Source: an uncultured virus (IMG/VR IMGVR_UViG_3300032167_007427)
Taxonomy: Duplodnaviria > Heunggongvirae > Uroviricota > Caudoviricetes
Reading direction: 5' to 3' (one strand)
DNA length: 20,000 nt
Virus record (IMG/VR): IMGVR_UViG_3300032167_007427
Below are positions 1 to 20,000 of this stretch, piece by piece (position 1 is the first letter of the stretch; every line of letters starts with the position of its first letter). The notes below the pieces were generated by a model. It had not been told where the DNA came from. It did not search any database and saw only the letters and a program-made list of their open reading frames with translations. Both the position numbers and the translations under genes were made by a program.

Positions 1-1926
1 GTTAAGGCTCGCGCAAGAAAGAAATCCAATCAGGTATACGGAATGTCAAGTGCGGTATCCACAAAAACTTTAGGTGGTTCAACAATTGGAAGTGTATCCA
101 CATTAACCGCTGACACAACAACGGTAAGCATCAGCATAAATACAACGGTTTATAATGCTTCATACACGCACACCCTCCAAATCAAGAATGGTTCGTCAAC
201 ATATGTGGAAATAACAGGTCTATCCTGGGCAAAAGGTACTGCCACAAGAACTATTACCCTGACTGCTGCACAAAAAACTTCACTCTTGACAGCAATGGCT
301 TCTATAAAATCATTTACAGGTACTTTTGCTCTCATTACCTATAGTGGCTCAACTCAGATTGGAACAACGGCTACGAAAACTGCAACTGTACAAACAACAG
401 CTTCAAGTTCTGCGCCATCAATGAGTAACTTTTCTTGCCGTGACGGAAGAAGTAATACCTCAAACTTAACCGGTGATGACCAGTTATATATTCAAAGCTA
501 CTCTTATTTATATGTCACGCCTGGAACAGTAACGGCAAAAAATAATGCTACAATTGCTTCTTATTCCGTAACTTGCAATGGTGTAACCCAATCAAATACA
601 ACGGGTGCGGAAATCAATCTTGGAACGGTATCAAAATCAGGATCTGTAGACGTTGTTGTTACTGCTACAGACTCCCGTGGGTATACAGTTAGCCTTACCC
701 AAAAAATAACGGTTATCGCTTACGAGAAACCAAAGGTATCATCCATTACATTACGCCGTACCAATGATATAGAAGCCGAGATGCAGCTAACCTTTAATGG
801 TTCGATTTCACCCGTTACCATTGATGGAACTCAAACAAACAGCCTGTTATACGTTCAGTACCGTTATAAGAAAACAAGTGCAACAACCTACGGCTCGTAT
901 ACGAACATAACCTCATCCGTAACCAAGAGCGGCGCAAATTTCTCATATACGAATTTAGAGTTGTGTGAACTTGATGCTAATTCATCGTATGATTTCCATT
1001 TATACATACGTGATCAGCTAAACACGCTATCAGCATTAAACCTTTATATAACAGTTCCCCAAGGTACACCACTTGTTGCGCTCCGAAAGCAGAAGGTGGG
1101 AATAAACAACCCCAGCCCCACTGTTGCTCTTGATGTAGCAGGAGATGCTAAGGTTTCGGGTACACTCACGGCTTCAACAGTAACAGCAACAACCCTTAAT
1201 GGTTCACTTGCTCCCTCAAAGTTATCATCTGCAGTAACTATCGCAAAGGGTGGTACGGGTGCTACTACCGCAGCCGGGGCGGCCACCAACATTGTTGGAG
1301 GACAAGATATCACCCCCAGATCTATCTCCGTTACAGGTAACAGATATTACATCGACGACCTTTACGGACTTAATATGCAGAATTCCGATGTTGTTGGTGT
1401 TAACGGTATATACTTTGGTGATGCAGTTGACTCTCAAGGTGAGGGATTAAACTTCTATCGTAGTGCTACTACTTGGGACAGACTTTACTCATATGCGGGA
1501 ACGTTGTATTATTCACCCAATGTTGCTACGGACACCCATCCCGGAACAAGATACACCGTGTATCATTCCGGCGGTTCCACAATCCCTCTTACCAAGGGTG
1601 GAACAGGTGGTACTACTGCAGCAGATGCTCGAACCAACCTTGGTATAGCAAGCACCTGGCTTTGGAACGGCTCTCTCTCAAGCGGAAGTATTACCTTTAA
1701 TTATGGCTCTTATAAAGCCTATGCTATTCTTGGAAATCCGAGTTCAGGTTCAGCAAAGGTAGGTTTATTCCTGCCCAAAAATATGGTTTTAACATATAAT
1801 ACGCAGTTTCAGTTGGCAGACGAATCGAACTACAAAACATTCAATGTAATGTATTCGGGAACAACGGTTACGCTTACTGCAGGCGATGGAAGTGGAATTA
1901 TAACAAATGTTTACGGTATAAACTAA
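1..1926 (+). CDS. Phage minor tail / receptor-binding (tail fibre) protein, 5'-truncated; DUF859-like N-terminal region
   Basis: Frame is open from base 1 (VKARARKKSNQVYG-M), so the true start is probably upstream of the window. Ser/Thr/Gly-rich beta-type sequence, a VTATDSRG motif typical of DUF859-like siphovirus tail proteins, VGINNPSPTVALDVAG, and two KGGTG-TTAA-A-TN fibre repeats. Lies directly upstream of the lysis genes. Confidence 0.8.
   Translation, partial: VKARARKKSNQVYGMSSAVSTKTLGGSTIGSVSTLTADTTTVSISINTTVYNASYTHTLQIKNGSSTYVEITGLSWAKGTATRTITLTAAQKTSLLTAMASIKSFTGTFALITYSGSTQIGTTATKTATVQTTASSSAPSMSNFSCRDGRSNTSNLTGDDQLYIQSYSYLYVTPGTVTAKNNATIASYSVTCNGVTQSNTTGAEINLGTVSKSGSVDVVVTATDSRGYTVSLTQKITVIAYEKPKVSSITLRRTNDIEAEMQLTFNGSISPVTIDGTQTNSLLYVQYRYKKTSATTYGSYTNITSSVTKSGANFSYTNLELCELDANSSYDFHLYIRDQLNTLSALNLYITVPQGTPLVALRKQKVGINNPSPTVALDVAGDAKVSGTLTASTVTATTLNGSLAPSKLSSAVTIAKGGTGATTAAGAATNIVGGQDITPRSISVTGNRYYIDDLYGLNMQNSDVVGVNGIYFGDAVDSQGEGLNFYRSATTWDRLYSYAGTLYYSPNVATDTHPGTRYTVYHSGGSTIPLTKGGTGGTTAADARTNLGIASTWLWNGSLSSGSITFNYGSYKAYAILGNPSSGSAKVGLFLPKNMVLTYNTQFQLADESNYKTFNVMYSGTTVTLTAGDGSGIITNVYGIN
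1246..1638 (+). repeat. Two 45-nt imperfect direct repeats (1246-1290, 1594-1638) encoding KGGTG(A/G)TTAA-A-TN
   Basis: aagggtggtacgggtgctactaccgcagcc... vs aagggtggaacaggtggtactactgcagca...; 34/45 identical by manual count. Confidence 0.8.
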
Positions 1927-1936
1927 GGAGGCAGAA

Positions 1937-2305
1937 ATGAAGATTACAGTTGATAACGAAGGCTTCATTGAGAACTATGCAACTCTTGGAGAAATCATCG
2001 ATAGTACCGAAATAGACGAGCCCACAGATCTTGAACATTTTGAACGTAACCATCGATCCTACCGCCTCAAAGACGGTAAACTCTTATTTGATGAAGAGCG
2101 ATTTGTTGTCCTTCAGAATGAAGCTGAAAACATACGTCTTCGTAATGAACGTGATAAGGAATGTTTCTCTGTTATAAATCGAGGGTGGTTATGGTATGAC
2201 ACACTCACAGAAAAGCAGACTAAGGAACTGCGTAAATGGTATAAAGACTGGCTCGATGTAACCGAAACCAAGAAAAAACCCAACAGACCATCGTGGCTGA
2301 AATAA
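1937..2305 (+). CDS. Phage protein, putative tail-fibre assembly chaperone
   Basis: Strong RBS (aaggagg) right after the fibre stop. C-terminus LRKWYKDWLDVT...P-RPSW resembles the end of Tfa-like chaperones, and the position after a fibre gene fits. Confidence 0.6.
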   Translation: MKITVDNEGFIENYATLGEIIDSTEIDEPTDLEHFERNHRSYRLKDGKLLFDEERFVVLQNEAENIRLRNERDKECFSVINRGWLWYDTLTEKQTKELRKWYKDWLDVTETKKKPNRPSWLK

Positions 2306-2313
2306 GGAATTAT

Positions 2314-2338
2314 GGCACTCCGATATGGGTGCCTTTTT
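2314..2338 (+). terminator. Rho-independent terminator
   Basis: GGCACTC-cgatat-GGGTGCC stem (one G-U pair) followed by TTTTT. Confidence 0.6.
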
Positions 2339-2369
2339 CATATTCAAATCAAAGAAGGAGGAAACGCCA

Positions 2370-2630
2370 ATGGTAATCAATCTTACCACTGTCGCGGCTA
2401 CGATTACTGCTCTCGGAGTTATTTTCGGTGCTGTGTTCGGCATCTACAAATGGTTCCTTAAGCAGGAAAAGCAAGACCGTGACATCAAAGCCATAAAGGA
2501 AGAACAGACCGTGCTTGTTCACGGTGTCCTTGCTTGCCTTATGGGTTTGAAGGAACAGGGGTGCAATGGCCCCGTAACAGAAGCCATTGAGAAAATCGAA
2601 GAGTACATCAACAAACAGGCACACAAGTAA
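2370..2630 (+). CDS. Single-TM phage lysis-module membrane protein (holin-like or accessory), 86 aa
   Basis: Start reassigned to ATG 2370 after RBS aaggagg. N-terminal hydrophobic helix (VAATITALGVIFGAVFGIY) followed by a coiled-coil-like segment. Sits before the holin and lysin. Confidence 0.65.
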   Translation: MVINLTTVAATITALGVIFGAVFGIYKWFLKQEKQDRDIKAIKEEQTVLVHGVLACLMGLKEQGCNGPVTEAIEKIEEYINKQAHK

Positions 2631-2644
2631 AGGAGGTACGTGCT

Positions 2645-2932
2645 ATGACAACATTTGATATCGCTATCGTTCCCGCATTGGCGGCAATCGTCTACACCAT
2701 TATCGACATTGCGAAAACAGCTATGGGCAGTGATGAAAGGTTCAGAAGATTTATCCCTCTCATTGCCTGTGTTCTCGGTGCAATATGCGGTGTAATCGCA
2801 TTTTATTTTGTTCCCGGTGTTATGGGAACGGACAATCTGCTCGTTGCTATTGTCCTCGGTTCAGCAAGCGGACTTTCTGCAACGGGTACAAACCAGGCAG
2901 TAAAACAGCTTACAAAAAAGGAGGAAAAGTAA
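2645..2932 (+). CDS. Holin
   Basis: 95 aa with 2-3 hydrophobic segments, a GLSATGTNQAVKQL motif and a charged C-terminus. RBS aaggagg. Stop abuts the endolysin start (TAAATG). Confidence 0.85.
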   Translation: MTTFDIAIVPALAAIVYTIIDIAKTAMGSDERFRRFIPLIACVLGAICGVIAFYFVPGVMGTDNLLVAIVLGSASGLSATGTNQAVKQLTKKEEK

Positions 2933-3862
2933 ATGAAACTTCATAAGCTCATTCTAACCGAAAACGCCTGCTATAAGGCTGGTAAAAAAATCACCGTCAA
3001 GGGTATTATGGTTCATTCCACGGGTTGTAATAATCCTTGGCTCTGGCGTTATGTCGGCCCCAATGACGGCAAACTCGGTGAAAACAAGTATAACACCCAT
3101 TGGAACACCTACCATCCCGGCGGTCGTGAAGTATGCGTTCACGCCTTTATAGGCAAACTCGCTGACGGATCTATTGCAACGTACCAGACATTGCCGTGGA
3201 ATCACCGTGGTTGGCACGCAGGTGGTTCGGCAAATAATACCCACATCGGATTTGAAATCTGTGAGGATGATTTGACCGATGCTACATACTTCAACAAAGT
3301 CTATCGTGAAGCTGTGGAACTTTGTGCATACCTTTGTAAGGAGTATGGCCTCACCGAGAAGAACATCATCTGTCACAGCGAAGGTTACAAGCAGGGCGTT
3401 GCTTCAAACCACGCAGACGTTATGCACTGGTTCCCTAAGTACGGAAAGTCTATGGATACCTTCCGTGCTGATGTAAAGGCATTGCTCGGAAAGAACTCTG
3501 AAACAGTCACCAAGGATGATACTACCGTGTATCCCGAAAAGCTGACCACCGGCTATTACCGTGTACGTAAGTCCTGGAAGGATAGTAAGTCCCAGGTAGG
3601 TGCTTACCGTGTTCTCTCTAATGCAAAAGCTACCGCCGACAAAAATCCCGGTACTTACGTATTTACCAACGATGGTAAAGCAATTTATCCTACAGCAACA
3701 CAGACAACGTACCGTGTCCATACTGTAGTGACCGGCGACAGCCTTTGGAAAATCGCGCAGAAGTACCTCGGTGACGGTAACCGATATCCCGAAATCAAGT
3801 CGCTCAACGGTCTTACTTCCAACACCATCTACAGCGGATGGAAACTGAAAATACCTAACTAA
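2933..3862 (+). CDS. Endolysin: N-acetylmuramoyl-L-alanine amidase (Amidase_2) with C-terminal LysM
   Basis: IMVHSTG, VHAFIG, GWHAGG-AN--HIGFEICE and ICHSE...HAD motifs of zinc amidases. C-terminal HTVVTGDSLWKIAQKYLG...LNGL-SNTIYSGWKLKIP is a LysM domain. The middle YYRVRKSWKDSKSQVGAY...IYP segment is probably a second wall-binding domain. Confidence 0.93.
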   Translation: MKLHKLILTENACYKAGKKITVKGIMVHSTGCNNPWLWRYVGPNDGKLGENKYNTHWNTYHPGGREVCVHAFIGKLADGSIATYQTLPWNHRGWHAGGSANNTHIGFEICEDDLTDATYFNKVYREAVELCAYLCKEYGLTEKNIICHSEGYKQGVASNHADVMHWFPKYGKSMDTFRADVKALLGKNSETVTKDDTTVYPEKLTTGYYRVRKSWKDSKSQVGAYRVLSNAKATADKNPGTYVFTNDGKAIYPTATQTTYRVHTVVTGDSLWKIAQKYLGDGNRYPEIKSLNGLTSNTIYSGWKLKIPN

Positions 3863-3865
3863 CAC

Positions 3866-3907
3866 TATGCCCATCGAGGAGAAATCTTCGGTGGGCATAT
3901 TTTTTTT
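3866..3907 (+). terminator. Rho-independent terminator ending the late operon
   Basis: TATGCCCATCGAGGA-GAAA-TCTTCGGTGGGCATA 15-bp stem followed by T8. Confidence 0.9.
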
Positions 3908-3989
3908 GCACATTTTTTGATTTTGGGTGGAAAAACAAATTCAAAATGTCCAACCAGGGGGTGAAGAACACTAAAAGCGAGGTCAAAAT

Positions 3990-4373
3990 ATGCAAAAAGA
4001 AAATGAAATCATCGCCCTCCAAAAGCAAGGTTATGGCTATAGACGTATTGCTACTATGCTTGAACTTCCGATAAACAAGGTGCGCTATTTTTGCGAAAAG
4101 AATCCTTATAACTCTAATAATAAAAAGTGTCTTAACTGTGGTATCGCAATCAAAAACACACCACATAAACGTGAAAAGAAGTTCTGTTCAGATAAATGCC
4201 GTATGGATTGGTGGAATTCTCACCCTGAACTTGTAAACCGTAAAGCAATGTATCACCTTATCTGTAGCCATTGCGGTAAACCTTTTGATGCCTACGGAAA
4301 GGCAAACAAAAAATACTGTTCTCGTGCTTGTTATGCTGATGCCAGACGTAAAGGAGGAAGCAACAATGAGTGA
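3990..4373 (+). CDS. HTH plus double zinc-finger DNA-binding protein
   Basis: N-terminal sigma-region-4-like HTH (LQKQGYGYRRIATMLELPINKVR) and two CxxC...CSxxC motifs (CLNC...FCSDKC; CSHC...YCSRAC). Confidence 0.75.
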   Translation: MQKENEIIALQKQGYGYRRIATMLELPINKVRYFCEKNPYNSNNKKCLNCGIAIKNTPHKREKKFCSDKCRMDWWNSHPELVNRKAMYHLICSHCGKPFDAYGKANKKYCSRACYADARRKGGSNNE

Positions 4374-4527
4374 TGAACTCTTCCGTCGCATTCTTCTTTA
4401 TAAAACCACAATGGCTACTATCAAGAAAATGCTTGAAAATGGCTTAATTACTCCCGAAGAATACGCCATAATTGACACAAAAATTGCCGAGAAATATGCC
4501 TTAAATTCGTCTGTTATATATCGCTGA
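4366..4527 (+). CDS. SHOCT-domain microprotein, 53 aa
   Basis: ATG 4366 after RBS aaggagg, overlapping the upstream stop. IKKMLENGLITPEEY is a SHOCT signature. Confidence 0.75.
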   Translation: MSDELFRRILLYKTTMATIKKMLENGLITPEEYAIIDTKIAEKYALNSSVIYR

Positions 4528-4533
4528 TAACCG

Positions 4534-4564
4534 TTGACTTATCAGGGATTTAGAGTGATATATA
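4534..4564 (+). promoter_or_regulatory. Putative sigma-A-like promoter for the recombinase pair
   Basis: TTGACT (4534-4539) and extended TG-a-TATATA (4556-4564). The 19-nt spacer is long. RBS aaggagg follows. Confidence 0.45.
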
Positions 4565-4586
4565 TGATGACAATAAGGAGGTATAT

Positions 4587-5888
4587 ATGGATAGAAATGT
4601 AGAAAGGGTGGTATTCAATACACCTAAAAAGCCAAAGGCAACAAAAGTTGCTGCCTATGCACGTGTTTCAAGTGGCAAGGATGCAATGCTTCATTCCTTA
4701 TCGGCTCAGGTCAGTTATTATTCTAACCTCATTCAAAATCACGAGGGCTGGTTGTATGTTGGAGTTTACAGAGACGAAGGAATAACGGGCACTAAAGAAC
4801 AGAGGAACGGGTTTCAAAGGCTTATGAACGATTGCCGAGCCGGGAAAATTGACCTAATAATAACAAAGAGTATTTCACGCTTTGCACGAAATACAGTCAC
4901 ATTACTTGAAGCGGTTAGAGAGCTCAAATCTTTGGGAATCGGAATACTTTTCGAGGAACAGAACATTAATACCCTCACAGCTGAAGGAGAATTTATGATT
5001 ACAATTCTCGCATCCTATGCTCAAGAGGAGAGCCTATCAGCAAGCGAAAATCAGAAATGGCGTGTAAAGAAAAACTTTGAAGAAGGTAAACCCTGGACGG
5101 GAAAGATGCTCGGTTACCGTTATGATCACGGCACATATAGAGTTATCCCCGAAGAGGCCGAAACTGTTAAACTGATTTTTTCAACCTACCTTAAAGGGAA
5201 AGGGATAATTTCCATTGTAAATATGCTCAACGCCAAAGGAATCCCTTCTCCGAACAGTGAAAAATGGAGTCAAACCACGGTAAGAAAAATACTCAGCCAA
5301 TACACCTATACAGGAAACTTGCTGCTACAGCGATTTTACCGTAATAACCATCTTGAAAAAATCACAATGGTTAATCACGGCGAATTGCCGATGTACCACG
5401 TTGAGGGGTGCCACGAACCTATTATCCCACTTGAAGAATTCACAGCCGTCCAGAATCGCCTTGCAGAACAAGCCGAAAAGTTCAATAAATCCAAAGGCAC
5501 TAAAAAACTATACCCTTTTACAGGACGAGTTGTGTGCGCCGGATGTGGAAAGAACTTCAAAAGAAGGACCACGCCTACTACTGTCACCTGGGTTTGCCCA
5601 ACTTACAATTCACAAGGTAAATCCGCTTGTGATGCAAAACAGATTCCCGAAGAAACACTTATCAAAACATGCAAAGAAGTCCTCGGTGTTGAGGATATTA
5701 CTACGGAGTTGCTCTACAGCCGTTTAACGGCTATACGAGCCGATAAAAACAACACACTAATATTCTGTTTCCGTGACGGAAAAGAAATCGTTAAACGATG
5801 GAAAGACCGTTCACGCTCGGAAAGTTGGACTCCTGAAATGAGAGCCGAGGTAAGCAGACGAAGAAGGGAGAGTATGGTTAATGGCTAA
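4587..5888 (+). CDS. Large serine recombinase 1 (resolvase, recombinase and zinc-ribbon domains; no coiled coil)
   Basis: AYARVSS catalytic Ser motif, DEGITG, ITKSISRFARN, recombinase domain ending HEPII, and CAGC...C...C zinc ribbon. Confidence 0.93.
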   Translation: MDRNVERVVFNTPKKPKATKVAAYARVSSGKDAMLHSLSAQVSYYSNLIQNHEGWLYVGVYRDEGITGTKEQRNGFQRLMNDCRAGKIDLIITKSISRFARNTVTLLEAVRELKSLGIGILFEEQNINTLTAEGEFMITILASYAQEESLSASENQKWRVKKNFEEGKPWTGKMLGYRYDHGTYRVIPEEAETVKLIFSTYLKGKGIISIVNMLNAKGIPSPNSEKWSQTTVRKILSQYTYTGNLLLQRFYRNNHLEKITMVNHGELPMYHVEGCHEPIIPLEEFTAVQNRLAEQAEKFNKSKGTKKLYPFTGRVVCAGCGKNFKRRTTPTTVTWVCPTYNSQGKSACDAKQIPEETLIKTCKEVLGVEDITTELLYSRLTAIRADKNNTLIFCFRDGKEIVKRWKDRSRSESWTPEMRAEVSRRRRESMVNG

Positions 5889-7461
5889 AACCGTCACAAA
5901 GATACCCGCCACGATAAACCCTATTACACGAATGCCCATAATGGGAAGGCGTAAACGCCGTGTTGCGGGATATGCGAGAGTATCCACAGATAAAGATGAA
6001 CAGTTTAGCTCATATGAAGCACAGGTCGATTACTACACAAAATACATACAGGCTAATCCTGAATGGGAGTTTGTCAAGGTTTATACCGATGAGGGCATTT
6101 CAGCAACAAGCACAAAACGCCGAGACGGCTTCAATGAAATGATTAATGATGCGCTTAACGGTAAAATAGACCTCATTGTAACCAAGTCCGTCAGTCGTTT
6201 TGCTCGAAACACGGTCGATAGTTTGACTACAATTCGCAAACTCAAAGAAAAGATGGTCGAGGTCTATTTTGAAAAAGAAAACATATGGACTTTTGAATCT
6301 AAAGGTGAGTTGCTTCTCACAATCATGTCCTCTATTGCACAAGAGGAGAGCCGATCCATCTCCGAAAACATAACCTGGGGTAAAAGGAAAAGCGCATCGG
6401 ACGGAAAAGTCAGCCTTGCATATAAATATTTCCTTGGCTACGATAAAGGCCCCAACGGACTTGTTATAAATGAAGAGCAAGCCGTAATTGTCCGTCGTAT
6501 ATACCGAGATTTCATTGCCGGAAAAACAACTTGGACAATAGCAGAAGAGTTGACTGCCGAGGGTATATTAACTCCCGGAGGTAAAGAACAATGGCGTACA
6601 ACAACCGTTGAAAGCATCCTCACAAACGAGAAATACAAAGGGGCAGCACTTCTACAAAAAACTTTCACGGTTGACTACCTTTCAAAGAAAGTAAAAGTAA
6701 ATGAGGGAGAGGTTCCCCAATATTACGTCGAGGATAGCCACCCCGCCATCATACCCCCTGATGAATGGGATAGGGTTCAAAAGGAAATCGCAAGACGTAG
6801 AAGCCTTGGGCGCAAGTATAGCGGGAACGGCATTTTTGCAACACGCATTGTATGCGGTGAATGCGGTGCATATTATGGGGCAAAGGTATGGAATTCCAAC
6901 GATAAATACCGCCGTGTTGTATGGCAATGCAACGATAAGTTCAAAGGCAAAGGTAAAGATAAATGTACCACTATCCACCTTTCTGAGGATGAAATCAAGC
7001 GTAGATTTATAACCGCATTCAATATCCTTTTTGATAGCAAAGACGAGGTTATTGCAAATTGTGAGATGGTCGCAAGGCTCTTCTCCGACACTACGGATCT
7101 TGACGAAAAGAAGGATACCTTATTACAAGAACTTGAGGTTGTTTCGGAGCTTATTCAAAAGCTGATTGATGAGAACGCTTCTCAGGCACAAGACCAAGGC
7201 GATTATATGGCTCGGTATAACGCCTATGTAAAACGGTACGAGAGTTTCAACGAAAAGTTCAAAACCATAGAACAAGAAATCCTTGTCCGAAAAGGACGAG
7301 CCGATGCCTTTGATGATTTTATAAGGGTCTTTGCCACAGTTGAGGACAAACTTCTTGATTTTGATGACAACCTATGGGTACTTACAATCGATAAAGTAAA
7401 GGTAATGCCGAACGGTGAACTTCGTTTTGTTTTCCAAAACGGAGCAGAAATTATCGCCTGA
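5881..7461 (+). CDS. Large serine recombinase 2 (canonical architecture with coiled coil)
   Basis: GYARVST, DEGIS, VTKSVSRFARN, ILTNEKYKG, HPAII, CGECG...C...C zinc ribbon and a long heptad region. Overlaps LSR1 by 8 nt. Confidence 0.95.
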   Translation: MAKTVTKIPATINPITRMPIMGRRKRRVAGYARVSTDKDEQFSSYEAQVDYYTKYIQANPEWEFVKVYTDEGISATSTKRRDGFNEMINDALNGKIDLIVTKSVSRFARNTVDSLTTIRKLKEKMVEVYFEKENIWTFESKGELLLTIMSSIAQEESRSISENITWGKRKSASDGKVSLAYKYFLGYDKGPNGLVINEEQAVIVRRIYRDFIAGKTTWTIAEELTAEGILTPGGKEQWRTTTVESILTNEKYKGAALLQKTFTVDYLSKKVKVNEGEVPQYYVEDSHPAIIPPDEWDRVQKEIARRRSLGRKYSGNGIFATRIVCGECGAYYGAKVWNSNDKYRRVVWQCNDKFKGKGKDKCTTIHLSEDEIKRRFITAFNILFDSKDEVIANCEMVARLFSDTTDLDEKKDTLLQELEVVSELIQKLIDENASQAQDQGDYMARYNAYVKRYESFNEKFKTIEQEILVRKGRADAFDDFIRVFATVEDKLLDFDDNLWVLTIDKVKVMPNGELRFVFQNGAEIIA

Positions 7462-7472
7462 ACTCAACGTCC

Positions 7473-7509
7473 AAAAAGCTCCTGTGCATTTTCACGCAGG
7501 AGCCTTATT
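7473..7509. terminator. Bidirectional terminator between convergent operons
   Basis: AAAAA-GCTCCTGTG-cattttca-CGCAGGAGC-cttatt: hairpin with a T5 tail on the minus strand. Confidence 0.7.
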
Positions 7510-7511
7510 GG

Positions 7512-8447
7512 TTATTCTTCTTCGTCATTGATTAATCCATCAACTCCCTCGGTATCTTCGTCTCCGATAGTATCATCAATGTCATCGACATCATCGAATA
7601 CAATACTCTCGTAGGCATCGTCATCACCAAAGGTTTCATCCGCTACAAACGACATTTCTTTAGCATACAGTTTATTCATAGAAAGGCGTTGCTCAAGGTT
7701 CTTTTTCTTACCGTTATATGCAATTATCATTGCCTCGCAGACACCTAAAGAACCTGGGCGTCGGTCTTTTGCGTTACGCATTAGTTGCTTGATAGATAAT
7801 GCGCCAACCTTATCTTTGAAAATATCTTCATCAAGGCGACCGCGATATGTTACAACAAGCTTGGCGGTGGCATTCAGAATATTTGCTGCAAAAGAGTTGG
7901 AATCGCCCTCCCAGGCTCCAATACAAAGACGAAGAACACGATTCAAGACGTGATACCCGTATTTAGAATATATGGCCTCCAAGGTTGAAACCGCACAGAT
8001 AGAACCTGGTGCTTTCTTACGAGAAATACGTAATCCATACGATTCTACAAGCCCTTTGATTGTAAGTTGGTCATTATTACCCGCCTCTACATTAGCTGTA
8101 AAAACTTCGTGGGGATTTAGGCTTTTTACAAACTTCTGCTGATTTGCAAAAATATCAGCTTCGTGTTCGTAACATAAGTCATCATAAATCATGCACCAAA
8201 CGGGTGTATCTCTCGAGCCTGATACCATTGCTACAATCTCAATGGTGTGCTGACCATTAAAGACGTAGTTTATGCCGTTTCTTCGACTTACTTTTACGGG
8301 ATTAATTTGATAAAGGTCGAAGTTCTCCGCAGCACGAATAACGTGTTGTTCTGAAAGGCTACGCTGATAATCCTGGTTTGACACAAGATTTTTAATTGGG
8401 ATTTTCTCGAAATAGACATTGGGGACAAATTCCATAAATTCATCCAT
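7512..8447 (-). CDS. ParB/Srx-like N-terminal domain protein (DUF6551-like) with acidic tail
   Basis: L-SNQDYQR, NFD----PVKVSRR----YVFNGQHT (DGQHR-like motif), EADIFANQ. The last ~40 aa are mostly Asp/Glu. Confidence 0.7.
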   Translation of the reverse strand: MDEFMEFVPNVYFEKIPIKNLVSNQDYQRSLSEQHVIRAAENFDLYQINPVKVSRRNGINYVFNGQHTIEIVAMVSGSRDTPVWCMIYDDLCYEHEADIFANQQKFVKSLNPHEVFTANVEAGNNDQLTIKGLVESYGLRISRKKAPGSICAVSTLEAIYSKYGYHVLNRVLRLCIGAWEGDSNSFAANILNATAKLVVTYRGRLDEDIFKDKVGALSIKQLMRNAKDRRPGSLGVCEAMIIAYNGKKKNLEQRLSMNKLYAKEMSFVADETFGDDDAYESIVFDDVDDIDDTIGDEDTEGVDGLINDEEE

Positions 8448-9422
8448 TTAATCATCCTCCTCCGCTTTTAACGCCAACTCATATGCGGTATCGGCGAGTT
8501 CGGTCAAAGCCTCTATCAACCGCTTCCGTGCACCCTTTGAAATGATTTCAAAATCAGTATGTTTTTCAGAACGTTTAATAGAGCTTATCCACGAGGGTAT
8601 CGTTAAAGACAGTTCTGTTATGGATGCGTCGGGGTCGAACGCAGGCATTTCCTTTATACTGGTTGCAGTAGTACCGCTTGGTGCATAAGTAGGCTCACTG
8701 CTTTGGGGCCTCTGTGGCTGATTGCCATACTGAAAATACGGTACTTTAGTTGTGCTCATACGATTGTTAATACGAATGAGCTCCTCGGTTGGCTGTTTAG
8801 CCATACCTACAATGGTTGCGTGTGATAACTTGACTCTGCCGGATAGAATCTTTGGAACAAGTTCAGGTACTTTTGAGCCAATAGCTTCAAGTGCTCTTGT
8901 ATAAATAGCATACTTTTCGACCGTACCAAAGGATATATTATTTTCCTCTGCGATTTTTGTAGCAGTTCGATGTCCGGTGCGGTAACCTCGTGCAAATTTA
9001 CCATTTTCATCACGTGTCACCTCTTCTTCAGTTCCACGCACACGTATTATGTATTGGTTTGAGCCTTTGGGATATTTGAGATGGTTAACATATTTCTCCG
9101 TCTCATATTGCATTCCGATTAGAAATTTACGGGCTTCTTCGGTTATATTCTTTCTCTTTAACTGACGCGAACATATCCAAGCAATCGCTTCTTCTTTACA
9201 TGAAAAGTCTAATTCCTCAATTGAAAAAGGAATGCCAAACTTGTGACATATCGCGTAGCGATTATGCCCGTCTATAATAAAGCCATCCCACACAAGTATG
9301 GGTTCTTTACAGCCCTCTGCTTTTATGCTTTGTTCAAGTGTTAAATACTCCTGACGACGCAATGGGCGGATGAGATTTTTGAAATCTCTATCAGTTTTAA
9401 GAGTTATAATTTTATCTTCCAT
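8448..9422 (-). CDS. ParB-like N-terminal domain protein with downstream HTH
   Basis: LEQSIKAEGCKEPILVWDGFIIDGHNRY (ParB/Srx GxxR motif), QLKRKNIT, and TATKIAEENNISFGTVEKY HTH. RBS ggaggg. Confidence 0.75.
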   Translation of the reverse strand: MEDKIITLKTDRDFKNLIRPLRRQEYLTLEQSIKAEGCKEPILVWDGFIIDGHNRYAICHKFGIPFSIEELDFSCKEEAIAWICSRQLKRKNITEEARKFLIGMQYETEKYVNHLKYPKGSNQYIIRVRGTEEEVTRDENGKFARGYRTGHRTATKIAEENNISFGTVEKYAIYTRALEAIGSKVPELVPKILSGRVKLSHATIVGMAKQPTEELIRINNRMSTTKVPYFQYGNQPQRPQSSEPTYAPSGTTATSIKEMPAFDPDASITELSLTIPSWISSIKRSEKHTDFEIISKGARKRLIEALTELADTAYELALKAEEDD

Positions 9423-9431
9423 AGTCCCTCC

Positions 9432-9797
9432 TTATGACTCAATACGCGTGATTGTATCTAAAGAATATACAACCATTTTCTCAGAGGGAATGAATCTTCC
9501 TGTAATACGATAAGAACAATTTTTTTCGAGTTCTCCGGTAACCTCAAGGAGTTTATTCATAAAGGGTTGACTGTATATTTCGTATGAGTTATCTGACTCC
9601 ATTAAATGCTGTTTTACCCGATGAGCATCTTTCTTCGGCGTTGCATTGTCGTGCGCTTTTACAGCCACAAGTCTTTTAACTGGATTCACCAACAAGTCAA
9701 GATATTTTGGATCGCCAACGGCTCGTATAGTGGATTTATGTATTCGTATGCGGGACTTTTTTAAATCGAATGACATTGTTTCTATATTATCTGACAT
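9432..9797 (-). CDS. Hypothetical protein: minimal stand-alone domain X (121 aa)
   Basis: RBS ggagg; TAATG overlap with the upstream gene. IRIHKSTIRAVG-PKYLDLLVNPVKRLVAVK and YRITG match the LSR3 C-terminal domain. Confidence 0.75.
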   Translation of the reverse strand: MSDNIETMSFDLKKSRIRIHKSTIRAVGDPKYLDLLVNPVKRLVAVKAHDNATPKKDAHRVKQHLMESDNSYEIYSQPFMNKLLEVTGELEKNCSYRITGRFIPSEKMVVYSLDTITRIES

Positions 9798-10558
9798 TAA
9801 TTTGTACCTCCCTCTGTTTCGGATGCGCCGTCAGTTTCAGTCGCATCTCCTTCTTTTTCGTTTTCTTTAACCGCTATAATCGCATAACCGTCAAATATAT
9901 TAATCTGCATTGATTGACGGTGTTCGTTGTACGACAAACCAAACTGATCCTGCCATTCTGCCGGGAATACGGGTGTTCTTGATGTTCTTGGTTTCTGACC
10001 TTCCGTAAAAGTACGCTGATACACCTCGGTAGCCGTCAGGTCAAACGCCAGCAAATATTCATCATTAGCGTGTATAAGCTTTCCGAGTAGCTTGTACCTA
10101 TAATCAGGATTCCACTCCATCATTGTAACCACCTTTGCAAAAAACAGCTTGCAAGTAATCGGCTTCGGTTTGCGTTTTCCTTTATTTGTAGTACTGCACC
10201 ATTGAAAAGAGTCTCGCGCTCCTTCCGGGCAGGGACGAAGAGCGAGTATCTTCTTTTGACGGTTAATAAGCACCTGGGCATAATCCGATGTTGGGAATTT
10301 TGCAAGACAAGCGGTATTAACTTGAAACTTACAATTATTAAAGGTTACTGATGGTTCTCTTAAATGGGCAAAAAACTCACGACGCACTACCTGGAAACCA
10401 TCAAAATCAAAGTCTTCTCCAAGTTCAAAAAGTTCATCGTGTTTGCCGAGCACAAGTGTTGCGTCTGCTGAATCGTTTTCTGTTGTAGGTATATCACCCG
10501 GTTCTTCAACAGATTTCAACAGTTGAGCCAGCGTATTATTTCCGTTATTGTCATTCAT
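9797..10558 (-). CDS. Hypothetical protein carrying domain X, paralogous to the LSR3 C-terminus
   Basis: DFDFDGFQVVRREFF...P-VTF...LIN...ILALR...WNPDYRYKLLG...AFD...PAEW---FG--Y--H-Q aligns with LSR3. RBS aggagg; start abuts the LSR3 stop. Confidence 0.8.
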   Translation of the reverse strand: MNDNNGNNTLAQLLKSVEEPGDIPTTENDSADATLVLGKHDELFELGEDFDFDGFQVVRREFFAHLREPSVTFNNCKFQVNTACLAKFPTSDYAQVLINRQKKILALRPCPEGARDSFQWCSTTNKGKRKPKPITCKLFFAKVVTMMEWNPDYRYKLLGKLIHANDEYLLAFDLTATEVYQRTFTEGQKPRTSRTPVFPAEWQDQFGLSYNEHRQSMQINIFDGYAIIAVKENEKEGDATETDGASETEGGTN

Positions 10559-12454
10559 TTAGTTTACCTCCTGTGGGGACACCGCACTCAACTCACTTTT
10601 AATATAAAGCCTTAAGTCCTCATATCCGGTTACATTCAGCTTTTTACCGGTTTCGTATAGCTGTCCCTCAATACGTAGTTTCCACTCATCTTCGCTTTGA
10701 GCTTCAAGTTCTGCCAGGGTTTGTTCATGCAAATAGTATTGTTTACCGAAATTTGCTGTCCACTCTTTGGGTATACCTCTTATGAGTTTACCTGAGGGCA
10801 TAAAAGGTTGAACTGTTGGCTCTTTGCCGTCTTCTGATGTATGCCCCGGCAGTACATAAGGTTTGAAGAATGCCTCCGTATTTACGGTATCAAAAATATA
10901 AGCAACCTCGGAATCCTGCTCGTACAAAGAACCTGTTATACGGTATTTATAATCAGAGTTCCAACCGAATATCGAAAAGAGAGTTTCACTAAAGGCGGCG
11001 GTAGATATATCTTTAGGAACATAGTTTCCACCCTCGTTATTTGAGCAGATTACTCCTTGTCGGTTATCTTTATCGGTAGTTCGTATAGCGAACATTCGTG
11101 TAATAGGATTAACAAGAAACTCAACTGTGTTTTTCGCACCGAGCTTTCGAGTCACGGTTTTACTGAATTTGATTTTTTTATGCATAAACGTCACAAATGG
11201 TTTCTGCTGTGTATCAAAAAGTTCCGCACGTGCTATTTCAAATCCTCTCATATCGAAGTCACCTGCTTCAACCTCTATCTGTATTTCTTTCGGTTCACTT
11301 GATGAAACAGAAGCTTCATTATCTGTTTGTGCATATATACTCTGTGCTGCTTGGAAATAATCTTGCTCACCAAAAGCTGCCCAACGTGGGTTGATTACAA
11401 CAAATCCTTTCAGTATTCCGCTATCAAGCACTCGAAGTTCAGGCAAGTAGGACTTATTCTTGAACCTCGCATTATCGAGCATTCGTTGTACGGCTATAAA
11501 ATCATCCCTTGAAACAATAGCTTCGTGATGATTAAAATAATGGCTTTGCGGACGATCTCCTCGATTTTTTACAGATTTATGAGTACGAAAGTTCGGTGTG
11601 AATGTTTTTCTTGTCAACACATCACCACAATGCCTTTCATTACGCAAAATCTGCACTATGCTACTCGACGTCCACTTGATATTCCCAAGATAGGATTTGC
11701 GACCGAGAGCGATTAACGCATCTGCTATTTGCTGCGTTGAATAGCCGTAGAGATACATATAAAATACAAGTTTGACCGTTGGGGCCTCGTCAGGGTTAAT
11801 GATAAGCCCTCCTTCGGAATCGTGTTTGAATCCGAGAAGTTTGGGAGTCAGAGGGATACCGTTATCAAGACGCATACGTAGCGATGTTTCCATACTACGG
11901 CTTCGTGTATGCGATTCTTCCTCCGCCATTGTTGCGACAAAGGAAAGTGCCATAGCAGAGTCATCATTCAAGGAGAAAATACATTCTGACTCGAAGAACA
12001 CACCTACCGGGTGCTTCAGTTCGGCAAGTTCACGTACAATACCGATACTTACAAGGATGTTTCTTGCCAAACGTGATACGCTTTTCGTTATTATCAAGTC
12101 AATTTTTCCTGCTCGGCAATCAGCCAGCATCTTCATACATTCCGCACGATTTTCAAGCATAGTACCGCTGATACCCTCATCGGCATAAATCTTAACAAGG
12201 GTCCAATGCGGGTGATGCTTTACAAAATCCTCATAGTATCTTTTTTGGAGTTCGTATGAAGTAGTTTGCCTTACATCATCGGTAGATACGCGAACATAGA
12301 TAGCAACACGCATTGGTGTTTCATTATCATAATAGTCGACCCTTTTCTTTTCCGGTATATATTCATAATTTTCCGGGTCAACCTGTACGTGCATTCGTCT
12401 GCGAGTACGTTCACGTTCTTGTTCTTTTTGGGTCTTCCTACTGTTATCAATCAT
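10559..12454 (-). CDS. Large serine recombinase 3 with atypical C-terminal domain (no zinc ribbon)
   Basis: IYVRVSTDD catalytic motif, DEGISG, ITKSVSRLARN, ILRNERHCGD and HEAIVSRDDF. No CxxC zinc ribbon follows; domain X is found instead (~10721-11275). Confidence 0.9.
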   Translation of the reverse strand: MIDNSRKTQKEQERERTRRRMHVQVDPENYEYIPEKKRVDYYDNETPMRVAIYVRVSTDDVRQTTSYELQKRYYEDFVKHHPHWTLVKIYADEGISGTMLENRAECMKMLADCRAGKIDLIITKSVSRLARNILVSIGIVRELAELKHPVGVFFESECIFSLNDDSAMALSFVATMAEEESHTRSRSMETSLRMRLDNGIPLTPKLLGFKHDSEGGLIINPDEAPTVKLVFYMYLYGYSTQQIADALIALGRKSYLGNIKWTSSSIVQILRNERHCGDVLTRKTFTPNFRTHKSVKNRGDRPQSHYFNHHEAIVSRDDFIAVQRMLDNARFKNKSYLPELRVLDSGILKGFVVINPRWAAFGEQDYFQAAQSIYAQTDNEASVSSSEPKEIQIEVEAGDFDMRGFEIARAELFDTQQKPFVTFMHKKIKFSKTVTRKLGAKNTVEFLVNPITRMFAIRTTDKDNRQGVICSNNEGGNYVPKDISTAAFSETLFSIFGWNSDYKYRITGSLYEQDSEVAYIFDTVNTEAFFKPYVLPGHTSEDGKEPTVQPFMPSGKLIRGIPKEWTANFGKQYYLHEQTLAELEAQSEDEWKLRIEGQLYETGKKLNVTGYEDLRLYIKSELSAVSPQEVN

Positions 12455-13052
12455 GCAATGCCCCCTTTAACTCTTCTTCGCTATCGGGTAACAACTCCCA
12501 ACCGGGATACGGTAAGAAGAAAGAGTCTTTATTATCGTTCTGATAATACGATGCCAATGTGAAGATGTCCTCTGAAATAAAGTAAATACCAATTGGGTGT
12601 TTCTGCTTTGCAAGTATTCTCGAACAGAAAGTAACCTCGTGTATTTTCTTTGATACATTTGAGACTTTTTGCGTAATGATGAGATCCACTTTGCCTTCCA
12701 TAGCATCTGTCAAAAGCCTACTCCATTCGGGAGCATTCTCCATATTAGGTGCTGTAGCTCCCTCATCAATATAAAAGTCAACAAGAGTCCATTTTGGACA
12801 TAATGCAATGGTATCCGCAAACTGTTTTTTGTGATAAGAAAGGTAGTTGTCATATTTCGTCTGATTAAAGTAACGAATATAAATACCTACCTTAAACGGC
12901 ACATTAGTCGCAGGACGTTCACGACGGATACTACCAAGCCAAGCTTTATGCTGTGCTATTTGAATTGCACGGTCAGAGTCGTCTCCAAAGGTTACTGCAA
13001 ACGTGGGCGTTGCAATAGCACTCAATTGATTAAATACTTCTATTTCGTCCAT
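12447..13052 (-). CDS. Resolvase-domain-only protein lacking catalytic residues (pseudo-recombinase), 201 aa
   Basis: Start reassigned to ATG 13052 (RBS ggagg). KVGIYIRYFN, WTLVDFYIDEG, GKVDLIITQKVSNVS and KHPIGIYFISEDIFTL align with LSR3's N-terminal domain, but RVST is RYFN and SRLAR is SNVSK. Confidence 0.8.
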   Translation of the reverse strand: MDEIEVFNQLSAIATPTFAVTFGDDSDRAIQIAQHKAWLGSIRRERPATNVPFKVGIYIRYFNQTKYDNYLSYHKKQFADTIALCPKWTLVDFYIDEGATAPNMENAPEWSRLLTDAMEGKVDLIITQKVSNVSKKIHEVTFCSRILAKQKHPIGIYFISEDIFTLASYYQNDNKDSFFLPYPGWELLPDSEEELKGALHD

Positions 13053-13081
13053 AGTTACCTCCGATTGTATCTTTCTGACCA

Positions 13082-13143
13082 ATTATATCGCCAATCGGGT
13101 AACAATAAAAGTTACCCACAGTCAGGTCGGTGACTGTAGGTAA
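13082..13143 (-). promoter_or_regulatory. Promoter/operator region of the minus-strand recombinase operon
   Basis: Minus-strand TATAAT at 13082-13087 with a poor -35. Overlapping inverted repeats GGGTAAC-N7-GTTACCC (13097-13117) and TTACCCACAGTCA-N6-TGACTGTAGGTAA (13112-13143). Confidence 0.55.
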
Positions 13144-13174
13144 GGATTTATGATAAAAAATATTAATTTACATT

Positions 13175-13204
13175 AAAAAAGAGTGGAAATTCTCATCTCC
13201 ACTC
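13175..13204 (-). terminator. Rho-independent terminator of the leftward XRE gene
   Basis: Minus strand GAGTGGAGAT-GAGA-ATTTCCACTC-TTTTTT, overlapping the stop codon. Confidence 0.8.
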
Positions 13205-13559
13205 ATTCTTCGGTATTTCTTTTTGCTTGTAACGATATTTTAACTTCTTTTGATATTTTCATAATCGCTTCAATCTCGGAGGGGGTACAGTCCGCAAGAA
13301 GCTGTGCATACTCGCTTTGATACAAATCGTTAACTTCGGGGACATTCGGTCGAAGGATAGAATCCGCGGAAACCTGCAAAGCCTCAACAATTTTAACAAA
13401 GGTTGCAAGCCACATTTTTGTTTTTCCAAGTTCTATATCGCTGATGTTTGAGGTTGCAAGGTGTGCTGCAAAACCAAGGTCAGCCTGGCTCATTCCTTTA
13501 GATATGCGAATGGCACGGATACGTTCTCCGATTGCTACATAATCAAATTTCTTTTCCAT
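13203..13559 (-). CDS. XRE-family HTH transcriptional regulator (118 aa)
   Basis: Start reassigned to ATG 13559 (RBS gaggtg). IGERIRAIRISKGMSQADL...ISDIELGK...LQVSADSIL. Confidence 0.9.
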   Translation of the reverse strand: MEKKFDYVAIGERIRAIRISKGMSQADLGFAAHLATSNISDIELGKTKMWLATFVKIVEALQVSADSILRPNVPEVNDLYQSEYAQLLADCTPSEIEAIMKISKEVKISLQAKRNTEE

Positions 13560-13572
13560 TCGCTCACCTCGT

Positions 13573-13666
13573 TTCCCCGATTGGGTATCATTTATGCATA
13601 TTTTATCACCGATAAGGTAACTACAAAATAGCGAGGTCGCTATATTCATAGTTGATGAGGTATAAT
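13573..13666. promoter_or_regulatory. Divergent promoter region with operator-like sites
   Basis: 17-mers TTCCCCGATTGGGTATC (13573-13589) and ATCACCGATAAGGTAAC (13605-13621), perfect inverted repeat ATAGCGA-gg-TCGCTAT (13628-13643), and plus-strand TATAAT (13661-13666). Confidence 0.55.
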
Positions 13667-13698
13667 TTAGGTGATTTTTTTATTAGGAGGACAAAAAT

Positions 13699-14058
13699 AT
13701 GTCACTTAACTACCTTATCATCGGAAAACGAATCAAAGAAGCAAGAAAGAAAAAACATCTTTCACAGGCACAACTATGTGAACGGGTCGATTTATCAGAC
13801 GGATATATCAGTTACATAGAAACCGCAACAAAGTGTGTCAGTCTTGATGTTCTTGTTCGTATTGCTAATGTACTCGAAGTTACCGCAGACGAGCTTCTTG
13901 CAGAGAATTTACTGACCACCAGACAGGCTAACCTTAATGGTGAATTCAGCGATCTGCTCGGTGATTGTAATGCTTACGAAAGGAGAGTGCTTATTGAAAT
14001 AACAAGAGCAACAAAACAGATCTTACGTGAAAATAAACAATTGCATTTGTCGAAGTAA
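13699..14058 (+). CDS. XRE-family HTH transcriptional regulator
   Basis: RBS aggagg. IGKRIKEARKKKHLSQAQL...YISYIE...IANVLEVTADELL. Confidence 0.92.
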   Translation: MSLNYLIIGKRIKEARKKKHLSQAQLCERVDLSDGYISYIETATKCVSLDVLVRIANVLEVTADELLAENLLTTRQANLNGEFSDLLGDCNAYERRVLIEITRATKQILRENKQLHLSK

Positions 14059-14208
14059 TTATAGCGATAACACCGTAGTGATACAACTGACCGATAGTCA
14101 GTACCCTGACCGGCAGTATATTTACCGGTACTTACACTTTGCTCATACTTACATTTTATTTAAAAACCCTTATGAATTCGCACTTTTGCGTTTTCATCAA
14201 TTCTCCCA

Positions 14209-14217
14209 TGATATAAT
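14209..14217 (+). promoter_or_regulatory. Extended -10 promoter of the cargo operon
   Basis: TGATATAAT (TGnTATAAT) 26 nt upstream of the ATG at 14244; RBS ggagg. Confidence 0.6.
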
Positions 14218-14243
14218 TATCCAAATAAAAATCGGAGGTCAAA

Positions 14244-14954
14244 ATGATATACATAACAGGCGATATCCACGGAACTCCCCGGCGCGTGGTAAACTTCGCA
14301 AAAGACGTCCACATTTCACGTAATGATACACTTATAATTCTTGGTGATGTGGGTGCTAATTATTATTTGAACGAACTCGATGAAGAATGCAAACGGCTGT
14401 TAAACTCAATTAAATGTACCGTTTTTTGTATTCACGGCAATCACGAATGCCGTCCTGAACATATACCTGGTTATCACCTTACCGATTGGTGTGGTGGTAA
14501 GGTGTGGATTGAGGACGAATATCCACGTATCCTTTTTGCCAAAGATGGTGAAATCTACGATATCGAGGGACAGAGGTTCCTTGTCATCGGTGGTGCTTAC
14601 AGTATAGATGCTTCTTGGCGTATACGTCGTCACGCAGGATGGTGGAGCGATGAGCAACCTTCGGATATCATCAAAGCCTTCGTAGAAACACAGATTGCTA
14701 ATCACAAATTTGATATTATACTCACCCATACTTGCCCACGAAAATATGAGCCCGTAGAGGTTTTCTTGCCAAACGTAGACCAATCTAACGTTGATAAAAG
14801 CACCGAAGATTGGCTCGACCGTATAGAGGAACAAATCGACTATAAGGCTTGGTACTGCGGTCATTGGCATACCGATAAGAGGATAGATAGGATGCACTTC
14901 TTATTTACATCGTGGGAAACCATAGAAAAGGAGGATAGCGATGAAACATTTTAA
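14244..14954 (+). CDS. Calcineurin-like metallophosphoesterase (I)
   Basis: All five motifs present: GDIHG, LGDVG, HGNHE, THT, CGHWH. Confidence 0.92.
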   Translation: MIYITGDIHGTPRRVVNFAKDVHISRNDTLIILGDVGANYYLNELDEECKRLLNSIKCTVFCIHGNHECRPEHIPGYHLTDWCGGKVWIEDEYPRILFAKDGEIYDIEGQRFLVIGGAYSIDASWRIRRHAGWWSDEQPSDIIKAFVETQIANHKFDIILTHTCPRKYEPVEVFLPNVDQSNVDKSTEDWLDRIEEQIDYKAWYCGHWHTDKRIDRMHFLFTSWETIEKEDSDETF

Positions 14955-15387
14955 TTGTTTACAGCCGACAGAAACAATGGAAAGGATCTCCCGAGAGGTT
15001 TTTTGCGGTAACCTTGATGAATTACTTGATAAAGTTAATAAAGAAAACATCGGTTATGTCATTACCAATGAGGGTAAGGATGATTTAGTTCTTTGCCCTG
15101 CAAAATGGTTTGATATTTGCTACGACGATGATTTTGGTTGCGTCATTAACTCTGCTGTTCGATATGCTATAGGTCGTAATACTTATATGCCTGATGTTGT
15201 AGTCCGATTCGTGTTCAAATATCTCCCGGTTCTCGATACTCGCACACTCTCCGTAATAAAAAAAGATATCGAACCTTATCTTGAAGACGAGAATTTGCCG
15301 TACAGAGCTACCTGGTTAACACTAAAGTTTGCTGTAAGTGACCGATTGCTGCAAATACAAAACAAGGATAAAACTGAAAATGCATGA
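14941..15387 (+). CDS. Phd/YefM-like N-terminal domain fused to a phage-type helical domain
   Basis: ISREVFCGNLDELLDKVNKENIGYVITNEGKDDLVLCP follows the Phd/YefM pattern. C-terminal SAVRYAIGRNTYMP domain. RBS aggagg. Confidence 0.55.
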   Translation: MKHFNCLQPTETMERISREVFCGNLDELLDKVNKENIGYVITNEGKDDLVLCPAKWFDICYDDDFGCVINSAVRYAIGRNTYMPDVVVRFVFKYLPVLDTRTLSVIKKDIEPYLEDENLPYRATWLTLKFAVSDRLLQIQNKDKTENA

Positions 15388-16006
15388 AAAGTATTATATC
15401 TTGAACCTTTGGGACTACGGAACCCCGGCATACTGCTCCTATAGCAAAATGTATATTGGGACCGAAGCGGAAATACGAACAGCGATAGAGGCAATGAAAA
15501 AAGAAGATAAAAATTCTGAAACAGTAGTTGCAGTTGAACGCTATCTTTCGGGGGATAAGACCTCCACGCACAATATTGCTTATCACGAAATTCCTGCTTT
15601 GGAGCCGTGTTCACTTGTTGCTTCATCATCCCTCTCTCTTGGCGAATACTCATGGGAACACATCAATGTATGGGGATTTCCGTACATAATGAAATGCGAT
15701 TCTGCCGAAGTAAAACAAATCATTATCAAATATAAAAGAAGGTACTATCGCTGTGTCCGTGCTTGGTTTAATAACCTATGCTACGAATCGGTTTCAGGAC
15801 GATGGTCTCCGATGGGGAATTTTTATCTTGGCCCCGCATATCTCTTTGATGTTGTAAAGGCCCCCGGTAAACCTCGAATAATGAATAATCTCCTATATGT
15901 AGTTGAAACAGAGTATGATGATTTACAGAAAACCGATGATGAAATCCTTTCAATAGAACACTTAAATTTCAAAGGCTTCTGCGATGACATATTTGCTGAT
16001 GGTTAA
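15380..16006 (+). CDS. Hypothetical protein (208 aa)
   Basis: ATG 15380 overlaps the upstream stop, consistent with coupling. No recognisable motif. Confidence 0.65.
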   Translation: MHEKYYILNLWDYGTPAYCSYSKMYIGTEAEIRTAIEAMKKEDKNSETVVAVERYLSGDKTSTHNIAYHEIPALEPCSLVASSSLSLGEYSWEHINVWGFPYIMKCDSAEVKQIIIKYKRRYYRCVRAWFNNLCYESVSGRWSPMGNFYLGPAYLFDVVKAPGKPRIMNNLLYVVETEYDDLQKTDDEILSIEHLNFKGFCDDIFADG

Positions 16007-16017
16007 TGGAGGAGTGT

Positions 16018-16155
16018 ATGATAAAAGGTTCTTATACAAGAGATTTTTATATCCTTCCTACTGTAATCATCCACAATGGTGACGGGATTTATACTACCTT
16101 TGAGCTTGCTTGGCTTAAATGGTATGTTGGCTTTATTCGGCATAAAAAGGAGTGA
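16018..16155 (+). CDS. Small hypothetical protein, 45 aa (not in the ORF track)
   Basis: RBS ggagga 4 nt before the ATG. Translates as MIKGSYTRDFYILPTVIIHNGDGIYTTFELAWLKWYVGFIRHKKE*. Fills the gap, and its end overlaps the next gene's RBS. Confidence 0.7.
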   Translation: MIKGSYTRDFYILPTVIIHNGDGIYTTFELAWLKWYVGFIRHKKE

Positions 16156-16160
16156 AATAT

Positions 16161-16874
16161 ATGACTTATGTTCTTTCGGATATTCACGGTAATATGTCCA
16201 ACTTCAAATCAATACTCACACAGATTAATCTTCAACCGGAGGATACTCTATATATTCTTGGTGATGTTATCGACCGATACCCCGATGGTATCCGTATCAT
16301 ACGAATGATAATGACAATGCCCAACGTAAAAATGCTCCTCGGTAATCACGAGCATATGATGCTTCAGACACTAACCACACCCCAACCTGAATTTATAAAC
16401 AAGTGGGAACGTGAATTTTGTCTTTGGTATCGTAATGGCGGTGCCGTTACTCACGAATATTTAAAGCATATACGGAAAGTACAGCGGCAAGAAGTGTTTG
16501 ATTTTCTTAAGGGATTACCCGTCAACTTAGACGTCGAAGTTAACGGTATCAAATACAAGCTTGTTCACGGCTCACCGGTTGAGAATTTCAAAGCTCATTG
16601 GCGTGAATACGCTTCTCCTGAAGAGTTTGCGGTTTGGGAACGTTGGGATCAATATCAGCCTATACCCGAAGGATACACACTCGTATTCGGTCATACGCCT
16701 ACCGTACAGTTTCAATACGAAACTCCTCTGAAAATATGGTTCGGTGATAATGCTATCGGAATTGATTGTGGTGGTGGTTTCTCGGAAAGAAAAAACACCT
16801 ACCACTATAAGGGCAGGCTTGCGTGTTTACGGCTGGATGATATGAAAGAGTTTTACTCCGATACAAAAATATAA
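16161..16874 (+). CDS. Metallophosphoesterase (II), PPP/PphA/lambda-NinI-like Ser/Thr phosphatase type
   Basis: SDIHG, LGDVIDR, LGNHE, W-RNGG, VHG, FGHTP, IGIDCG and LACLRLDD. ATG 16161 fits RBS aaggag better than GTG 16152. Confidence 0.9.
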   Translation: MTYVLSDIHGNMSNFKSILTQINLQPEDTLYILGDVIDRYPDGIRIIRMIMTMPNVKMLLGNHEHMMLQTLTTPQPEFINKWEREFCLWYRNGGAVTHEYLKHIRKVQRQEVFDFLKGLPVNLDVEVNGIKYKLVHGSPVENFKAHWREYASPEEFAVWERWDQYQPIPEGYTLVFGHTPTVQFQYETPLKIWFGDNAIGIDCGGGFSERKNTYHYKGRLACLRLDDMKEFYSDTKI

Positions 16875-16885
16875 AACGAAAGAAG

Positions 16886-18148
16886 GTGAAATTTTTGTAC
16901 GCACCACAATTTGACAATTACATATGGGGCCTTGGAATAAGCCACCGAGGCTATAATAGTGGCGATGTGTATACTGATGAAGCATACCCAATCATTGATG
17001 AAATAATGGCTTTGCTTAAACAGATAACCCCGTGCTATGAAAATGGCTGTCGTGAACTTTGGTTTTGCGTTGAACGAGGCCCCATTGAAGCATATGGTAA
17101 CTACGAAGAACAGCTCGAAGATGGAGATGTTGAGAATTACGAGGAGTTTGTTTCTAATTGGGAACGTGACTATCCCGATGATGAAAAGTGGTATCGCTTC
17201 TACGGACTTGAAACCGATGAAAAATATCAGGCAATCTCCATTAATTACAATTGTGTTATCGAGGTTAGTCCTTATAAGGAGCGAAATGGTTTTCCGTATG
17301 ACGTAACGGAGTTTGTTTCGTTTATAAAAGATAAAGTGATGTTCTGCATACAACAAATCAAGGACGGAATCTACATGGATTATATCCGCCCTCGTATACC
17401 GGATACTCATAAAACAGGTACAATTCTGCAACGGTATTTATGGGAGATTTATCCCGAAAGCAAGACGTCATATTTCGATGGAATAACCGATGCGGACATA
17501 GAAGATTTCTTCACCTATATGTCGCAGCAAGACCATAAAGATTACAAACCCAAGCAACGACTCTCTCATATGACTGCTAACGACTTTTATCGCTATTGTG
17601 CCATTGGGTATAAGGCTATGGGATATGACGGTTGTGAGTTACCCCTTCGTAAGCAGTACGAGAAGCACGCTGACGGGAGAGACGAAGGTCTTGAGGACAT
17701 AGACCCCACTTCACCCGAAGCGTTTCGAGAATGGCTTGTAGAGGGTCGTAAGAGAGGCGGTCACCCTTGGGAAGTTTGCCGTGGCGGTAATTCCACTCAT
17801 ATAGCTCTGTATGTAGGCTTGGATGATGATGGCTATTATCTTAGGCTTGCGGGTTCATCCTATGGAAGAAGCGCCGAAACCATCAAATTCTATCTTGCTT
17901 TACGCAGAAATGGTGTTCCGGTGTATTTGAGCGATGGTGATCATCTTGCCGAGCGTGTACGGGGTGAAGAAAAAGTCGGCATAGTTCCTCAAGGAATTAT
18001 CCCCAAGTATCGTCATAGTGACTTTCCCAATGAGGATATTATATCCTTTTCTAATCTGCCGTATGAAAACCCGGAAGTTGTGGCTTCTCGTTGTGTATGG
18101 CAGGAAATAAAAGAAGTAAAGCTTATCGAGGAGGGGTGTAATGGGTAA
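16886..18148 (+). CDS. Hypothetical protein (420 aa)
   Basis: Long ORF with GTG start, overlapping the next gene by 8 nt. Motif-like segments HADGRDEGL and GGHPWEVCRGGNSTHI. Confidence 0.75.
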   Translation: MKFLYAPQFDNYIWGLGISHRGYNSGDVYTDEAYPIIDEIMALLKQITPCYENGCRELWFCVERGPIEAYGNYEEQLEDGDVENYEEFVSNWERDYPDDEKWYRFYGLETDEKYQAISINYNCVIEVSPYKERNGFPYDVTEFVSFIKDKVMFCIQQIKDGIYMDYIRPRIPDTHKTGTILQRYLWEIYPESKTSYFDGITDADIEDFFTYMSQQDHKDYKPKQRLSHMTANDFYRYCAIGYKAMGYDGCELPLRKQYEKHADGRDEGLEDIDPTSPEAFREWLVEGRKRGGHPWEVCRGGNSTHIALYVGLDDDGYYLRLAGSSYGRSAETIKFYLALRRNGVPVYLSDGDHLAERVRGEEKVGIVPQGIIPKYRHSDFPNEDIISFSNLPYENPEVVASRCVWQEIKEVKLIEEGCNG

Positions 18149-18758
18149 GATATTCTTTACAGCCGATACCCACTTCGGTCATGAAAATGCGATAGGCTTT
18201 GATAACCGTCCGTTTGCTTCCGTTGAGGAAATGGACGAGGAGCTTATCAGACGATGGAACAACAAGGTGGGGAAAGGTGATCTGGTCTACGTTCTCGGCG
18301 ATATGATATGGAAAACACATAATGATGATGCCCCCACACTCATTAAAAAGCTCAATGGTCAAATCATTTTGATTAAGGGAAATCACGACCGTTTTCTTCA
18401 TAATGCAAAGGCTAAGAATGCTCTTGCCGGGGTAAAAGATTACGACGACATTTGTGTAACTCTCGAGGACGGTACAACACGTAGAGTTATCCTTTCACAC
18501 TTTTATATGCCGTTCTATGTAGGGCATCGCTATCAAGCCATTCACCTTCACGGTCATTCGCACAACAGCGAGGAGTGTATGCAGGAAGAACTTATAAAGC
18601 GTACTCTCGTAGCCAACGGCTTTGAGACCCGTGCCTACAACGTCGGCTGTATGCATTGGGACTACGAACCGGTCACCCTTGATGAAATATTACGCTATGA
18701 GGATATGATTACAATGGCAGAGGGGTATTTGAAAGAGATATCCGAAAAAGAAATCTAA
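18141..18758 (+). CDS. Metallophosphoesterase (III), AQ1575/phage phosphoesterase-like
   Basis: ADTHFGH-N, RPF-SVEEMDEELI-RWN, LGDM, KGNHD, SHF, LHGHSH and YNVGC. Confidence 0.9.
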   Translation: MGKIFFTADTHFGHENAIGFDNRPFASVEEMDEELIRRWNNKVGKGDLVYVLGDMIWKTHNDDAPTLIKKLNGQIILIKGNHDRFLHNAKAKNALAGVKDYDDICVTLEDGTTRRVILSHFYMPFYVGHRYQAIHLHGHSHNSEECMQEELIKRTLVANGFETRAYNVGCMHWDYEPVTLDEILRYEDMITMAEGYLKEISEKEI

Positions 18759-18767
18759 TGGAAAACG

Positions 18768-18811
18768 AAAAGTGGCAGGGACTTCAATTCGCGTCCTTGC
18801 CACTATTTTTT
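18768..18811. terminator. Bidirectional terminator
   Basis: aaa-AGTGGCAGGGAC-N10-GTCCTTGCCACT-atttttt between convergent stops. Confidence 0.8.
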
Positions 18812-20000
18812 ATTTCTTTTTGAACGTATGATATTCAATTATAATTTCAACATCATAGTCGAACACACTGTTTTTCTTGAACGGATATACATTCCCTATA
18901 GTAATCTTCTCAACCGAGCCATCCTTCTTTATCCAGCCAGTTACAAGATCTCTGATTGGGCGTTCGTATATTTCCGTAAATCCGAGTTCTTGCAGTTTAT
19001 CACCCGCGTCCACATAACTAAACCTCCTGAGCTCTCTTTCAGAAAACGGAATCGTAATTTCACGTTTAACGTGGTATGTTATGATTATTTCTGCATCATA
19101 AGGAATCATATCGCCCTCAACAAAATAAGAGCTACCCAATATTACAATTTGCTCAACTTGTCCGACCTTATAAGATGAGCCGACGCATATATCTTTTATC
19201 GGGATTATCTTAATGTTGTTGAATGCAAGATTATGTAATTTAGTCTGAACCTCTTCAACGTCCTTACCGAGCAATTCATCATAACGATATTTCATTCTTA
19301 TCTTTTTGCGTTTGAAAAAGAATGCTTTTAATCTTTGCTTGAAGAGCTCCCCGTCAGAGAGTTTTTGTTCTTTTTTTATACCGTCTGTTTTGGCAGTATA
19401 ATTGTTGGATGATTTACTTTTTGATGATGACGAAGTTGTATACGTATATGTTGATGCTCGGCTACTGTCTGTATAACTGCTTCTTGTTGTACTGTAAGCT
19501 TCATCGGCATCTTCGTCGTCTTCAATTATTTCATATGGTTCTGAAGAATAATCATGATGCAAGCGTGCACCACATTCGGTGCAGGTCCACCCGTCTTCGT
19601 ATTCATTAAAACAAGATTGCTCACTCAAATCCGCACCACAGCCGGGGCATTCAAATTTGTCTTCGTCATCGACCTCGTCCTCGACAATCGAATAATCTTC
19701 AAAACTATAATTACGATGTAATTTTGCACCGCATTCGGTACACTCCCAGTCATCTTCGTAACCGCAATACAACCATTGTTTTTTTATGTTAGCATTACAA
19801 TTGGGGCATAATACTCTGTTGTTATAATCATCCTCGGAGTCGTAAATTTCATCGTCATTAATTGGGTTAGTATGATAGCATTCGGTACACGTCCAACTTC
19901 CGCAACTATCTGAAAAACCGGATTGTTTATTTAGTAAAGCCCCGCAACTGTCGCAGTACCAAGCCACTCCCTCAAATGTATCACCGTCATATACGTCATC
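18810..20000 (-). CDS. Zinc-ribbon-repeat protein with two C-terminal PASTA-like repeats, probably 5'-truncated
   Basis: Frame is open to the window edge (DDVYDGDTFEG-VAWYC). Three CxxC-x16-W-CTEC repeats, a Ser/Thr linker, and two ~75-aa repeats ending IITYH / IIEYH. Confidence 0.7.
   Translation of the reverse strand, partial: DDVYDGDTFEGVAWYCDSCGALLNKQSGFSDSCGSWTCTECYHTNPINDDEIYDSEDDYNNRVLCPNCNANIKKQWLYCGYEDDWECTECGAKLHRNYSFEDYSIVEDEVDDEDKFECPGCGADLSEQSCFNEYEDGWTCTECGARLHHDYSSEPYEIIEDDEDADEAYSTTRSSYTDSSRASTYTYTTSSSSKSKSSNNYTAKTDGIKKEQKLSDGELFKQRLKAFFFKRKKIRMKYRYDELLGKDVEEVQTKLHNLAFNNIKIIPIKDICVGSSYKVGQVEQIVILGSSYFVEGDMIPYDAEIIITYHVKREITIPFSERELRRFSYVDAGDKLQELGFTEIYERPIRDLVTGWIKKDGSVEKITIGNVYPFKKNSVFDYDVEIIIEYHTFKKK

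Follow-up and report, generated by a model that had tools for sequence, protein, structure and literature searches.

A module of six adjacent genes is carried by many gut Clostridia prophages and conjugative elements, where it stands beside ordinary integration enzymes. The window in which we analyzed it is a whole stretch of 20,000 nucleotides from an uncultured virus (IMG/VR record IMGVR_UViG_3300032167_007427), and the six open reading frames lie on its minus strand at 7512-13052, lettered A to F in reading order (Table 1). One of them, B, encodes a large serine recombinase (LSR) in which a domain referred to here as X stands where ordinary LSRs have a zinc ribbon and a coiled coil. Sequence comparisons across many loci support the view that the six genes are one conserved, co-evolving unit. 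The interpretation we lean towards, tentatively and at somewhat less than an even chance, is that the module may represent a second system of serine recombination and control, gated by accessory factors, in Clostridial prophages and ICEs at tRNA 3' ends.

Table 1. Features of the analyzed window, with positions, strands and assigned properties.
Feature	Position	Strand	Description
A	12447-13052	-	201 aa counted from ATG; dead serine-recombinase catalytic domain, paralogue of B with its own conserved residues; Pfam Resolvase E 4.9e-5
B	10559-12454	-	631 aa; large serine recombinase: catalytic and recombinase domains, then domain X (~residues 400-535)
C	9797-10558	-	253 aa; free X copy with B-like flanking segments
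D	9432-9797	-	121 aa; minimal free X domain, beta-barrel
E	8448-9422	-	324 aa; ParB/Srx-fold protein, probable central helix-turn-helix (HTH, read by eye)
F	7512-8447	-	311 aa; DUF6551 ParB-fold protein with variable acidic tail
Upstream control region	13061-13137	-	-10 hexamer, three 7-bp inverted-repeat pairs, operator-like conserved motif at 13101-13124
Hairpin between F and convergent LSR	7478-7503	.	Probably a shared terminator
Divergent XRE-type HTH gene pair	13203-14058	13203-13649 -, 13699-14058 +	Regular module companion
L1/L2, ordinary tandem LSR pair with zinc ribbons	4587-7461	+	Probable primary integrase of the prophage; adjoins the module, not part of it
Variable metallophosphoesterase-rich cargo	14244-18758	+	Usually between module and element end

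Gene layout and proteins of the module

The sequence-only reading of this DNA had described six minus-strand genes with near-zero spacing, and the coordinates of the open reading frames agree with that description. From A to F, the successive junctions are an 8-nt overlap, an abutting pair, a 1-nt overlap, a 9-nt gap and a second abutting pair. We infer from this spacing that the module is co-transcribed. The -10 element flanked by inverted repeats was likewise confirmed at 13061-13098: the hexamer at 13082-13087 sits between 7-bp inverted arms at 13061-13067 and 13092-13098, and two further 7-bp inverted pairs are located just upstream of those arms. A sigma-70 scan listed no full promoter near this hexamer. 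The operator-like motif upstream of A was found in 47 of 54 non-redundant loci and also in the window. A terminator had also been proposed at the end of the operon; a hairpin is indeed present at 7478-7503, and it was scored as terminator-like on the plus strand only. To the left, the window holds prophage tail and lysis genes, as judged from their translations, and to the right the HTH pair is followed by the metallophosphoesterase-rich cargo. No match to ParA was obtained among the 19 window proteins scanned, in agreement with the earlier statement that the ParB-like genes come without ParA; this is not a parB beside a parA.

B matches Pfam Resolvase (E 1.8e-21) and Recombinase PF07508 (E 2.5e-21, residues 221-327), and the best Foldseek matches of the N-terminal half of its model are serine integrase complexes (E 2e-13). 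Residues R55, S57, S127, R128 and R131 are invariant in 60 sequences, as would be expected of the catalytically intact LSR that had been claimed. The unusual C-terminal domain noted earlier was also borne out: no PF13408 match was obtained for B, whereas L1 and L2 of the same window have one, a single Cys is found after residue 335, and the model contains no long helix beyond residue 330. The C-terminal part of B matches C (BLASTP E 5e-22) and D (BLASTP 9e-10), so the two free copies of this domain noted earlier are real. C and D gave no BLASTP match with each other and are connected by a profile match (hhalign 95%, E 3.6e-8), and residues 420-530 of B show the strand and helix order of the D model. 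A matches the catalytic domain of B at 38% over 117 aa and other LSRs at 28-32%. It has no catalytic serine, and R60, N63, Q64, T65, T127, Q128, K129 and N132 are invariant in 65 sequences. Closer to B than to the other LSRs and with an invariant residue set of its own, A fits its earlier description as a dead copy of the catalytic domain of B.

The model of D is confident (pLDDT 90.9). Its best solved structural match among 48,161 chains was MraZ (1n0e; Z 4.3, rmsd 3.8, 90 aligned), B3 domains scored at Z 2.2-2.9, and the weaker matches included an archaeal protein which we take to be AbrB-like. MraZ/AbrB/B3 barrels are thus the best structural neighbors of D, with no match in sequence. X may be weakly MraZ/B3-like according to this model, which we treat as a lead only since no match among the 48,161 chains reached Z 5 and common arrangements of secondary structure give scores of this size. 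Foldseek searches for the X fold returned nothing from the PDB at E<=0.001, and from viral models (BFVD) uncharacterized phage proteins alone, with a best TM of 0.70. Sequence searches of the PDB with D, E and F gave nothing credible. Longer X-containing proteins amounted to 15 matches among 7,999 scored, and these were B-like LSRs and single-sequence oddities. C has 2149 relatives at 90% clustering and no family in Pfam, NCBIfam, PHROG or PADLOC. D is the fastest-evolving of the six proteins (median identity 36%), and within B the mean column identity is 0.85 for the catalytic domain versus 0.66 for X.

Of the two ParB/Srx-fold proteins recognized earlier, F is well supported by matches to Pfam DUF6551 (E 2.7e-30) and to a PHROG ParB-like family (E 3.8e-16). 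E appears ParB-like from a weak PHROG match (E 4e-4) and from Atlas language-model features, which place it in the ParB_N cluster at 0.96; a search of 60 E sequences gave no Pfam ParB_N match. At the box II position E has D51-G52-H53-N54-R55, conserved at 85-100% with Arg in 95%, whereas F has an invariant G65-Q66-H67-T68 with no Arg there. E and F may bind NTP and load as clamps. The accessible text of 10.1101/2025.10.10.680097 reports two phage DUF6551 fusions that bound CTP and ATP.

Conservation and joint evolution

Loci were collected by alignment of C relatives. Among those with enough flank on both sides, drawn from the best 80 of 213 GTDB loci and the best 80 of 123 IMG/VR loci, the six-gene order was kept in 64 of 65 and 53 of 54, respectively. 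The IMG/VR set is redundant, and 59 of its loci are left at 90% B identity. An HTH gene was found upstream of the module in nearly all loci (61/62 GTDB, 49/50 IMG/VR), and metallophosphoesterase-rich cargo beside it in 44 of 53 GTDB and 42 of 42 IMG/VR loci. C was present in 11 of 164 genomes of one bacterial family and in 21 of 351 genomes of another.

Comparison with two close relatives gave pN of 0.07-0.20 versus pS of 0.68-0.93 for all six genes, which indicates purifying selection on each of them. B co-diverges with A, C, D, E and F (Mantel rho 0.52-0.71). The corresponding rho was 0.03 for B versus the nearest convergent LSR, in a comparison of 35 loci with mixed LSR classes, and 0.17 for F versus the LSR.

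We also analyzed a distant set of nine more remote loci and six A-less loci from phage records and genomes, some of them on short contigs. None of these 15 loci had a detectable A at its usual place, and D was absent in three of them. E and F were not beside B-C in three of the nine distant loci, and in a fourth they were located beyond an LSR triplet. The proposed synteny of all six genes therefore holds for the best loci and breaks down in the distant ones, which drop A, D or E/F. Since A is undetected in distant lineages and D or E/F are absent in some, the module does not require all six genes together, and its constant core is B with at least one free X.

Host elements, integration sites and a palindrome

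Prophages and ICEs both host the module; four Ca. Heliusvirales records are among the former, and the latter carry VirB4, MobL and VirD4. The GenBank records of Ca. Heliusvirales are linear and trimmed, so they provide no element ends. The module is usually convergent to an LSR pair or triplet (34/49 GTDB and 45/48 IMG/VR loci). In most of 11 mapped genomes the far end of the element looks onto the 3' end of a tRNA gene (Met, Tyr, Ser or Ala), and a common end motif starts 8 bp past the tRNA CCA; the 16-bp end matrix is noisy when used alone, with 20 matches in 1.42 Mb of shuffled DNA.

One element, in genome G005, is delimited by empty sites at the CCA end of tRNA-Tyr, with the module inside and ~7 kb from the end. 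Empty sites were found in three of nine relative loci, in which tRNA-Tyr directly abuts the G005 sequence after 383,871, 88.6 kb away. The junctions have only four bases in common. Their center falls on the final two letters of CCA, and inverted arms at the element ends are symmetric about these shared bases. This end arrangement is a serine-type attP layout. The comparison of filled and empty loci, suggested in the sequence-only reading as a way to att sites, thus delivered them for one module-bearing element, and these sites could not be tied to B. In G002 there are matching inverted repeats alone, with no empty site among its relatives. A candidate far end in G030 was rejected because seven relatives are collinear across the site and no tRNA is located there. 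None of seven relative loci confirmed the candidate ends of G029, the left one of which is without a full tRNA. We found no duplication of a tRNA 3' end that spans a module-bearing element; tRNA-end duplications in G031 and G003 enclose short stretches that stop before the module. For the element to which the window belongs, neither end was located: the part of the window upstream of B has no end signature, and the nearest virus record stops at 13045. No excision or inversion joint was present in the contigs of four DNA runs. The rumA gene seen near two loci is part of separate neighboring elements and not of the module.

An unseeded motif search returned a 31-bp imperfect palindrome, present in 25 of 53 non-redundant loci no farther than 200 bp downstream of F, with a log-likelihood of 455 compared to 91 and 180 for shuffles. 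This palindrome is specific to module loci: the 159 module loci (2.43 Mb) gave 59 distinct sites, spread over 95 of them, and the 150 module-less L2 loci (1.72 Mb) gave none. The training position accounts for 39 sites, and 20 are elsewhere. In a held-out test, matrices trained on half of the sites found it in 8-12 of 41 held-out windows versus 0 of 103 control windows. Copies are mostly intergenic, often 22-57 bp before the start of an LSR gene, and copies within one element differ little or not at all. In G002, G004 and G005, near-identical palindromes are located ~230-260 bp inward from the tRNA end and close to where the LSR triplet starts. The window itself holds no copy, none was found at intergenic positions of A-less loci, and the palindrome sequence co-varies with no single module protein (partial correlations <=0.13). 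Palindromes at LSR starts occur in ICE-type loci only, i.e. in 20 of 57 versus 0 of 22 phage-type loci, and no module-less ICE control was found, since 7 of 8 genomes with the ICE triplet also carry C. A regulator of the ICE could for these reasons be its binder. Because the length is odd, the palindrome is better suited as an operator than as a 2-bp crossover site.

Possible roles and related systems

In ordinary LSRs the outer att sequence is recognized by the zinc ribbon and coiled coil, which also determine synapsis and directionality. Under our leading interpretation, the X domains of B, C and D would co-assemble on DNA and take on site recognition and synapsis. B would cut solely in the assembled complex, like resolvases with accessory sites, and A would pair with the catalytic domain of B as an inhibitor or a gate. 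E and F, with their ParB fold, would bind nucleotides and act as switches, or as clamps loaded onto the palindrome. Integration at the tRNA would be done by the ordinary LSR pair or triplet, and the module would control the excised state by resolving or holding the circle and licensing re-entry, while it may also help to repress the integrase operon. Against this interpretation count the failure to identify a DNA substrate of B or any excision or inversion joint, the absence of the palindrome from the window and from intergenic positions of the A-less loci, its odd length, its lack of co-variation with any single protein and its restriction at LSR starts to ICE-type loci, as well as the weak fold match of X and the distant loci without E/F beside B-C. 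In a more ambitious version, which we regard as possible and rather doubtful, the module would be a nucleotide-gated multi-subunit machine with a CTP/ATP switch. Clamps at the palindrome would license an X-scaffolded assembly of B, C, D and A that works without zinc ribbon, coiled coil or directionality factor, in elements that enter several tRNA genes via a 2-bp crossover in CCA.

One alternative, to which we give a modest chance at best, is a regulon similar to KorB-KorA, in which E/F clamps at the dispersed palindromes would be locked at promoters by X and thereby silence integrase and transfer operons. Catalysis by B would then be secondary, e.g. a rare switch. The mostly intergenic palindromes with their short distances to LSR starts, the orphan ParB-fold proteins and the likeness of X to DNA-binding barrels of the MraZ/AbrB/B3 kind are all consistent with such a regulon, for which the accessible text of PMC11790492 offers a precedent. 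It would, however, leave unexplained the presence of a dead paralogue and the finding that the catalytic domain is the best conserved part of B, and the constant core is B with X, not E/F. Another possibility is that B, alone or with the LSR pair or triplet, is the integrase/excisionase at the tRNA CCA and that X recognizes the different tRNA genes. CcrA and CcrB are an example of such joint action. Module-bearing phages and ICEs have the common end motif despite their differing neighbor LSRs, the closest relatives of L2 and of the T1 triplet mostly carry the module, and B is the sole intact serine recombinase in 120 kb scanned in G030, the other one being a fusion without catalytic motif. Yet G030 resembles a decayed ICE with its supposed far end refuted, and the same tRNA-end signature adjoins L2 in G091 and G106, two incomplete genomes in which C was not detected, and, as seen by eye, in the fragments L287 and L392. 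Of 160 L2-type loci fetched, 75 have at least 3 kb downstream, and 69 of these are without the module. Because module-less loci show the same signature, B is probably not the primary integrase and we find this alternative unlikely. The simplest reading of these sequences is that ordinary LSRs integrate at the tRNA and that B serves another role. Targeted integration or excision by B, one of the roles raised in the sequence-only reading, is accordingly the weaker choice.

It is also conceivable, and in our judgment quite improbable, that the module, HTH pair and cargo form a self-mobile cassette (a satellite, or cis-mobilized) which accretes at phage and ICE ends via B. Such a cassette would agree with the lack of co-divergence between the module and the nearest LSR, with its carriage by unrelated element types and with its position on the opposite side of L1/L2 in G029. 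On the other hand, the distance from F to the next LSR is often just 1-50 bp, which leaves little room for an att site, and palindromes of the element's own variant also occur far outside the cassette. In one strain variant, moreover, the cargo is partly deleted, and the phage genes and the module stay together on one contig. The proposal that a recombinase was repurposed for anti-phage defence or for anti-defence could draw on restriction and RloB/AAA genes, which are often nearby, and on a faint match of F to the DGQHR family (E 5e-4). No PADLOC 2.0 match was obtained at E<0.001 for any of the six proteins, the one for E being at 0.007, no nuclease or toxin domain was found, and the regular place of the module is beside the recombination end and not in the variable cargo. 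We therefore consider a defence role, which had been put forward earlier, very improbable.

Serine integrases are key tools of genome engineering, and the zinc ribbon, the coiled coil and a small partner are commonly credited with their direction and specificity. Serine integrases of the SPbeta, Bxb1, phiC31 and A118/LI types have catalytic and recombinase domains with intact motifs in common with B. They differ from it in that B has X for the zinc ribbon and coiled coil and is encoded together with free X copies, a dead catalytic paralogue and a pair of ParB-fold genes. No small directionality factor was identified with the module. A widespread lineage has exchanged zinc ribbon and coiled coil for a new domain, which occurs as free subunits too, and has acquired the dead paralogue along with the two ParB-fold proteins.

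Several serine recombinase genes near the element end and direct repeats of 2-8 bp are also known from CcrA-CcrB and, according to the accessible text of PMC4701971, from streptococcal ICE triplets. In that text nearly all triplet enzymes carry zinc ribbons, the targets are mutT, traG or hsdM, and X or ParB partners are unmentioned. The pairs and triplets studied here, in contrast, are neighbors of the module, and at least one element lies at a tRNA CCA end. E and F do not form a ParABS system, as no parA is adjacent. KorB, for its part, also serves partition with IncC. The resemblance of our module to KorB-KorA of RK2 consists in a ParB-family protein, dispersed palindromes, a small DNA-binding partner and a mobile element, as far as the accessible text of PMC11790492 goes. 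The RK2 operon, however, is without a recombinase, X is unrelated to KorA, and clamp behavior is putative here.

No description of the module was found in the accessible literature searched, consistent with the claim that no characterized system has such a composition; members may be contained in the LSR tables that supplement PMC10083194 and in the protein table of 10.1101/2025.10.10.680097. The terms "integrase" and "recombinase" occur 0 times in the accessible text of PMC11283538 and PMC9226167, as does "tRNA" in that of PMC10083194. Through the six-gene module, such elements may control their excised state in a manner that has not been described. The gene set, the candidate DNA sites and one delimited element provide a basis for asking whether a ParB-type nucleotide switch gates recombination, and the G005 element shows serine-type integration at a tRNA CCA end. 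F has DUF6551, the phage context and the absence of ParA in common with the orphan ParB-CTPase-fold proteins of 10.1101/2025.10.10.680097, the accessible main text of which covers nucleotide binding only and contains "recombinase" and "integrase" 0 times. DUF6551 gains a genomic context from its regular place in this module.

Cargo and flanking genes

In the window, the module adjoins three calcineurin-like metallophosphoesterase genes and further unknown genes. Such module-side cargo recurs across loci with its gene order shuffled, and two stretches of it are deleted in a strain variant. Arrays of 8 to more than 20 tRNA genes were found immediately downstream of the module at some loci (L012, L119 and L043). 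The window also encodes, on the minus strand, a 385-aa protein in which CxxC zinc ribbons recur and a linker is rich in Ser/Thr; its gene possibly sits at or past the element end. Immediately ahead of the tandem LSR pair L1/L2 lie an HTH/treble-clef gene and a SHOCT gene, which are the usual lead-in to LSR pairs of this type at many loci.

Coordinates of the features described
Feature	Location	Strand
HTH/treble-clef and SHOCT genes	window:3990-4527	
Metallophosphoesterase cargo	window:14244-18758	
Cargo deletions, strain variant	window:14928-15363, 16192-18422	
385-aa zinc-ribbon gene	window:18810-19967	-
tRNA array	L012:13540-14275	
Module with HTH pair and cargo	G029:C92:101000-116000 (L048)	
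ICE	G005:C3:383871-472444	
Inner end-motif copies	G005:C3:384002, G002:C1:266850	
Second dead resolvase-like gene	L170:14953-15507 (G002)	
YodL-like/LSR fusion	L212:3874-5778 (G030)	

Module placement and other recombinase-like genes

At L048, the module, the divergent HTH pair and cargo are flanked by the lysin on one side and the LSR pair on the other, not placed after the LSR pair. At L117 and L137, a co-oriented second LSR gene either truncates B, the LSR with domain X, or directly precedes it, an arrangement that suggests insertions into the module. The distant versions L487 and L489 have B followed by three free X genes and lack the ParB-fold genes.

In some ICEs (G002 and G004), a second dead resolvase-like gene is located upstream of an LSR triplet. 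It is unrelated to A, the module's dead serine recombinase, with no BLASTP match between the two. G030 carries an LSR without its catalytic motif fused to a YodL-like domain, probably what remains where much of an ICE was deleted.

Element ends at tRNA genes

In G005, an ICE of 88.6 kb has integrated at the CCA terminus of tRNA-Tyr (see also loci L251, L252 and L255). The two ends of the ICE share a 4-bp core and carry inverted arms, an att arrangement of the serine type. Comparable end motifs occur at other loci after tRNA-Met, Ser, Ala, Leu, Gln and Arg, including next to LSR pairs that lack the module. In G005 and G002, an additional copy of the end motif 111-125 bp inward of the module-side end resembles an accessory site.

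Follow-up and report, generated by a model that had tools for sequence, protein, structure and literature searches.

The 20,000-nt stretch of DNA analysed here (the window) comes from an uncultured virus of the Caudoviricetes (IMG/VR IMGVR_UViG_3300032167_007427) and carries an operon of six genes that abut or overlap, in the order psRes211, LSR3-X, X253, X121, ParB-like and DUF6551 (Table 1). The second gene encodes a large serine recombinase, LSR3, in which the catalytic and recombinase domains are followed by a conserved linker, a domain designated X and a partly helical tail; the next two encode free-standing proteins with the same domain. The psRes211 gene overlaps the start of LSR3 by 8 nt, and the start of X121 overlaps the stop of X253 by one base. 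Upstream, the cassette adjoins a cI/Cro switch, and the cI-like repressor occupies the same position in related loci. On the other side lie the genes of LSR1 and LSR2, which overlap by 8 nt and converge on the operon; a pair of this type is found at the same position in many, not all, relatives.

Table 1. Features of the recombinase cassette and its surroundings (positions in the window; strand "." for features without one)
Feature	Position	Strand	Basis or remark
LSR1 (433 aa) and LSR2 (526 aa), canonical zinc-ribbon serine recombinases	4587-7461	+	Pfam
Hairpin between convergent DUF6551 and LSR2	7478-7503	.	T-run on minus strand
DUF6551/ParB-fold protein, 311 aa, last operon gene	7512-8447	-	DUF6551, 2.7e-30
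ParB-like protein, 324 aa, fifth operon gene	8448-9422	-	PHROG ParB-like families, phrog_21315 2.5e-15
X121, 121 aa, X core alone	9432-9797	-	Homology, charge
X253, 253 aa	9797-10558	-	Homology, AF2, conservation
LSR3, large serine recombinase, 631 aa	10559-12454	-	ORF, Pfam
Domain X copy 1, LSR3 residues ~399-580	10715-11260	-	Homology to both small ORFs, AF2
psRes211, free-standing resolvase-domain paralogue without catalytic Ser/Arg	12447-13082	-	Resolvase, 5.4e-5
Palindrome, candidate operator	13116-13139	.	Lies ~46 nt before psRes211, past the repressor's terminator
cI-like HTH repressor, upstream of operon	13203-13649	-	HTH_3
Cro-like HTH gene, divergent	13699-14058	+	Part of cI/Cro switch

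The product of the first gene is closest to the catalytic domain of LSR3 (3e-28, against 3e-18 for LSR2 and 2e-15 for LSR1). When 103 non-redundant homologues are aligned with LSR1-3, the catalytic Ser proves to be missing or exchanged for another residue, N and K stand in for the two Arg, and these non-catalytic replacements are at least 90% conserved among the homologues. By its sequence, psRes211 is a resolvase-domain pseudoenzyme conserved across the family. As for the last gene, the accessible text of a preprint describes binding of ATP or CTP by DUF6551 ParB-fold phage proteins.

Three copies of one domain

The sequence-only reading had proposed that a single unnamed domain is common to the LSR3 C-terminus and the 253- and 121-aa ORFs, and homology searches bear this out. 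BLASTP aligns LSR3 residues 399-580 with residues 49-217 of X253 (E 6e-21, 26% identity) and residues 427-524 with residues 16-116 of X121 (E 3e-9, 27% identity). Profiles built exclusively from relatives at other loci cross-match all three: the X253 HMM recovers LSR3 at 7e-27 and X121 at 1e-5, the X121 HMM recovers LSR3 at 1.5e-11 and X253 at 2.2e-7, and none of 900 shuffled sequences scores at E<=10. HHalign of two family alignments, a comparison that bears on X253 and X121, returns E 8e-7 with a probability of 91.6%. The span originally given for the three copies, 9432-11275, needs correction at its LSR3 end, where the domain covers about 10715-11260. X121 had been described as the core only; the whole beta1-beta8 core is indeed present in it, and all that the alignment shows to be absent is the segment DFDxxGF...EFF at the N-terminus and the extension PxxWxxxFG at the C-terminus. 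X is a core of about 120 residues, reaching about 180 residues with its N- and C-terminal extensions.

The resemblance might be due to chance, or the small ORFs might be functionless decaying duplicates, and the direct BLASTP comparison of the 253- and 121-aa ORFs, which is not significant (E 6.3), could be read in this way. The HMM cross-matches (1e-5 to 7e-27, with no shuffled sequence matching) argue otherwise, as do the strong conservation of X253 and the fact that almost all of 160 loci retain both small ORFs, intact and in position; we regard this explanation as refuted, with a negligible probability left to it.

The domain proved unnamed, as had been claimed. Pfam, NCBIfam and PHROGs give no match at E<=0.1 except for one meaningless match at 0.034, and a profile search against PDB sequences returns nothing at E<=10. 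An Atlas search retrieves nothing but unnamed viral clusters for X253 and no match for X121, and the X genes in the GenBank phage records examined are all labelled "hypothetical protein". In literature searches on Heliusvirales, zinc-ribbon-less large serine recombinases, DUF6551 and RDFs, neither X nor its operon came up. The domain is nonetheless abundant, with at least 2,894 representatives at 50% identity and at least 1,314 clusters of X-bearing recombinases.

The copies differ in charge. In LSR3, X has a net charge of -1 and a pI of 6.4. In X253, where the domain extends over residues ~49-220 (nt ~9899-10414), the core has a net charge of +7 and a pI of 9.2 and is flanked on both sides by acidic, poorly conserved tails (-9 and -7). 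X121 is basic as well (pI 9.2), and the K13, K14, R16, R18 and H20 of its basic hairpin are invariant among 19 sequences. Conserved basic hairpins or loops with Lys/Arg clusters are common to the X253 core and X121. X253 is under very strong conservation, as judged from 128 sequences.

Predicted fold of domain X

X had been described as beta-rich, with a strand-strand-helix-strand-strand pattern. This pattern occurs twice in each of two independent AF2 models, those of LSR3 and X253, which share a (bb-a-bb)x2 core with the same order of strands and helices. The core is modelled at a pLDDT of about 88-95 in LSR3 (residues 414-530) and above 90 in X253 (mean over the chain 82.7). When one half of X is compared with the other by hhalign, the probability is 0.1-0.3%, so that an internal duplication finds no sequence support.

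The further idea of an MraZ- or B3-like barrel is borne out only weakly. For both models MraZ is the top match among solved structures, albeit a weak one (1n0e, 9sz7, 9qlg, 9r4j; 97-100 residues aligned). Like the modelled core of X, the AbrB/MazE/MraZ-like double-split barrel of MraZ consists of two beta-beta-alpha-beta-beta units in a single chain, and nearly the whole MraZ chain is aligned; MraZ binds promoter DNA according to the titles of these PDB entries. Against this, no Foldseek match to the PDB reaches E<=0.001, comparison of X alignments with a 30-sequence MraZ alignment gives hhalign probabilities of 0.1-0.3%, and neither the MraZ nor the SpoVT-AbrB family of Pfam matches X at E<=0.1. 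The rows for MvaI and PCNA at the top of the Foldseek output, with a TM of about 0.1, are noise. Among the phage proteins of BFVD, the X core is resembled by Gp105 of Lactococcus phage KSY1, A0A142F1T0 of Bacillus phage Mgbh1 and A0A7U0GBQ4 of Klebsiella phage FBKp24 (113-129 residues, Foldseek E 1.7e-4 to 1.9e-2, TM over the target 0.56-0.60). They differ from X in sequence (13-18% identity) and have neither a known recombinase context nor a known function.

Domain X in place of the zinc ribbon

Canonical large serine recombinases and integrases, such as those of phiC31, Bxb1 and A118/LI and SprA of SPbeta, begin with a resolvase domain bearing an invariant Ser, which is followed by a recombinase domain. 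LSR3 shares this arrangement (Resolvase 50-191, E 1.8e-21; Recombinase, PF07508, 221-327, E 2.5e-21) and, like them, is encoded in the lysogeny region of a temperate phage. It is 36% identical to LSR2 over residues 49-336 (E 3e-52), and its catalytic residues, S57, R128 and R131 among others, are invariant across 22 homologues. With both domains intact, LSR3 is probably an active recombinase that belongs to the lysogeny module of clostridial prophages of the Ca. Heliusvirales type.

Beyond residue 336, where the homology to LSR2 stops, LSR3 departs from the canonical enzymes, as X stands where these have the zinc ribbon with its embedded coiled-coil. LSR1 and LSR2 combine the Pfam domains Resolvase and Recombinase with Zn_ribbon_recom (PF13408; 3e-11 in LSR1, 1.1e-8 in LSR2), whereas LSR3 gives no match to the latter at E<=0.1. 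The earlier claim that no CxxC follows its recombinase domain holds, since residues 330-631 contain a single Cys, and positionally X does replace the zinc ribbon. After X, the AF2 model of residues 325-631 has only short helices at 571-585 and 611-623, at low pLDDT. As far as can be told from sequence comparison, X has taken the place of the zinc ribbon and coiled-coil in one clade of large serine recombinases. LSR3 is also unlike the canonical enzymes in that free-standing paralogues of both its catalytic domain and X are encoded around it.

Conservation of the cassette

Nearly every one of 160 related loci, clostridial prophages of the Ca. Heliusvirales type, retains the operon. Counting loci beside an X253 homologue that have room for the gene in question, LSR3-X precedes X253 in 66/66 viral and 72/72 genome loci and X121 follows it in 80/80 and 78/80, respectively; the ParB-like gene is present in 74/75 and 72/73, and the DUF6551 gene in 70/71 and 68/68. 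The same cassette surrounds a distant X-bearing recombinase of 31% identity. In some genomes (loci L109, L123 and L153) it directly abuts host genes, and in one complete relative genome phage structural genes are absent within 20 kb on either side of it. Defence and toxin cargo (HipA, AAA_21, Fic) accumulates beside the cassette in relatives.

Mirror-tree partial correlations across 97 distinct cassettes are 0.60 for psRes211 and the LSR3 catalytic domain, 0.47 for X of LSR3 and X253, 0.39 for X253 and X121, and 0.33 for X121 and the ParB-like protein. These correlations between neighbours follow the gene order and are therefore explicable by linkage alone; the sole non-adjacent correlation is that of DUF6551 with X of LSR3 (0.42).

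The accessible part of the Heliusvirales paper calls the lineage widespread, and that of another study reports it as the most prevalent family-level cluster of its cohort. The words "recombinase", "integrase", "lysogen" and "ParB" do not occur in the main text of the Heliusvirales paper.

Palindrome, hairpin and candidate recombination sites

The palindrome upstream of psRes211 overlaps a -35-like TTGAC. It is present in one copy in the window, where a second copy was searched for, and in none of 200 shuffles; among the intergenic regions of relatives, 36 of 76 distinct ones carry a palindrome with a GTCA..TGAC core at the corresponding position. A search of positions 4300-14300 found no repeat pair suited as recombination sites, and the long inverted repeat found there merely reflects the coding homology of LSR1 and LSR3. 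No att site was found. The hairpin between DUF6551 and LSR2, just after which the homology among close relatives breaks, was considered as attP and rejected: it behaves as an ordinary terminator across 105 distinct downstream regions, and the shared loop motif is present in only 10 of the 76 regions that have a hairpin. Relatives mostly possess a hairpin just after DUF6551, often with a T-run, and in the window it is likely a bidirectional terminator.

Possible functions of domain X

Our preferred interpretation, to which we give slightly less than an even chance, is that X handles site recognition or complex assembly for LSR3, with X253 and X121 co-acting as accessory factors. X would be the module by which LSR3 recognizes the outer part of its sites, assembles the synaptic complex, or both. 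The two X proteins, which are basic, presumably co-transcribed and always inherited together, would take part in the reaction of LSR3: they might bind the DNA that it binds or DNA next to it, or they might dock on its near-neutral X. In this way they would provide the control over synapsis and direction for which canonical enzymes depend on the coiled-coil and an RDF. For the catalytic domain, the matching role might fall to psRes211, which is catalytically dead, and the two ParB-fold proteins could be NTP-dependent DNA-binding partners. The match to MraZ, a DNA-binding factor, is counted in support, weak as it is; the X of LSR3 is not basic, which is odd for a DNA-binding domain and counts against this interpretation. 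LSR1 and LSR2 next door may be the real integrases. A bolder and improbable version sees a "disassembled" machine, in which LSR3 would work only as a hetero-complex with free-standing paralogues of both its ends, namely psRes211 with its dead catalytic domain and the X domains of X253 and X121, which would contribute the affinity for DNA. Direction would be switched by X-X contacts instead of the coiled-coil, and loading or gating of the complex would fall to the two ParB-fold NTPases.

The near-neutral X of LSR3 would be easier to reconcile with a purely protein-protein module, a rather unlikely alternative in which X253 and X121 would be decoys or caps that keep the recombinase inactive or active by binding the X of LSR3 or one another. 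Such an anti-recombinase or dominant-negative switch would leave DNA recognition to the recombinase domain and the ParB-fold proteins. Dominant-negative regulators are often paralogues of the enzyme's own domain, as the free copies are; psRes211 adds a dead paralogue of the other end of the enzyme, its catalytic domain, and the X253 tails are acidic. The basic cores of X253 and X121, with their conserved Lys/Arg clusters, speak against it, as does the DNA-binding nature of the closest structural look-alikes, weak as these matches are. In another reading, X253, X121 or both would be MraZ/AbrB-style transcription factors of the operon or the lysis-lysogeny switch, acting for example at the palindrome upstream of psRes211 and sharing ancestry with the LSR3 C-terminus but not its reaction. 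In favour of this are the small size and basic character of the two proteins, the leading place of MraZ among the structural matches, and the palindrome, which is unique in the window, has counterparts in relatives and lies over the -35-like motif. The palindrome could equally be the operator of the adjoining cI-like repressor, the MraZ likeness comes without sequence support, and the constant position of two copies directly behind an X-bearing recombinase would go unexplained; we consider this role unlikely. A similarly low probability attaches to a maintenance or conflict module in place of an integration module: multimer resolution or inversion by LSR3, segregation by ParB-fold clamps, or defence or exclusion, with X serving whichever of these tasks it is. 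The occurrence of the cassette in islands lacking phage structural genes means that its job may not be phage integration, for which the canonical LSR1 and LSR2 are available; two ParB-fold genes always follow, and there is the cargo found in relatives. On the other hand, there is no ParA, the window yielded no repeated site pair, and a place beside the repressor, at a prophage edge abutting host genes, is where an integrase classically sits.

Genome engineering relies heavily on serine integrases, whose choice of sites and one-way action are attributed to the zinc ribbon, the coiled-coil and RDFs. The latter (phiC31 gp3, SPbeta SprB, Bxb1 gp47) are small phage proteins thought to set direction via the integrase C-terminal region. 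Known RDFs are, to our knowledge, not paralogues of a domain of their own integrase, and act through the zinc ribbon and coiled-coil. X253 and X121 are likewise small and phage-encoded but, unlike RDFs, are paralogous to a domain of the recombinase beside them, and LSR3 has no zinc ribbon and apparently no coiled-coil; we hypothesize that X253 or X121 might have RDF activity. A large natural clade appears to have swapped the zinc-ribbon domain for the undescribed X while keeping satellite copies of its own domains, and free-standing X copies beside an X-bearing recombinase point to an unstudied control of DNA integration. Should site recognition or direction depend on X and its copies, they would represent a second, independent solution to directionality, might yield recombinases that follow new targeting rules, and would also explain a conserved, wholly unannotated block of Ca. 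Heliusvirales prophages. If true, the disassembled machine would mean a new kind of directionality control in site-specific recombination, used by a phage lineage that ranks among the most prevalent in the human gut.

Three serine recombinases per mobile element are also known from the triplets of streptococcal ICEs, where, in the accessible part of the report (PMC4701971), 10 of 42 serine integrases lack a Pfam zinc ribbon. The triplet genes are described there as adjacent and co-oriented at the element end, whereas here the canonical pair converges on a separate operon.

Contigs assembled from four public runs, of 24 listed, contain no informative joints. One RNA-library run yielded near-identical short contigs at 9168-9415 and 12217-12463, which do not prove transcription. 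DNA contigs from all three public DNA runs examined bridge the junction between LSR2 and DUF6551.

Domain X in LSR3 and in its free-standing neighbours

Our results confirm that X is a new domain family, that it is widespread, and that in one clade of serine recombinases it takes the place of the zinc-ribbon/coiled-coil domain. They also confirm that a conserved prophage operon keeps three copies of X alongside a dead catalytic-domain copy. The proposal of the sequence-only reading that one domain recurs in three consecutive genes is borne out by BLASTP, in which residues 399-580 of the 631-aa recombinase LSR3 align with residues 49-217 of the 253-aa protein X253 (E 6e-21), and LSR3 residues 427-524 with residues 16-116 of the 121-aa protein X121 (E 3e-9). 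HMMs built solely from relatives in other loci cross-match the X proteins of the window with E-values from 1e-5 to 7e-27, and shuffled control sequences never scored (0/900). Direct BLASTP of X253 against X121 gives no match; the HHalign comparison that had been suggested as a check matches their family alignments (91.6%, E 8e-7). The mixed alignment has a single core common to the three proteins. LSR3 and X253 carry a DFDxxGF...EFF segment before this core and a PxxWxxxFG segment after it, both absent from X121, which consists of the entire core, as its earlier description as "core only" had it. Judging from the alignment, X121 is probably equivalent to the other copies.

The Resolvase and Recombinase domains of Pfam are present in LSR3 and in the neighbouring canonical recombinases LSR1 and LSR2, and Zn_ribbon_recom in LSR1 and LSR2 only. 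Identity between LSR3 and LSR2 is 36% over LSR3 residues 49-336, after which homology ends, and residues 330-631 of LSR3 contain a single Cys; the replacement of the LSR3 zinc ribbon by X, claimed earlier, thus holds as far as position goes. PDB sequence matches of LSR3 are confined to its first 344 residues, those to recombinases ending by residue 199, and LSR zinc-ribbon structures are absent from all structural match lists for X. With catalytic Ser and Arg invariant in 22 homologues, LSR3 looks like an active recombinase. In the 211-aa resolvase-domain protein psRes211, the nucleophilic Ser and two catalytic Arg are replaced, and the replacement residues are at least 90% conserved among 103 non-redundant homologues. 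The catalytic domain of LSR3 is the best match of the psRes211 HMM (3e-28), ahead of LSR2 (3e-18) and LSR1 (2e-15); both ends of LSR3 therefore have free-standing paralogues in one operon. The psRes211 protein appears to be a regulator or a pseudo-enzyme subunit.

Predicted fold and novelty of X

The AlphaFold2 model of X253 (75-sequence alignment) has a mean pLDDT of 82.7, with residues of about 45-220 mostly above 90, and a predicted element order of b-b-a-b-b / b-b-a-b-b followed by an extra strand and helix. The model of LSR3 residues 325-631 repeats this order, with the X core at about 88-95; a conserved linker (about 335-375) is confidently folded and the helices after X are of low confidence. 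The two copies thus appear alike in predicted element order. No internal repeat is detectable in X. Foldseek of the X models against PDB found nothing, and the structurally similar small phage proteins in BFVD are all uncharacterised. An hhalign comparison with a MraZ alignment from 30 Clostridia genomes gives 0.1%. The likeness to AbrB/MraZ-type barrels proposed in the sequence-only reading survives as a fair lead but not as a result; tentatively, the predicted fold would be at best a distant cousin of these barrels.

X has no match at E ≤ 0.1 in Pfam, NCBIfam or PHROGs save one meaningless 0.034, its profile has none at E ≤ 10 among PDB sequences, and its matches in the Atlas are unnamed viral clusters only. 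All annotated matches (16/16) are labelled "hypothetical protein". Full-text searching turned up no account of X or its operon, and the words recombinase, integrase, lysogen and ParB are all absent from the main text of PMC11283538, on Heliusvirales. We read X as a new sequence family. Searched with a profile, 1.84 billion representatives yielded 2,894 matches at E ≤ 0.001, of which 1,498 passed E ≤ 1e-10; a word-indexed search returned at least 2,149 clusters resembling X253 and no fewer than 1,314 X-bearing LSRs. Twenty of the listed representatives, mostly longer ones, were scanned with Pfam and comprise 3 full LSRs, 6 LSR fragments, 9 proteins without a Pfam domain and 2 odd fusions (Lar_N+X and X+CysS_C). 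The proteins P0327 and P0317, gene calls joining X to a lactate-racemase N-domain or a cysteinyl-tRNA-ligase C-terminus, may be chimeric calls or ORFs born at insertion junctions.

A conserved prophage operon

The six minus-strand ORFs from psRes211 to DUF6551 abut or overlap in the window. A siphovirus tail gene and an amidase-LysM endolysin head towards them on the plus strand; together with the cI-like and Cro-like genes and LSR1/LSR2, these identify the window as the lysis/lysogeny region of a temperate phage.

Coordinates of features in the window and in related loci
Feature	Coordinates	Strand	Remarks
LSR1, canonical serine recombinase	4587-5888	plus	Pfam; heads towards operon
LSR2, canonical serine recombinase	5881-7461	plus	Pfam; heads towards operon
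DUF6551, 311-aa ORF	7512-8447	minus	window ORF
ParB-like, 324-aa ORF	8448-9422	minus	window ORF
X121, 121-aa ORF	9432-9797	minus	window ORF
X253, 253-aa ORF	9797-10558	minus	window ORF
LSR3, 631 aa	10559-12454	minus	window ORF
psRes211, 211-aa ORF	12447-13082	minus	window ORF
Palindrome	13116-13139		window
cI-like HTH gene	13203-13649	minus	upstream of operon, same strand
Cro-like gene	13699-14058		divergent
Metallophosphoesterase paralogues	14244-14954, 16152-16874, 18141-18758	plus	window
Segments matched by X20 contigs	9168-9415, 12217-12463		window
Junction cargo, locus L142	13241-14470
Junction cargo, loci L146/L156/L158	about 13000-14400
Junction cargo, locus L092	12978-13916
Junction cargo, locus L125	13078-15215
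Cassette with two HTH genes, locus L109	about 5100-13400

The closest annotated relatives are Ca. Heliusvirales phages of Blautia, Coprococcus, Faecalimonas, Agathobacter, Dorea and others, and one annotated phage record inspected has the gene order of the window. The order repressor - psRes211 - LSR3-X - X253 - X121 - ParB-like - DUF6551 is near-invariant across 80 IMG/VR and 80 genome loci; these were gathered via the X253 family, which skews the set to relatives sharing 53% identity or more. Among loci with room, X121 follows X253 in 80/80 IMG/VR and 78/80 genome loci, and LSR3-X precedes it in 66/66 and 72/72; the ParB-like gene is found in 74/75 and 72/73, DUF6551 in 70/71 and 68/68, and psRes211 in 59/61 and 68/69. 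The same five-gene cassette, without psRes211, surrounds a distant LSR-X in locus L204 (31% identity to the C-terminal LSR3 segment of the window, alignment A6). The Blautia phage record is likewise without psRes211. Hosts by record title span Clostridia (Oscillospiraceae, Christensenellaceae, Lachnospiraceae, Anaerotignum, Flavonifractor, Neglectibacter and others), and a relative is encoded in 218 stretches of a one-genome-per-species collection.

A unique palindrome lies behind the terminator of the repressor, upstream of the operon; it overlaps a -35-like box and is a candidate operator. Palindromes with a GTCA..TGAC core occupy the same place in 36/76 distinct related intergenic regions, and their perfect arms are lineage-specific and reach up to 16 bp. 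Three calcineurin-like metallophosphoesterase paralogues stand in the early region just beyond the Cro-like gene, and in 44/53 genome loci with room, homologues of early genes stand upstream of cro. Two segments of the operon have near-identical short contigs (1 and 0 mismatches) in one metatranscriptome-library run (X20), which agrees with operon expression without proving it, as there may be DNA carry-over.

Possible roles of the X copies

The X253 core is basic (net +7, pI 9.2) and very strongly conserved, with acidic, variable flanking tails; X121 is basic too, its Lys/Arg-rich first hairpin being invariant, and the X of LSR3 is near neutral. The function we put forward is a proposal: the free copies would bring or modulate DNA contacts, and the X of LSR3 would act as a docking or assembly module. 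The pattern of charge and conservation fits this model, and also agrees with one in which the free copies are pure decoys. Evolutionary-distance correlations between cassette genes track gene order and are therefore unusable as evidence. The only strong non-adjacent partial correlation (0.42, 97 distinct cassettes) is between DUF6551 and the X part of LSR3, and may point to a functional tie or be noise. A preprint reports binding of CTP or ATP by DUF6551 ParB-fold phage proteins (bioRxiv 10.1101/2025.10.10.680097). Cysteines C84, C110 and C121 of X253 are at least 90% conserved and C136 at least 70%; the four are peculiar to the X253 family and may form a metal site. They are absent from LSR3-X and X121, except that C121 aligns with the sole Cys of LSR3.

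The cassette as a separable module

The region past DUF6551 was surveyed in the 52 genome loci whose downstream sequence reaches 4 kb or more. An LSR follows within 1.5 kb, as in the window, in 21/52, and at 1.5-5 kb in 13/52, where the scanned intervening ORFs are HipA or AAA_21-type proteins; a lysin follows in 1/52. The remaining 17 have neither, and include loci with Fic, RNase III+WYL, ArdA/methylase or host-type genes after DUF6551. Ordinary host genes stand about a kilobase or more past DUF6551 in two loci (an ABC transporter in L123; P-II and citrate synthase in L153) and on both sides of the cassette in an Anaerotignum neopropionicum contig (L109). On one complete chromosome, from Oscillospiraceae, the 20 kb to either side of the cassette are free of phage structural genes. 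Given the variable sequence past DUF6551 and the abutting host genes, the cassette is a separable module, often found at the edge of the element or close to it; no att sites were located.

The junction between DUF6551 and the LSR pair measures 50 nt in the window but is a cargo hot-spot in relatives, taking in a HipA-like kinase, an AAA_21/AbiEii-like ATPase, Fic, RNase III + WYL, and ArdA + C5 methylase. In L109, with no phage around, the cassette and its two HTH genes stand alone among host genes: nitronate monooxygenase and amino-acid permease genes to one side, NRPS and MFS genes to the other. The L109 cassette is thus a remnant or else an element complete in itself. Four IMG/VR loci (L205-L208) contain three adjacent co-oriented serine recombinase genes (557, 551 and 518 aa in L206, for example). 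These runs resemble the serine-integrase triplets of streptococcal ICEs, where, according to PMC4701971, 10/42 serine integrases are without the Pfam zinc ribbon.
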